NCBI GenBank assembly: GCA_963796285.1
Contig: CAWCKW010000013.1
Coordinates: 448,001-512,000, forward strand
Reading direction: 5' to 3'
Source: Nitrospirota bacterium
Lineage (GTDB): Bacteria; Nitrospirota; UBA9217
DNA length: 64,000 bases
The notes beneath the pieces are model-generated. The model was not told where the DNA came from. It made no database searches and saw only the letters and a program-made list of their open reading frames with translations. Positions 1-64,000 of the stretch are shown piece by piece (position 1 is the first letter of the stretch; the number at the start of each line of letters is the position of its first letter). Both the position numbers and the translations under genes were made by a program.

Positions 1-225
1 CCGGAAAACCATCCCGTGAAGAAGGCCTGGGTGCAGGAGCAGGTCCCCCAGTGCGGCTACTGTCAGCCGGGCCAGATCATGCAGGCCGCCGCGCTGCTTG
101 CCAAGGAACCGCACCCGTCGGACGCGAAGATCATCGAACACATGAACGGCAACCTGTGCCGCTGCGGCACCTACCCGAAGATCAAGAGCGCCATCCGACT
201 CGCATCGGCAGGAGGTAAAAAATGA
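1..225 (+). CDS. (2Fe-2S)-binding small subunit of an IorA/CoxS-type molybdoenzyme, 5'-truncated by the window edge
   Basis: [11 protein letters not shown] and GNLCRCGTY are the C-terminal 2Fe-2S motifs of CoxS/IorA; overlaps the start of the large subunit. Confidence 0.9.
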
Positions 226-2387
226 AGACCGACCTCACCCGAAGACAGTTCCTGAAAATGACCGGCACCGGCCTTGCCATTGCAGTTGCCGCGACGGGGT
301 CCGGCTTCCAGCTGGTCTCGGCAGCGGAGCTGGAGAAGGCGGGACCCGGCTTCCGGCCGAGCGTCTGGCTGGAGGTGCGGCCTGACGACCTCGTCATCGT
401 TACCGTGAGCAAGTCCGAGATGGGACAGGGTATCTATACTTCCTTGCCGATGATCGTCGCGGATGAACTGGACGCGGACTGGAAGAACGTGCGCATGGAG
501 GCCGCTCCGGCAGGCGACGCCTACAAGGACCCGGTATGGAAAACCCAGGCCACGGGCGGCAGCTCGAGCATCCGCCACATGTATGAACCGCTCAGGAAGG
601 CCGGGGCCGCGGCGCGGGAGATGCTCTTGACGGCGGCAGCGCGCGAATGGGGCGTGCCGCCCAAGGAATGCGCTGTCGCGAAAGGCACGGTGAAGCATAT
701 CAAGAGCGATCGATCGCTCACCTACGGAAGGCTCACGCAGGGGGCCGCGAAGCTCGTGGTGCCGCAGAATCCCGAGCTCAAGAAGGAGAACCAGTTCCGG
801 TATATCGGCAAGGACATTCCGAGGCTCGACATCCAGGAGAAAGTGAACGGCACGGCACTCTTCGGCATCGACACCTTTACGCCGGGCATGGTCTATGCCG
901 CGATAGCGAGGCCGCCCGCTTATGGGGCCGTTCTCGCCGGAGCCGACAACGAGGCAGCGCAGAAGGTGGCCGGGGTGCGGCACATCGTACCCGTCTCCGA
1001 CGGGGTCGCCGTTTGTGCGGACACGCTCGATGCTGCATGGAAGGGCCGGGAGGCCTTGCATGCATCGTGGAAGGACCCCCGCTATCCCCTGCTGAGCACC
1101 GCGTCGCTTGAAAAGGAGTTCGTCGATCAGCTGGGCTCGCCGGGTATTCTGGCGAGGAACGACGGCGATGTAAAGACCGCGCTCAGCCAGGCGTCCCGCA
1201 AGGTCGAGGCGCTCTACCAGCTGCCCTTCCTCGCCCATGCGACTATGGAGCCCATGAACTGTACGGCCCACGTTCGCTCCGACGCCTGCGATATCTGGGT
1301 GCCGACTCAGAACCAGTCAGGCGTGCTGGCAATGGCCGAGAAGGTTACCAAGCTGAAGCCGGAGCAGATCCATGTGCACACCACGTTCCTGGGAGGAGGA
1401 TTCGGCAGGCGCTTTGAGCGCGACTTCGTGGAAGAGACCCTGCTGCTCTCCCAGGCAACGGGCAAACCCGTGAAGCTGGTCTGGAGCCGGGAAGAGGACA
1501 CGCAGAACGATTATTACCGTCCCATGAATGCAAGCAGGATCGAGGCGTGTCTTGATGCGCACGGCGGTGTTATGGCCTGGTCGCACAAGATCGTCTGTCC
1601 GTCCATCTTTGCCCGCGTTTTCCCAGATTCCATGAAGAAGGGCATTGACAATGCTGCGGTCGAAGGACTTGAGAACATGGAATATGATATCCCGAACGTG
1701 GCCGTCGAATACGTACGGCACGACACGCCGGTGCCCGTGGGATTCTGGCGGTCCGTGGGCAGCTCGCATAATGCCTTTGTGGTAGAGAGTTTTGTAGACG
1801 AACTCGCCCATGCTGCAAAGAAGGACCCGCTCGCCTTCAGGCTCGGCCTGCTCAAGAAGCATCCGCGGGCACAGCGGGTGCTGGAGGTCGCGGCGGAAAA
1901 GAGCGGTTGGAACAAACCGCCCGCCCGGGGACAGTCGCGCGGGATCGCCTACAGCCTGTCCTTCGGAAGCTACGTCGCCCAGGTGGCCGAGGTCTCCGTT
2001 GACAAGGGCACCGGGACGATCGTTGTGCACAAGGTGACCTGCGCCGTGGACTGCGGGCCCATCGTCAACCCGGCGATCGTGTCAGCCCAGATGATGGGCG
2101 CGGTCATCATGGGCCTGAGCGCGGCAATGAGGGAAAAGATCGAGATCGCGAAAGGCGGCGTTCTGTCCGCGAATTTTGCCGACTATGAGCTCCTTCGCAT
2201 GAGCGAGGCGCCCGACGTGGAGGTGCACATTGTAAAAAGCAGTGACGCGCTCGGGGGCATCGGCGAGCCCGGTCTGCCACCCCTGGCGCCCGCGGTGGCG
2301 AATGCCGTATTCGCCGCAACCGGTGCGCGGGTGCGAAGACTGCCCATGACACCGGAGGCCGTACTTGAGGCGCTGAAGACTCTGTAG
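222..2387 (+). CDS. Xanthine dehydrogenase-family molybdopterin-binding subunit (IorB-like) with Tat signal peptide
   Basis: TRRQFLK twin-arginine signal; [26 protein letters not shown] and NAVFAATG motifs; RBS ggagg. Confidence 0.9.
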
Positions 2388-2405
2388 GATGATAATTGTA
2401 TGAAG

Positions 2406-2600
2406 GTATGTACTCAGGCGCGACCACACCAAATGCCCGACCTTTTCGCGCAAAGCAGCAAAGTCGCCAAGGAAAGCGGGGCTCGTATAAAGGCTGATTC
2501 AGGTGTAGTCATATGCTTTCGAACTTATTAATTTTCCCCTGTTGTTGATGTTCTTTGCGGCTTTGCGCGAGACGCCTTGGCTTTTGACCTGAATAGTTAC
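2406..2600. mobile_element. MITE-like element, copy 1 (195 bp)
   Basis: Imperfect TIRs GTATGTACTCAGG ... CCTGAATAGTTAC; exact 8-bp direct repeat GTATGAAG at 2398-2405 and 2601-2608; homologous to 29187-29389. Confidence 0.8.
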
Positions 2601-2702
2601 GTATGAAGTATCCTTCTTTATTCATAGATTCTATCCGCCGTTATCAGTATCAAAGATTATGACGTGGCTTCTCTGATTCCGGCTCATCATGGGGGGGCGA
2701 AC

Positions 2703-3548
2703 ATGCAGATATTCGAAGAAGCATTGAGGCTTAAACGTCTCGGCAGGTCCTCGGCTATCGCGACGATCGTCGAGTGCCGGGGCTCGTCGCCCCAAAAACA
2801 GGGCGCAAAAATGCTTGTGCGGGACGATGGCTCTCTCCTGGGCACGCTCGGCGGCGGGTGTCTCGAGGCGGATGTGGTCCAGGCCGCGCTCATGACCATG
2901 AAGGACGGCAATCCACTCACCCTGCCCTTCGAACTTACGGAGCGGGCAGGCGGTCTTGTGTGCGGCGGCACGGTCCTTGTGTATATCGAGCCTGTTCTGC
3001 TCGAACCGCACCTGGTAATCCTCGGCGCGGGCCACGTAGGGAAGATGCTGACAAAGCTGGCGCGGTTCACCGGATTCCGCGTGACCGTGATCGATGACCG
3101 GAAGGAATTCGCTAATCACGAGAACCTGCCTGACGCGAACGAGCTTATGGTAACGGACTTCGAGCGTGCCTTTGAAGGGCTTGCTGTCGGAAAGAACACC
3201 TTCGTCGTCGTTGCGACACGCGGACATAACCACGACCTCGATGCCGTCAAGGCAGCGCTCGGGACGGACGCCGGGTATATCGGCCTCCTGGGAAGCAGAC
3301 GCAAGAAGGGCCTGCTGTTCCGGTCACTGGCGGAAAGCGGATTCGCTCAAGAGGACATCGGAAGGGTCGTGATCCCGGTGGGCATCGAAATCGGGTCCGT
3401 GACGCCTGAAGAGATCGCCGTGAGCATCATGGCGCAGATCATTCACCGAAGGAGAGAACATGGTGCTGCACGTAGCTGCCCTGATCCTTGCGGCGGGATC
3501 ATCCAGCAGAATGGGGACATCGAAGCAGCTTCTTCCGCTGGGAGATAG
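2703..3548 (+). CDS. xdhC: XdhC/CoxI family molybdenum cofactor insertion chaperone
   Basis: GSSPQKQGAKM, GTLGGGCLE, GAGHVG, YIGLLGS and TPEEIAVSI motifs; ATG at 2703 chosen as start. Confidence 0.9.
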   Translation: MQIFEEALRLKRLGRSSAIATIVECRGSSPQKQGAKMLVRDDGSLLGTLGGGCLEADVVQAALMTMKDGNPLTLPFELTERAGGLVCGGTVLVYIEPVLLEPHLVILGAGHVGKMLTKLARFTGFRVTVIDDRKEFANHENLPDANELMVTDFERAFEGLAVGKNTFVVVATRGHNHDLDAVKAALGTDAGYIGLLGSRRKKGLLFRSLAESGFAQEDIGRVVIPVGIEIGSVTPEEIAVSIMAQIIHRRREHGAARSCPDPCGGIIQQNGDIEAASSAGR

Positions 3549-4056
3549 GCCGGTCATCAGGCATTGCTACGACACGATTGCCGCCGCAGGCATCCAACAG
3601 GTGATCGTTGTCATCGGCGCCAACGGCAACGGCATCCCTGAAGCACTTCACGGCACCCCGGCGACGATCGTGCGGAACACGATCCCGGACAGTCAGATGG
3701 CCGATTCCGTCAGAACAGGCCTCGGCGCGATCGATGATCGATGTTCGGGCGTCCTCATCTGTTTGTCCGACCATCCGCTCATAGGAATTGGAACGTATGA
3801 GGCGATCATTAACGCGCACCAGGAGGCGCCTGACAGGATCGTCATTCCGGTCTACGGCGGCAGGCGCGGACATCCCACCCTCTTTCCCCCGGGGGTCATG
3901 CAGGAGATCGCGTCAGGCGCCTCCCTGCGTGACGTCATCAGAAAGGACGCATCCCGGCTGTCCCTGCTCGATGTCGCTGACGAAGGCGTTGTGCTTGACA
4001 TGGATACGGACGATGAGTATCGCAGGATCCTCGAGAAATTCAATGCAGGGCAATAG
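3460..4056 (+). CDS. mocA: Molybdenum cofactor cytidylyltransferase (NTP_transf_3)
   Basis: LAAGSSSRMG..KQLL, GHPTLF and DMDT motifs; xdhC/Xdh context. Confidence 0.85.
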   Translation: MVLHVAALILAAGSSSRMGTSKQLLPLGDRPVIRHCYDTIAAAGIQQVIVVIGANGNGIPEALHGTPATIVRNTIPDSQMADSVRTGLGAIDDRCSGVLICLSDHPLIGIGTYEAIINAHQEAPDRIVIPVYGGRRGHPTLFPPGVMQEIASGASLRDVIRKDASRLSLLDVADEGVVLDMDTDDEYRRILEKFNAGQ

Positions 4057-4251
4057 GTTCATCGGGCCGGGGTCAAGGGACAAGGTTATTACGGTTCAAA
4101 GTTCGGCGTTCAGAGTTCGGAGTATATAACTTCTGGATCAGGGTCAAGGTGCATCACTCGCAGAGTGCGAAGTTCATCGGGGTGGTCACAATGTGTGGCC
4201 GCCTCCTGCCTCTCCTGCGGATCCAACTGAACCATAAAATCTTCACCGCCC

Positions 4252-5208
4252 TTACCAGCTCCCCGAAGCGCCTCCGCCGCCCGAGGACCCGCCGCCTCCG
4301 GAAAATCCGCCGCCGGAACTGCCCGAACTCCAGCCCCCGCCCGAGCCACTGGATGAAAACGTGAACCCGCCGATGGAAGCGTGGCCCTTGGTGCGGAGGT
4401 CCTCCCCGGCTTTTTTATACCATGCGGTGTTCTTGAGCATCAACTTGGCAATGGGAAATCCGATCAGGTACGTTATGAGCAGCGTAAGAGCACCGGTGGT
4501 GCCGACGATGATGATGGGGAACATGGCCCAGAAGGGGATGAGAAAGAAGTAGAGGAACCATCCGGCACCGGGGGTTATGATTCCCATTGCGGTGAACAGG
4601 CCGATGATGCCGAAGACGAACGCGCCGATGAGGATCCGCTCAATGATCGGCATGTCCGGCATGTCGATATGAAAACCTGATGAGGTCCGCGTTGTTTGTC
4701 CTGCGCTGCTTTCGCCAACAGGCTTCTCGCCTTTCTCCAGCAGGTTAAGAATGGCCTTCACGCCCGCATCGACGCCGCTGTTGTAGTCCCCCTCTTTGAA
4801 CCGGGGCGTCATGACATTGCGGATGATGCTGCCGGCCAGGGAATCGGTGAGTGTGCCTTCGAGACCGTAGCCCACCTCGATGCGCATGCGCCGGTCGTTC
4901 GGAGCGACGACGACCAGAACGCCATTGTCCTTGCCTTTCTGGCCGAGCTTCCATGCCTCGAATACCCGAAGGGCATATTCCTCGATGCCCTCCCCGTCCA
5001 GCGTGGGGACCGTGAGCACGGCGATCTGGTTCCCGGTGCTTTCCTCATGCGCCTTGAGCAGCAAGGTCAGCGATCGGCGCGTGCCCTCGTTCAGGACCTC
5101 GGCGTTGTCGGTCACGCGGCCCGTCAGGAAGGGGACCTCAACTGCCGCGGCAATGGCCGTGATCAGAAGCAGCGCGACCAGAAGCGCGTATCGAAGCGCT
5201 GTTCTCAT
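4252..5208 (-). CDS. TPM-domain (YgcG-like) membrane protein
   Basis: GRVTDNA, WKLGQKGKDNGVL and RIEVGYGLEG motifs; Gly/Ser tail ending GGGGASGSW. Confidence 0.9.
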   Translation of the reverse strand: MRTALRYALLVALLLITAIAAAVEVPFLTGRVTDNAEVLNEGTRRSLTLLLKAHEESTGNQIAVLTVPTLDGEGIEEYALRVFEAWKLGQKGKDNGVLVVVAPNDRRMRIEVGYGLEGTLTDSLAGSIIRNVMTPRFKEGDYNSGVDAGVKAILNLLEKGEKPVGESSAGQTTRTSSGFHIDMPDMPIIERILIGAFVFGIIGLFTAMGIITPGAGWFLYFFLIPFWAMFPIIIVGTTGALTLLITYLIGFPIAKLMLKNTAWYKKAGEDLRTKGHASIGGFTFSSSGSGGGWSSGSSGGGFSGGGGSSGGGGASGSW

Positions 5209-5855
5209 GGGCCGTCCTCCTCTACGATCGCGTTGGGAAGTTCATCCACTCCTGAAGCGGCCGTTGCGCCGGCCCCCAGGACCTCCTCCAGGCCGGCCAG
5301 CCCTGCTTCGAGCGCGCGGCCGACCTGGCCGGCCGCAAGGGGCGCTGTCATGCGGCTGATGATCCCCTGCAAGGCGTCCGCGTTCAGGCGCCGGCGAAGT
5401 CCCGTGTCGGGAAGCACAACGACACGCTGCTCGAAGAGACTGACGAGCAGCAGGATGCCCGTTCGCCTGCGTGTGGCGAAGAGCTCGCGGGAGAGGAAGA
5501 GGGACTCGGCGTATTGCCGCGTCTCTACTTCGGCGCGGTGCGCGTCGAGAAAGAGGCGGGCGAAGCCCGGCAGGGCGACACACAGCAGGGCGCATACGGC
5601 GCCTCCGATGAGCGTCATCGCCACGGCGAAGAGCATTGTAAAGAACGGGAACCAGCGGGGCTGCAGAACATCCAGCATGGCAGCCGCGAGTCCGGCGCCC
5701 GCTGCTCCCAGCGCGAACGCCTTCCAGGGGAGTTCAACATAGCTGTCGCTTTTCTCGATGACCGCGAGGACTACCTGGACGCCGGTCCGCTTCTCCGTGG
5801 AAGCGACCCGCTGGTCAAGGTGCCGTCGTTCCTGCTCGCTCAAGTTCTGTTTCAT
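5205..5855 (-). CDS. TPM-domain membrane protein, partner of the adjacent TPM gene
   Basis: TRRRTGILLLVSLFEQRVVVLPD and DELPN motifs; two TM segments. Confidence 0.8.
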   Translation of the reverse strand: MKQNLSEQERRHLDQRVASTEKRTGVQVVLAVIEKSDSYVELPWKAFALGAAGAGLAAAMLDVLQPRWFPFFTMLFAVAMTLIGGAVCALLCVALPGFARLFLDAHRAEVETRQYAESLFLSRELFATRRRTGILLLVSLFEQRVVVLPDTGLRRRLNADALQGIISRMTAPLAAGQVGRALEAGLAGLEEVLGAGATAASGVDELPNAIVEEDGP

Positions 5856-5995
5856 GATAACAACCTCGTGGTCAGGTTTGCTCAGCTTGTAAAAAAATAC
5901 GATTTTTTACCTTCGACAGACTCAGGGTGAACGGAGCGGGTATTGTACGCGCGGACGGGGCATGACAACTGCAAATACGAACCCGGCCCGTGTCT

Positions 5996-6310
5996 TTACC
6001 AGGTCCCGGCCCCCTGCATAAAGACGAACAGGTCATGGCATCTCCGGAGACGTTTCAAGTAGATTTTCGCGGCGGCCTCATCGATTTTTTCAATGCGCGG
6101 CTTCAATGCATCACATCGCTCGATAAGGCTCTTGATTTCCGCCTGGGTGAGCTTCGTAGCGACATCGGTCTTTGAACAAATATCATCAAACTCCGATTTC
6201 CAGTCATCATGCGCGTAAACAACGGAGAACGGGGGCTGATGGAATAGTCCTGCCCCGATCAACAGGGAACACACCGCCACGGTCCAGACAACGGTTCTAA
6301 TCATGCTCAC
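5996..6310 (-). CDS. Hypothetical small secreted protein with Cys residues
   Basis: Signal-peptide-like N-terminus; upstream consensus promoter. Confidence 0.6.
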   Translation of the reverse strand: MSMIRTVVWTVAVCSLLIGAGLFHQPPFSVVYAHDDWKSEFDDICSKTDVATKLTQAEIKSLIERCDALKPRIEKIDEAAAKIYLKRLRRCHDLFVFMQGAGTW

Positions 6311-6424
6311 TCCAGTATACTCGATTGGTTGGTATGGCAGCGTTTGCAGTCATTCATAGGTTTTCATGCATCTGCTTCCAAGTGGGGAGGAGTCTGGCGA
6401 TGCCCCCTCTCTAGATTGCAATGG

Positions 6425-6453
6425 ATTGTATCTACGACGTGATTTATTGTCAA
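6425..6453 (-). promoter_or_regulatory. Sigma70-like promoter
   Basis: Minus strand TTGACA-17 bp-TACAAT. Confidence 0.6.
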
Positions 6454-6534
6454 GAACAGATGTGGGGTCGGCCAACGGGGACGTTGTGGACCCGTCGCGT
6501 CGGTCCACTGGAATGCCGTTGCAGCGTAACGCGC

Positions 6535-9063
6535 TCACGTCCCCCGCGGCTTTGTCCGCTTTGTCGGCACGGCATTCCAGGGATCATCGGGCCAGGGGTG
6601 TCTGGGATAGCGGCCCTTCAGGTCCTTTTTCACGAGCGGATACCCCGTGTTCCAGAACCCCTTCAGGTCCTGCGTGATCTGGACCGGGCGGCGCGCGGGA
6701 GAGAGGAGATGGAGCAGGACCCTGACCCGTCCGTGCGCGATCGTCGGCGTGTCGGCAAGCCCGAACAGCTCCTGGAGCTTGACCGCAAGCACGGGCTGAG
6801 CACCGGAAGAATAATCCAGCGCCACACGGCTGCCGCTCGGCACCTCAATCGACAGGGGCGCGCGTTCGTCAAGGAGCCGCGCCTGTTCCCGGGAAAGCAT
6901 CGCCTTGAGCGCCGGCAGGACATGCAATCCGCCCAGGCCCTGAATACTGCGAATGCTGCCGAGCCAGGGAAGGAGCCATTCTTCCGGATTGGCGAACAAG
7001 TGTTCATCTGAAAGGTCGGGCCAGGCCTCTTCAGGAAAGGCCTTCTTCATGAGCCCTGTTCGGGCCTGAAGCTGCCTCGCCTCGTTACTGAAGGTCAGGA
7101 CCCCCGGAGTGGCGCGTATCACGTCGCACAGGATTGGCGCTGCCTCTTCATTCGTGGGAGTGAAGGACCGCGCTGAAAGGATCAGTGCCCCAAGCCGCTC
7201 TTCCACGACCGCCGCGATCCTGCCTTCTTTCCGCTCCCATTCCACCCGCCTGATTGTCTCGATCCGGCCCGCGCATTCGCTCCGGATCAGCTCTGGGGTG
7301 ACGGGAGCGGCGATATGGATAATCCCCTCGGTCTGCCCGCCGGCATCGACGGCAACGGCGATGAGGTACAGGCTGTTCACGAGATGGCTGTCCAGGGAAA
7401 GACGCACCCCCCGTCCCTGGGCAAGAACGTAACTGCGGCTGCCTTCCTCCCGGCGTTTGCAGATCCTGTCCGGATAGGCAACGAGCAGGAGCCGGGAGAT
7501 CGCGTCGTGATCAATGTCCTTGCTTGAGACGTTCGCTGTCGTCCCATCAATCGAACGAAGAAGTTGATGGGATGTCCGCTCCACTGCCCTGAACGCCGAC
7601 GGGTCGATCGACCCGCCCGCTTCCGTCCCCTTCCGCCCCCTCCAGAGCGCGTCAACCCTCTCCGAAATATCCGGTTCGTTGATCATGCGGTCACCTGCGC
7701 TATGCCGGAAGAGATCCCTCTCCGTCAGGATGGCGGCAAGGTCCGCGCCAAGGCGCATGCACCCCAGCTCCTGCGCCCTTATCATGAGTCGTGAGAGCCG
7801 GGGGTGAAGCGGAAAGCGGGCCATTGCCCTGCCCGGGGATGTGATGGAGCCAGAGGGATCGAGCGCGCCGAGGTCCTTCAGCAGTTGCACGCCGCTGTCC
7901 CAAGCCGCAACAGGCGGCGCGTCAAGCCACGCAAGCGTATGCGGGTCTTTCACCCCCCATGCCGCGAGTTCGAGCGCCAGGGGCGAAAGATCGGACACGA
8001 GGATCTCCGCCTGCGTAAAGGCCGGCATGCCGTGAAGGTCCTGTTTACTATAGAGACGGTAGCACACTCCCGGTCCGAGCCGTCCTGCCCTGCCCTTGCG
8101 CTGTTCTGCCGATGCCTGCGAGACCGGGACGGTCACGAGCCGGTTCATGCCCGAGGCGGGATCGTATCGGAGCGTCCGCGTCAAGCCGCTATCGATCACC
8201 ACATGAACTCCCTCGATGGTGAGGCTCGTCTCGGCGATGTTCGTGGCGAGCACGATCTTGCGTCGGTCCCTTGACGGGAGAATGGCGCGTTCCTGTTCCT
8301 CGAACGGCAGGTCGCCGTAGAGCGGGTGCAGCGCAATGCGGTCGTCGTCCATGCTCAGTGAATCGCGAAGCTGCCGTTCGCATGCACGGATCTCGCCGGA
8401 GCCGGGAAGGAACAAGAGGATGTCGCCATGGGTCTCTCGAAGGGCGGTTTTGACAACGCTGGAGATGCGAGCGGGAAGCAGCCCCATGCTGTCGCCGACA
8501 TACCGTTCCTCGACGGGAAAGGCCTTCCCGGTGGACGTGATCACCGGAGCGTTGTCGAGCATGGCCGCGATGGGGCCGCACTCCATGGTGGCGGACATGA
8601 CGAGGAGCTTCAGGTCCCCGCGAAGCTGTTTCCGGATATCGAGGCAGAGCGCAAGGGCAAGGTCCGCATGGATGCTCCGCTCATGGAATTCGTCGAAGAT
8701 GACCATTGCCACGCCTTCTAGGCCCGGGTCGGACTGGATGCGGCGCGTGAGAATGCCTTCGGTCACGACCTCGATCCGGGTCTTTTCCGACCTCTTCACG
8801 TCGAAGCGTATGGCATAACCAACGGTCCCGCCCACCTGGTCGCCGAGCGTTTTAGACATCCAGCGCGCGGCCGAGACAGCGGCGATCCTCCTCGGTTCGA
8901 GCATGATGATCCGGCCGTGTTGGGGAGGCAGCACCTCGAGCAGCGCCAGCGGGACACGGGTGGTTTTGCCGGCTCCGGGCGGCGCGCGCAGAACAACCGA
9001 GGAGTTCTTGAGGACCGCTTCTTTGAGCGTGGACAGGATGTTGTCGATGGGATAGGAAATCAC
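6535..9063 (-). CDS. hrpB: ATP-dependent helicase HrpB
   Basis: APPGAGKTT, DEFHER, MSAT, TNIAETSLT and QRKGRAGR motifs; C-terminal YPRHPWPDDP; GTG start at 9063 inferred. Confidence 0.95.
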   Translation of the reverse strand: MISYPIDNILSTLKEAVLKNSSVVLRAPPGAGKTTRVPLALLEVLPPQHGRIIMLEPRRIAAVSAARWMSKTLGDQVGGTVGYAIRFDVKRSEKTRIEVVTEGILTRRIQSDPGLEGVAMVIFDEFHERSIHADLALALCLDIRKQLRGDLKLLVMSATMECGPIAAMLDNAPVITSTGKAFPVEERYVGDSMGLLPARISSVVKTALRETHGDILLFLPGSGEIRACERQLRDSLSMDDDRIALHPLYGDLPFEEQERAILPSRDRRKIVLATNIAETSLTIEGVHVVIDSGLTRTLRYDPASGMNRLVTVPVSQASAEQRKGRAGRLGPGVCYRLYSKQDLHGMPAFTQAEILVSDLSPLALELAAWGVKDPHTLAWLDAPPVAAWDSGVQLLKDLGALDPSGSITSPGRAMARFPLHPRLSRLMIRAQELGCMRLGADLAAILTERDLFRHSAGDRMINEPDISERVDALWRGRKGTEAGGSIDPSAFRAVERTSHQLLRSIDGTTANVSSKDIDHDAISRLLLVAYPDRICKRREEGSRSYVLAQGRGVRLSLDSHLVNSLYLIAVAVDAGGQTEGIIHIAAPVTPELIRSECAGRIETIRRVEWERKEGRIAAVVEERLGALILSARSFTPTNEEAAPILCDVIRATPGVLTFSNEARQLQARTGLMKKAFPEEAWPDLSDEHLFANPEEWLLPWLGSIRSIQGLGGLHVLPALKAMLSREQARLLDERAPLSIEVPSGSRVALDYSSGAQPVLAVKLQELFGLADTPTIAHGRVRVLLHLLSPARRPVQITQDLKGFWNTGYPLVKKDLKGRYPRHPWPDDPWNAVPTKRTKPRGT

Positions 9064-9290
9064 GGCGAACCTTCTGTCCTTGGAGAGGCGATAAATAAAT
9101 GAAGAAAACCAAACGGATTGATTATTGTCCTGTCGTAACGACTCAGGACCTTTCAACCTTTCAGGAGAAAGGGGGATAAATTGGAGAAATGGAGATAACA
9201 ACATTCTTTTGTTTATGCCATTGATCCCCTTTCCGCCTCTTAATTCTCCATTGCTCCTGATCGTTTTCTTCTGTACGTGAGCAGTGACGT

Positions 9291-10136
9291 CTATCGTTGA
9301 ATCACGAGGTTGTCGATCAGTCTTGTGCGTCCGATGCGGACCGCGATCAGCAGAACCATGCCGTCTTGTGCTGACGCGAGGGGCGCGAGGCTCTCGGGAT
9401 CAGCGATCTCCAGGTAATCGATCTCGATGCCTTTCTCTTCCCGCACAACAGCCTGTATTTTGTTCTTCAGGGCCTCCGGCTGCCTGGTCCCGGTTTTTGC
9501 CAGCTGCTCCGCCGCGTACAGGGCGCGATAGATCGCTGCGGCCGTGCGCCGCTCATCAGCGCTCAGATAGCTGTTTCGTGAGCTCATGGCGAGGCCGTCC
9601 CGCTCGCGCACCGTGGGAAGCACTACGACGTCCACGCCCGTGTCCAGGCCTTTTGCCATCCGCTTGATGACCGCGCACTGCTGATAATCCTTCTGGCCGA
9701 AAAAGGCCTTGTGCGGCTTCACCAGGTGAAAGAGCTTGGTCACCACGGTGGCAACGCCGCAGTAGTGTCCGGGCCGGACCGCGCCTTCCAGAATATCAGA
9801 GATCCCCTCCACAATGACGAAGACGGACGGTGTATCAGGATACATCGCAGAGGCCGTGGGCATGAACAGAACATCGACGCCCGCGGCTTTGCACGTTGCG
9901 CGATCCCCTGCCTCGTCGCGCGGATAGCGGTCGAAGTCTTCGTTCGGACCGAACTGGGTCGGGTTCACAAAGATGCTCGCGACCACGACATCGCACTCCT
10001 GCCGCGCTCGTTGCATGAGCGATATATGGCCTGCATGCAGGAAACCCATCGTCGGTACGAAACCGATGGTCTTGCCCTCTCTGCGAAAGGTGTCGGCAAA
10101 GGACCGCATCTCGGATATGGCGGTGATGATCTTCAT
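9291..10136 (-). CDS. panC: Pantoate--beta-alanine ligase
   Basis: VPTMGFLHAGH, FGQKDYQQ, GLAMSSRN and RLIDN motifs. Confidence 0.97.
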   Translation of the reverse strand: MKIITAISEMRSFADTFRREGKTIGFVPTMGFLHAGHISLMQRARQECDVVVASIFVNPTQFGPNEDFDRYPRDEAGDRATCKAAGVDVLFMPTASAMYPDTPSVFVIVEGISDILEGAVRPGHYCGVATVVTKLFHLVKPHKAFFGQKDYQQCAVIKRMAKGLDTGVDVVVLPTVRERDGLAMSSRNSYLSADERRTAAAIYRALYAAEQLAKTGTRQPEALKNKIQAVVREEKGIEIDYLEIADPESLAPLASAQDGMVLLIAVRIGRTRLIDNLVIQR

Positions 10137-10151
10137 AGATTGCGAATAGTT

Positions 10152-10209
10152 AAAAAGGCCCGCGCCGTCACGGTCCGTTGATTAAACGAACAATGAGCGA
10201 AACGCGGGC
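10152..10209 (-). terminator. Hairpin plus U-tract between the ferritin-like gene and panC
   Basis: Minus strand gcccgcg...cgcgggc followed by cttttt. Confidence 0.5.
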
Positions 10210-10233
10210 GCTGATGATAGGGCTCAGGGCAGG

Positions 10234-10659
10234 CTACTTCCCGAGTAACGTCGTGAACGTATCGTGGTGGCCTTCCTCGTCCGTGAGGATCTGCTCGAAG
10301 AGCAGGCGGGTCGTCGTATCACCGTCTGATGCGGCCTGTTTGATGATCTTCTTATAGAGGTCGATGGCTTCTTCCTCGGCCTTCGCGTCATGTTCGATCA
10401 TCTCCTTGAGCGTGCCGCCCATCTTGATGGGGTCCGGCTTGGTCGTGGGGGTGATGTCGAAATAGAAGATCCTCTCCGCGATCTTCTCAGCGTGCTTCAT
10501 CTCCGCGATCGCGACCTCCTCGAACACGTCAGCGAGTTCGGCCGACTCCAGTCCCTTTGCCATGACGTGCTGCCACATGTATTGCACGCTCACCTGGATC
10601 TCGCGAGCGATCGCCTGCTGCATCATATCGGTCAACTTGCTGCTTGCCTTCTGTACCAT
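10234..10659 (-). CDS. Ferritin-like/bacterioferritin-family di-iron protein
   Basis: E..QY, EMKHAE, E..AI and EEGH ferroxidase-type ligands; RBS aggag before ATG at 10659. Confidence 0.85.
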   Translation of the reverse strand: MVQKASSKLTDMMQQAIAREIQVSVQYMWQHVMAKGLESAELADVFEEVAIAEMKHAEKIAERIFYFDITPTTKPDPIKMGGTLKEMIEHDAKAEEEAIDLYKKIIKQAASDGDTTTRLLFEQILTDEEGHHDTFTTLLGK

Positions 10660-10916
10660 AGTCTGTTCTCCTTTTGTGATGTGGACCAGCAGAGTTTTGC
10701 GCACTATTATGAAAATACTATCAGAAAAATCCGAAAAAGGAAAGGGCTGAACAATAAAAAGAATATACTGATGGCCGGTCTCAGTGTCGCTCCTGCATCC
10801 AGCCCGCAAACCTCTGGTTTTATTTGACATCCCCCCGGCTTTCTGGTAAAAGAATATAGCTTAAAAGTTTTTAGGCAACACCATGCACCATCTCATATGA
10901 GGGAGGAAAGCAGACA

Positions 10917-11528
10917 ATGAGGAGAACCAGGATTTTTTTTATAGCGATTATCGCTGTTTTCATGAGTGTCGCTGCTTCCGCGCAGTCCACAATGCCTGCG
11001 CTAAAAACAATAACGGTCACGAAAGAGGAGGTCAAAAAAATGTCAGGCACAAAGGCTATCATTGAGACCAAGTTCGGGAATATCACCCTGAAATTCTTCC
11101 CCGAAGTCGCCCCCGGCCACGTGAAAAATTTCATCGATCTGGCCAAAAAAGGCTTCTATGACGGGACCACCTTCCACCGCGTCATCCCCGGCTTCATGAT
11201 CCAGGGAGGCGACCCGAACTCAAAGGATGCGAACAAGAGCAAACACGGCCAGGGAGGTCCCGGATACACCATCAAGGCCGAGTTCAACGACAAGCCGCAC
11301 AAGCGCGGCACCCTCTCCATGGCGCGGGCAGGCCATCCCGACAGCGCGGGTTCGCAGTTCTTCATCTGCGTAAAGGACTCCTCCTTCCTCGACAAGCAGT
11401 ATACCGTGTTCGGCGAGGTTGAGAGCGGCATCGAGGTGGTGGACAAGATCGTGTCCCAGCCGCGGGACGCGAATGACAACCCGAACGACCGGATCGAGAT
11501 GAAGGTGAAGATCGTAGAAGGAAAATAA
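10917..11528 (+). CDS. Cyclophilin-type peptidyl-prolyl isomerase with signal peptide
   Basis: FHRVIPGFMIQGGD, SAGSQFFI and YTVFG motifs. Confidence 0.95.
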   Translation: MRRTRIFFIAIIAVFMSVAASAQSTMPALKTITVTKEEVKKMSGTKAIIETKFGNITLKFFPEVAPGHVKNFIDLAKKGFYDGTTFHRVIPGFMIQGGDPNSKDANKSKHGQGGPGYTIKAEFNDKPHKRGTLSMARAGHPDSAGSQFFICVKDSSFLDKQYTVFGEVESGIEVVDKIVSQPRDANDNPNDRIEMKVKIVEGK

Positions 11529-11535
11529 AGAGATA

Positions 11536-11608
11536 GGGACAAGGGTCATGGGGCAAGGGTCAAAAAGTTTTTGACGTTCCCTGACTCATGACCCTTGCCC
11601 CCTGACCC
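11536..11608. repeat. Palindromic element with 7-nt periodic arms (GGGTCAA family)
   Basis: gggacaa gggtcat ggggcaa gggtcaa ... ctgactc atgaccc ttgcccc ctgaccc; sister copy at 58396-58461. Confidence 0.8.
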
Positions 11609-11627
11609 GCATTTAGGAGCTTATTCT

Positions 11628-12833
11628 TTGAAGCAGGACATAAAAAAAATCGTCGTCGCCTATTCCGGCGGGCTCGACACATCGGTCATCATCACCTGGC
11701 TCCGGGAGACCTACGGCTGCGAGGTGATCGCATTTACCGCCGACATCGGCCAGGGCGAGGAGCTCGAACCGCTTCGCGAGAAGGCGATCAAGACCGGTGC
11801 GAGCAAGATCTACATCGACGATCTGCGCGAGGAGTTTGTCAGGGATTTCGTGTTCCCCCTGCTGCGCGCGAATGCGGTCTATGAGGGCCGCTATCTCCTC
11901 GGCACGTCCATTGCGCGGCCTCTCATTGCCAAGCGCCAGATCGAGATCGCCGGGATGGAAGGGGCGGACGCCGTCTGCCACGGGGCGACCGGCAAGGGCA
12001 ATGACCAGGTCAGGTTCGAGCTCACCTATTTCGCGCTCAAGCCTGAGGTGAAGATCGTCGCTCCCTGGCGCGAGTGGACCATGAAGGGCCGGGAGGAGTT
12101 GATCTCCTATGCGGAAAAACACAGGATCCCGGTGACGGCGACCAAGTCCAAACCCTATTCCACGGACCGGAACCTGCTGCATATCAGCTATGAAGGCGGC
12201 ATTCTCGAGGACCCCTGGAAAGAATCGACCGGCGACATGTACACCATGGCCGTGCCGGTGGAAAAGGCGCCGGACAAGCCCGAGTATGTCGAGGTGGCGT
12301 ATGAGGCGGGAAACCCGGTGTCCATCAACAACAGGAAGCTGTCGCCTGCCGCGCTCCTTGCCGAGGCGAACCGGATCGCGGGCAGCCACGGCATCGGCAG
12401 GATCGATCTCGTCGAGAACCGCTACGTGGGCATGAAGTCCCGGGGCGTGTACGAGACCCCGGGCGGTACGCTGCTGCATGCCGCGCACCGGGCCGTAGAG
12501 TCCATCACCATGGACCGCGAGGTCATGCATCTGCGGGACGGCCTGGTCCCCCGGTACGCGGAGCTGGTATACTATGGATACTGGTTCGCGCCCGAACGCT
12601 CCATGCTCCAGGCCGCGATCGACGAATCGCAAAAGAACGTGACCGGCACTGCGCGGATCAAGCTCTATAAAGGGAACTGCGATACCGTGGGCAGAAAGTC
12701 CCCGGTATCGCTCTATAACCCCGAGCTCGCGACCTTCGAGGCGGACCGGGTCTATAACCAGAAGGATGCCGAAGGATTCATCCGGTTGAACGCGCTGAGA
12801 CTGCGCGTAGGAACAACAGTAAGCTCCAAATAA
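11628..12833 (+). CDS. argG: Argininosuccinate synthase
   Basis: [23 protein letters not shown] and [10 protein letters not shown] motifs; TTG start after aggag. Confidence 0.97.
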
Positions 12834-12934
12834 CAAATTTCAAATCTCAAATAAATTTCAATAACCAAATTCGAAACGTTTAATAATTGGTGCTCGGAGC
12901 TTATTTGAGATTTGGTGCTTGAATTTTGGAATTT
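12825..12934. repeat. Palindromic element with 7-nt periodic arms (CAAAT family)
   Basis: tccaaat aacaaat ttcaaat ctcaaat ... atttgag atttggtg cttgaat tttggaa; the argG stop lies inside the left arm. Confidence 0.75.
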
Positions 12935-12945
12935 GCTAAACAGAT

Positions 12946-14376
12946 ATGGCCATGAAAACAAAAATAACAAAAAAATCAAAGTCGCCAAAGAAAGCACCGA
13001 AGAAGACAAAGCCCTGGGGCGGCCGATTCACCGAAGCCACGAACGAGCTCGTGGAGGAGTTCACGGCCTCGGTGCCCTACGACTGGCGCCTCTATCCCTA
13101 CGACATCGCCGGCAGTATCGCCCATGCGACCATGCTCGCCAGGACCGGCATCATCACGAAGAATGATTCTCGCAGGATCATCAAGGGACTCCAGGAGATA
13201 CTGAGGGAGATCGCCTCGGGCGCCTTCGAGTTCAGTATTGAGCTCGAAGACATCCATATGAACATCGAGGACCGGCTGATCCGGAAAATCGGCCCGGTGG
13301 GCGGCAAGCTCCATACGGCGCGGAGCAGAAACGATCAGGTCGCGCTCGACATCCGCATGTATCTGCGCGATGAGATCACCGGGATCCATGAGCTCCTTGG
13401 CTCGCTGCAGAAGGTCATCGTGCAACTCGCGGAGCAGCACAGCGATACGGTCATGCCGGGGTATACCCATCTCCAGCGGGCCCAGCCCGTGCTCTTCGGC
13501 CACCACCTGCTGGCGTACTACGAGATGTTCGACCGCGACCGCGGCCGGCTCGAGGACTGTTTCCGGCGCGTGAACGTCATGCCCCTCGGCGCGGGGGCGC
13601 TGGCGGGGACCGTGCTGCCCATCGACAGAACGTTCATCGCAAAACTGCTGGCCTTCGAAACGGTGTGCGAGAACAGCATCGACGCGGTCTCGGACCGGGA
13701 CTTCTCCATCGAGTTCACGGCGGCCTGCGCCCAGATCATGATGCACCTCTCACGCTTCGCCGAGGAACTCGTCATCTGGTCGTCGTCTGAGTTCGGCTTC
13801 ATCACAATCGGCGATGCGTTCACTACCGGCTCGTCGATCATGCCGCAGAAGAAGAACCCCGACGTGGCCGAACTCACGCGCGGCAAGACCGGCAGGGTCT
13901 ACGGAGACCTGACCGCCCTCCTTACGATCATGAAAGGCCTGCCGCTCGCCTATAACCGCGATATGCAGGAGGACAAGGAGCCGGTCTTCGACGCCTCGGA
14001 CACGGTCATGCTCACCCTCTCAGTGTTCATCGACATGCTTAAAAGCCTCATGGTGCATAAGGATGCGATGCGCAGAGCGGCCGAGGACGGCTTCATCACG
14101 GCCACCGACCTGGCGGACTACCTGGTACGGAAGGGCATGCCTTTCCGCCGGGCGCACGAGATTGTCGGCAGGGCCGTCCTGCTCGCCACCAAGCAAGGTT
14201 GCGGTCTCGGGACCTTGCCGCTCGGCGAGTACCGGAAACTATCTTCACTGATCCGCAAGGACGTGTACGACGCGCTCTCCCTTGAAGCTTCGGTCAACAG
14301 GCGCACCTCGTATGGAGGAACGGCACCGTCGAACCTGAAAAAGCGTCTCCAGGCGCTCAAGAAAAAGATGCAATGA
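12946..14376 (+). CDS. argH: Argininosuccinate lyase
   Basis: [25 protein letters not shown] and [12 protein letters not shown] motifs. Confidence 0.97.
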
Positions 14377-15443
14377 ATAACCGTGTACCATGGTTCTTTG
14401 CGGCCTGTCTTCTCCTGGTTCTGACGACCGCTGTTGCCTGCGGCAGAAAAACGCTGCCCCTGGTCCCCGACAGTCCCAGGCCTGAGGTGATACAAGGGAT
14501 CAAGGTCATGACCCGGGACACTGACGCGTTCCTTTCCTGGCCGATACCGGCCAAGAATGTTGAAGGCAGGGACATCCCCTCAACTGATATCCAGCAATTC
14601 CGCATCTACCGCGCTGAAATCGGACGGGACGGAAAAAAAGGCCGGTACAAGCTTTACGCTGAGATCAACATGGCGGACCCGTCGCCTGCGGAGGTCCGGA
14701 ACAACCGGATCTTCTGGAGCGACCGGAATTTGAAATACGGGCAGGTGTACAGCTACCGGGTCCGGGCAGTGAGCGTCCGGGGAGGAGTAAGCCCGGTGTC
14801 TGACGACGTGCGGGCCGCGCCGCTGTTATCGCTTGCGGTTCCCCAGGGGCTCGCGGCAAAGGCCAACGACAGCTCCATCCAGCTTTCCTGGTCTCCCGTG
14901 ACGACACGCATGGACGGCAGCCGGTACGAAGGCTTTGTTGGATACAACCTGTACCGCGGATCTGAGAAAAACCGCTCTGACGAACTGCCGCTGAACAAGG
15001 AGCCGCTCAGGACGAATTCGTTCAAAGACATCACGGTGTCGAACAATACGACATATTACTATATGGTCCGTGCCGTGGACAGCCCGGCGTTGCCCTGGAG
15101 GGAAAGCCCAGATTCAGAAGAGGTGTCGGCCACGCCCCGGGACACGACACCGCCGGCCAGGCCCAAGGGGCTCGCGGTCGTGCCGGGCGTTGGCAGGGCA
15201 TTCCTCACCTGGAACGAGAACAAGGAGCGGGACCTTGCCGGATACAACGTGTACCGCTCGACCAGACACGGCAGGAACTATCATAAGCTTACGAACAAGG
15301 CCATCACCCTTACGACGTTCTCGGACGAAACGGCGAAGCAGGATGTCGTGTATTATTATATGGTCACCGCCGTGGACAAGGCTGGAAATGAAAGCGCCGG
15401 ATCGGTGGAAAAGAAAGCCTTGATCGAGAAGTTGCAGCAATAG
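14373..15443 (+). CDS. Lipoprotein with fibronectin type III repeats
   Basis: Lipobox-like AVAC followed by GRKTLPLVP; three FN3-like repeats (W...GYNxYR...YYYxVxAV). Confidence 0.8.
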
Positions 15444-15519
15444 GTCGCAGGCCGAATGGTTCGTCTCCTTAAAGAATTTAAAAGAAAACGGCAACATGGT
15501 TGCCCTGGTCCAATAATCC

Positions 15520-16779
15520 ATGCATGATTTTCACTACAAGAACGGCGAGCTGTACTGTGAAGGAGTCCCGGTAAGGACCGTGGCCCAGCGGGTCGGCACG
15601 CCTTTCTACCTGTACAGCAGCAACACGCTTGCGAACCATTTCAGGGCCTTCGACAGCGCCTTTGCCGGCGTGCCGCACCTTATCTGCTTCGCGCTTAAGT
15701 CCAATTCGAACGGCGCCGTGCTGCGCCTGCTCGGCAGGGAAGGCGCCGGGGCGGACATCGTCTCCGGCGGCGAGCTGTTCCGCGCGCTCCGCGCCGGCAT
15801 CGACCCGAATAAGATCGTCTATGCCGGGGTCGGCAAGCGCAGGGATGAGATCGAGTACGCCCTGAAAATCGGCGTCCTCATGTTCAACGTCGAATCCGGG
15901 GAGGAGTTGCTCGCCCTTGACCAGGCCGCGAAGGAGATGCACGTGGTCGCCAGGATCGCCCTCCGGGTGAACCCGAATATCGACCCCAAAACCCACGCTT
16001 ACATCTCCACCGGGCTCAAGGAGAACAAGTTCGGCATACCCATCGAGCGGGCACTCGAATTTTACCAGATCGCGAAAAGCTTGAAAAACGTGGAAGTGGT
16101 CGGCGTGCACCAGCACATCGGCTCGCAGATCACCGAGGTCCAGCCCTTTGTGGACGCCCTTGAGAAGCTCGTCGGATTCGTTAATGAGCTCAAGTCCGCC
16201 GGCATCGATATTCAATACGTCAATATCGGAGGCGGTCTGGGCATTACCTACAAGGATGAAACGCCCCCTTTGCCGAAGGACGTGGCGCAGGCTGTCCGGC
16301 CCCTGCTTGAGAACAGCGGGTGCACCATCGTGATGGAGCCTGGACGGGCGATCATCGGCAATGCGGGCATCCTCGTAACAAGCGTTCTCTATCACAAGAA
16401 GAGCGGCGAAAAACGCTTCCTCATCGTGGACGCGGGTATGAACGACCTGATCCGGCCGAGCCTCTACGAGGCCTATCACGATATCCGTCCGGTGGTGGAG
16501 TCCGGTGCGGTGGAGGCTGTGTTCGATGTGGTCGGACCGATCTGCGAATCCGGTGATTTCCTTGCCAAGGACCGGAAGATGCCCGAGTTAAAACAGGGCG
16601 CTCTCCTCGCGGTCATGAGCGCGGGGGCCTACGGGTTTTCCATGTCCTCGAACTACAACTCCCGGCCTCGCGCGGCCGAAGTGATCGTCAAGGGAAATGA
16701 TTATTACATCGTTCGGGAACGCGAGACCTACGAAGACCTTGTCAGGGGCGAGAAGGTCCCGCGGCAGCTGGAGGGATGA
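15520..16779 (+). CDS. lysA: Diaminopimelate decarboxylase
   Basis: FALKSN, HIGSQ, EPGR, CESGD and GAYG..MSSNYNSRPR motifs. Confidence 0.97.
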   Translation: MHDFHYKNGELYCEGVPVRTVAQRVGTPFYLYSSNTLANHFRAFDSAFAGVPHLICFALKSNSNGAVLRLLGREGAGADIVSGGELFRALRAGIDPNKIVYAGVGKRRDEIEYALKIGVLMFNVESGEELLALDQAAKEMHVVARIALRVNPNIDPKTHAYISTGLKENKFGIPIERALEFYQIAKSLKNVEVVGVHQHIGSQITEVQPFVDALEKLVGFVNELKSAGIDIQYVNIGGGLGITYKDETPPLPKDVAQAVRPLLENSGCTIVMEPGRAIIGNAGILVTSVLYHKKSGEKRFLIVDAGMNDLIRPSLYEAYHDIRPVVESGAVEAVFDVVGPICESGDFLAKDRKMPELKQGALLAVMSAGAYGFSMSSNYNSRPRAAEVIVKGNDYYIVRERETYEDLVRGEKVPRQLEG

Positions 16780-16787
16780 GAGGATCC

Positions 16788-16869
16788 ACCACGAAGTCAC
16801 CAAGAGACGAAGGGAATCATGGTGATCCCTTATTCGTGAAATGTCTTTGTGTCTTCAGGTCTTGGTGGT
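16788..16869. repeat. Palindromic element with 8-nt periodic arms
   Basis: accacgaag tcaccaag agacgaag ... ctttgtgt cttcaggt cttggtggt. Confidence 0.65.
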
Positions 16870-16883
16870 AAACAGGTTTCATT

Positions 16884-17696
16884 ATGAAAAAAATACCTTT
16901 TTATAAGTTGCAGGGAACGGGGAACGATTTCATCCTGATCGACAACCGGAGGGCTGTCCTGAAGGGGATGAACCTGAAGGGCCTGGCGGTGCGCGTCTGC
17001 GACCGGCACTACTCTGTCGGCGCCGACGGCCTGATCGTGATCGTGCCGTCGAAGAAGGCGGACTTTAAATGGCGGTTCTTCAACGCCGACGGGAGCGAAG
17101 CCGAGATGTGCGGGAACGGTTCGCGGTGCGCGGCACGGTTTGCGCACCTGAAAAAGATCGCGAAGAAGGACATGGCCTTCGAGACGCTCGCCGGGACCAT
17201 CCATGCGCAGGTGAAGAAGGACACGGTCAGGGTACAGCTCGCCGCTGCCGCCGGCCTGCGCATGAATATCTCCGTCCCGCTCGAAAGCGGACTGCGTATG
17301 GGCCACTTCATCAACACCGGAGTGCCGCACCTCGTCTATCTCTCCAAGGACCTGGACAACGAGGACGTTGACCGGATCGGAAGGACCACGCGGTATCACG
17401 AACTTTTCAAGCCCGCCGGCACAAATGTGGATTTCATCGAGATCCAGGGCAGGCACAAGCTCAGGATCAGGACCTTCGAACGCGGCGTAGAAGGCGAGAC
17501 CCTGGCCTGCGGCACCGGTTCGGTCGCAGCGGCGCTCATCGCCGGTTCGCTCGGCGCGGCCTCATCGCCGGTCGAGGTCTTGACCAGGGGCGGGGAAAAA
17601 CTGATCATCTCGTTCGAGCGCTCGGGGATAGAGTTCAACACCATTCACCTCGAGGGTAACGCAGAGGTGATCTGCGAGGGGAATCTGTATCTGTGA
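16884..17696 (+). CDS. dapF: Diaminopimelate epimerase
   Basis: GTGNDF, EMCGNG, TGVPH and ERGVEGETLACGTG motifs. Confidence 0.97.
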   Translation: MKKIPFYKLQGTGNDFILIDNRRAVLKGMNLKGLAVRVCDRHYSVGADGLIVIVPSKKADFKWRFFNADGSEAEMCGNGSRCAARFAHLKKIAKKDMAFETLAGTIHAQVKKDTVRVQLAAAAGLRMNISVPLESGLRMGHFINTGVPHLVYLSKDLDNEDVDRIGRTTRYHELFKPAGTNVDFIEIQGRHKLRIRTFERGVEGETLACGTGSVAAALIAGSLGAASSPVEVLTRGGEKLIISFERSGIEFNTIHLEGNAEVICEGNLYL

Positions 17697-17712
17697 TGAA
17701 ATAACAAAAGCA

Positions 17713-17920
17713 ATCACAGAGAGCACAGAGAAGTACTCCTGTTCTCAAATTACTCAACATAAGGCCATTCTTGATGATATAAAGAATGAGGAAGATGAAA
17801 TAATTGCGGTTATAAGAGCGAACTGAGGGGGAGGCTGGTAAAAAGCCAGGCCAATTTGAGATCTACAGATTTCTCCGTGTGCTCTGCCTGCACCCGCGTT
17901 TCGCAAGAGCAGGGTGTGGT
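17713..17920. repeat. Palindromic element (CACAGAG 9-nt family) with a nested hairpin in the right arm
   Basis: cacagagagcacagaga ... ctccgtgtgctct[insert]gtggt. Confidence 0.65.
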
Positions 17921-17960
17921 TCATTTTTGACATTGCGTGTTGCAGAAGAAGGAGGCTGTC

Positions 17961-18833
17961 ATGTTTAAAGGCTCAATGGTTGCGATTGTAACGCCGTTCA
18001 GGAACGGGAAGGTGGACGAGAAGGCGCTTGGCGATCTGATCGAGTTCCATATTAAAAGCGGCACGGACGTGATCGTCCCCTGCGGCACCACGGGCGAGTC
18101 CGCCACCCTCTCCCATGAGGAGCACCACCACGTGGTCGAGTTCACCGTGCAGACGGTGAACAAGCGTGTGCCGGTGGTCGCGGGCGCGGGATCGAACTCG
18201 ACCTCTGAAACGCTGGAGCTCACGAAGTACGCTCAGAAAGCGGGCGCAAACGGCGTGCTGCTCATCACTCCCTATTACAACAAGCCGACGCAGGAAGGGC
18301 TTTACCAGCATTTCAAGAAGGTGACCGACTCGGTCGACATCCCCGTTATCCTGTACAACGTTCCAGGCAGGACCAGCGTGAACATGCTGCCAGCCACCGT
18401 GGCGCGCCTCAGGGAGATCAAAAACATCGTCGGCATCAAGGAAGCGACCGGCGACCTGAAGCAGGTCAGCGAGCTCATCCGTCTCTGCGGCAGGGACTTT
18501 GACGTTATTTCGGGCGACGACTTCACCACGCTCCCGCTCCTCGCCATCGGCGGGGTGGGCGCCATCTCGGTGACCGCGAATATCGTCCCGGCCGATGCCG
18601 CGGGAATGTTCGACGCGTTCTTCGCAGGAAAGATGGAGGAGGCGCTCAAGCTCCACTACAAGATGGAACCGCTCCACAGCTTCATGTTCATCGAGACGAA
18701 CCCGATCCCGGTGAAGACCGCGCTCGCGCTCATGGGCAGGATCAACGAGGAGTTCCGCCTGCCTCTTTGCGCAATGAGCGACGCGAACAAGGACAAACTC
18801 AAGAAAGCGCTGAAGGATTACGGATTGATGTAG
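17961..18833 (+). CDS. dapA: 4-hydroxy-tetrahydrodipicolinate synthase
   Basis: GTTGES, PYYNKP, YNVPGRT, GIKEA and ETNPIPVK motifs. Confidence 0.97.
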   Translation: MFKGSMVAIVTPFRNGKVDEKALGDLIEFHIKSGTDVIVPCGTTGESATLSHEEHHHVVEFTVQTVNKRVPVVAGAGSNSTSETLELTKYAQKAGANGVLLITPYYNKPTQEGLYQHFKKVTDSVDIPVILYNVPGRTSVNMLPATVARLREIKNIVGIKEATGDLKQVSELIRLCGRDFDVISGDDFTTLPLLAIGGVGAISVTANIVPADAAGMFDAFFAGKMEEALKLHYKMEPLHSFMFIETNPIPVKTALALMGRINEEFRLPLCAMSDANKDKLKKALKDYGLM

Positions 18834-18845
18834 ATCAATCCTTTC

Positions 18846-18955
18846 ACCGCAGAGAACGCAGAGCGCGCAGAGAAAAAAAGGGTAACTCTTTTCGTTTTTC
18901 TCCGTGTCTCCGTTTATGGCCGCGTTTTGGCAACAGCAGGCTACGCCTCCGCGGT
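18846..18955. repeat. Palindromic element (CGCAGAG family) with a nested hairpin
   Basis: accgcagagaacgcagagcgcgcagag ... ctccgtgtctcc[insert]cctccgcggt. Confidence 0.7.
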
Positions 18956-18975
18956 AAATTTCAAGAGGTGAAACC

Positions 18976-19785
18976 ATGATTAAGGCAGTCGTCACCGGCG
19001 CGGCCGGCAGAATGGGCTCGCGAATCATCAATGTGCTGTCAACTTCCGAAGATATCCGTCTTTCAGGGGCCGTCGAGCGTAAAGGTCATCCGCTCGTGGG
19101 CCAGGATTCATGCGGCCCGGCCGGGCTTCCCGCAGGCGGGGTCCTGACCGTGATCACCGACGATCTCGCCGCGGCGCTCAAGGCCGGCGATGCGCTCATT
19201 GACTTCACCTTTCCGGAAGCAAGTCTTGGGCATATCAAGGCTTGCGCGGAATTGGGCAAACCCGCCGTCATAGGTTCCACCGGGTTTTCAAAAGAGCAGC
19301 TCGGGGAGATCAAGAACTACGTTCAGAAAATCCCCTGCGTTCTTTCGCCGAATATGAGCGTTGGCGTGAATGTCTGTTTCAAGGCCCTTGCCGATCTCGC
19401 GAAAACGCTGGGGAGCGATTTCGACGTTGAGATCGTCGAAGCGCACCACCGATTAAAGAAGGACGCTCCCTCCGGCACCGCCGTTCGCATGGGAGAAGTG
19501 GTGGCCGCCGCCCTCGGCCGCGACTATCGCCAGGTGGCCAGGTGCCACCGTGAGGGGATCACGGGAGAACGGACAAAAGAGGAAATCGGCATGCAGACCA
19601 TACGCGGCGGCGATATTGTTGGAGAGCACACGGTCTACTTCATCGGCATGGGAGAGCGGATCGAGCTCACCCATCGTGCGCACACGCGCGACATGTTCGC
19701 GCGCGGGGCCGTGCGCGCGGCGAAATGGGTCGTCGGCAAAAAGCCGGGACTCTACGATATGCAGGATGTGCTGGGGCTGAAATAA
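18976..19785 (+). CDS. dapB: 4-hydroxy-tetrahydrodipicolinate reductase
   Basis: GAAGRMG, EAHHRLKKDAPSGTA and GDIVGEH motifs. Confidence 0.97.
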   Translation: MIKAVVTGAAGRMGSRIINVLSTSEDIRLSGAVERKGHPLVGQDSCGPAGLPAGGVLTVITDDLAAALKAGDALIDFTFPEASLGHIKACAELGKPAVIGSTGFSKEQLGEIKNYVQKIPCVLSPNMSVGVNVCFKALADLAKTLGSDFDVEIVEAHHRLKKDAPSGTAVRMGEVVAAALGRDYRQVARCHREGITGERTKEEIGMQTIRGGDIVGEHTVYFIGMGERIELTHRAHTRDMFARGAVRAAKWVVGKKPGLYDMQDVLGLK

Positions 19786-19839
19786 CCGTCTCAGAAGTCT
19801 GTTGAAACCAACGATTATTCATTATAAAAGGAGAATTAC

Positions 19840-20610
19840 ATGAAAAAGAGCATTGTAGTGATGGTCGCTTGTCTTCTGATCTCTGTACCGTTGAGCGCTC
19901 ATGCCTTTCCGACCAAGAAGGGCGACAAGGCCTGTACAGAATGCCACAAGCTGAGCAAGCAGGAAGCGGAAACGATCGTGAAAAAGATCGCGCCGAACGG
20001 AACGGTCACCGATATCAAGGTGGCGCCGCTCAAAAGCATGTGGCAGATCCAAGTGGACGCGGGCGAAGGAAAACACGGCACGCTCTATCTCGACTTTTCA
20101 AAACAATATGTCGTCTTTGGACAGATCGCTCCGGTCGAGTCCCTTGGCAAGCAGCCGCCAGCTCGCAAAGTCGATGTATCCAAGATTCCGCTCGTTGACG
20201 CGATCGTTCTGGGTTCGGCAACGGCCACGAAGAAGGTTATCGTGTTCACCGACCCGGATTGCCCCTATTGCCGTCAGCTCCATGAGATCATGAAGCAGGT
20301 GGTGGCAAAGCACACCGATGTTTCCTTTGCCCTGATCATGAACCCGCTGCCCATGCATAAGGATTCTCCGAAAAAGGCGCAGACGATCCTCTGCACCAAG
20401 TCCGTCGCCATCCTCGATGACGCCTTCAGCGGCAAACCAGTGCCTGAACCGGCGGCAACCTGCACCGCCGCCGCGGTGGAGAGAAGCACGGCCCTTGCCC
20501 GATCGCTCGAATTCAACGGCACCCCGACCCTTGTCCGCGATGACGGCATGGTGCTTTCCGGTTTTCTGCCGGAAGAACAGCTTCTAAAGTGGATCGATAA
20601 AAAGCAGTAA
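19840..20610 (+). CDS. dsbC: DsbC/DsbG-family thiol:disulfide interchange protein
   Basis: Signal peptide; FTDPDCPYC active site; GTP cis-Pro loop; extra N-terminal CTECH. Confidence 0.85.
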   Translation: MKKSIVVMVACLLISVPLSAHAFPTKKGDKACTECHKLSKQEAETIVKKIAPNGTVTDIKVAPLKSMWQIQVDAGEGKHGTLYLDFSKQYVVFGQIAPVESLGKQPPARKVDVSKIPLVDAIVLGSATATKKVIVFTDPDCPYCRQLHEIMKQVVAKHTDVSFALIMNPLPMHKDSPKKAQTILCTKSVAILDDAFSGKPVPEPAATCTAAAVERSTALARSLEFNGTPTLVRDDGMVLSGFLPEEQLLKWIDKKQ

Positions 20611-20624
20611 GAGCGGGGCGCTGG

Positions 20625-21383
20625 ATGAAGCTCGTGCGATATCAGGTTCACAGCAGGACGGCGTATGGCATTCTGAACAATGACCGTGTTGCGGAGCTTG
20701 ACGGAAGCTATCTTAGCGGCCTTGCAACGCCCGCGGCCGACTATGCGCTTTCCGGGGTGAAATTGCTTGCCCCGTGCAATCCCTCGAAGATAGTCGCTGT
20801 GGGGCTCAACTACCGTGACCATGCAAACGAGCTTCGCATGGCAACGTCTGAGACCCCCATCGTCTTTCTGAAGCCACCCACGACCATCGTCGGCCCCGGC
20901 GAAGCGATCGTTTATCCCGGGATGAGCTCACAGGTGGACTACGAGGCGGAACTCGGCGTGGTGATCAAGGACCGGGTGAGGAACGTCAGTCCTGATGAGG
21001 CGCTCGGCCATGTTCTCGGATACACATGCGCGAATGATGTGACGGCGCGCGATCTCCAGACAAAGGACGGACAGTGGACTCGCGCTAAGTCCTTTGACAC
21101 CTTCTGTCCTGTGGGGCCGTGGATCGAGACCGACCTCAACCCCGACGATCTCCTCATCGAATCCTATCTCAACGGAGAGCGGCGGCAGTCGTCGCGAACA
21201 AAGCAGTTTATTTTCAAGGTGAACGCTCTCGTAAGCTTCATCTCGAAGATCATGACGCTTGAACCCGGGGACCTCATCATAACCGGCACCCCGGAGGGTG
21301 TAGGGCCGATGAAGCCCGGCGACGAGATCGAAGTGAGGATCGAAGGGATCGGGAGTTTGAAGAATACCGTCATTGCAAATTGA
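20625..21383 (+). CDS. Fumarylacetoacetate hydrolase family protein
   Basis: GLNYRDH, DYEAEL, NDVTARD, KSFDTF and TGTP motifs. Confidence 0.93.
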   Translation: MKLVRYQVHSRTAYGILNNDRVAELDGSYLSGLATPAADYALSGVKLLAPCNPSKIVAVGLNYRDHANELRMATSETPIVFLKPPTTIVGPGEAIVYPGMSSQVDYEAELGVVIKDRVRNVSPDEALGHVLGYTCANDVTARDLQTKDGQWTRAKSFDTFCPVGPWIETDLNPDDLLIESYLNGERRQSSRTKQFIFKVNALVSFISKIMTLEPGDLIITGTPEGVGPMKPGDEIEVRIEGIGSLKNTVIAN

Positions 21384-21391
21384 TTAATAAA

Positions 21392-21581
21392 TAAAAATCA
21401 AAGGCATTTTCGCGCAATGGCCAAGAAGAGGGCCACACTGAGGCGCAAAGACGCAAAGAAAGCGATGAAACTATAATCTGTTATTCTTGTAGTTCTTTGC
21501 GAGCTTAGTTTATGCCCGCGTTATGGCAACAGCAGGGTACGTCTTTGCGCGAGACGCCTTGCCTTTGACCTGAATAATTAC
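21392..21581. mobile_element. Degenerate or partial third copy of the MITE, with nested hairpins
   Basis: Right end ctttgcgcgagacgccttgcctttgacctgaataattac matches the right ends of the 2406 and 29187 copies; left TIR not recognisable. Confidence 0.65.
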
Positions 21582-21621
21582 GGATTTGCCTTTTCATATT
21601 GTTTCATCGGGAGGATCGCCT

Positions 21622-22866
21622 TTGAGTAACACAAGTGACCCTTATATACAATCCCTGTTTGCCGAACGGATCGGCGGCGCGATGTTCGGCAAGGAACAGA
21701 AGATCTACAAGTTCGAGAAGATCAAGCGCGCAAAACGCGCGGCCCTCGCGGCCCATCCCGGCGCCGAGCTCATTGATTTCGGCGTAGGGGAGCCTGACGA
21801 GATGGCCTTCCCCGGCGTGGTCCGGACGCTCCAGCAGGAAACGGAAAAGCCCGAGAACCGCGGCTATGCCGACAACGGCATTCAGGAGTTCAAGGACGCT
21901 GCTGCCCGTTACCTTCGGACGATCTACGGGGTGGACCAAATCAACCCCGAGACCGAGGTGCTGCACGGCATCGGGAGCAAGCCCGTGCTCGCCATGTTCC
22001 CGGCGATCTTCATCAACCCCGGCGACGTAACGCTCATGACCGTGCCCGGCTATCCCATCATGGGCACGCACACCCGCTGGTACGGCGGAGAGGTCGTGAA
22101 TCTGCCGCTCCGCGAGGAGAACGGTTTTTTGCCGGACCTCGACTCCGTGCCGGCGGACGCGAGGAAACGCGCCAAGCTCCTGTATCTTAATTATCCGAAC
22201 AACCCGACGGGAGCAGGCGCGACCGGGGCGTTCTTCGAAAAGGTCGTGAAGTTCGCGAAGCAGAATAATATCATTGTAGTCCAGGACGCGGCGTATGCAG
22301 CGCTCATGTACGGCTCCCGGCCGCTTTCCTTCCTGTCGGTGCCGGGTGCGAAGGACGTCGGCGTTGAGATCCACTCGCTCTCAAAGGCATTCAACATGAC
22401 GGGCTGGCGTCTTGCCTTCGTGGCGGGTAACGAGCGCGTGATCGCGGGCTATGGGAATGTGAAGGACAATTATGACTCCGGCCAGTTCAAGGCGATCCAG
22501 AAGGCCGGCGTTTATGCCCTGGACCACCCCGATATCTCCATCGAGATCACGGCCAAGTACGAACGCAGGCTCCGGGCCATGTCCGGCGTACTGGCGGAGC
22601 TGGGGTTCAACGCAAAGATGCCGGCCGGCACGTTCTACCTGTACGTGAAAATGCCGAAGGGCGTCAAGGGCGGCAGGCGTTTCACAAACGCGGAAGAGTT
22701 CTCCGAGTTCCTCATCACCGAGAAGCTCATCAGCACCGTGCCCTGGGACGACGCGGGTTCCTATATCCGCTTCTCGGCGACCTTCGAGTCCAAAGGCAGG
22801 GCGGACGAGCAGCGGGTGCTCGACGAGTTCAAAAAACGGATGGGCGGTCTGCAGTTCGAGTTTTAA
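21622..22866 (+). CDS. dapL: LL-diaminopimelate aminotransferase
   Basis: Class I/II aminotransferase (NYPNNPTG, DAAY, SLSKAFNMTGWR); lies in the dap operon with dapF; TTG start after gggagg. Confidence 0.85.
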   Translation: MSNTSDPYIQSLFAERIGGAMFGKEQKIYKFEKIKRAKRAALAAHPGAELIDFGVGEPDEMAFPGVVRTLQQETEKPENRGYADNGIQEFKDAAARYLRTIYGVDQINPETEVLHGIGSKPVLAMFPAIFINPGDVTLMTVPGYPIMGTHTRWYGGEVVNLPLREENGFLPDLDSVPADARKRAKLLYLNYPNNPTGAGATGAFFEKVVKFAKQNNIIVVQDAAYAALMYGSRPLSFLSVPGAKDVGVEIHSLSKAFNMTGWRLAFVAGNERVIAGYGNVKDNYDSGQFKAIQKAGVYALDHPDISIEITAKYERRLRAMSGVLAELGFNAKMPAGTFYLYVKMPKGVKGGRRFTNAEEFSEFLITEKLISTVPWDDAGSYIRFSATFESKGRADEQRVLDEFKKRMGGLQFEF

Positions 22867-22956
22867 ACCGGGGATCTCTTTTCTCTACGGCACCAAGAAT
22901 GCTAATGTAGTCAACCATTGTGTCATTGTGTCTTCGTCGCTGTATTTGGTATTATT

Positions 22957-23457
22957 ATGCCTGTCATTGCATACATCGGAATAGGCTCGAACGTGGGAGA
23001 CAAGGCGGCCAATTGCCTGCGGGCCATCGAGTCCCTGGCTGAAGCGGGCCGGATCATCGACGTTTCCTCGCTCTACTACACCGAGCCCGTCGGCTTCAAA
23101 GCACAGGAGGATTTCATCAATGCCGTGGCCGCGCTTGAGACCGATCGACCGCCGGCTGAGCTCCTGGCAGTCTGCCATGCTATTGAAGAACGAATGGGGC
23201 GCCGGCGCACCGTGCGCTGGGGACCGCGTATCATTGACCTCGACATCCTGCTGTATGGCGACCTGGTGATGAACCGGCCGGACCTTGACATTCCCCACCC
23301 GTTGATGGCCGCGAGAAAGTTCGTGCTCGCTCCGCTCGTTGAGATCGCCCCCGACGCGGTGCATCCGGTATTGAACAAAACAACGGCGCAACTTCTCAGC
23401 GAGCTGCGGGATGCGCACACGGTCCTGAAGTATAAATCCGCCCAAAAAAAACAATGA
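22957..23457 (+). CDS. folK: 2-amino-4-hydroxy-6-hydroxymethyldihydropteridine diphosphokinase
   Basis: IGSNVG, WGPRIIDLDILLY and PHP motifs. Confidence 0.96.
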   Translation: MPVIAYIGIGSNVGDKAANCLRAIESLAEAGRIIDVSSLYYTEPVGFKAQEDFINAVAALETDRPPAELLAVCHAIEERMGRRRTVRWGPRIIDLDILLYGDLVMNRPDLDIPHPLMAARKFVLAPLVEIAPDAVHPVLNKTTAQLLSELRDAHTVLKYKSAQKKQ

Positions 23458-24116
23458 CTCAAAAACAGGACGTACACCATACCCGCTACATTGTGACCGA
23501 CGGCCCCCTCGGTGTCGGCAAGACGAGCCTCACGACCCTGCTCGCCCAGGAGCTCGGCGCCAGCCTTATCCTCGAGCAGGCGGAGGAAAACCCTTTTCTC
23601 ACCGATTTCTACAGGGACCCTGCGCGCTACCGGTTCCAGACGCAGATGTTCTTCCTCCTGAGCAGGTTCAGCCAGCAGCAGGAAATGGCGCAGCCGGACC
23701 TCTTTACGCGGATCACGATCAGCGACTACCTCTTTGACAAGGACCGGATCTTCGCGTACCTGAATCTGGACGATAATGAACTGGCGCTCTATGAGCAGGT
23801 CTACAAGATCCTTGAACCGAAGATCGTCCGGCCCGACCTGGTGATCTTTCTCCAGGCGGACACCGACACGCTGCTCCGCCGCATCAAACAGCGCGGGAGG
23901 TCCTTCGAGAAAGAGATCAGCCTCGATTACATCGCCGCTGTGAACGAGGCCTACAACCAGTTTTTCTTCCGCTATTCCGACACCCCGCTCCTCGTCATCA
24001 ACACCTCGGACATCGACTTTGTCCATCGCCGGGAAGACCTCGACGACCTGCTCAAACAGATCCTGGGCATGAAACAGGGCACGCAATATTATGTGCCGAG
24101 GTCAAGGGCAAAATAA
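23454..24116 (+). CDS. Deoxynucleoside kinase
   Basis: GPLGVGKT P-loop, NPFL.DFY, QMFFL.SR and RIKQRGR; follows folK as commonly seen. Confidence 0.9.
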   Translation: MTQKQDVHHTRYIVTDGPLGVGKTSLTTLLAQELGASLILEQAEENPFLTDFYRDPARYRFQTQMFFLLSRFSQQQEMAQPDLFTRITISDYLFDKDRIFAYLNLDDNELALYEQVYKILEPKIVRPDLVIFLQADTDTLLRRIKQRGRSFEKEISLDYIAAVNEAYNQFFFRYSDTPLLVINTSDIDFVHRREDLDDLLKQILGMKQGTQYYVPRSRAK

Positions 24117-24228
24117 TTCGCACAAAGTTAATGGCATCGCGTACTCAGTGCGCACGGGAAGGAAGCAGACAGGTTGTGTTTTTTCTGATTGCGGTTTATC
24201 TTCTTTTTGTGTAGGATTGACCCCATCC

Positions 24229-25164
24229 ATGGCGCTCTATATTTTGAAAAGGCTTTTGCTCTTCATCCCCACCCTTCTCGGCATCACCCTTATCACCTTC
24301 ATCCTGATGCAATACCTGCCCGGGGACCCGGTAACGGCCATGGTTGGCGAACGAGCCTCTCCCGAGACCATCGCACGGATCCGAACTGAACTCGGCTTGG
24401 ACAAATCGCTCACCTATCAGTATTTCATGTATCTTAAACGACTCGCTGCCGGCGAGCTCGGCCGCTCCTACTACACGAACCGGAAGATCAGTGAAGACCT
24501 GCTCCAAAAATTCCCGAACACGGCGAGGCTCGCGCTCGCTGCGATGCTCTTCGCGTCGGTCATCGGCATCGGCTTGGGTGTGTTCGCGGCTTCTAAGCGC
24601 GGCACGAACTGGGACAGAGTTGTGACCCTCCTGTCCGTGGGAGGCATCTCCATCCCGGTCTTCTGGCTCGGCCTTGCGCTCATGCTTCTGTTCGCCTTCT
24701 ATCTTCGATGGCTCCCGCCCTCGGGCATGGGCAATGGCAGCCTCATCAACATCATTCTCCCGGCGGTCACGCTCGGGACCTTCTCGCTCTCCTACATCGT
24801 GCGCGTAACGCGATCCACCATGCTTGAGACGCTCTCCCAGCCTTACGTTGCCGCTGCCCGGGCCAAGGGCTTGTCGGAATCCAACGTGGTGTTCAAACAC
24901 GCGCTCAAGAACGCGCTCATCCCCGTGGTAACGCTCATCGGCCTGGATCTCGGTTCGTATTTGAACGGCGCGGTATTGACCGAGACGATCTTCGGATGGG
25001 ACGGCCTGGGACGCTATGCGCTCGACGGGATCCTAAAACGGGACTACCCCGTCATCATGGGGGTTGTGCTCTTCGGCGCAGTGATCTTCGTGGGCATGAA
25101 CCTTCTGGTCGATATCTCATACCACTTCCTGGATCCGCGGGTAAGAGTGAAGAGTGAACAGTAA
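24229..25164 (+). CDS. Peptide/nickel ABC transporter permease (DppB/OppB-like)
   Basis: PGDP N-terminus, ARAKGL EAA loop, ETIFGWDGLG and DPRV end. Confidence 0.92.
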   Translation: MALYILKRLLLFIPTLLGITLITFILMQYLPGDPVTAMVGERASPETIARIRTELGLDKSLTYQYFMYLKRLAAGELGRSYYTNRKISEDLLQKFPNTARLALAAMLFASVIGIGLGVFAASKRGTNWDRVVTLLSVGGISIPVFWLGLALMLLFAFYLRWLPPSGMGNGSLINIILPAVTLGTFSLSYIVRVTRSTMLETLSQPYVAAARAKGLSESNVVFKHALKNALIPVVTLIGLDLGSYLNGAVLTETIFGWDGLGRYALDGILKRDYPVIMGVVLFGAVIFVGMNLLVDISYHFLDPRVRVKSEQ

Positions 25165-25200
25165 GAATTTGGGAGTTCGGAGTGATTAAACTACCAGTCC

Positions 25201-26037
25201 ATGCTCGATAACCTTTCGATAAAAGATCTGACGTCAAGCACCCCTGCCCTGATCGCGGCGGTCCTGCTCATCATGCTCGTGCTCACGGCTGTTGTCGGGC
25301 CTTTTCTTGTTTCCTACGATCCTCTCGCCATGGACCTCGACAGTCTGAAGCAGCCGCCGGACAGAGCGCATCTCTTCGGCACGGACAGCAAGGGCAGGGA
25401 CATCCTCTCTCGCGTTGTCTACGGGTCTCGCATCTCTCTCAGCGTGGGGATCATCGCAGCCGCTCTCTCGCTCTGCATCGGTATCTTCTTCGGATTGATC
25501 GCGGGTTACTTCGGCAGGACCGTGGATGCCTTCTTCTCACAGGTCTTCGACATCTTTCTGGCCTTCCCCAGTCTGCTGCTCGCCATCGGCATCAGCGCGG
25601 TCATGCCCCCGGGGCTGACCTCCGCCATGCTCGCGATCACGCTCGTTGGTTGGGCCGGGTTCGCCCGCCTCGTTCGCGGGATCACCCTGTCTCTGAAGGA
25701 ACAGACGTATGTTGAGGCGTCACGGGCCCTCGGCGCTTCACCGGCAAGGATCTTGTACCGGCACATCCTCCCGAACGCGCTTCCATTGATCCTCGTGGCC
25801 GGCAGTCTGCGGGTGGGCGGGTTCATCCTGCTCGAAGCAGCGCTCTCGTTCCTCGGCCTCGGTGTGCAGCCGCCCACGCCCACCTGGGGCTCGATGATCA
25901 GCCTGAACCGCGCCTATATAAACTCCGCGCCCTGGATGGTGATCTTTCCCGGCCTCGCCATCAGCATCACCGTGATATGCTTCAACATCCTCGGCGATTT
26001 TTTGCGGGACAAGCTCGACCCTAGGATGCAGGTGTAG
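25201..26037 (+). CDS. Peptide/nickel ABC transporter permease (DppC/OppC-like)
   Basis: GTDSKGRDILSR, EASRALGA, HILPN and LSFLGLG motifs. Confidence 0.92.
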   Translation: MLDNLSIKDLTSSTPALIAAVLLIMLVLTAVVGPFLVSYDPLAMDLDSLKQPPDRAHLFGTDSKGRDILSRVVYGSRISLSVGIIAAALSLCIGIFFGLIAGYFGRTVDAFFSQVFDIFLAFPSLLLAIGISAVMPPGLTSAMLAITLVGWAGFARLVRGITLSLKEQTYVEASRALGASPARILYRHILPNALPLILVAGSLRVGGFILLEAALSFLGLGVQPPTPTWGSMISLNRAYINSAPWMVIFPGLAISITVICFNILGDFLRDKLDPRMQV

Positions 26038-26241
26038 CACGCAGTATAAAGGAAGGCTTGGCGAACGAAGTGGAACACGATCTGCCTGCCCGAAAAGTAC
26101 CGGGGGCAATAGTTGACTTTACAAATTAGTTAGTGCGTATAACGTACTTCCCGTATCTGTAGCTGTTTCCATTCTTTGAAGCTCAGAAGGTTCCATCCCG
26201 AATTCTGCAACGTCTACCAATAAAATATGCATCCGATAGTG

Positions 26242-26270
26242 TTGACAAAGTGCCAAGTCAGGCATATATT
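26242..26270 (+). promoter_or_regulatory. Sigma70-like promoter for the DsrC-like gene
   Basis: TTGACA-17 bp-TATATT. Confidence 0.55.
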
Positions 26271-26305
26271 CATTTCGAACACCAGACTCCCGCGGAGAAG
26301 GCCCT

Positions 26306-26650
26306 ATGCCGGTGATACTGCATAATGACCTCAAGATAACTGTTGACGAAGACGGGTTCCTGGCCGAGCTTGAAGACTGGTCTGAAACGGTCGCGCGCGT
26401 TCTCGCTGCACAGGAAGGAATCACAGAACTGGCGGAAGACCAGCTCGACATCCTGAAGTTCATGAGGGAGTATTATAAAAAACATAAATTCTTCCCGATC
26501 GTGCGCTACGTGTGCAAGAATGTCCACCAGCCCCGCAACTGTGTCACGGACAAATTCATTGACCCGGTCAAGGCCTGGAAGATCGCCGGTTTGCCGAACC
26601 CCGGCGTGGAAGTGATCAATTTCAAAACCTGGGACCCGCTCGGGTATTAA
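26306..26650 (+). CDS. TusE/DsrC/DsvC family protein lacking the C-terminal cysteines
   Basis: DEDGFL...W, FMREYY and KIAGLP family motifs. Confidence 0.85.
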   Translation: MPVILHNDLKITVDEDGFLAELEDWSETVARVLAAQEGITELAEDQLDILKFMREYYKKHKFFPIVRYVCKNVHQPRNCVTDKFIDPVKAWKIAGLPNPGVEVINFKTWDPLGY

Positions 26651-26800
26651 AGATGGAATATAAGATGGTGATATCTTTTCAAGTCGTCATGGTCCAATCC
26701 CATAAGTTGAACAGGGGAAATCCTGTCTACAAACAGGATCTGGCCCATTTCAAATACCTGGAGATGTCCAACCCCGGAAGTCCCTTAAGGAGGCCATTCC

Positions 26801-27250
26801 ATGCATAAGCAGTCTGGAATCGTACCGTTCGTCTTCGGATTAGTACTGGGCATTCTGTGCGTGATCTACCTGCCCAAATACGTGCGGCCTTACCTGCCCG
26901 AATCACTGGTTGGTAAAGAAATCGTGGTCAAGGGGACCGTTGCGGCAAAGGAGAAAAAGGGGGTTGCTCTTCTTCTGACCGTGAATACGCCCGAAGGCGC
27001 TCTGCTGGCAACCTTCGAGAAGAAGGCAGACGAGGTCAATCTCCTGATCAACGAAAAAGACGAGGTCTACTTTATCCTGCCGAAGTACATGCCTTTTATC
27101 GACGACCCGAAAATCATACGAGTTGTAAAAGAACAACCGGCAGTTCCTCCGCCGGCCGCTGTTCCGGCCCCCGGCCGCAGGATGGAAGTGAAACCACCGG
27201 ACCGGGGTAGCAGCGCGCCGCCCATCGGAGATAAGAAGACCGGGCGGTGA
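26801..27250 (+). CDS. Hypothetical membrane-anchored protein
   Basis: RBS aggagg, N-terminal TM segment, Pro-rich tail. Confidence 0.65.
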   Translation: MHKQSGIVPFVFGLVLGILCVIYLPKYVRPYLPESLVGKEIVVKGTVAAKEKKGVALLLTVNTPEGALLATFEKKADEVNLLINEKDEVYFILPKYMPFIDDPKIIRVVKEQPAVPPPAAVPAPGRRMEVKPPDRGSSAPPIGDKKTGR

Positions 27251-27453
27251 ATAGCTACGCATTTCGCACTTGGATGGCCCGTTGTAGTATTAGAGGGACG
27301 GGATCAATGCCCCGGGTGAATGCTGCGTGAACCTGCGCATCCAAGGGCTCACTTCAGTTGCGTTTTATGTACATCCTATACTTCACATCACAATTAATAT
27401 TAATAAACGGATACAGATAGAAAGACATCATCACGAATATCTCTGGAGGTTGT

Positions 27454-27747
27454 ATGAATGGAGATGTATGTTTACCCGATAAGTCACAAATTGCGCGTGA
27501 GATCCTGACGTATTTAGCTAAGCACCCGGATGCACAGGATACGTTGGATAGCATTATTCGAAGCTGGCTGCCTGACCAAGAGGACAAGTATAAACTAGCA
27601 ATTGTACGCGAAGTAGTAAAGGACCTTGTTTTAGAAGGAACGATTCTGGAGAGTAAAACACCAGGTTCAGACACAGTATATAGGCTTAATGTTGCTAAAC
27701 GGAATAGAATGAAAGAATTGTTGAAGAAAATGGGCGGAAAAGAATAG
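27454..27747 (+). CDS. Hypothetical protein, possibly winged-helix
   Basis: RBS ggagg; ILTYLAKHPDAQDTL..I.. pattern; low GC. Confidence 0.6.
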   Translation: MNGDVCLPDKSQIAREILTYLAKHPDAQDTLDSIIRSWLPDQEDKYKLAIVREVVKDLVLEGTILESKTPGSDTVYRLNVAKRNRMKELLKKMGGKE

Positions 27748-27811
27748 TGCTGCCTGTCTCCGTTGCCGTTTCCATTTGTTTAAACGCATAAATTAATAAC
27801 CAGGAGTGGCT

Positions 27812-28120
27812 ATGTCTGTTGTCAGGATTTCGCGCGCATTTTTCAGGCCTGACGAATACGACAGGATTGCAAAGCGTCTCGAAGACGCCCAGCAAACGCT
27901 TGTTCCGGGGATTCTTCAGCTTAACGGGTGCCTGCATTATTGGGCAGGCATTGATCATCAATCAAACACAATGGTGAATGTGAGTGTGTGGCGATCATTG
28001 ACCGATGCTCAACAGATGGAAACTCTGGCGCCGATGTTGGCGCTCGCGGAGGAATTCAGCCAACTTGGTGTCAACTTTGAGCGCCCAATCGTAAATTATG
28101 AAGTACTATGGGAGATCTGA
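27812..28120 (+). CDS. Hypothetical protein, possibly ABM-like dimeric alpha/beta barrel
   Basis: RBS aggag; L.G......G.D....VNVSVW.S...A pattern. Confidence 0.6.
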   Translation: MSVVRISRAFFRPDEYDRIAKRLEDAQQTLVPGILQLNGCLHYWAGIDHQSNTMVNVSVWRSLTDAQQMETLAPMLALAEEFSQLGVNFERPIVNYEVLWEI

Positions 28121-28365
28121 CGCACGCTTTCCTTGTGCGGATTGTAAGGAATTCCTCCTGTAAGTGTTCTAAATAGCATTCTACCCTTCGACTACCACAT
28201 GTCATGTTATGAAATCTGTATCTAAATAGCAGGTTCCATGCTTTCCAAGGTTAGCATGCTTCGCCAATTATCCAATTGACTTGCCGTTTTCTGCTTCCCC
28301 GTGCATCCATGAACGCTTGACAAAATCAGCTTGTAAACTATTGTGTTCGTGTTAGTATAACCGTC

Positions 28366-29157
28366 ATGAACGACATCATTCGCGCAAAAAAATCCCTGGG
28401 ACAGAACTTCCTGCGGGACCCGCACTATCTCAACAGGATCGCCGATGCAGCGCAGGTCGGCCCGGGAGACCAGGTGCTGGAGATCGGACCGGGGCTCGGC
28501 CATCTCACGACGGTCCTTGCACACAGGGCGCATAAGGTTTTGGCCATCGAAGTGGATGACCGGCTGATCCCGCATTTGCAGGACGAGTTCGGCTCAGTAC
28601 CGAATTTCGAGCTCCTTCATGCCGATGCGCTTGAGTATGACTATGCGTCGCTCAACGGCCGGTGGAAGGTCGTCGCGAACCTTCCTTATTATATTTCCAC
28701 GCCGATCATTCAAAAACTTATCGTACACCGAGAGAAGTTCATCAGCCTTACGCTCATGCTCCAAAAGGAAGTTGCTGAACGCATCGCGTCTCCTCCCGGG
28801 GGAAAGGAATACGGTTATCTATCGGTGCTCGTGCAATTTTATACCGTGCCGAGGATAGAGTTCAAAGTGCCGCCGGGCTCCTTTACACCCAGGCCCGAGG
28901 TGGACTCGATCGTGATCACCCTCACCTTGCGCGACCGGCCCGCGGTCTTGGTCAAGGATGAGGCCTTCTTCTTTCGCGTGATCAAGGCGGCGTTCTCCCA
29001 GCGCAGGAAGACGCTCCGAAATGCCCTGAAGCAGCTTGAGGCCCCTCAAGACAGGATGGCAGCGGTTTTGAACGGCACCGGCATCGACCTCGGACGAAGG
29101 GCCGAAACCCTCACGGTCGAGGAGTTCGGCAAACTGGCGGATTTTTTACTTTCCTGA
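28366..29157 (+). CDS. rsmA: 16S rRNA m6(2)A dimethyltransferase
   Basis: KKSLGQNFL, EIGPGLG, ANLPYYIS and FSQRRKTL motifs. Confidence 0.97.
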   Translation: MNDIIRAKKSLGQNFLRDPHYLNRIADAAQVGPGDQVLEIGPGLGHLTTVLAHRAHKVLAIEVDDRLIPHLQDEFGSVPNFELLHADALEYDYASLNGRWKVVANLPYYISTPIIQKLIVHREKFISLTLMLQKEVAERIASPPGGKEYGYLSVLVQFYTVPRIEFKVPPGSFTPRPEVDSIVITLTLRDRPAVLVKDEAFFFRVIKAAFSQRRKTLRNALKQLEAPQDRMAAVLNGTGIDLGRRAETLTVEEFGKLADFLLS

Positions 29158-29186
29158 TCTCGACAACGTATTAAATAATTAATTTT

Positions 29187-29389
29187 GTATCTACTCAGGT
29201 ACGACCGCACCAAATGCCGAACCTTTTCGCGCAAAGCCGCAAAGTCGCAAAGAACGTCAACAACGTGGGAAACTTGATTAGTTCGTAAGAAAACAATAAC
29301 GCCTGATTCTTCCTGTATACGAGACCTGCTTTCCTTTGCGACTTTGCGGCTTTGCGCGAGACGCCTTTGTTTTTGACCTGAATAGTTAC
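29187..29389. mobile_element. MITE-like element, copy 2 (203 bp)
   Basis: TIRs GTATCTACTCAGG ... CCTGAATAGTTAC; flanking TTAATTTT / TTAATTAT (7 of 8 match); core inverted relative to copy 1. Confidence 0.8.
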
Positions 29390-29454
29390 TTAATTATTAT
29401 CAAGGTAGAATGACCTTGGACCACGTTGCAGAGCCTTTGCACTTTCTTTTCGCC

Positions 29455-29482
29455 TTGACATTTAATCATCTTGCCATATAAT
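29455..29482 (+). promoter_or_regulatory. Sigma70 promoter upstream of gmhA
   Basis: Perfect TTGACA-16 bp-TATAAT. Confidence 0.65.
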
Positions 29483-29519
29483 AAACGCCTGTTCATTCTT
29501 GCCAATTCAGGAGCGGTTC

Positions 29520-30101
29520 ATGAAAGACGCGATCATCAAGGCATTCGAAGAGAGTGCCCGGATAAAGGTCAAGTTCGTCAGGGAAAATGTCGACAAGATC
29601 ATGGAAGTGGTCCAACTGATCGCGCAGGCGTTCCGCGAAGGTAAGAAGGTCCTTCTCTTCGGCAACGGCGGGAGCTCTACTGATGCCTCTCATATTGCCG
29701 CCGAGTTTGTGAACCGCTTTATCATTGAACGGCCGCCCCTGCCCGCGATCGCGCTGAACACCGACGTTGCGGTGCTCACGAGCATCAGCAACGATTACGA
29801 CTTTTCGCAGGTATTTGCAAAGCAGATCGCCGCCCTCGGCAATGAAGGCGACGTGGTGATCGGCCTCAGCACGAGCGGCAACTCACCGAATGTGGTCAAG
29901 GCGATCGACGTGGCGAAGAAGAACGGTATGAGGACCATCGTCCTGACCGGCGGCAACGGCGGCAAGCTCGCGAACAAGGCTGACCATACGTTCATTGTCC
30001 AATCAAAGGTTACGGCGCGCATCCAGGAAACGCACATCACGCTCGGCCATACCATCTGCCAGATGGTGGATGAAGAGCTGTTCGGAAACCACGGGAAATA
30101 G
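29520..30101 (+). CDS. gmhA: Phosphoheptose isomerase
   Basis: FGNGGS, SNDY, STSGNSPNV and RIQETH motifs. Confidence 0.95.
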   Translation: MKDAIIKAFEESARIKVKFVRENVDKIMEVVQLIAQAFREGKKVLLFGNGGSSTDASHIAAEFVNRFIIERPPLPAIALNTDVAVLTSISNDYDFSQVFAKQIAALGNEGDVVIGLSTSGNSPNVVKAIDVAKKNGMRTIVLTGGNGGKLANKADHTFIVQSKVTARIQETHITLGHTICQMVDEELFGNHGK

Positions 30102-30106
30102 ACCGC

Positions 30107-31036
30107 ATGAAAAACTTCGACACCTCAGGCATAAAAACCTATTCAATCAAGGGCCGCGAAAGCAAGGTCCGGACCAGCGATTTCGCCAGGCCGCACAGGA
30201 AGGGCGCGAGCTTCAAGGATTTTTTCTTCTCACTGCCGAACATCCTCGCGTCCCGGCATTTCAAGGACGTCGTGGCCGCGATCGTCCAGGCGCGAAAGGA
30301 CAAGCGTCCCGTCATGCTCGGCATGGGCGCCCACGCGATCAAGGTCGGATTGAATCCCGTGATCATCGACCTGATGGAGCGTGGGATCATCACGAGCCTC
30401 TCGCTCAATGGCGCGGGCATCATCCACGACTTCGAACTTGCCCTGGTCGGCCGGACCTCGGAAGATGTTGATAAGGAGATCCTCACCGGCGCCTTCGGCA
30501 TGGCCGAGGAGACCGGCAATATGCTGAACAAGGCGATCAATGCGGCAGGCGCTGAGGAGGGTATCGGCGCTGCGATCGGCAGGATGATCCAGGACGGCGA
30601 TTTCCCGTACAAGGACATCAGCCTGCTCGCTGCAGGCCGCCGCCTGGGTGTCCCGGTGACGGTCCACGTTGCCATCGGGACCGACATCATCCACATGCAC
30701 CCGTCTTTTGACGGCAGGGCGACCGGCGAAGCCGCTCACCGCGACTTTCTGGCCTTCTGTTCAATCGTTTCCGGCATAGAGGGCGGTGTGTACGTCAATC
30801 TCGGCTCCGCTGTGCTGCTGCCTGAGATCTTCCTGAAGGCCGTGACCCTTTGCAGGAACCTCGGGCATTCGCTCCATCACTTCACCACCGTGAACATGGA
30901 CTTTGTCCAGCACTACCGCCCGAACACCAACGTGGTGCGCCGTCCAACCCAGGACGGCGGCAGGGGCTTCGCGCTTACCGGCCATCACGAGATCATGCTC
31001 CCCCTCCTTGCCGCGGCCATAATCGAAGAGTTATAG
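30107..31036 (+). CDS. Conserved hypothetical protein with a probable deoxyhypusine synthase-like fold
   Basis: GAHAIKVG, NGAGIIHDFE, GSAVLLPE.FLK and GHHEIM motifs; coupled to gmhA. Confidence 0.7.
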   Translation: MKNFDTSGIKTYSIKGRESKVRTSDFARPHRKGASFKDFFFSLPNILASRHFKDVVAAIVQARKDKRPVMLGMGAHAIKVGLNPVIIDLMERGIITSLSLNGAGIIHDFELALVGRTSEDVDKEILTGAFGMAEETGNMLNKAINAAGAEEGIGAAIGRMIQDGDFPYKDISLLAAGRRLGVPVTVHVAIGTDIIHMHPSFDGRATGEAAHRDFLAFCSIVSGIEGGVYVNLGSAVLLPEIFLKAVTLCRNLGHSLHHFTTVNMDFVQHYRPNTNVVRRPTQDGGRGFALTGHHEIMLPLLAAAIIEEL

Positions 31037-31310
31037 CACAAACACCGACCTCGCCTTCATTGTTCCTTAGTATCCTTTTCCCATCATAAAGCAACCCACG
31101 TACCCATTTCACCTAATCAAGTAAAATTATTATGATCTCGTAAAAGACTGAACTAAAGAACTGCGGAGCACTGGGGGCAGGTCGGGAAAACGCATTCATT
31201 ACAAATGTTTTTCTCCGTCTATCAATATTGGCGTGGCGAACGTTGACACCCTGCCAATGCATTATATATATGATTATTAGGAAATTTTATGGTGTTTTCC
31301 GGGTTTTTTC

Positions 31311-31339
31311 TTGACAAAAAACAGGGGTTCCTGTAAATT
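31311..31339 (+). promoter_or_regulatory. Sigma70-like promoter for atpB
   Basis: TTGACA-17 bp-TAAATT. Confidence 0.5.
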
Positions 31340-31374
31340 TTTTGTGTATTTTAGCGATTATCAAGGAGCGTGCG

Positions 31375-32091
31375 ATGAAAGAAGGACCACTTTTACTAAA
31401 CATACATACTCACCTTCCTGGTGTAACTAATCCTGAAACCTTAGAATCATGCCGGGCTGCTATTGCCTACTCGTGGCTCGCTATGGCGATAATTATAGGA
31501 CTTTCTTTAATTGCCCGCTTCTCGCTCAAGAAGACCGCTCCCAAAGGCGTCCAGAACCTTCTGGAAACCATTGTGGGCGGCCTGGAAAACTTCGTTGTGG
31601 ATATTATGGGGCCGGAAGGCAAACACTACCTGTCGCTCATTGGCTCCCTCTTCCTGTTCATCCTGGTGTGCAACCTCATGGGCCTTTTCCCAGGATTCGA
31701 TTCCCCGACCGCCAACATCAACACGACGCTCGCGCTCGCGCTTGTGGCTTTCACCGCAACCCATTATATCGGCCTCAAGAGACATGGCTTCGCGTATATC
31801 AAGCATTTCATGGGACCAATGTGGGCACTTGCGCCGCTCATGCTGCCCATCGAGCTGATCAGCCATTTCGCGCGCGTCATGTCGCTGACCTTCCGTCTCT
31901 TCGGCAACATGGTTGCGAAGCACAAGCTGCTGCTGGTGCTGGCCCTTCTGGCCCCGTACATCGCGCCAGTGCCGATCCTCGGCCTGGGCCTTTTGGTGGC
32001 CTTTGTGCAGGCGCTCGTCTTCACGCTCCTGACCATGCTGTATCTTGCAGGCTCGATCGAAGAAGCGCACCTTGGCGGCGATCACCACTAA
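31375..32091 (+). CDS. atpB: F0F1 ATP synthase subunit a
   Basis: SPTANINTT, SLTFRLFGN and QALVFTLL motifs. Confidence 0.96.
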   Translation: MKEGPLLLNIHTHLPGVTNPETLESCRAAIAYSWLAMAIIIGLSLIARFSLKKTAPKGVQNLLETIVGGLENFVVDIMGPEGKHYLSLIGSLFLFILVCNLMGLFPGFDSPTANINTTLALALVAFTATHYIGLKRHGFAYIKHFMGPMWALAPLMLPIELISHFARVMSLTFRLFGNMVAKHKLLLVLALLAPYIAPVPILGLGLLVAFVQALVFTLLTMLYLAGSIEEAHLGGDHH

Positions 32092-32550
<459 letters not shown>

Positions 32551-32582
32551 GCGAAGCTGAACTTCACCACGAATTCACAACA

Positions 32583-32620
32583 AAAAAGGGACGGTTCTTT
32601 GAACCGTCCCTTTTTATTTT
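32583..32620 (+). terminator. Rho-independent terminator, probably bidirectional
   Basis: aaaaagggacggttc-ttt-gaaccgtccctttttatttt. Confidence 0.85.
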
Positions 32621-32713
32621 TCAGAGGAGGCGTGGAGTTCACCCCTTGCATGCATCATTCCGGGTGGCCGCCCATGAATAGAGTATGCACACAGGATTCC
32701 CTATATACTCTCC

Positions 32714-33157
32714 TCACGCCACTTTCCGGTCAGCTAACGTCTCTCCCAGGACCTTTGACTCCCCGCCTATCCGGGCACTGTTGAGATGAGCGTTCCCGCC
32801 GACCTCGGCCCTGTCACAAACTTCGGCTACACCAGTCACGATCGCATCTCCGTAGATGCTGGAATATCCGTATACTTTTGCGTCACCGGTTACTTTGGCC
32901 TTGCCGAAGACCTTGGCATTACCGAAGACCTCCGCCCTGCCCGACACCTCGGCCTTGTCGAAGATCCACGCATTCCCGAAAATGAAGGCCTCGCCGCTCA
33001 GCTTGCACTTGCCGCAGATCTTGGCAAAAGGACCAACATACACAGTATCCGCGACCTGCGCATGCTCGGCAACCATGCCGCCGCCATTGGGGTGGTGATG
33101 GTATTTTATACCATCGATCTCCACTACCGGTGCAGTTGTCAATACCTTGATATCCAT
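32714..33157 (-). CDS. Left-handed beta-helix hexapeptide-repeat protein
   Basis: HHHPNGGG then repeated hexapeptides (GNAKVF, GKAKVT, GDAKVY); RBS ggagg. Confidence 0.75.
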   Translation of the reverse strand: MDIKVLTTAPVVEIDGIKYHHHPNGGGMVAEHAQVADTVYVGPFAKICGKCKLSGEAFIFGNAWIFDKAEVSGRAEVFGNAKVFGKAKVTGDAKVYGYSSIYGDAIVTGVAEVCDRAEVGGNAHLNSARIGGESKVLGETLADRKVA

Positions 33158-33542
33158 ACTCCACCTCCCAAGATTTTAAATTATTCGGCTTCCTACTTAA
33201 TGAAAATATCGTGCCTTCGATCCCTGATGGATCGCCGGGGATACCACCTCAAATTGTAAGTTTAGCGTAAGTAAATGATATCTAAGAACTGGAACTTTGT
33301 CAAACTCGCCTGACTCCGGCATGTAATAATCAAATGCATGGTTTAGAACACAGCCTGTCGCCAGCACTCCGCAATGACGGGTATTTAACTTCCATGCTTA
33401 CAATCGGTTATATTGCATACCAACAGGTCCACAGTAATATGGAAAACGAGATCCATTGAATTTCCTTTAGATTACATCGATTATTTGCTATAATAGTGCC
33501 TCGACACAATTCATGCATTCTTCAGAAGGAGTCCATTTCCTC

Positions 33543-34961
33543 ATGAGCACTACCAGCAATGTTCGTGTCCGTTTTGCACCAAGCCCGACCGGCGCTCTGC
33601 ACATTGGCGGCGTACGCACAGCGCTCTTCAACTGGCTCTTCGCCCGCCACCACGGCGGAAAGTTCATCCTCAGGATCGAGGACACGGACCAGACCCGCTC
33701 CACTGATGAGTCCATCAAGATCATCCTTGACGGCATGAAGTGGCTCGGGCTTGACTGGGACGAGGGCCCGTTCCGCCAAACCGAACGCATGGACATCTAC
33801 AAAGAGCAGGTGGATCGCCTGCTCAAAGAGGGCAAGGCTTACCACTGCTACTGCACTCCTGAGGAGCTCGAAGCACGGAGAAAAGTCGCCATGGCCGCGG
33901 GCAGGCCGCCCAAATACGACCGGAAGTGCCGGTCTCTTACCGCCCCGGTGGAAGGCAGGACGCCGTCAATCAGGTTCTTTTCATCAGACGAGGGCCAGAC
34001 CATCGTGCGCGACATGATCCACGGAGCGGTCACTTTTGAGAACCAGCAGCTCGACGATCTCATTATCCAGCGCTCCGACGGGTTCCCGACCTACAATTTT
34101 GCCGTGGTCGTGGACGACGTGACCATGGGCATCACCCACGTGATCCGGGGCGACGACCATTTGAACAACACGCCGCGCCAGATCCAGCTCTACCAGGCCC
34201 TGGGATATGAACCGCCGCAATTCGCGCACCTGTCCATGATCCTCGGCCCGGACAAGACCAAGCTCTCAAAGCGCCATGGCGCCACGGCCGTCACTGAATA
34301 TATCGACTTGGGCTATCTGCCCGAGGCGCTCGTGAATTATCTCTCCCGCCTCGGCTGGTCTTCAGGGGACCAGGAAATTTTCTCACGCCAAGAGCTGATC
34401 GATAAATTTTCTTTCGACACCGTGGGCAAGGCCCCGTCGGTCTTCAATCCCGAAAAGCTGCTCTGGCTGAACCATCACTACATCCAGCAAGCCGATGCAG
34501 GGAGACTCTCGGACCTGGTACTCGACCTTCTCAAGAAGGACGGGCTCGTGAAACCAGGTAGCGAGCCGGACCCTGAGTGGTTCAAGAAACTCGTAAACAT
34601 ACTCACCGAGCGCAGCCATACGCTTGTGGAAATGAAGACAGGCGCATTGCCCTTTATACTGGAGGAGATCACGATGGACGAGAAGGCGCGGGCAAAGCAC
34701 CTGACGCCGGACATTGCTCCGCTCCTTTCCGAACTGGTCGGACGGCTAAGGTCGGTCGAACCCTTTGCGCACGAAGAGGTGGCGCAGGTTTTCAACGCTC
34801 TCGTGGCGGAGAAAGGCATCAAGCTCGGCAAGCTAGCCCAGCCGGTGCGCGTGGCCTTGACCGGTGGAACGATCAGTCCCGGCATCTTTGAGGTTCTCGA
34901 GGTGATGGGGAAAGAGAAGGCCTTGAAGAGGATCGAAGCGGCGATCTGCCTGGCGAAATAG
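33543..34961 (+). CDS. gltX: Glutamate--tRNA ligase
   Basis: RFAPSPTG.LHIGG, LRIEDTD and KLSKR motifs. Confidence 0.97.
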   Translation: MSTTSNVRVRFAPSPTGALHIGGVRTALFNWLFARHHGGKFILRIEDTDQTRSTDESIKIILDGMKWLGLDWDEGPFRQTERMDIYKEQVDRLLKEGKAYHCYCTPEELEARRKVAMAAGRPPKYDRKCRSLTAPVEGRTPSIRFFSSDEGQTIVRDMIHGAVTFENQQLDDLIIQRSDGFPTYNFAVVVDDVTMGITHVIRGDDHLNNTPRQIQLYQALGYEPPQFAHLSMILGPDKTKLSKRHGATAVTEYIDLGYLPEALVNYLSRLGWSSGDQEIFSRQELIDKFSFDTVGKAPSVFNPEKLLWLNHHYIQQADAGRLSDLVLDLLKKDGLVKPGSEPDPEWFKKLVNILTERSHTLVEMKTGALPFILEEITMDEKARAKHLTPDIAPLLSELVGRLRSVEPFAHEEVAQVFNALVAEKGIKLGKLAQPVRVALTGGTISPGIFEVLEVMGKEKALKRIEAAICLAK

Positions 34962-35031
34962 GCGCAATCATCAAAAGACAACTTGCTCATCGCCGTGAAA
35001 CCGATCTAAAGGATAACGAGTTACCGACAAA

Positions 35032-35160
35032 GGCGCGGAGAGGACCGTGAGACGAATTAATCGAGCATTCAATTCGGTTTTGATCAACTCCTGAAAACAG
35101 AGTCTCATCGATATTACCTACTGTCATATTTTTTCTCCGTGTCTCAGTGTCTCCGTGGTA
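35032..35160. repeat. Degenerate palindromic element (CTCCGTG 9-nt family)
   Basis: Right arm ctccgtgtctcagtgtctccgtggt; degenerate left arm ggcgcggagaggaccgtgag. Confidence 0.45.
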
Positions 35161-35194
35161 ATTCCCCTGGTGTCCGCAGGTACTGGTTTAATCC

Positions 35195-35674
35195 ATGTCC
35201 ATCTGTATCGAAAAAAAACTGACGCTCTCCGGCAAAGTCTATTTGTTCGAATGTGAATTGCTCCTGTTGAACGACGTCCTCGGCGTTCTCAAATACGTCA
35301 TTGACCGGGAGTATATTGTCGATGGAATCAAGCTCCATCCGGGCGATATCACTCACGCTCTGTATTGGATGGACAGGCCGTACACGTTATATATCTGGCA
35401 CTTGTCCCGGGACCGGGTCGTTTATTACTTCAACATTGCGGACAGGATCTCTCTGCAGCCACGGGAATTTCTGTGGCGCGACCTCGCCGTCGACATCCTG
35501 ATCGACGATGGACGAAATATTCACGTCCTTGACGAGGACGAACTGCCTGACAACCTGGACCCGGAACTGTCCTGTTACATTCAAAACGCGAAAACGACCA
35601 TCATGCGAGAATATGCTTCAATAATACATGAAGCAAACACTATCGTAAGCGCACTGCCTTCCCGTCTATTGTAG
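35195..35674 (+). CDS. DUF402-like domain protein
   Basis: YYFNIA, DLAVDI and LDEDEL motifs. Confidence 0.75.
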   Translation: MSICIEKKLTLSGKVYLFECELLLLNDVLGVLKYVIDREYIVDGIKLHPGDITHALYWMDRPYTLYIWHLSRDRVVYYFNIADRISLQPREFLWRDLAVDILIDDGRNIHVLDEDELPDNLDPELSCYIQNAKTTIMREYASIIHEANTIVSALPSRLL

Positions 35675-35910
35675 CCAGTCACCCCGGCTGCGGGGAAAAG
35701 TCTTATTAAAACTAAGACTGCTAGCCGTGGAATTTATATGTTGTTTATTGTTGTAAGAGACGGTCTTTCGGTCAGGAGACAGGTACTGACCAGGTGGTCC
35801 TCTCTTTCAACTTTTTTTCCAGCGGATGGTTTCCGTAGTGCGGTGTTGGAATTCGGATGCTGATGGTAATTATGATTGTCAATCGGCCTTTTTTACGATA
35901 AAATGCCTGC

Positions 35911-36208
35911 GTGCGTCTCGATCTCTTCTTAAAAACAAGCCGTCTCGTAAAGCGCAGGACCATAGCTCAGGAGATGTGCGGGGCCGGCTAGGGTGCTGGT
36001 GAACGGCCATGAAGCAAAACCCGCAAAAGAAGTGAACAAGGGAGACGTCATCACCCTGAAGTTTTCGACACGCATTGTCGATCTGAACGTGCTCGAAATG
36101 CCGACCTCCTCGAAAAAAGCGTCTCCTGAAGCGTTCTATTCCGTTACGTCCGAGACGAGGTTGCCGAGAGATAAGGACCTATGGAGCGAAAACCCCTCAT
36201 CCTCATAA
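35911..36208 (+). CDS. RNA-binding S4 domain protein (HslR/RqcP-like) with a +1 frameshift at ~35989
   Basis: MRLDLFLKTSRLVKRRTIAQEMCGAG, then an extra T, then RVLVNGHEAKPAKEV..GD. Confidence 0.85.
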
Positions 36209-37200
36209 CCATGGGAGACCCAGCCGGCATCGGGCCTGAGATCATTGCCAAAGTCCTCGACAACGGCGAGATCGTTCCGCTCTGCAGACCGGTGGTGATC
36301 GGTGACGCAGGTATAATGAGGAAGTTGATCGAAGAGATGCGGCTTCCAATCACCGTGAACAGCATTGCATCGCTTTCCCAGGCGGCCCCTGCCAAAAGCA
36401 GGCTCGATGTGCTGGACCTCAAGAACGTCGATCTCGCGGCACACGAATGGGGGAAACCGGGCGCTTCGTCAGGTACCTCTGTCGTGGAGTATATAAAAAA
36501 GGCCGTTGAACTGACGATGGCCCACGAGGCTGACGCCATCGTGACCGCGCCGATCAGCAAAGAGATGATGAATGCGGCCGGGCACCATTATGCCGGACAT
36601 ACCGAGCTTCTGGCCGACCTTACCGGGGCAAAAGAATATGGGATGCTGTTCGTGGGCGGGGGGCTACGCGTCATCCTCGTCACCATCCACGCGGCGCTCA
36701 AGGACGTTCCTCGCCTTATCACGCAGGCGTCGGTCCTGAAGACGCTCCGGCTTGCCCACAGGGCCATGCAGTCCTTCGGCATCGACAAACCGCGCATCGG
36801 CGTGGCCGCGCTCAACCCCCATGCGGGCGAAGGCAGGCTTTTCGGCAACGAGGAGTGGGACATCATCCTTCCGGCCGTGGTCAAGGCGCGGGGAGAAGGC
36901 ATCCACGCAAGCGATCCGATCCCGGCTGACACCCTGTTTTATAAGGCTCGGAACAACTATTACGACATCGTTGTGGCCATGTACCACGATCAGGGTCTGG
37001 CCCCGCTCAAGATGATCGCTTTCGGAAAAGCAGTGAATGTTACCGTGGGGCTCCCGATCCTCCGCACGTCGGTTGACCACGGGACCGCCTATGATATAGC
37101 CGGCAAAGGTTGCGCTGACCCCACAAGCCTGCTCGAGGCCGTAAAGCTTGCCGTTTCCATGAGCGCCCACCGCAAGCGCGCTCAAAAGGAGATTTCGTGA
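36181..37200 (+). CDS. pdxA: 4-hydroxythreonine-4-phosphate dehydrogenase
   Basis: GDPAGIGPE, GHTE, NPHAGE, MYHDQG and RTSVDHGTA motifs. Confidence 0.95.
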   Translation: MERKPLILITMGDPAGIGPEIIAKVLDNGEIVPLCRPVVIGDAGIMRKLIEEMRLPITVNSIASLSQAAPAKSRLDVLDLKNVDLAAHEWGKPGASSGTSVVEYIKKAVELTMAHEADAIVTAPISKEMMNAAGHHYAGHTELLADLTGAKEYGMLFVGGGLRVILVTIHAALKDVPRLITQASVLKTLRLAHRAMQSFGIDKPRIGVAALNPHAGEGRLFGNEEWDIILPAVVKARGEGIHASDPIPADTLFYKARNNYYDIVVAMYHDQGLAPLKMIAFGKAVNVTVGLPILRTSVDHGTAYDIAGKGCADPTSLLEAVKLAVSMSAHRKRAQKEIS

Positions 37201-38282
37201 GCTCTCCTCCTCAGTCGTTTCTTTCGCGCCCGATGCTTTTTTCCGTTGTTTTTTTCGGCCTTTTCCTTTTATTACTCTACCAGATGGGCCGGATATTGAT
37301 GCCGTTCCTGTCTCCCCTGCTCTGGGCCGCGATCCTTACTCTCGCGTTGTACCCGCTCCATAGGCGGATCGATGTGCTCGTGAAAGGCCGCAAAGGCCTG
37401 GCGGCAGGCATTACGACCCTGGTGGCCCTGCTCCTGGTCATTGGCCCCGCAGTCGCGCTGCTCGTTGTCCTGTCAGGCCAGGCCGTGGATATTTACCAGT
37501 GGGCATCATCGGTCATCCAGTCCGGCAGGCTTACGGAGGTTTGGAGCAGATTAACAAACTCGTTCCTCGACAGAATCCTGACCAACCCTGCCCTTGCCGG
37601 GCTCGACCTGAAGGGACATCTTCTCAAGGGACTCGGCGATCTCTCATCGGAACTGACCTCCTCTCTCGGCGGGATGCTCAGGAACACTCTGGTCTTTATC
37701 GTCGATATTGTGATCATGCTGATCGCTCTGTTCTTTTTTTTCAGGGACGGCGAAGCCTATTACAGCTCAAGCCTGGAACTGCTCCCCTTTACCAAGCGTC
37801 AGAAGGAAGCCATTGCGCAGAAATTCGCCGATACCTTCCGCGCGGTGATCAACGGCGTGTTCCTCATCGCCCTGCTCCAGGGGGCGATGACCGGGATCGG
37901 ATTTGCCGTGTTCGGCGTTCCCTTTGCAGTCTTCTGGGGGTTCCTTGCAGCAGGACTCGCGCTTCTTCCCGTTGGCGGTGCGGCCCTCGTCTGGCTGCCC
38001 GGAGCCGCCTACCTGTACCTGGGCGGCGCGACACTCCCGGGTATCCTGCTCGGCGTCTGGGGTCTGGTGCTCGTCAGCCTGCCTGATAATTTCTTAAAGC
38101 CGCTCATTATCGGCAAGAAGGCGAAGATCCCGACCTTTGTGCTCTTCATTGCCTTGCTCGGCGGGCTGCAGGTATACGGCGTACTGGGGATCCTGTTCGG
38201 TCCGCTCGTGGTGACTCTGCTGACCGCCTTTGTCCAGATCTACCGCGAAGAGTATGCAGAGCGGCATCACCCGCAGGCCTAA
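37197..38282 (+). CDS. AI-2E family transporter
   Basis: Multi-TM; DNFLKP and G.LFGP motifs. Confidence 0.9.
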   Translation: MSSPPQSFLSRPMLFSVVFFGLFLLLLYQMGRILMPFLSPLLWAAILTLALYPLHRRIDVLVKGRKGLAAGITTLVALLLVIGPAVALLVVLSGQAVDIYQWASSVIQSGRLTEVWSRLTNSFLDRILTNPALAGLDLKGHLLKGLGDLSSELTSSLGGMLRNTLVFIVDIVIMLIALFFFFRDGEAYYSSSLELLPFTKRQKEAIAQKFADTFRAVINGVFLIALLQGAMTGIGFAVFGVPFAVFWGFLAAGLALLPVGGAALVWLPGAAYLYLGGATLPGILLGVWGLVLVSLPDNFLKPLIIGKKAKIPTFVLFIALLGGLQVYGVLGILFGPLVVTLLTAFVQIYREEYAERHHPQA

Positions 38283-38405
38283 GCGTTACAGTGCAGCCCA
38301 TGGCAGCGCCGCCCAATTTTACCGCAGTTGAGGTGAACGCTTCGTTGTCAAATGCATCATTGAAAAATCACATCAAACTAAACATATAGGAAGGATCGTT
38401 ACTCT

Positions 38406-39089
38406 ATGGAAGATTTTACAAAATCTGATACCTGGCGTGTCTTCAGGATCATGGCGGAACTGGTAGAGGGCTTTGAGGCCTTGAACAACATTGGTCCGGC
38501 AGTGACCATCTTCGGAAGCGCACGGCTGGCTCCGGGTTCTCCCTACTACAACAAATGCCTCAAGGTTGCCGAGAACCTGTCAAAAGAAGGCTTTGCCGTG
38601 ATCTCAGGCGGGGGACCGGGCATCATGGAAGCCGCGAACAAGGGTGCGCAGAACGCGAACGGCACATCGGTGGGCCTGAACATCGAACTGCCCATGGAGC
38701 AGACACCGAACCTGTACCAGGACGTGAAGGTTGAGTTCCGTTACTTCTTCGTACGCAAGCTCATGTTTGTTAAATATGCGGTCGGGTATGTGATCTTTCC
38801 AGGCGGCTTCGGCACCATTGACGAATTGTTCGAGGCCCTCACGCTCATCCAGACAAAAAAGATCCGGGTATTCCCCGTTGTACTGGTAGGCAAGGACTAC
38901 TGGTCGGGATTGATCGACTGGATGAAGACGTCCGTGCTTGCAGCGGGCAACATCAGCCCCGAGGACCTCGATTTCATGCATATCGTGGATGAACCGGATG
39001 AGGTATGCGCGATCATTAATAAACGGTATAAGGACCGGCTGAGCGGTGTCCATAAGGACCGGCGGGACAAGGCCCGGAAGGGCATTTAA
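38406..39089 (+). CDS. LOG family (TIGR00730-type) nucleotide phosphoribohydrolase
   Basis: FGSAR, GGGPGIMEA, YFFVRK and PGGFGT.DE motifs. Confidence 0.92.
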   Translation: MEDFTKSDTWRVFRIMAELVEGFEALNNIGPAVTIFGSARLAPGSPYYNKCLKVAENLSKEGFAVISGGGPGIMEAANKGAQNANGTSVGLNIELPMEQTPNLYQDVKVEFRYFFVRKLMFVKYAVGYVIFPGGFGTIDELFEALTLIQTKKIRVFPVVLVGKDYWSGLIDWMKTSVLAAGNISPEDLDFMHIVDEPDEVCAIINKRYKDRLSGVHKDRRDKARKGI

Positions 39090-39823
39090 TCGGACTTGAT
39101 CTTTTTCAATTTCGTTCGGCGAGCACGGTGTTTGAGGTGTTGCGCGGCACGCATCCTGCGAAACCAGCGCTCGATGGTCTCCCGGTAGACCATTGTGAGC
39201 AGAATGAGAAAAAGACTGACCCCGAGAAGCGTGAACAGCGCTCCATACCGTTTGTCACGGAAGAGCGTCCCTCCGACGGTAAGCAGCGTGGTTCCGAGCA
39301 GGCGGCCCGTTGTGGACACGAGCAGGAAATCACGCTGCCCCATGTGTCCCAATCCCAGAAGATAGCAGAGAATGTCCTTGGGAAAACCCGGGATCAGGAA
39401 CATGAGAAACGCGAGGAACAGGCCCTTGTGCTTCATCACGTAGTCGTAGCGTTTGATCGTCTCGGCCTTTACGACCATTTCGACCAGGGGTCTGCCGGCA
39501 AGACGGGCAAGCAGGAACGCTATCCATGAACCGAGGGTGAGGCCTATCGTTGAATACAATATTCCCCACCCTGTGCCGAAGAAGACGCCGCCGACAAAAC
39601 CCGTCGCCTCGCCGGGAATGGGTGCCGCAATTACCTGGAGCGCCTGGAGCCCGATGAAAATAAAGGCCGCGTTCGCCTGATGCTCTTTGATGAAATTCAA
39701 CAGACGCTGGCGGTCGGTAAAGTAATCGATGAAGCCGTGCGAATAGAGCAGGTAAATAAAACCGGCGAGAAAGAGACAAGCCGCAGCGAACCCGGCGATG
39801 GTTTTTTTATCAAATCTTATCAT
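39086..39823 (-). CDS. TVP38/DedA (SNARE-associated) membrane protein
   Basis: QVIAAPIPG and IPGFPKD motifs; TM segments. Confidence 0.88.
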   Translation of the reverse strand: MIRFDKKTIAGFAAACLFLAGFIYLLYSHGFIDYFTDRQRLLNFIKEHQANAAFIFIGLQALQVIAAPIPGEATGFVGGVFFGTGWGILYSTIGLTLGSWIAFLLARLAGRPLVEMVVKAETIKRYDYVMKHKGLFLAFLMFLIPGFPKDILCYLLGLGHMGQRDFLLVSTTGRLLGTTLLTVGGTLFRDKRYGALFTLLGVSLFLILLTMVYRETIERWFRRMRAAQHLKHRARRTKLKKIKSD

Positions 39824-39841
39824 AGAGAGCATGTAGACCGA

Positions 39842-40126
39842 TTATTTCTTGAAAAGATCATCCAATGCCTTGCGCGCCTGTGCGCCCCCGGCATCCGGCG
39901 CAGCAATCCGGCCTTCCACGAACACAAAATAATCGCAGAAATTGGCCTTTGCTTTTTCTCTCACCAGCTCCGCCACCGTCTCCCGGCAGTGTTTTGAAAC
40001 CGCCAGGTCGTAGAACAGACAATTGAGACAGCACCGAAGATCAGCACCGCAGGACAGGCATGCCTCCCCGCGTCCGGTCTTCAACTCGCCGGCGATTTCT
40101 TTTTTACAGGCATGACAAATCCTCAT
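39842..40126 (-). CDS. Small Cys-rich, putatively Zn-binding hypothetical protein
   Basis: CxxC, CxxC, CCxxC and ANFCDYF motifs. Confidence 0.75.
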   Translation of the reverse strand: MRICHACKKEIAGELKTGRGEACLSCGADLRCCLNCLFYDLAVSKHCRETVAELVREKAKANFCDYFVFVEGRIAAPDAGGAQARKALDDLFKK

Positions 40127-40423
40127 CGGTGCAATAATAATAGCCCATCAGGCCGGATTAGACAAGCCTAAAGATGGTGCGCGCGCGGTCGCGGGCTCTC
40201 AAAAGCTGCATCCCTCCGCGAAAAGATCATTATGCTGGAACTGACCATGGATCCAGCTCCAATAGTCCCGGCTAATATGGAACGGAATCTGGCCCGGGGA
40301 ACTGCTCTATCTCCCGGTGAAATATTTATTTTGTTTGTGCTTCCATGAGGGTTAAATTTCTGCTATAGTAACGGTATAACTTGAACGCAGGGAACGAGTA
40401 ATTGACTAAGGAGATGGAAAGCG

Positions 40424-40768
40424 ATGAAGATCAGCGTTGAAAATTTACCGCCCGACATCACCGAGGACAGGTTAAAAGACGTATTTGGCCAGATCGGAGA
40501 GGTCCAGTCAGTCAAACTGAAGACCGACCTGCTCACCTGGCAGCCGAATGGTCACGGTATCGTAGACATGACCCTGGAGGTGGATGCCTACCGGGCGATC
40601 AATTGTTTTGAAGGTGCTTTATTTAAGGACAAGAAGATACATGTTAAGGAAACCTATCCGCTGTTCGAAAAGGCAAAAAACGCGCTCGAGCATATCACCG
40701 ACGGTCAAGCATTTTCGGATTTCAAACCACTGGCCAGCTTCGAGCGCTGGAAAGAACAGTTCAAGTAG
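40424..40768 (+). CDS. RRM-domain RNA-binding protein
   Basis: ISVENLP RNP2-like and GHGIVDM RNP1-like motifs; RBS ggag. Confidence 0.8.
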   Translation: MKISVENLPPDITEDRLKDVFGQIGEVQSVKLKTDLLTWQPNGHGIVDMTLEVDAYRAINCFEGALFKDKKIHVKETYPLFEKAKNALEHITDGQAFSDFKPLASFERWKEQFK

Positions 40769-41013
40769 CGCTAATCCCGTATGCATCTGTGGGCCTGCCT
40801 ATTTGAAGGGTCACGTGCGGTAAAGAATACCATGCACTGAACAAAGCCCCGTTCCGGCCAATAGACGTTGGATTGACAAGCCCGCCCCGAACAGGATAAC
40901 ACAATAATTTCAAGATCACATCCTGCCCCTTGAATGCCCTGTTTCGCCGAGTCGAAGCGTGTTGAGGGGTGGATTGGGCAATTTTATAAGAACCTCCACG
41001 GTACGCGGCCTTC

Positions 41014-42435
41014 TCACTCCCAGTCAAGCAATCGTTTCTGACCTTCTAGCTTCCTGATCGCCGTCACGTCCTGGCTCACTTCAAGACAGCCGCGGTACTT
41101 GCCATCTGCATCCCGCACCGCGAAATACCTGATCAGAATGAATTTCCCCTGCATCTGGATCCAGAAATCGGCCACATCCTTTTTCCCTGATCGGAACGCA
41201 TCCAGGATCTTCTGCACCGAACCCATGCTCTTGGGCGGATGGCAGTTCTGCACCTTGCGACCGATCACGCCGGGGCTGCGCGGGAAGATCCGCTCAGGAG
41301 ATGCAGAGTAATAGGCCACTTCATCATGCTCATTCACAAATGAGATATCGACTGGCAGATGCGTCAGCATCAGGTTCACCTGCTCGGGCGTGAGTTGGCC
41401 TGTGTCGAGGTTCAGACTGCCGATCTTCTCTGCCAGAAGCGACTGCTGAAAGGATTCCGCGGTCGCCTTCCATTGGGTCTCGGGCTTGATCCAGGCATAA
41501 CCCACCTCTTCCTCGCCCTTCCGAACCTTTGCCCAGTCCTCCTCGCTCAGGGTCTCAAGCGCCATGGGGAAAAGGATGTGCTCTTCCTTGTAGATCATGT
41601 CATTGACCATCTTCACCAGGGCCTGGATGGCCACCTGTTCCATCTTGTTCTCCGCAGCGCGCTTTCGCACGTCCTTGATGAATCCCCGGATATCGTCATG
41701 GAGCGCCCACATGACCTTGGACGGTCCGGTGATGCCTTTTGTCTCGAGGATCGGAAAAAGCTGGTTCTCCTTGCGCACGAAATGCTTGTTGATCTGGCTC
41801 AGGCGGTCAAGGATGTCGAGCAGCTTGCCCTTCTCCTTCGTAAAATCCTTTATTGCCTCTGCTTCTTTCAGTATTCCCTCGCAGGCCCGGTTCTCGAGCA
41901 TCAGCGTATGCACCGGGTGACCTGCAGGCAGGCCGGGCACGGTCTGGTGCTCGAGCGATTCCTGGAAAACCTTCACGTGCACGTCGCAGAGGCTCTTGAT
42001 CTCCGATTCAGGCATGCCCTCGGCGATGAGCCGCTGCTCCATCTGCGCGATCTCCCACGGCGCCACATCCTTGATCAGTTCTCCGAATTTCTTCTTCTGT
42101 GATTCGGCGTCCTTGCCCGCGTGAAGGTCCTTGATGATCTTTTTCATCGTATCGATCCGGACATCCTGTTCGTCCTGGCCCGGCTCACCGTAGGACACAG
42201 TCACTGCCTCGCCGGTCTTTTTTTTGATCTCCCCGGCGATGCCATCGAGAAGCTTTTTCACGTCCATGCCGCTGATCATCGCAGCCTTTCCGAGAGATGC
42301 AAGCTTGCCCACGGTCTTTCGCAGGAACGGGTTGTCCAGCATCTTGAACTCCGGGTTCAGACTGATCAGAAAGTCCTTCAGAAAAGGATAGACTGCAAGA
42401 AGGTCGTTTACTTTGGTTTTAGGGCTCAGTTCCAT
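41014..42435 (-). CDS. DUF438 domain protein (DUF1858 + DUF438 + hemerythrin-like + PAS)
   Basis: LCDVH, GHPVHT..EN, KENQLFP, VMW..HD, KEEHILFP and CHPPKS motifs. Confidence 0.88.
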   Translation of the reverse strand: MELSPKTKVNDLLAVYPFLKDFLISLNPEFKMLDNPFLRKTVGKLASLGKAAMISGMDVKKLLDGIAGEIKKKTGEAVTVSYGEPGQDEQDVRIDTMKKIIKDLHAGKDAESQKKKFGELIKDVAPWEIAQMEQRLIAEGMPESEIKSLCDVHVKVFQESLEHQTVPGLPAGHPVHTLMLENRACEGILKEAEAIKDFTKEKGKLLDILDRLSQINKHFVRKENQLFPILETKGITGPSKVMWALHDDIRGFIKDVRKRAAENKMEQVAIQALVKMVNDMIYKEEHILFPMALETLSEEDWAKVRKGEEEVGYAWIKPETQWKATAESFQQSLLAEKIGSLNLDTGQLTPEQVNLMLTHLPVDISFVNEHDEVAYYSASPERIFPRSPGVIGRKVQNCHPPKSMGSVQKILDAFRSGKKDVADFWIQMQGKFILIRYFAVRDADGKYRGCLEVSQDVTAIRKLEGQKRLLDWE

Positions 42436-42764
42436 GGTTTTTCTCCTTTGCATATGATAGTACCATTTTGATCTATTAAAGCATATGATATGCGTCATGA
42501 CAACCACAAATTTGCCGGCCGACTCGTCGGGTCAAATTCGTCTGACTTCATATTCTATTGAAAGATATAGTTACATCGGTTGATAGATAGTTCGGAACAA
42601 CATTCCGCCAGCGTTTTTTAAACCTCGGCATAGCCAGGCATAATCAGCAAAAATTCAGTGTACCTGAAATTGATTTGGGTTCTTGACAAATATTAATTCT
42701 TCTGGTAGCCTTAGTCAGTATTCAGGGCTTTTTGATGAAAAAATCATATTACGGAGGTGGTACC

Positions 42765-43053
42765 ATGAAAGTCGCAAGATCGCTTGTTCTCGTCGTTTTT
42801 GTTCTGCTCGCATTTGTAGGTGTAGCCCTCGCGCTGGAGATATCGGGGGAAGTCACTGCTGTGGATGCCGCGAAAGGTACTCTGATCGTTGAAAAGTGGA
42901 GCGGTTGATGCCGGCTTTGATTGTGAAACAGGGTCCCTGATTAAAGATGTGAAGGTGGGAGATAAGGTTGCTGTGGAATATAAGGAAGAGGGCGGCAAGA
43001 AAAAGGCAACGAAAGTTACCCCGATGAAAAAGAAGGCCGCTGTAGGATGCTGA
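42765..43053 (+). CDS. Small secreted OB-fold-like protein ending in Gly-Cys, with a +1 frameshift at ~42886 (absent from the ORF track)
   Basis: RBS ggagg; signal peptide; reconstructed GEVTAVDAAKGTL.LKSG...VKVGDKVAVEY...KKKAAVGC; upstream TTGACA-17-TAGCCT; downstream terminator. Confidence 0.75.
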
Positions 43054-43065
43054 TTTGTTCCGCTG

Positions 43066-43097
43066 AAAAGGCAGGCTAATGCCTGCCTTTTCTTTTT
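43066..43097 (+). terminator. Rho-independent terminator
   Basis: aaaaggcaggc-taat-gcctgccttttcttttt. Confidence 0.85.
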
Positions 43098-43302
43098 CAC
43101 CCGGACTCTGTTTATAAGATTCCCGCATTCCCTCATGTTTTCCCTGCCTGGCTCGAAAACCTGCCTTTGAAAATATTTTTACAGCGTCCACTATTGCTAT
43201 GATCATGACTGTTGCACGCGCATGAAAATCGGTCCCTGAAGAAATATTCGGAGCTCATCTTTAGACAGCTTGTCAAAAAACAAAAAGCCCTTTACAAACA
43301 CG

Positions 43303-43335
43303 AAGGGCCTCCAGAGAAAATATCTGGAGGCCCTT
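43303..43335 (-). terminator. Hairpin downstream of fhs
   Basis: 13-bp stem aagggcctccaga / tctggaggccctt. Confidence 0.65.
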
Positions 43336-43350
43336 TGATTCTTACACTTC

Positions 43351-45115
43351 TTAAAACAGCCCTGAGACCTTGCCGGTGTTTACATCCACGTCCACGCGAC
43401 GGAATGCCGGGTTGGAACTCGTTCCGGGCATAAGGCTGATCGCCCCGGCGCACGGGCACAGGAACTTGGCGCCCGAGTAAATCAACACATCCCTGATGGG
43501 CAGCGTCCAACCCTTGGGCACTCCCTTGAGGGTCGGATCGTGGGTGAGACTGAGATGGGTCTTGACCATCATGGTGGCGTAGTCCGCGTACTTGGGATCG
43601 TCTTCCAGCATTTTGGCCTTGGCCTCAGCTTCGGGAAGCCAGGAAACACCATCCGCACCGTACACCTCTTTGGCAATTTTCGCCACGCGGTCACGCAACT
43701 TCATTTCAAGCGGATAGAGGAACTTGAAATCGGTTTTCTCGTTACAGGCGTCAATGACCGCGTCGGCAAGTTCCAGGGCTCCCTCACCGCCTTTGAGCCA
43801 GTGCTGGGATTCCGCGCAGCGGGCGCCGGCTGCTTCTGCGGCCTTCTTTACCGCGGCCACTTCGGCATTCGTATCGGTGTAAAAACGGTTGATGCAGACA
43901 ACAGGGTTTATGCCGGACTTGCGGATGACGTTGATCATGTGGACCATGTTAGCGCAGCCCTTTTCAACCAGGCCAACGTTCTCCTTCGTGTACTCTTCGG
44001 GCAGGGCCTTGCCGGCCACTACCTTGGGGCCGCCGCCATGCATCTTCAGGGCGCGGACGGTGGTGGTGAGCACGGAAACGTGCGGTTTCAGGCCGCTGAA
44101 ACGGGACTTGACGTTCCAGAACTTTTCAAAGCCGATGTCCGCGGCAAAGCCGGACTCGGTCACATGGTAGTCGAACAGCTTCAGGCCGACCCGGTCGGCG
44201 ATGATGGAGGACTGGCCCACGGCGATATTGGCGAACGGCCCGGCATGGACGAAGCAGGGGTTGTATTCGGCCGTGCACATGAGGGTGGGGTTTATGGTAT
44301 TGCGCATAAAGGCGGCCATTGCATTGCCGACTTCGAGATCGCCTGTGGTAACCGGTTTGCCGCTTTTGTCGAAGGCAACGGTGATGTGGTTCAGGCGCTG
44401 TTTCAGGTCAGCGAGGTCTTTGGCTATGGACAGGATGGCCATGCACTCGGACCCGACCGCGATACCGAACTTGGACTGCATCATGAAGCCGTCCGTCCGT
44501 CCGCCCATGCCAATGATGATATGGCGGAGGCTCTGAGCGCAGAAATCCATGATCCATCCCATCTCGACGCGCGTGGGATCTATATCGAGACGCCTCATCT
44601 TCGTGAGACGCGCAAGCTGCTCGTCGTTATAGTTGCGCTCGTGCTGCATGCGGGAGGTCATCGCCACCATGGCCAGATTATGGGAGTTCATGATGTCGTT
44701 GATGTCGCCGGTGAGCCCCAGTGAAAACTCGGTCATCGGGTATCAGCAGAGAATTGCCGCCGCCGGCTGCGGTGCCCTTCACGTTCATGGTGGGCCCGCC
44801 TGAAGGCTGACGCAGCGCCCCGCCGACGTTCACGCCTCGTTTGCCGAGACCCTCCATCAAACCGCACGAAGTAGTGCTTTTGCCTTCGCCCAGCGGGGTA
44901 GGGGTGATGGCCGTCACCTCGATGTACTTGCCGTCGGGCTTATGTTTGAGACGTTCGTTTACCTTGAGAAAGTCAATCTTGGACAGGCGGCCCATGGGCA
45001 GCATCTCGTCCTTTTGCAGACCCAGTTTCTCGCGCCACTCTTCCGGCGTGGGCATGTTCTTTTCCGCTTCTTCGGAAATCTGCCAATCAGCTAATTTTGT
45101 TGCATCAAATGGCAT
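43351..45115 (-). CDS. fhs: Formate--tetrahydrofolate ligase with one apparent +1 frameshift at ~44739
   Basis: [19 protein letters not shown] and HAGPFANIA motifs; ORFs 44678-45115 and 43351-44736 join if one C is removed from ATA CCC GAT G. Confidence 0.95.
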
Positions 45116-45194
45116 ATCAACTCCTCCTTTTAAATACGATTATATATTCAAGATTCAAAATGTTGAATATTGAATATTCCATCTTGAATTTTTC

Positions 45195-45653
45195 TCAATA
45201 GCTGATCAAAAGCTTCATGAGCTTCTCGTTCATGGCGTGCACGTTCCTGCTCGAGATGCGCGCGATGGTCTTCATGATCTTGTACATCATCACGGTGTCG
45301 CTTTTTTCAAACGCCTTGAAATCATCGGTCTTGAACCGATAGACCTCCGTGGCCTCAATGGCCGTTGCGGCCGCACCGTGGGTACTCTTGCCCTCGATCA
45401 CCGAAAGCTCGCCGAAGATGTGGTTGTCCGACAGGACGGCAAGGGTCTGTTTCCAGCCGTCGGGCGTGGACTTCGAGATCTCCACCTTACCGCTCTTCAC
45501 GAGATAGATCCCCTTCGTGGGTTCTCCCTCATTAAAGATCGACTTCCCCTTGGGGTAGCTCTCGACCGCGATCTTCTGCGCCATCATTTCGAGCTCGGTC
45601 TCGGTCAGGTCGCTGAAGAGTACCTGTTTTTTAAGTTCTGATTTATCGGGCAT
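45195..45653 (-). CDS. Stand-alone cyclic nucleotide-binding domain protein
   Basis: IFNEGE, LVKSGKV and FGELS motifs; no HTH domain. Confidence 0.88.
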   Translation of the reverse strand: MPDKSELKKQVLFSDLTETELEMMAQKIAVESYPKGKSIFNEGEPTKGIYLVKSGKVEISKSTPDGWKQTLAVLSDNHIFGELSVIEGKSTHGAAATAIEATEVYRFKTDDFKAFEKSDTVMMYKIMKTIARISSRNVHAMNEKLMKLLISY

Positions 45654-45690
45654 TGTTGCCTCCTCGCTGTCTAAAACGTAATGATAAAAT

Positions 45691-45772
45691 TAACCACAGA
45701 GCACACAGAGAAATCTTACGATCTCAAAAGCATAAGGCTTTCCCCGGCCGCCGCCTCTGTGCCCTCTGTGGT
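45691..45772. repeat. Palindromic element (CACAGAG family)
   Basis: aaccacagagcacacagag ... ctctgtgccctctgtggt. Confidence 0.75.
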
Positions 45773-45781
45773 AATAAATCC

Positions 45782-48454
45782 TTATGCCTTCTCGATCCGC
45801 ACGGCTGAGACCTTGAATGACGGGATCTTGGCTGTCGGGTCGAGCGACGTGCTGCTCGTGAGCACATTGGCCGCCGCTTCCTTGAAATGGAAGGGGATGA
45901 ACACCACGCCCTTGGCGGGCCGTTTTGACACGAGCGTCTTGACAGTGATCGAACCGCGGCGTGAGCTGACCTTCACCTGCATCCCGTCGCTGACGGACAG
46001 CTCCCTGGCATCGCCGGGGTTTATTTCAATATATGCTTCCGGCGATACTGCATTGATCGGCTTCACCCGCCTGGTCATGCCTCCGGTATGGTACTGGAAC
46101 AAGAGCCTGCCGGTCGTCAGGATGAACGGATACTCTTTGTCCGCCTGTTCCGCCGATTCTTTATAGGTTACGAGGGTGAATCTGCCCTTGCCGCGCGGGA
46201 ACCCGCCCTTGAACAGGAACTGCGTGCCGGGATGGTCCGGCGTGGGACAGGGCCATTGAAGGCCGCCGTCTTCGAGCCTGACGTAGCCCATGCCGGCGAG
46301 CGCCGGCCAAGCCTGGCCCATTTCACGGAATATTTCGACGGTATGGGAATAGGTCATCTCGTAGCCCATTCTTTTGGACAGCTCCATGATGATGAGCGAG
46401 TCTTTCATGGCCGAACCCGGAGAGCTGACCGCTCTCCTGACAAGCTGCACGCGGCGCTCCGTGTTGGTGAACGTGCCGACCTTCTCGGCAAAGGATGAAC
46501 CGGGCAGCACCACGTGAGCAAGCTCCGCTGTTTCGGTCATAAAGATGTCCTGGACCACGAGCAAGTCGAGCGCCTTGAGCGCTTTCGCGGTGTGCGTGGA
46601 GTTGGGGTCGGAGACCGCCGGGTTCTCGCCCATGATATAGAGGGCCTTAAGCGTGCCCTTTTCCGCCGCAGGCAACATCTCCGTGGCGGTCAGGCCTTCC
46701 TTGCCCGACAGTTTCGCCTTCCAGAGGGCCTCGAACCTTTCCTGAATAGCGGGGATGACGACCCGCTGGTAGCCCGGGTACATGTTCGGTATGCATCCCA
46801 TGTCGGTGGCGCCCTGAACGTTGTTCTGGCCCCGGAGCGGGTTCACGCCGGCGCTCTCCTTGCCGAGGTTCCCGGTCATGAGCGCCAGGTTGGCGATGGA
46901 GAGGACGTTTTCCGTGCCGTGAGCGTGCTGGGTGATCCCCATGGTATAGTAGATGCCCGCTTTGTCCGATGAGCCGTACATCCTCGCCGCCTTGATGATC
47001 AAGTCCGCAGGTACGCCGGTGATCTTCGATGCGGCCTCGGGGGGATAGGCTTCGATATTTTTCCGGAACTCCTCGTCAAAGCCTTCCGTCATGGACGCGA
47101 TAAAATCCTGCTTGGCGAGGCCTTCTTTCATGATCACGTGCATCATGCCGTTCAAGAGCGCCACGTCCGTGCCCGGCTTCTGCTGCATCCAGATGTCCGC
47201 GAAACGGACGAGCGGCACCCGCCGCGGATCGGCGATGATGATCTTCGCGCCTTTACGCTTGGCCTTGATCATCTTGAGCGCGACAATGGGGTGGTTCTCC
47301 TTGGTGTTCGAGCCGATGACGAACAGCACATCATTGTTCTCGATCTCAGCCATGGAGTTCGTCATTGCACCGGAACCGAATACGGTGGCCAGACCGGCCA
47401 CAGTCGAGCTATGTCAGAGACGCGCGCAGTGATCGACATTGTTCGTGCCGATGCCCGCGCGGATGAATTTCTGGAATAGGTAGTTCTCTTCGTTCGTGCA
47501 GCGTGCGGAGGAGAGGCCGGCAATGGCGTCGGGCCCGTGCTTCTCTTTGATGGCGGTAAGCTTGTCGGCGATGAAGCCGAACGCCTCGTCCCAGGAAGCG
47601 GGGACGAGCTTTCCGTCCTTCCTGATCAGCGGAGTGGTGAGCCTGTCGGGGCTGTTGATGAAGCTGTATCCGAACCGGCCCTTGACGCAAAGCCAGCCTT
47701 CGTTGATCGTGTCCTGGCGCGAGGTGACCCGCACCACTTCGTTCCTGCTCACGTGCAGGGTGAGGTTGCACCCGCAGCCGCAGTAGGGACAGATGGTCTC
47801 GACCTGCTTCACGTCCTTCTGCCTGCCCTTGCCCAGGGACTGCTTGCTCATGAGCGCGCCCGTGGGGCAGATGCTGACGCACTGTCCGCAGAACTCGCAG
47901 TCGAGGTCCTTTTCAAAGGGCGTGGAGACCTTGGCGCCGAAACCGCGGCTTGAGATGTCGATGGCGCCCACGCCCTGGACTTCGTCGCAGACGCGAACGC
48001 ATTTGCCGCAGAGGATGCACTTCTCCATGTCGCGCTCGATAAAGGGGTTCATGTCCTTTTTCGTGTACTCGCGCCGCTCGCCGACGAACCGGTTCGACCG
48101 GAGCTCGTAGAAATACGCCAGTTCCTGGAGCGTGCAGTCGCCGGCCCGTTCGCAGACCATGCAGTCGTTCGGATGGTCGGACAGGAGGAGTTCGACGATC
48201 GTGCGGCGCTGGCGCTCGATCTGGTCGTTCGAGGTCTCTACTTCCATGCCCTCGGTCACCGGCGTGGTGCATGCCGTCACCGGCCGGGGCATGCCCTTTA
48301 CCTGGATAAGGCACAGCCTGCAGCCGCCATGGGGCTCCAGCCTCGGATCGTCGCAGAGCGTCGGGATGAAGATGTCATTCCGCCGCGCGGCGTCGAGAAT
48401 GGTCGCTCCGTCGGGGACGGTTATTTTCCTGCCATTGATCGAAAGATTTGCCAT
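45782..48454 (-). CDS. fdhF: Selenocysteine-containing formate dehydrogenase alpha subunit (NuoG-like FeS N-terminus plus Mo/W-bisPGD domain)
   Basis: In-frame TGA at 47414-47416 within DHCARL-U-HSSTVAGL...GSGAMTN; CPYCGCGC and RGQNNVQG motifs. Confidence 0.93.
47385..47401 (-). promoter_or_regulatory. Bacterial SECIS-like hairpin
   Basis: GUGGCC-GGUCU-GGCCAC starting 12 nt after the UGA, similar to the fdhF SECIS layout. Confidence 0.75.
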
Positions 48455-48458
48455 GGGG

Positions 48459-50237
48459 TTACCCTTTTCTGATCGCCTTGAACTTGCACGTCTCGAAGCA
48501 GGCTCCGCACTTGATGCACATGTCCTGGATGATCTTGTGCGGTTTCTTTTTCTCGCCGATGATGGCGCCGGCCGGGCACACGCGCGTGCAGGCGGTGCAG
48601 CCCTTGCAGAACTCCTCGAGAATGCCGTAGGACAAAAGGTCCTTGCAAACGCCGGCGGGACAGCGTTTTTCGAAGATGTGCGCCTCGTACTCGTCCCGGA
48701 AATACTTGATCGTGGAGAGGACGGGATTGGGGGCCGACTGGCCCAGACCGCAGAGCGACGATGTTTTTACGTCGCTGCTGAGCGTTTCGAGCAGATCGAT
48801 ATCCCCTTCTCTTCCCTTGCCTTCGGTGATCCTGGTCAGGATCTCGAGAAGCCTCTTGGTGCCGATCCTGCAGGGAACGCATTTGCCGCAGGACTCGGAC
48901 TTGGTGAACTCCAGGAAGTATTTGGCGACATTCACCATGCAGTCGGTCTCATCAAGCACCACCATGCCGCCCGATCCCATGATCGAGCCGACCTTGCCGA
49001 GAGATTCATAATCGAGCGTGGTGTCGATGATGCTTGAGGGAATGCACCCGCCGGACGGACCCCCGGTCTGGACGGCCTTGAGCTTTTTCCCGCCTTCGAT
49101 GCCTCCGCCGATTTCGTAGATGACCTCTCTGAGCGGGATGCCCATCGGCACCTCGATGAGCCCGGAGTTCAGGATCTTTCCGGTCAGGGCGAAGACCTTG
49201 GTGCCCTTGCTCTTCTCCGTGCCCATGCCCGCGTACCATGCCGCGCCCTTGCGCATGATGTAGGGAACGTTCGCGAGGGTCTCAACGTTGTTGATGATCG
49301 TCGGATAACCCCACAGGCCCTTCTGGACCGGGAAGGGCGGTTTGGCGCGCGGCTGGCCCCGTTTTCCCTCGATCGAGGCGATCAGCGCCGTCTCCTCGCC
49401 GCAGACAAAGGCGCCTGCGCCGAGCTTTACTTTGACATTGAAATCAAAACCCTTGCCGAGGATATTGGTGCCGAGGAACCCGCGCTCCTTTGCCTGCTTG
49501 ATGGCCAGGTGAAGCCGTTCCACGGCAAGGGGGTACTCCGCCCTGATGTAGACATAACCGTACGGCGCCGCGATGGCATAGGCGCCGATGATCATGCCCT
49601 CGATCACCGCATGAGGATTTCCCTCGACAACCGACCGGTCCATGAATGCGCCCGGGTCGCCTTCGTCGGCGTTGCAGATGAGGTACTTGATCGGACCGGG
49701 CGCCTTGATCGCCATGTCCCACTTGACGCCCGTGGGGAAGCCCGCGCCGCCGCGGCCTCTGAGACCCGAGGCTTTGATCACGTCGATCGTCTCCCGGGGG
49801 CTCATGGTCAAGAGGACCTTCTTGGCCGCCTCATACCCGCCGCGGGAGATATAGGAGTCGATGTCCTCCGGGTCTACTTCGCCGCAGTCGGAGAGCACGA
49901 CCTTGACCTGTTTATCATGGAAAGTGTGATAGTCGTCCTTCACGAGCCAGTCGCCCACTGGCGCGCCGCCCGCGATATGCTCATTCACGATCCGCTCCAC
50001 CATGTCCGGCTTGATGTACTCGTACGTAAACTTGGCGCCGTCGATGATAACGTCCACGAGCACGTCGCGCGCGCAGAACCCCCGGCAACCCACCTTATGC
50101 ACCGAACAGTTCTTCTCCACCTTCGCCCGGATCTGGGTAGCCGCTAAGGCCTTTTCGAACGAGGCGATCACGCCCACACCGCCCGCAGCTATGCCGCCCG
50201 TGCCCATACAGACCTTTATCGAGACGTCTTTATTCAT
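48459..50237 (-). CDS. NuoF/HydB-like NADH/FMN-binding subunit
   Basis: GRGGAGFPTG.KW, NADEGDPGAFMD, CGEETAL, GGPSGG and SCGKCVPCR motifs; C-terminal 2x[4Fe-4S]. Confidence 0.93.
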   Translation of the reverse strand: MNKDVSIKVCMGTGGIAAGGVGVIASFEKALAATQIRAKVEKNCSVHKVGCRGFCARDVLVDVIIDGAKFTYEYIKPDMVERIVNEHIAGGAPVGDWLVKDDYHTFHDKQVKVVLSDCGEVDPEDIDSYISRGGYEAAKKVLLTMSPRETIDVIKASGLRGRGGAGFPTGVKWDMAIKAPGPIKYLICNADEGDPGAFMDRSVVEGNPHAVIEGMIIGAYAIAAPYGYVYIRAEYPLAVERLHLAIKQAKERGFLGTNILGKGFDFNVKVKLGAGAFVCGEETALIASIEGKRGQPRAKPPFPVQKGLWGYPTIINNVETLANVPYIMRKGAAWYAGMGTEKSKGTKVFALTGKILNSGLIEVPMGIPLREVIYEIGGGIEGGKKLKAVQTGGPSGGCIPSSIIDTTLDYESLGKVGSIMGSGGMVVLDETDCMVNVAKYFLEFTKSESCGKCVPCRIGTKRLLEILTRITEGKGREGDIDLLETLSSDVKTSSLCGLGQSAPNPVLSTIKYFRDEYEAHIFEKRCPAGVCKDLLSYGILEEFCKGCTACTRVCPAGAIIGEKKKPHKIIQDMCIKCGACFETCKFKAIRKG

Positions 50238-50327
50238 GATTGCTCCGGAGTGAGACCGGGCCGAGCCCGGCATTTCACACCCAACTCTGAACCCTACACC
50301 TGTGGCTCCGCTTGGTCAGAGTGGTTC

Positions 50328-50810
50328 TTAAATATAATCGATGTACTCGTGCTTTCCCTCTTTGAGGGTCTTCATCTCTTTCATGAGCTTGTCCGGCGTC
50401 ACCTTGCCATGCACGGTCTTGTTCACGATAATGACCGGCGCAATGCTGCAGGCGCCGACACAGTTCACCTTTTCAACCGTGAATTTGAGGTCTTCCGATG
50501 TGTCCTCGCCGTCGGGTATCCCCAGCTCTTTTACGAGACTGTTGATCAGCCGCTCGGACCCCTTGACGTGGCAGGCCGTGCCGCAGCATGCCGTTATGAT
50601 GTTTTTCCCTCTCGGCTTGAGGTGAAACTGCGCGTAGAAGGTAGCTATGCCGTAAAATTTCGCCGGCGGAACATCGAGCCGCTCAGAGATCCAGGTGATC
50701 GCGTCCTCGCGCAGATAGCCGAATTCGCTCTCAAGGTCCTGCAGGATCGAGATCAGGTTGCCTTCGTTCTCATGGTACCGCGTGATGATACGTTCGAGTT
50801 TTTTTTCCAT
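50328..50810 (-). CDS. NuoE/HydC-like 2Fe-2S subunit
   Basis: ATFYAQF, CCGTACHVKG and CVGACSIAP motifs. Confidence 0.93.
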   Translation of the reverse strand: MEKKLERIITRYHENEGNLISILQDLESEFGYLREDAITWISERLDVPPAKFYGIATFYAQFHLKPRGKNIITACCGTACHVKGSERLINSLVKELGIPDGEDTSEDLKFTVEKVNCVGACSIAPVIIVNKTVHGKVTPDKLMKEMKTLKEGKHEYIDYI

Positions 50811-50926
50811 CGTCTTCTTCCTCTTGAGACAAAAAGGGCCGCCTCAATTGTCCCGGCAGCCGCGTAGGTACTCCACGGTCTTGGTCTTGGTGTGTGCTTG
50901 GAGGGCACGCTCCCGGCCTTCGACTG

Positions 50927-50955
50927 GCGCGCCCCTTATTGCAGCAGGGGCGCGC
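50927..50955 (-). other. Strong GC hairpin just downstream of acsB
   Basis: gcgcgcccct ... aggggcgcgc; no U-tract. Confidence 0.55.
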
Positions 50956-50980
50956 AAATTTGGACGCTATCCGTTCGTCA

Positions 50981-53182
50981 TCAGAACATCGGGTCCATCG
51001 TAAGCGCTGGATGGCCTTTTGCGGTAAGGAACTCCATCATCTTGTCGGAATCTTCCGCCACGGTCTCGTCGGCGATCTTGTCCAGGAGGTCCGGCACACC
51101 CTCTTCTTCTGCGCGCTTTTTGAACTCTTCGGCAAAGGACTCTTTCAGGTTCTTGGTCATCCAGACGACCCGCTTAAAGCCGCCGTCCGCCGCGAGGAAC
51201 TTTTTGCTCGTGAGGAAGAACCTTCCGATGCCCATAAAGCCGGGTGTCTGGGCCCCGCCACCCACTGTTCCGGCAAGGGTCGAGAACTTCATGCCGATGG
51301 GTGTCATGCCCGTGTAGCCGCGGTTCACCACCATCACGCCGTTTGCCTCCGGCACAATGGCCATGATGCACTCAAAGCAGCCGCATGACGTCATGGGCGC
51401 GTCCATGATGGTGTAGGCATTGAAATATTCGAGCGCCTGGTGCGAGTTCGTGTACACATATTCGTCCACGCCCTTCCAGCGCCCCTTGATCGCATCGACG
51501 GTCTCGCCTTTCAGTACCGGCTGGTTCGCGCCATTCGGATCGATCTCGTATGCGGCCTTGGCATCGAGCCAGTTGTAGGCGCCGCAGAGGCCGAGCCGCT
51601 CGGGAGACACAACGCACACGTGGTTCGGTGCGAAGCTCTGACAAAGGAGGCAGGAATAAAAGGTGTCAACGGACTCGTCGGTCATCGTAGCAAGACGGAT
51701 ATCGCGTTCGAGGTAGGCCTTGCGCGCTTCCTCGTTCTTCGCCTTCACGTCGGCCTCGTCCACAAACAGCGTCACCTGGACCTTGTCCACGATGTTGTTA
51801 AATTTATGTTTGAGCTGGGTCGCGAGGATGTCGCCGAAGTGCTTCAGGACGAACCCGTCCTTAAACGCGTTGATGCTGACCCGGAACCAGTTCTGGTCAC
51901 GCTGGCCCATGTGCCAGATGCCCTGTGCCTCGTTGACGAAGTGATGGATCTTCCGCTCGAGCACGGGTTCGAAGTCTTTCTGCATCTTCCGGCCCCCGAC
52001 CTCGACCATGACGCCGAGCGGCATCTGGCCGCCCTTCTGGTACCTGGCCTCGGGATCGGCCCCGATGATCGTGACCTTGCCGTCCTCGATGGTCTTCAAG
52101 TCCACCATATGGAGCCACTCGAAGGCCGGCGTGCGCTGCCCGCCGAACTCGATGTGCATGTCTTCCTTGCGGATGCGCTCGCCTTCGAAGGCCGGTCCAT
52201 AGGCCACCGGGATCGGCGGTTTCGAGACCGTGATCTTGAGACCGCGCACCTCGATGCACTTCTCAACAAGCTTCTTGGGATCGAGCTCCTTGGCCACTTC
52301 TTCGTAGATCGTGACGCCCGTGGGATGGATCGTCGGGATATCGGTGTTCGCGATGGCCGGGAAGCCCATGTTGATGGCGCCGGCGCCGGTGGTCCAGATT
52401 CGGTCGTTCAAGGGGCCGAGGACCATGGCAAAGGCGAACACCTTGTCCTTGGAGTACTTGAGTATCCGCTTGAAATCGCCGCCCTTCATGCCGCCGAAGG
52501 TGATGCCCGCGCGCGCCGCCCAATGCAGGGCATAAATGGCATGCTCCACCTCGGGGCCGAGAGGCACCAGGCGCGTATCCCAGCCGAGCTGCACGCCCTT
52601 TCGGAGAAGCTGCTTGGTCATGCTCTCTCCGTTCACGTTGCCGCACAGGAACGTGAGGATGTTCTTCTGCTGAAGGTCCCTGGCGATCTCGAAGGCCTGG
52701 TCATCGCTGTCCGCTGCGCCGATGATGCAAACATAACCCGGCATCGAGCCGTCCACCAGCTGCACACCCAGGTTGCGGAGGATCGTGTCGGAGATGAATC
52801 CATGGTAGGTCAGACCGATCGAGTCGTCCTTCACCGGCTCCTGTCCATAGATGTATCGGACCGCCATGATGATCTCCTGTGCAAAGAGGGTCGCCATGCC
52901 GGCGTCGAGCGCCTCTCCCAGATAGGGCTTGAACAGGTGGTCCGCCGGTGCCTCGGTGAGGAGCGGCTTCACATGCCGTTCAAGGGCCGTCTTCATATCT
53001 CCGACGGTATGGACCTCGTAGCCCGTCATGGAGAATATCTGCGGCAGGAAGTATGCGGTATCAGGGAACTCGAACTTGAAGTCCGCGCCCTTCTCGGTGA
53101 TGGCCTTCTCAACAAGCGCCTCGGCCTGCTTCACGTAGTAGTGGGATCCCAGAATGGCCCCGGTGGCAATGACTTTTGACAT
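50981..53182 (-). CDS. acsB: Acetyl-CoA synthase (CODH/ACS subunit)
   Basis: YSCLLCQSFAPNHVC, GLCGA, MTSCGCFEC and GGGAQTPGF A-cluster motifs. Confidence 0.96.
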   Translation of the reverse strand: MSKVIATGAILGSHYYVKQAEALVEKAITEKGADFKFEFPDTAYFLPQIFSMTGYEVHTVGDMKTALERHVKPLLTEAPADHLFKPYLGEALDAGMATLFAQEIIMAVRYIYGQEPVKDDSIGLTYHGFISDTILRNLGVQLVDGSMPGYVCIIGAADSDDQAFEIARDLQQKNILTFLCGNVNGESMTKQLLRKGVQLGWDTRLVPLGPEVEHAIYALHWAARAGITFGGMKGGDFKRILKYSKDKVFAFAMVLGPLNDRIWTTGAGAINMGFPAIANTDIPTIHPTGVTIYEEVAKELDPKKLVEKCIEVRGLKITVSKPPIPVAYGPAFEGERIRKEDMHIEFGGQRTPAFEWLHMVDLKTIEDGKVTIIGADPEARYQKGGQMPLGVMVEVGGRKMQKDFEPVLERKIHHFVNEAQGIWHMGQRDQNWFRVSINAFKDGFVLKHFGDILATQLKHKFNNIVDKVQVTLFVDEADVKAKNEEARKAYLERDIRLATMTDESVDTFYSCLLCQSFAPNHVCVVSPERLGLCGAYNWLDAKAAYEIDPNGANQPVLKGETVDAIKGRWKGVDEYVYTNSHQALEYFNAYTIMDAPMTSCGCFECIMAIVPEANGVMVVNRGYTGMTPIGMKFSTLAGTVGGGAQTPGFMGIGRFFLTSKKFLAADGGFKRVVWMTKNLKESFAEEFKKRAEEEGVPDLLDKIADETVAEDSDKMMEFLTAKGHPALTMDPMF

Positions 53183-53203
53183 GGATTACTCCTTTTACAG
53201 TTA

Positions 53204-53277
53204 CAGAATCCAGAAGCCAGGATCCAGAAGCCAGAATTAAACCTCCTGACTACTGACTCCTATCTCCTGTCTCCTGA
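53204..53277. repeat. Palindromic element with 7-nt periodic arms (CAGAAGC family)
   Basis: cagaatc cagaagc caggatc cagaagc cagaatt ... ctcctga ctactga ctcctat ctcctgt ctcctga. Confidence 0.75.
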
Positions 53278-53283
53278 GTTTAT

Positions 53284-54624
53284 TTACGCTCTCGCCTTCA
53301 GAAAGGTCGGGAGCTGGTTCGCTTCCCGGGGGCCCACGGTGATCTTCCAGCCCGGCAGCTTCTCTTCCAGCGCACCGGAGAGCACGGCCACGTAACCGGG
53401 GATGATAAGCTCCTTGTGGCTGATGCTCTTTTCCACACCGCTCTCGGAAACGAACTGGGCGATCTTGCTTGCCGTGAATTTGCCTGCTGCCCAGGCCGTG
53501 AGCACGGACAGTCCTTCATTGTCCATGACCGCGAGCCATGACGGCACCTTGCTGTTCTCCACCTCGCCGCGCACGATAAAATACGAAAGCGAGAAGTTGG
53601 TGGTGATCATGAGCGGCGAATTCTCTTTTGCGTCGCCGACCTTGTAGATATTCTGCGCGACCTGCATCGGCACCTGAGGATCGGTGTAGATGTTCTGGCG
53701 CAGCGACAGCAGCGCGAGCATCTTCCATTTTTCAACGTTGTTCAGAATGATGATGGAGGCATACTTCATTGTCCCGATGGCGGCGGCGATGCTCTCGCTT
53801 ACCGAATCGTCACGGGTCGCGAAGGTAATGACCGGATAGCCGAGGGGCTTGAAGTTCTTCTTGATCGCGGCACGCCGGATGATGGTGAAGTGCTCGATCA
53901 TGTCCTTTGCCTTGCGCGCGCCGGAGTCGAGGACCAGATCGTCAACGCCGAGCGCCTTCACCTTCTCGGACAGGGCGGTCAGAGCGTCCAGCCCGTCCGC
54001 GGCAACCGCGAGGGAGGCCTTCTTTTCTTTTGCGATCTTGGCCATGGCTTCGGCGTTCTCGGCGGTCGCGGCGTAGATGAGCGGCTTCTTGTCAGCGCAG
54101 TGCGCAATGCCCGCTTCGATGGTCGCGGGCGTCTTGCTCACGAGGATCAGCGGCACGCCCGGCGCTCCGTCAACAACCTGCTTCACGACCGAGGCGAACT
54201 TAGCCGCGTCGCCGCCCTCGTCGGTCACGGCGATCGCGTCAACCCTGAGCTTCTGGCCGACCCGGTCGATCTCAGAATGCTTTACTGCCTCGATCTTCTT
54301 TGCCGCGGCGTCGCCGGCCTCGGAGGCCTTGATCGCGACCGCGAAGATATTGGGGTTGAAGAATTTTTTCTCGTGGCGGAACATGCAGATCTCGCCGCCC
54401 ACCTTCACGGCCTTGTCGCCCGTACCGAGCGTGATGTCGCGGATCGGCGGCGCTGCCGACTCGCCCAGGATCTTCTTCGCGTCATCGGACGCGTCAGGGC
54501 AGGCATCGAGGCTCGCCTGCTTTGCGGCAAGCTTCATGGCAAAGGCGAGGCAGGTTGGATGGCCGCACTTCTTACAGTTTGTCTTCGGTAGATGCTTGAA
54601 TATTTCAATACCGGATAGTGCCAT
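53284..54624 (-). CDS. acsC: Corrinoid iron-sulfur protein large subunit
   Basis: LPKTNCKKCGHPTCLAFA, IYTDPQ, TTNFSLSY and SVLTAWAAGK motifs. Confidence 0.96.
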   Translation of the reverse strand: MALSGIEIFKHLPKTNCKKCGHPTCLAFAMKLAAKQASLDACPDASDDAKKILGESAAPPIRDITLGTGDKAVKVGGEICMFRHEKKFFNPNIFAVAIKASEAGDAAAKKIEAVKHSEIDRVGQKLRVDAIAVTDEGGDAAKFASVVKQVVDGAPGVPLILVSKTPATIEAGIAHCADKKPLIYAATAENAEAMAKIAKEKKASLAVAADGLDALTALSEKVKALGVDDLVLDSGARKAKDMIEHFTIIRRAAIKKNFKPLGYPVITFATRDDSVSESIAAAIGTMKYASIIILNNVEKWKMLALLSLRQNIYTDPQVPMQVAQNIYKVGDAKENSPLMITTNFSLSYFIVRGEVENSKVPSWLAVMDNEGLSVLTAWAAGKFTASKIAQFVSESGVEKSISHKELIIPGYVAVLSGALEEKLPGWKITVGPREANQLPTFLKARA

Positions 54625-54646
54625 GGGAAAACTCCTTTCAAGGCTT

Positions 54647-54707
54647 AACCACAGAGAGCACAGAGGAATCTCAACAGCATGAATATTTTCTCTGTGACCT
54701 CTGTGGT
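54647..54707. repeat. Palindromic element (CACAGAG family)
   Basis: aaccacagagagcacagagg ... ctctgtgacctctgtggt. Confidence 0.8.
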
Positions 54708-54720
54708 GAAATTTGTTTGA

Positions 54721-55659
54721 CTACATCAACTCTGTTATGAATTCCTTGGCCTTTGCCGCTGCGCCGGGATGGCGCATGATCAGCGTATCCGCGCCCGCCG
54801 TGATCATGGCTGATGCGGTCATGGCCTCCCAGGCGAGGGCGCGGTCTTCCAGGCCGCCCCATTCCGGCATCTCGCTTTCCGGTGCCATGGTTTCCTTGAC
54901 CTTCCAGACGTTCGCGCCGATGTCGCAGAGGATCGGGGTCTGCATCATGGGATCGTTCTGCAGGAGCGCTGCAAGACGGATGCGCTCCATCACGCTGTAG
55001 GTATATTCAAGGCCGTACCCCAGTGCCGAGGACATGGGGTCCATGATGATCTTCTCTTTGTCGAATCCCATCTGGGAAAGCAGGATATTGAGCTGTTTGG
55101 CGAGGTTCACGTCCAGCTGGCTCATGGCAATGAGCTTATGCTCGTTCGCCATTGCAGCCGCCGCAACTGTCTTGTAGTTCTCCTCCACGGCCTTGCCGAT
55201 CGCGCAGTTCTTCCCGCGCGTGGCAGCTGCCGCTGCCTGGAGCACCTGGGTGTCTTTCTCTACCGCGCCGCTGCCGAGGATGATGAGCGGGATGTCGATC
55301 GCAGCCGCGACCTCGGCCGCGACTTTGGCCGCCTCTTCAGGGCTCTTGTTCTGCTGGTCCGGGTGCGTGCCCATAAGCCGGAGCGCCACCATATCGGCGC
55401 CGCTCTGCTGGCAGAACTTTGCCCAGGCCACGGGACTCGACGCTGCTCCGCCGATCGCTTTCTTCAGGGACTCGGGCCAGTCATCGGGAGCGATATCCAT
55501 GATCTCCAGCGCGACGGCCGGCCTGTTCGGGAACGTTCCCTCGAACCCAAGGAAGGGCAGGGCGCTTGCCCCGCCGATGGTCACCGCTTTTGCGCCGGTA
55601 CCGATCTGTACGTTGTAGATCTTGCCGTTGTAGGTCTCTTTTGGTATTACGAGTGCCAT
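54721..55659 (-). CDS. acsD: Corrinoid iron-sulfur protein small subunit
   Basis: DVNLAKQLN, LGYGLEYTYSVMERIRLAAL and MRHP motifs. Confidence 0.96.
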   Translation of the reverse strand: MALVIPKETYNGKIYNVQIGTGAKAVTIGGASALPFLGFEGTFPNRPAVALEIMDIAPDDWPESLKKAIGGAASSPVAWAKFCQQSGADMVALRLMGTHPDQQNKSPEEAAKVAAEVAAAIDIPLIILGSGAVEKDTQVLQAAAAATRGKNCAIGKAVEENYKTVAAAAMANEHKLIAMSQLDVNLAKQLNILLSQMGFDKEKIIMDPMSSALGYGLEYTYSVMERIRLAALLQNDPMMQTPILCDIGANVWKVKETMAPESEMPEWGGLEDRALAWEAMTASAMITAGADTLIMRHPGAAAKAKEFITELM

Positions 55660-55698
55660 AACAACCTCCTGATTAATCTGTCCAAATCTATAAAGTCG

Positions 55699-55782
55699 GG
55701 GGTCTAAAGAATGGTCATTATAAAATGACGGGGTCTAAATGTCAAAGGTTTGTTCATGACCATTTAGATGCCCTTCAGACCC
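55699..55782. repeat. Imperfect palindromic element
   Basis: ggggtctaaa twice ... catttagatgcc, ttcagaccc. Confidence 0.5.
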
Positions 55783-55791
55783 GTTGAACGT

Positions 55792-56580
55792 CTACATGTC
55801 TAAATATGAATGGGCATACATCTTCTTGCCCATGATCATCTCGACGGTCTTCACCGTGTCCATCATGTCCTTGTCAAGCGGGTCAATGATGGCGGCCGAA
55901 AGTCCTTCGTAGATGAGCATGGTGAGAAAACTCCGGTTGATGATCGGACGCACATGCTTCGGCGCGCCGTTCGAGATGTTCGAAAGCCCGACCACGGTCT
56001 GCATCGGAGGATCGTTCAACTGCTGGAACATCTTGACGGCCCTGATCGCCTGAAGCCCCTGGTCCTGCATGGTGCAGAGCTGGAGGATGAGCGGGTCTAA
56101 GAAGAGGTGCTCCATGGGCACGTCGTGCTCCATTGCGCGGGCCATGATCTCGGCCGCGATGCCGCAGCGGTCCTCGGCATCCGCCGGGATGCTGCCTTTG
56201 CCCAGGGTAAGCGCGATGATCTTCGCCTTGTACTTGCCGGCAAGTTCCATCATCGGGAACCGCTCCGGTTCATTGGACGTGGAGTTGATGATCGGCACAC
56301 CCCACGCGTTGTTGTGAGCCTTGAGCCCTGCTTCCATGGCCTGGATATTCGTCGTATCGAGACAGAGCGGCTTGTGAACCACTTCCTGCAAAACCTTCAC
56401 CGCCCAATCCATGAGCTTGGGACCGTTCTCCTCGGCCGGACCGATGGAAATGTCGATAAAATCCGCACCTGCCTTGGCCTGCGCCACGGCAAGCTCCTGG
56501 AGCGGCTTCGGGTCGAACTTCGTAAGGGCCTCGCGCACCTTCTTTGCAATAACGCTGATCTTTTCTCCGATTATAATCAT
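55792..56580 (-). CDS. acsE: Methyltetrahydrofolate:corrinoid FeS protein methyltransferase
   Basis: MIIIGEKI, pterin-binding fold, LDPL and GLSNISNG motifs; acs context. Confidence 0.93.
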   Translation of the reverse strand: MIIIGEKISVIAKKVREALTKFDPKPLQELAVAQAKAGADFIDISIGPAEENGPKLMDWAVKVLQEVVHKPLCLDTTNIQAMEAGLKAHNNAWGVPIINSTSNEPERFPMMELAGKYKAKIIALTLGKGSIPADAEDRCGIAAEIMARAMEHDVPMEHLFLDPLILQLCTMQDQGLQAIRAVKMFQQLNDPPMQTVVGLSNISNGAPKHVRPIINRSFLTMLIYEGLSAAIIDPLDKDMMDTVKTVEMIMGKKMYAHSYLDM

Positions 56581-56717
56581 GGGCCGAAACTTCTCCTTTC
56601 AAACTGGATCGAACCTTTTTAGTAACCTGCAGATAAACGCGCTGAACAACTACAAATCTATAAATCTTGCCAAGGGTGAACACGGTTTGAGAAACGTATG
56701 ATGCTCCGCACTCCGCA

Positions 56718-57605
56718 CTACTCAACCAGTTTCTGCAGCTCCTCGGCCATATCCCGGTTGATGCTTCCTTTTTCCCTTGCGACCGAGATGGTATGCCGCG
56801 CAAGTTCTTTATAGAGACCGAGAAGCTCAGGCGTTTTTTTCTGCATTGCCTCGAGATGCCCCTGGATCGTCTCAACATCACCGCGAGCAATGGGTCCGGT
56901 CAATGCATCCGCGGTCCCGAGGGTCTCTATATTATGAAGTGTGCCCCTGATGAGCGGGAGCAGGGCCTGAAGGGTTTCCTGTCTTTCCGCACCCAGCGCC
57001 TGATAGAATTTCAGTCCATAATCGACGAGCGCTACAAAATAGTTTGAAACCGCTATTGCTCCGGCGTGATACAGCGCGGCGGAGTCCTTGTCCGGGCTCC
57101 ATTTCGACATCACCAGCTCGATGCCTCCGAGCGCTTTGACCAGGTCCCTGGCGGCTTCCAGGCCCTCCGGGTCCGCCTCTGTACGAAAATACGATCCCGG
57201 GAGATTTTTAATTCCCTGTGCAGGACTGGGAACCGACTGAAGCGGATGGATCACCGCCCGATACGATCCCGACGATCGCGCCCCGGCAAGGATATCGAGC
57301 GACTGCCCACCGAACATATGCACGACGAGCGAACCTGCCTTAAGCCCGCCTTCTGCTGCAATTTTGTCGCAGACGTTCTTGATCGCCCCGTCCGGCGTGG
57401 TGATGAAAACAATGTCTGCCGTTGATGCCGCCTTCACCACATCGGTCGTCGGTTCTCCCGAGCCGATGAAGTCAGCGGCCTTTTCAGCCGATGCCATTGA
57501 GCGTGCCGCAACGGCGGTCACGGTATACCCCGCCTTCCTCAACAGGCAACCAACGGAACTGCCGACGCGACCTGCGCCTATAATGGCGACCGTTTTAGGG
57601 GTCAT
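56718..57605 (-). CDS. Rossmann-like plus DUF2520 protein (PanG-like ketopantoate reductase)
   Basis: GAGRVG, HPLQS, YHAGA..SNY and LTGPIARGD motifs. Confidence 0.85.
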   Translation of the reverse strand: MTPKTVAIIGAGRVGSSVGCLLRKAGYTVTAVAARSMASAEKAADFIGSGEPTTDVVKAASTADIVFITTPDGAIKNVCDKIAAEGGLKAGSLVVHMFGGQSLDILAGARSSGSYRAVIHPLQSVPSPAQGIKNLPGSYFRTEADPEGLEAARDLVKALGGIELVMSKWSPDKDSAALYHAGAIAVSNYFVALVDYGLKFYQALGAERQETLQALLPLIRGTLHNIETLGTADALTGPIARGDVETIQGHLEAMQKKTPELLGLYKELARHTISVAREKGSINRDMAEELQKLVE

Positions 57606-57608
57606 AGT

Positions 57609-58379
57609 CTACGGGATCAGTTTGTCAAGAACCGAATAAAAACTGGCAAGGGCCCTTGATTCCGGCGGAAGCTGAATCAGCGGTTTGCCGTTCAGATCGT
57701 ATTCAAAGATCAGCTCATCGGCTGGAACAAATCCTGCGAACTCGACGCTCTGCTGCTCGATCGCGTTCAGGAGCGATTTGTCCTCGCTCGTCCCGTTCTG
57801 TACCCGGTTCACGATCAAGACCGAGCGTTTGATGTTCAATTTCAGCTCTTTTACCAACTCGCCGATCCGGCCTGCGGTCATGATGCCGCGAACCGAGGAA
57901 TCGCTGATAATCATGAGCAGGTCCGTGTCCTGCGTCGTGCGTCGCGACAGATGTTCGAGGCCTGCCTCGTTGTCCATGACGGTGAAGGGATACGTGTCGG
58001 CCAGCTTGTCCATGTACTTGCGGATGATGTTGTTCGCCGCGCAGTAGCAGCCGGAACCTTCGGGCCTTCCCATCACGAGCAGGTCGAAGCCTTTTGCCTC
58101 TATCAATGCCTGCTGGATCTGGTAGTCGAAGAGCTGCTCCATGCTCATGCCGCCCGGACGGGGCGCCGTGGACTTGATCGCTTCGAGAGAGGTTTCGCGC
58201 AGTTTCCCGACGGTGGCGTGGACCTTCACGCCGAGCACATCGTTCAGATTCGCATTCGCGTCTGCATCAACGGCCAATATCGCGCCGCGCCTTTTTTCTG
58301 TCAAATATCGTATGGTCAGACCGCAGAGGCTGGTCTTGCCTGTGCCGCCCTTGCCTGCAACCGCTATGGTAAAACCCAT
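57609..58379 (-). CDS. cooC: CooC/AcsF-type nickel insertion ATPase
   Basis: GKGGTGKT, GRPEGSGCYC and DNEAGLEHLSR motifs. Confidence 0.93.
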   Translation of the reverse strand: MGFTIAVAGKGGTGKTSLCGLTIRYLTEKRRGAILAVDADANANLNDVLGVKVHATVGKLRETSLEAIKSTAPRPGGMSMEQLFDYQIQQALIEAKGFDLLVMGRPEGSGCYCAANNIIRKYMDKLADTYPFTVMDNEAGLEHLSRRTTQDTDLLMIISDSSVRGIMTAGRIGELVKELKLNIKRSVLIVNRVQNGTSEDKSLLNAIEQQSVEFAGFVPADELIFEYDLNGKPLIQLPPESRALASFYSVLDKLIP

Positions 58380-58395
58380 GGGACCTCGAACAACT

Positions 58396-58461
58396 GGGTC
58401 AAGGGTCATGGGACAAGGGTCAAAAGAATTTACCTGACCCATGACCCCTGCCCCTTGCCCC
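58396..58461. repeat. Palindromic element with 7-nt periodic arms (GGGTCAA family)
   Basis: gggtcaa gggtcat gggacaa gggtcaa ... ctgaccc atgaccc ctgcccc ttgcccc. Confidence 0.8.
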
Positions 58462-58462
58462 G

Positions 58463-59194
58463 CTATTTCTTCATTACTCCGAACTTCTTCCTGACCTCTT
58501 CGATCTTGCCGCAGGTCATCTTGCCCTCGGGGCACGCGGCGTACAGACAACCGGGGCCTGATTTCCCGAAGATCGTCGGCGCGGCCTTTTTCACGTGGGC
58601 CAGCATGCGGTCGGCCATTTCCCGGATCTCCCACTGCGCCCGGTTGCAGCACCGCACGCGAAAGAAATGGAGAAGCTCCCGCGCGTTCATGGTGACCACT
58701 ATTTTTGTCTCGGCCGCGTTCGGCAGCAGATACCGCGCGTCCTGCTGGCCGACCTCACCCTTGTATCCGAGCTCCTCGAGCCGCTTGAGCACCTTCGTGT
58801 AGTTCTCCTGCGCCTCTGCCATGCACTTCTCGAACTCCCGGGAGATCGCGGCGTCCTGTTTGATGCTCGGAGGAATAATATAATCGAAATGCTCTTCCTT
58901 CACATAGCGCTGGCTCTGCTGCGAGTACGACGCCACGCGGTGACGGACAAGCTGATGCGAGCAGGCCCGGGAGATGCCTTCGATCCCGAAGGTGAACGAA
59001 ACATGCTCGATGGGAGAAAGGTGCCCGATGGTCGCCAGTTTCTCCACAAAGGCCGCCTGGTCCTTGGCCTCGATCTTCTCCTTGAGCTCCTCAACACCCG
59101 CAGCACTGTAGCAGAGCTTCGCGGCCATGGCCACGACTTCTTCGGGTTCCGGCGTATGCCGGAGAAGAACGACGTTCAATGATGCTTCTGGCAT
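58463..59194 (-). CDS. thyX: FAD-dependent thymidylate synthase
   Basis: GHLSPIEH, HQLVRHRVASYSQQSQRY and AQWEIR motifs. Confidence 0.96.
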   Translation of the reverse strand: MPEASLNVVLLRHTPEPEEVVAMAAKLCYSAAGVEELKEKIEAKDQAAFVEKLATIGHLSPIEHVSFTFGIEGISRACSHQLVRHRVASYSQQSQRYVKEEHFDYIIPPSIKQDAAISREFEKCMAEAQENYTKVLKRLEELGYKGEVGQQDARYLLPNAAETKIVVTMNARELLHFFRVRCCNRAQWEIREMADRMLAHVKKAAPTIFGKSGPGCLYAACPEGKMTCGKIEEVRKKFGVMKK

Positions 59195-59272
59195 GATCCC
59201 CTCCCCTCAGAAAGCCCCTCCGCACCCTGGTGAGCAAGAAAAGGGGGTAAAAACGGATGATAAAGGAATGAT

Positions 59273-59302
59273 ATTATAGCGAGCCGCTGTCTCATGAGTC
59301 AA
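59273..59302 (-). promoter_or_regulatory. Sigma70-like promoter upstream of thyX
   Basis: Minus strand TTGACT-18 bp-TATAAT. Confidence 0.55.
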
Positions 59303-59422
59303 GAAAAAATAAGGAGACCCCTGTGAATTTTTTTAATTAACCTATAAATTTGATTGATAAAATTAACCGGCGCTGCCCAAAAATCGGTCAGATTGTTACG
59401 AATATACCTGTGTTTGATAGGA

Positions 59423-60223
59423 TTATTTAAAGCTGTGTTCTTCGGAAGGGAATTTTCCGTTCTCAACATCCTGCTTATACTCTTTTACCGCCTTGAGAGC
59501 CTGATCCTTAAGGTTTACGTACTTCTTGACGAACTTGGGTGTAAACCTGTCGAACAACCCCAGCACATCATGGAGAACGAGTACCTGACCATCGCAATCC
59601 GGTCCGGCACCGATCCCGATGGTCGGGATATGGAGCATCGTCTGGATCTCTTTTGCCAGGGAAACAGGCATGGCCTCAAGCACCACGGAGAAGGCGCCTG
59701 CGTCCTGGACCGACCGCGCGTCAGCAAGGATCTTCTCACGGGTGGCCTCGTCCTTGCCCTGTACCTTGAATCCGCCGAGGGTATGCATATACTGCGGAGT
59801 GAGCCCGATATGGGCCATGACGGGAATACCGGCATCGACGATCGCCCGGATGGCCTCTGCCATCTGGCTGCCGCCTTCAAGCTTCACTGCCTCGGCGCCG
59901 GCTTCTTTCAGGAACCGCCCGGCGTTGCGCACTGCGTCAGCCTTGTCTGTCTGATAGGACAGGAACGGCATGTCGCCCACGACCATGGCAGACACTGCCC
60001 CGCGCGATACCATTTTCGTGTGGTAGATCATCTCGTCCATGGTGACCGGCAACGTGCTCGATACGCCCTGCACCACCATGCCGAGGGAATCCCCGACGAG
60101 GATCATGTCGATCCCGGCCTGGTCCACGATCTGGGCAGTGGGATAATCGTAGGCCGTGAGCATGGTGATCTTCCTGCCTTCGGCCTTTTTCTTATAGATA
60201 TCGAGGATGGTTGTCTTCGGCAT
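59423..60223 (-). CDS. panB: 3-methyl-2-oxobutanoate hydroxymethyltransferase
   Basis: TAYD, LVGDSLG, KLEGG, HIGLTPQ and IGIGAG motifs. Confidence 0.97.
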
Positions 60224-60232
60224 AATCTTATT

Positions 60233-60330
60233 TCGGATTGCGGAATGCGGATTGCGGAATAAACCTGTAAACCGTAAACTCCTCATAATGTCCGTAGAAT
60301 CCTCAATTTCCAATCCGCTATTCCGCATCC
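60233..60330. repeat. Palindromic element with 7-nt periodic arms (GCGGAAT family)
   Basis: tcggatt gcggaat gcggatt gcggaat ... caatccg ctattccg catcc. Confidence 0.7.
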
Positions 60331-61302
60331 TTACACCTGCGGCCTTGGATACAATCCCGCTGCCTTCACGATCCCTTCGATGGCGCTCTCCCATTCAATG
60401 GCCTGGATATGCACGCCCCTTACCCCCGGCGTCTCCAGCAGCCTGGTGGATGAGCTCGATCGTGATCTTGATGCCTTCCTGCTCCTGAAGCTCCTTCATC
60501 TTCTTCTTATCTTCACCGGCGGCGGCCTTTGCCTTGTTCATCCTGTCGATCAGCTCTTTCGGCACGGACACGCCGGCAACGGAGGAGTCCATGTACTTCA
60601 GCATCATTGCGCTCTTCGGCACGATGATGCCGGCGAGGATCGCGGTCTTTTCATGGAGGCCCATGTTCCGGATCTTTGCCATCTGCTCGCGGAAAGACCC
60701 GATATCATAAATACCCTGGGTCTGGATGAAATCGGCGCCGGCATTCACTTTCTTCATGAGATTGATCGGCCTGAAATCGATGGGATCGGCCATGGGTGTC
60801 CAGGACGCGCCGATAAAGAACTTGGGCGGCACTTCGATCGGGTCGCCGCCGTCCTGCTTGCCCTCGTCGCGCATTTTCTTCATGATGCCGACGAGCTGGC
60901 AGGTATCGACATCATACACATTCTTTGCCCCGGGATGGCCCTTGAGCCTTCCCGCTGCGCTGAATTTCTGATGGTCACCGGCAAGGCAAAGACAGTTCTT
61001 AAGCCCAGCGCCGCGGCGCCGAGAAGGTCGGCCTGCATGGCAATGCGGTTACGGTCGCGGCAGGTCATCTGCATGACCGGTTCCAGGCCCTGCTGCAATG
61101 CGATGGCCGCAGCCGCGATGCTCGAGATGCGGACGACCGCGGTCTGGCAATCCGTGATGTTCGCCGCATCGCAGAAGCCCTTGAGCATCTGCGCTTTCTT
61201 GATGACCTCATGGGGATCGGCGCTCATCGGAGGGCCGAGCTCTGCCGTGACCGCGGGCTTGCCGCTGGCGATGACTTTTTCGAGTGTGCTTCCGCTCTTC
61301 AT
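60331..61302 (-). CDS. metF: Methylenetetrahydrofolate reductase with two apparent frameshifts (~61000 and ~60443)
   Basis: [20 protein letters not shown], reconstructed [15 protein letters not shown] and [10 protein letters not shown]; stop at 60331. Confidence 0.9.
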
Positions 61303-61341
61303 TATCTAAACCTCCAAAATGGTAACGTCAAAATCATTTTT

Positions 61342-61413
61342 ACCGCAGAGTCGCGGAGGACGCAGAAGAACTACTTGAATCATCTTCCTCTGTGTCTCTG
61401 TGTACTCCGCGGT
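61342..61413. repeat. Palindromic element (CGCAGAG family)
   Basis: accgcagagtcgcggaggacgcagaag ... ctctgtgtctctgtgtactccgcggt. Confidence 0.75.
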
Positions 61414-61425
61414 AAAAAGGTTATA

Positions 61426-62127
61426 TTACTTCCCGGCCTTCGCCTCTTCCTTCTCCTCGTATTCCCGGATATGCTCCAGCGATATGCGCCGCGGTCCGCC
61501 GTCGCGGGATGTTGACCAGTTGCGCGGCGGCAGGACCTCGGAGAGTTTCTCGAGCGTGCCGAGCTTCTTCATCCGCTCGACGATGAGGTACCAGGCGCAG
61601 TCCACGTCCTTGCTGATCTCGCACTTGCCCTTGTTCGTGCCGCCGCAGGGGCCGTTCATGAGCGTCTTGGCGCAGCGCGCAATGGGGCAGATTCCGCCGG
61701 TCATGTGCACGATGCAGTTCCCGCATCCCGCGCAGAGTTCCTTGAAATCGCCCGGCGCTTCCACGGCGCCGTAGAACGAGGTGTTGATGCCCGGATAGAC
61801 CGGGACGGTGCCGGTCCGGTCGGACAGGAAGTTCACCCCCACGCCGCAGGCCGTGGAGAGCACGAGGTCATACTTCTTCACCTCGTCGATCACGGGCTCG
61901 AAATACTCCGGCTCGCAATGGCGCATGACGCCCATGTGGTTCACCACCATGGATTTACCTTCCTGCGATGCCTTCATTTTGATGAGGGACGCAATGGTCT
62001 CGGCCTCTTTTTCGCCGCCAGCATGGCAGATCGCCACACAGGTATTGCAGCCGAACACGAGGACCTTTTTGAAGTCCTTTACCATGTTCCATATTTCGTC
62101 GATTGGTTTTTGTGATCCTACGATCAT
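61426..62127 (-). CDS. metV: MetV, small FeS/Zn subunit of methylene-THF reductase
   Basis: GCNTCVAIC, CGVGV, CAGCGNC, CPIARCAK..NGPCGG and CAW motifs. Confidence 0.9.
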   Translation of the reverse strand: MIVGSQKPIDEIWNMVKDFKKVLVFGCNTCVAICHAGGEKEAETIASLIKMKASQEGKSMVVNHMGVMRHCEPEYFEPVIDEVKKYDLVLSTACGVGVNFLSDRTGTVPVYPGINTSFYGAVEAPGDFKELCAGCGNCIVHMTGGICPIARCAKTLMNGPCGGTNKGKCEISKDVDCAWYLIVERMKKLGTLEKLSEVLPPRNWSTSRDGGPRRISLEHIREYEEKEEAKAGK

Positions 62128-62168
62128 AGTCAATTACTCCTTTATATCGTACTCATTGGCACAAGCAG

Positions 62169-64000
62169 CTATTTGCCGGCTCGCAGACCTATCTTCTTGA
62201 CCCGCTCGGAAAAATCAGCGCATACCGCTGCATAGGGATTGCCTCCATCGGTCGATGTTGCTGAAAGGATCTCCACTCGGCCGGGCTCGATCTTGAGCAT
62301 GCCGAGCAGGTCCTGAACCCGCTTCACCCTTGCGTTCACACGCGGGGCGATGTCCTTATACTTGCAATTCCCGTCGCCGCAGCGCACCACAGCCACGCCG
62401 TCAGCGCCGGCCTCAAAGGCCTTCAGCATATCGAGAATATCGATCCGGCTGGTGCAATGCACAGGGATACTCTTCACGTTCTTCGGAAGATCGAGGCCGA
62501 GAATGCCTGCGTGGTTCGCACACGTAAAGGCTACGATCACCGGCTCCTGCCTGTTCGGGTCAATCTTGCCGATAACCGACGGACAGCGTGTTCCTGTATC
62601 TCGCGCACGTCATAGCTCACCATGCTGATGGCCTCGGCAGGACATTCGGGAGCGCAGAGACCGCAGGCCTGACAGTACTCGGGCCGGATCTCGGAAACCG
62701 AAGTAACCACGGGAGCATCGTACGGGCAGATGCGCTTGCACGTGAGGCAGGCCATGCACTTCTTCTGGTCCACGACTGCTCCACCGCCGCAGCCGCGGCA
62801 CCTGCCTGCTTCTTCAAGCGCCTCTGCCTCGGTAAAGCCCTCTTCGAAATGCTCCATGGTCTTGACGCGAACCTCGGGAGCGAGATGCCGGACCTTCATG
62901 CGTGGTTGCTTGCTGATCTTCTCAACAACTTCTGACGGCATCTCGGCGATCTTTTCTTTTTCCTGCACAGGAAGTTTGCCTTCGATCGCCTCGCCCTGGA
63001 GAAAGAGATGCATGGCAATGGCCGAGCGATGTCCGTTCGCGACAGCGGCAATAGCCGAGCCCGGGCCTGTCACCACTTCGCCGGCAACGAACACGTTCTT
63101 TGCGCTGCTCATCTGGGTCGCGGGGTTCCATTCAACGCGGCCGCGTTCGTCGACCTTCACGCTGCTGTCCTTCAGGAACGAGAGGTTCGACATCTGGCCG
63201 ATGGTGATAATGATCGTGTCCGCTTCGAGCAGGGTGGTCACCTTGTTGTCAAAGGTCGGGGCAAAGCGCTTGTTCGCGTCGAACACGGACAGGACCTTCG
63301 TCACTTCAAGTCCTTTTACCTTGTCGCCTTCACGCTTGACCGCCTTGGGCCCCCAGCGATAATTGATCTTGATCGCCTCTTCAACCGCCTCGTCCACTTC
63401 CCATTTCCATGCCGGTATCTCCTGCTCGTTCTCGAGACAGACCATTTCGACGTTCTGAACCCCGAGCCTGCGGGCAGAGCGGGCAACATCCATGGCAACG
63501 TTTCCGCCGCCGATGACCAGCACTTTGTCTGCCCAGCTCGGGCTTCCGGTTGAAGGCAACATCCTCGAGGAAGGGGATTGCGAGCAGCACGCCGGGGCCT
63601 TCAACACCCGGAATGTTCAATGACCGGCTAAGGGAAAGGCCGATGGCGATCAGCACCGCATCATGTTTTTTCGTCAGGTCATCGAGCTTGGCGTCTCTGC
63701 CGACCTCGAAGTTCGTTTTTACCTCAATGCCCTTTGATACGACATCGTCGATGTCTTCTTTCAGTACTTCTCGCGGTAAGCGATACGGAGGGATCGCAGT
63801 GGCGAGCATGCCGCCGAGCACCGGATGGCGCTCATAGAGAGTGACGCTGTAGCCGAAATCAGCAAGGTCCCTGGCAGCGGTCAGGCCGGAGGGCCCGGAA
63901 CCGATGATGCCGATCGCTCTTGCCTTTCGTCTTCTGGGCAAGCTTACGCTTGGCGCGGCGGTAGTCTTTGGACTTCTCGATGGCGAAGCGCTTCAGATGC
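62169..64000 (-). CDS. Multidomain GltD/NfnB-like FAD/NAD(P) oxidoreductase + 2x[4Fe-4S] + MvhD/FlpD domain; 5'-truncated, about 4 apparent indels
   Basis: LKRFAIE, GSGPSGL, IPPYRLP, GGGNVAMD, EAGRCRGC, CMACLTC/CQACGLC, then AFTC...CTSRID...GADGV..C..GNC; frames join at ~63915, ~63530 and ~62590. Confidence 0.8.

Follow-up and report, generated by a model that had tools for sequence, protein, structure and literature searches.

The window, by which we mean the whole 64-kb stretch of DNA analysed here (G000:C13:448001-512000, from a genome of 3.58 Mb), carries two copies of a short element without an ORF that we classify below as a MITE. Copy 1 is flanked by an xdh-like molybdopterin subunit gene and xdhC, and copy 2 is flanked by an rsmA-like methylase gene and a SIS-domain (gmhA-like) gene. 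The nearest relatives of the xdh-like gene are found in Nitrospirota / Thermodesulfovibrionales MAGs, and the copy 1 locus is represented in metagenomes from peat, wetland and sediment. The features of the two copies, and of a partial copy that lies between them, are listed here in window coordinates, with the strand given where one applies.

2398-2405: left target-site duplication (TSD) of copy 1, 8 bp, GTATGAAG, the same as 2601-2608
2406-2600: MITE copy 1, 195 bp, with its core in the minority orientation, termed A; spanned colinearly by contigs of X1 and X2
2406-2418, plus strand: left terminal inverted repeat of copy 1, GTATGTACTCAGG, matching the right end at 10/13 by hand count
2447-2471, plus strand: left arm of copy 1, the octamer array CGCGCAAAGCAGCAAAGTCGCCAAG
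2472-2552: core of copy 1, the loop of the hairpin, in reverse-complement orientation to the core of copy 2
2553-2569, minus strand: right arm of copy 1, CTTTGCGGCTTTGCGCG, with 2 octamer units where the other copies have 3
2588-2600, minus strand: right terminal inverted repeat of copy 1, with the reverse complement GTAACTATTCAGG; its first 12 nt are the ends of an IS66-family element in genomes G069 and G055
2601-2608: right TSD of copy 1, 8 bp, GTATGAAG, exact at 8/8
21540-21585: partial copy reduced to the right flank with its terminal repeat, joined to a 33-nt module and to a further octamer hairpin
29179-29186: left TSD of copy 2, TTAATTTT, 7/8 compared to 29390-29397
29187-29389: MITE copy 2, 203 bp, with its core in the majority orientation, termed B; an orthologous copy is present in the sister genome G004
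29227-29252, plus strand: left arm of copy 2, 3 octamer units, 26 nt, 100% complementary to 29334-29359
29253-29333: core (loop) of copy 2
29334-29359, minus strand: right arm of copy 2, pairing with the left arm at 26/26
29390-29397: right TSD of copy 2, TTAATTAT, 7/8 compared to the left TSD

The termini of the MITE read GTATGTACTCAGG or GTATCTACTCAGG at one end and GTAACTATTCAGG at the other. The two outer flanks are not alike in sequence: the left one begins with TACGACCGCACCAAATGCC and the right one ends with GAGACGCCTTTGTTTTTGACC. The core is enclosed by two arms consisting of inverted (CGCAAAGN)n arrays, whose complementarity is 26/26 in copy 2 and about 19/20 in copy 1 (the latter read by eye). 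A first-pass annotation of the window had described terminal inverted repeats, 8-bp duplications and inverted arms bounding the interior, and all of these were confirmed in both copies, the duplications being exact for GTATGAAG and 7/8 for TTAATTTT/TTAATTAT. A search of the whole window against Rfam at gathering thresholds matched no family.

Whole-genome BLAST revealed six full or near-full copies of the MITE and two partial copies in G000, and further copies are present in G003, G004 and G006. Target duplications of 8 bp were identified on three copies: they are exact (8/8) for copy 1 and for a third copy, c3 (C13:289544-289771, duplication AATAAGTT), and 7/8 for copy 2. Copy c5 has no target duplication (3/8). 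With one mismatch tolerated, the terminal pattern GTAWYTAYTCAGG occurs 26+26 times in G000 compared to 8+15 times for a reversed control. A search for paired termini in the same genome returned eight pairs, three of which are copies of the MITE under study. Four of the eight are other MITE-sized elements (<400 bp) with the same termini and unrelated interiors, and these carry duplications of 8/8 and 7/8 in two cases and none in the other two (4/8 and 5/8); one such same-termini MITE family holds a different octamer hairpin. One of the eight pairs spans 3.8 kb and is without a duplication.

Orthologous sites were compared in related genomes as well. Copy 2 is found at the orthologous site of G004, the closest sister, with 96% identity over 1.8 kb and with the same core orientation. 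In G005, G001 and G003, the intergenic regions orthologous to both loci lack the element, and their divergence prevents an empty site from being placed with single-base precision. A further candidate for a clean empty site, where G004 carries an insertion that G000 lacks (L161, near window 12915-12924), was rejected because it shows no obvious duplication. Two joints seen in contigs, 2378>2702 and 2389>2703, skip 313-323 nt, which is more than the element, and they may derive from other strains or species. The first-pass annotation had proposed a non-autonomous mobile element. This proposal is upheld by the terminal inverted repeats, the 8-bp duplications on three copies, the 6+2 genomic copies, the absence from three sister species and termini shared with an IS66-family element. 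We classify the element as a non-autonomous transposon of ~200 bp, a prokaryotic MITE.

The termini and the 8-bp duplication led us to suspect the IS66 family. No IS66 DDE domain was detected in G000, a genome that is 96% complete, and the domain was found in 19 of 64 genomes of the same family. Two 1725-bp elements in G069 are terminated on either side by GTAACTATTCAG and flanked by exact 8-bp duplications (CATAGTTT and AATTTATT), and G055 has one 1726-bp element with the same GTAACTATTCAG ends. The right end of the MITE is identical at 12/12 nt to the element ends in G069 (two copies) and G055. The single 490-aa ORF of the 1725-bp element matched PF03050 at 1.4e-43 and the NCBIfam IS66 transposase at 4.8e-86, and we assign the G069/G055 element to the single-ORF ISBst12 group of the IS66 family. 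The first-pass annotation had suggested looking for a transposase bounded by MITE-like ends; the matching IS in G069 and G055 has this structure, and none was found in G000. Among the genomes searched, this IS is known only from another genus (g32). The IS66-family elements of genus g1 (G006 and G007) were also considered, and since their termini differ (GTAACAGTTTAG) they were rejected as the partner of the MITE. The subterminal sequence of the 1725-bp IS is unrelated to the MITE interior, hence the MITE shares only the ends of the IS, and we regard its interior as not derived from an IS66-family insertion sequence. An IS66-type transposase supplied in trans would mobilise the MITE via the shared termini of 12-13 bp. 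Since G000 has no IS66-type transposase gene, the MITE copies in this genome are probably immobile now.

The two copies in the window differ in the orientation of the core relative to the flanks. By whole-genome BLAST, the flanks of copy 1 and copy 2 match on the same strand, the left flanks with 87.9% identity (66 nt) and the right flanks with 94.1% (51 nt), in agreement with the same-orientation flanks claimed earlier. An ungapped comparison of the core alone, with the palindromic arms left out (2471-2552 compared to 29253-29334), gave 62/82 matches as the reverse complement and 19/82 in the direct sense. The figure of about 62/82 counted by hand in the first-pass annotation was thus exact. 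The core similarity was also significant, as 2000 shuffles gave a mean of 21.7 (sd 4.0) and a maximum of 34. When window 2398-2608 was used as the query in a BLAST search of the whole genome, query positions 49-170, corresponding to window 2446-2567, aligned to copy 2 on the minus strand with 81% identity over 122 nt (E 5e-27). The strand switch of the alignment falls within the octamer arms: the inverted segment is bounded by short inverted repeats and the flanks are unchanged. Since the left and right flanks are unlike each other, the reference frame is unambiguous, and it is the core that is reversed rather than the whole element. Together, the reverse-complement core within same-strand flanks bears out the reported inversion between copies, and it supports the view that the core of copy 1 underwent a past inversion between its internal inverted arms.

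An inverted core could also be produced by an assembler that misresolved the short inverted repeats and set the core backwards. The genome is a MAG with 5% estimated contamination, which lends some weight to such an error. However, copy 1 is spanned colinearly by X1 record 4 (2351-2721; 7 differences in 369 nt) and by X2 record 13 (2310-3242; 14 differences in 931 nt). The core of copy 1 also differs from that of copy 2 by 20 substitutions and is therefore not misplaced copy 2 sequence. An assembly artefact is already effectively refuted by these contigs of two other metagenome studies, and we consider its probability to be negligible.

We then scored core orientation for each copy in the genome. 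Among the six copies with the 82-nt core, five are in orientation B, the sense of copy 2, and only copy 1 is in orientation A; the genome-wide BLAST that the first-pass annotation had put forward thus gave one flipped core in six. The core of copy 1 shares 65-79% identity with the other copies, compared to 78-91% among those others, and is the most diverged of the set. Across 64 genomes of the family, this 82-nt core class is limited to three genomes of the genus.

The arms and loop of the MITE have many relatives outside it. A pattern search detected 88 (CGCAAAGN)n arrays in the genome; paired up, they make 42 hairpin elements whose loops measure 32-127 nt (~30-130). Most of these hairpin elements have one end of the type GmGAGAyG and the other of the type GmGAAAA, and they combine with three other short modules that are present in 27, 18 and 45 copies. 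Octamer hairpins without MITE termini occur at ~35 loci. In a search of 41 genomes, 23 of 24 further members of the family gave arm-like matches, and none of the 16 members of other families of the phylum did. We assign the MITE interior to a hairpin repeat superfamily that is confined, in the genomes searched, to this bacterial family. This modular octamer repeat system may merit its own survey. A link to RAYT/Y1 transposases was considered for the octamer hairpins. The genome has two PF01797 matches (C13:80663 and C12:2055289), and octamer arrays are absent within ~1.5 kb on each side of both, one locus being cut at a contig end. Neither Y1 gene is adjoined by octamer arrays, and the link was rejected.

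The hairpins at ~35 loci without MITE termini are also in keeping with a nested origin of the interior, in which arms and loop are a separate small mobile element that entered an empty MITE frame at one and the same site, either way round. In the same direction, same-termini MITE families differ in their interiors, one of which is another octamer hairpin, and the 33-nt module sits inserted inside the arms of MITE copies c3 and c4. However, no hairpin-less frame was found among the terminal pairs in G000, and the position of the junction is identical in all copies. The recurrence of loop flips, described below, bears on this explanation as well.

Loop orientation was compared to flank orientation in 85 element pairs with similar loops; the two agreed in 34 pairs, disagreed in 18 and were ambiguous in 33. 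At least three elements account for the discordant pairs, namely copy 1, C13:605868 and C3:111632. For C12:1219435 and C13:605868, the loop scores were 56 direct and 12 reverse, compared to flank scores of 14 direct and 53 reverse. A second flip within the MITE itself was found in the shortened copy c7 (C12:1816120-1816300), in which a shorter core of 50 nt is reversed relative to the G003 and G006 copies while the left flank is colinear. The c7 core matches at 41/52 as the reverse complement, with a score of 28 compared to -4 in the direct sense and a shuffle maximum of 4. Flips were seen in at least three loop classes, and nested insertion would therefore need repeated insertion at identical sites.

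Orthologous loci were examined in the sister species by comparing 20 G004 regions with octamer arrays to G000. Twelve colinear loci were scored and hairpins were detected in nine, at which the loop was direct in seven (one weakly), without a clear call in one and reversed in one. The reversed loop (G004:C15:61800-63200 compared to G000:C12:1407026-1408422) scored 34 in reverse and 14 direct, and both flanks are colinear. The G004 loop at this locus has 58 matches to its ortholog and 56 to each of two paralogues, and we read the event as a flip or as a replacement by a flipped paralogue. In six of the 20 G004 regions, the element is different, replaced or inserted relative to G000. Since the two genomes carry different elements at these six loci, loop replacement also occurs. 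By these comparisons, loop flips recur across the superfamily on the time scale of species divergence. Given that the same kind of flip is seen at an orthologous locus with both flanks conserved, insertion of a second element is a less likely origin for the inverted core of copy 1, and we consider it improbable.

The anatomy of copy 1 is that of an inverted-repeat spacer inversion, which favours a passive inversion in cis. The best explanation for the loop flip of copy 1 is therefore probably a passive inversion in cis between the arms rather than a regulated switch. In the lineage of copy 1, the loop would have turned around in place between the two arms, passively and without a dedicated recombinase. 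Two routes would lead there: the DNA polymerase may have switched template across the hairpin, or the inverted arms, which lie close together, may have recombined. Fixation of the reversed loop would have followed, and the flip would be an occasional accident. In copy 2, none of the 121 flank and arm positions differs between G000 and G004, compared to 7 of the 82 loop positions (Fisher p 0.0015), and the background divergence around copy 2 is 76/1801 (4.2%). The perfect arms (26/26), and the conservation of the arms beside a drifting loop, are consistent with template switching. Template switching of this kind, between short inverted repeats, reportedly homogenises the arms and inverts the spacer (PMC8604942).

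Since the arms are common to dozens of dispersed elements, an exchange in trans is also open, namely ectopic recombination or gene conversion with a paralogous hairpin that lies in inverted alignment. With arms that are shared by all elements and mutually inverted, a donor pairs either way and can deposit its loop backwards. Exchange of this kind is in line with the six of 20 G004 regions that differ in their element from G000, with loops exchanged at orthologous loci. At the flipped orthologous locus, moreover, the match to each of two paralogues falls barely short of that to the ortholog (56 compared to 58), and the 0/121 differences in the flanks and arms of copy 2, compared to the 4.2% background, are what concerted evolution predicts. 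The core of copy 1, however, has no close donor; at 65-79% identity to every other copy, any conversion would be old. The data are also compatible with an inversion in cis, and we consider the flip of copy 1 unlikely to have arisen in trans. Overall, the data would fit template switching as well as inverted-repeat recombination, and a cis event as well as an exchange with a paralogue.

The first-pass annotation had further suggested that the MITE may act as a portable orientation switch upstream of xdhC and gmhA. In its strongest form, this would be an active phase-variable switch, with the core flipping often within populations and altering expression of the downstream xdhC or gmhA-like SIS gene. 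Inverted repeats do bound a short segment upstream of genes, and flips were repeated over evolution. In addition, a link between reported inversions of the Correia MITE and phase variation in Neisseria is described in the review PMC10969869, which cites Elbeyioglu et al. 2017. The orientation at the loci checked was nevertheless constant. In X1 record 4 and X2 record 13, which come from two independent metagenome studies and are ~98% identical to the window, copy 1 is again in orientation A, and in the sister species G004 copy 2 is again in orientation B. Over 1400-3600, the contigs of four runs showed no strand-change joint and one orientation only; rare variants are lost in contigs, and these would not reveal a minority orientation. 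The joints 2471>2553 and 2477>2553 were considered as a flipped allele and were rejected. Their shorter side is 26 nt, and we read them as paralogous elements with common arms.

A scan for the sigma-70 consensus found no promoter-like site in either core. There were no such sites in 2200-2800 and three in 29000-29600, all of them outside the core. The only strong match, 12/12 at 29455-29482, lies outside the MITE. A 10/12 hybrid promoter match uses TTGACC in the right end of copy 2 and is thus unaffected by core orientation. No recombinase was found on contig C13; elsewhere in the genome there are one serine recombinase match (PF00239, on C6) and five tyrosine recombinase matches (PF00589, on C12 and C3). 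The predicted RNA fold is a long stem for both copies, with -74 kcal/mol and a z of -7.5 for copy 2 and -59.5 kcal/mol and a z of -2.0 for copy 1. Since the arms pair whichever way the loop lies, the RNA stem would form in either orientation. Collectively, the identical orientations across two metagenome populations (as contigs) and a sister species, the cores without promoter-like sites, the contig without a recombinase, an RNA stem that would form either way, and the single flipped core in six that is also the most diverged argue against the suggested switch. We consider an active phase-variable switch to be extremely unlikely. It is also very unlikely, in our view, that the octamer-armed hairpins are a recombinase-independent stochastic switch whose loops flip, and pass between elements, often enough within populations to alter the fate of transcripts of neighbouring genes. 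Were this the case, the MITE termini would make the switch portable.

The elements described here represent a new MITE family in uncultured wetland Nitrospirota, tied to an ISBst12-type IS66 transposase. They also provide an unusually clean bacterial example of hairpin-loop inversion, in which the flanks are asymmetric, several loop classes are involved and one of the flips distinguishes two sister species at an orthologous locus. The example calls for caution, as a core flipped between inverted repeats beside genes resembles an invertible switch and here acts as a slow mutational by-product. In the literature searched, we found no paper naming both 'ISBst12' and 'MITE', no prior description of an IS66-linked or Nitrospirota MITE like the present element and, by title, no bacterial case that combines a MITE with template-switch inversion.

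Several known systems share features with this MITE. IS66-family termini start with GTAA, for which ISDge4 is the sole example in support here. ISDge4, a member of the ISBst12 group from Deinococcus geothermalis, has the termini GTGACTACTCAGCA and GTAACTGCTCAGCA, an 8-bp repeat and a single ORF, as given in a passage of PMC12898284. The termini of ISDge4 and of the MITE begin with GTAAC and have TCAG at positions 9-12 (GTAACTGCTCAGCA compared to GTAACTATTCAGG), and an 8-bp target duplication is common to both (for ISDge4, from the same passage of PMC12898284). In contrast to ISBst12-group insertion sequences, which carry an ORF, the MITE has none and its interior is unrelated, and among the genomes searched the matching IS lies outside this genome and this genus.

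The REP/BIME sequences of enterobacteria are dispersed intergenic palindromic units in mosaic with short modules. The octamer system is like them in its intergenic palindromes and modules of variable order and orientation. Unlike REP/BIME sequences, its arms are tandem octamers rather than single REP palindromes, some of its members have IS66-type termini and duplications, and no octamer arrays lie by the Y1 genes. As for invertible DNA, fimS, hin and the Bacteroides invertons are site-specific invertible promoters, with segments longer than 82 bp in the classical examples. The MITE resembles them in that inverted repeats bound a short segment upstream of genes. It differs in that there is no recombinase on the contig and no promoter-like site in the segment, the segment is 82 bp long, and no mixed orientation was seen in the contigs.

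The Correia element inverts between its terminal repeats and moves promoters encoded in its ends. It is the closest published bacterial parallel, being, like the present MITE, a bacterial MITE beside genes, and its orientation can change in place (PMC10969869). In contrast to the Correia mode of inversion, the present MITE keeps its outer flanks in place while its inner loop alone is turned, and the promoter scan of this loop was negative. Plastid DNA commonly shows small inversions, 4-50 bp long, which PMC12371153 attributes to hairpins. As in these hairpin inversions and in template-switch spacers, a short spacer between close inverted repeats with well-matched arms is reversed recurrently and homoplastically. 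Unlike in plastids, the spacer here is 41-82 nt and more and lies inside a bacterial mobile element, and the arms are tandem octamer arrays common to dozens of dispersed elements. Both aspects of the present MITE, an ISBst12-type MITE and a hairpin-loop inversion, are of known kinds, to which it adds a member.

Across the flanks and arms of MITE copy 2 (29187-29389), a ~200-bp non-coding element with IS66-type termini, no differences were found in 121 positions relative to the corresponding region (L049) of the closest sister species, G004, and the loop differed at 7 of 82. The 1.8 kb of sequence around this copy differs by 4.2% between the two genomes. On sequence comparison, the outer parts of the MITE are either homogenised among copies or else constrained. 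At other orthologous intergenic sites (L153, L159, L160, L161, L165 and L166), the window's genome, G000, and G004 carry hairpin elements that do not match. Where G000 has a further MITE copy, c4 (C13:431046-431241), a different type of hairpin occupies the site in G004, and it contains a 33-nt module in reversed orientation. These alignments indicate that the repeat content of fixed sites undergoes fast turnover.

The 33-nt module, GTTTATGGCCGCGTTTTGGCAACAGCAGGCTAC, has 27 copies genome-wide. It interrupts octamer arms in both orientations, including those of MITE copies c3 (C13:289544-289771) and c4, and could itself be a very small nested element. Two further modules were present in 18 and 45 copies. 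Within the window, this module and other hairpin repeats lie as follows.

18912-18944 and 21508-21540: copies of the 33-nt module
11536-11601 and 58396-58461: a further hairpin family, arms of tandem GGGTCAA-like heptamers (GGGACAAGGGTCATGGGGCAAGGGTCA ... TGACCCTTGCCCC)
45690-45770, 54645-54710 and 17710-17736: hairpins whose arms consist of CACAGAG-type units (ACCACAGAGAGCACAGAG ... CTCTGTGACCTCTGTGGT)

On another contig of G000, C3:187022-187165 is a MITE with the same IS66-type termini as copies 1 and 2, whose cargo is a CACGAAGN octamer hairpin. On the same contig, the hairpin elements at C3:40072-40141 and C3:42113-42182 lie ~2 kb apart. Their 45-nt flanks are identical on both sides and their loops differ at 1 of 42 positions, suggesting a recent local duplication.

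Outside the MITE and upstream of the SIS-domain gene, positions 29455-29482 hold a perfect sigma-70 consensus (TTGACA-16-TATAAT, 12/12). The -35 region, including TTGACA, was also found in the corresponding intergenic regions of the sister species G005, G003 and G004, and among these TATAAT was found in G005 and G003 only.

The heptamer and octamer hairpins share a common architecture but are built from distinct repeat units. In the genus to which the window belongs, the IS66-family elements L175 (G006:C36:1727-3778) and L176 (G007:C236:154-2222) are 2052-2069 bp long, and neither of these two copies preserves a target duplication. Their termini (GTAACAGTTTAG) differ from those of the MITE.
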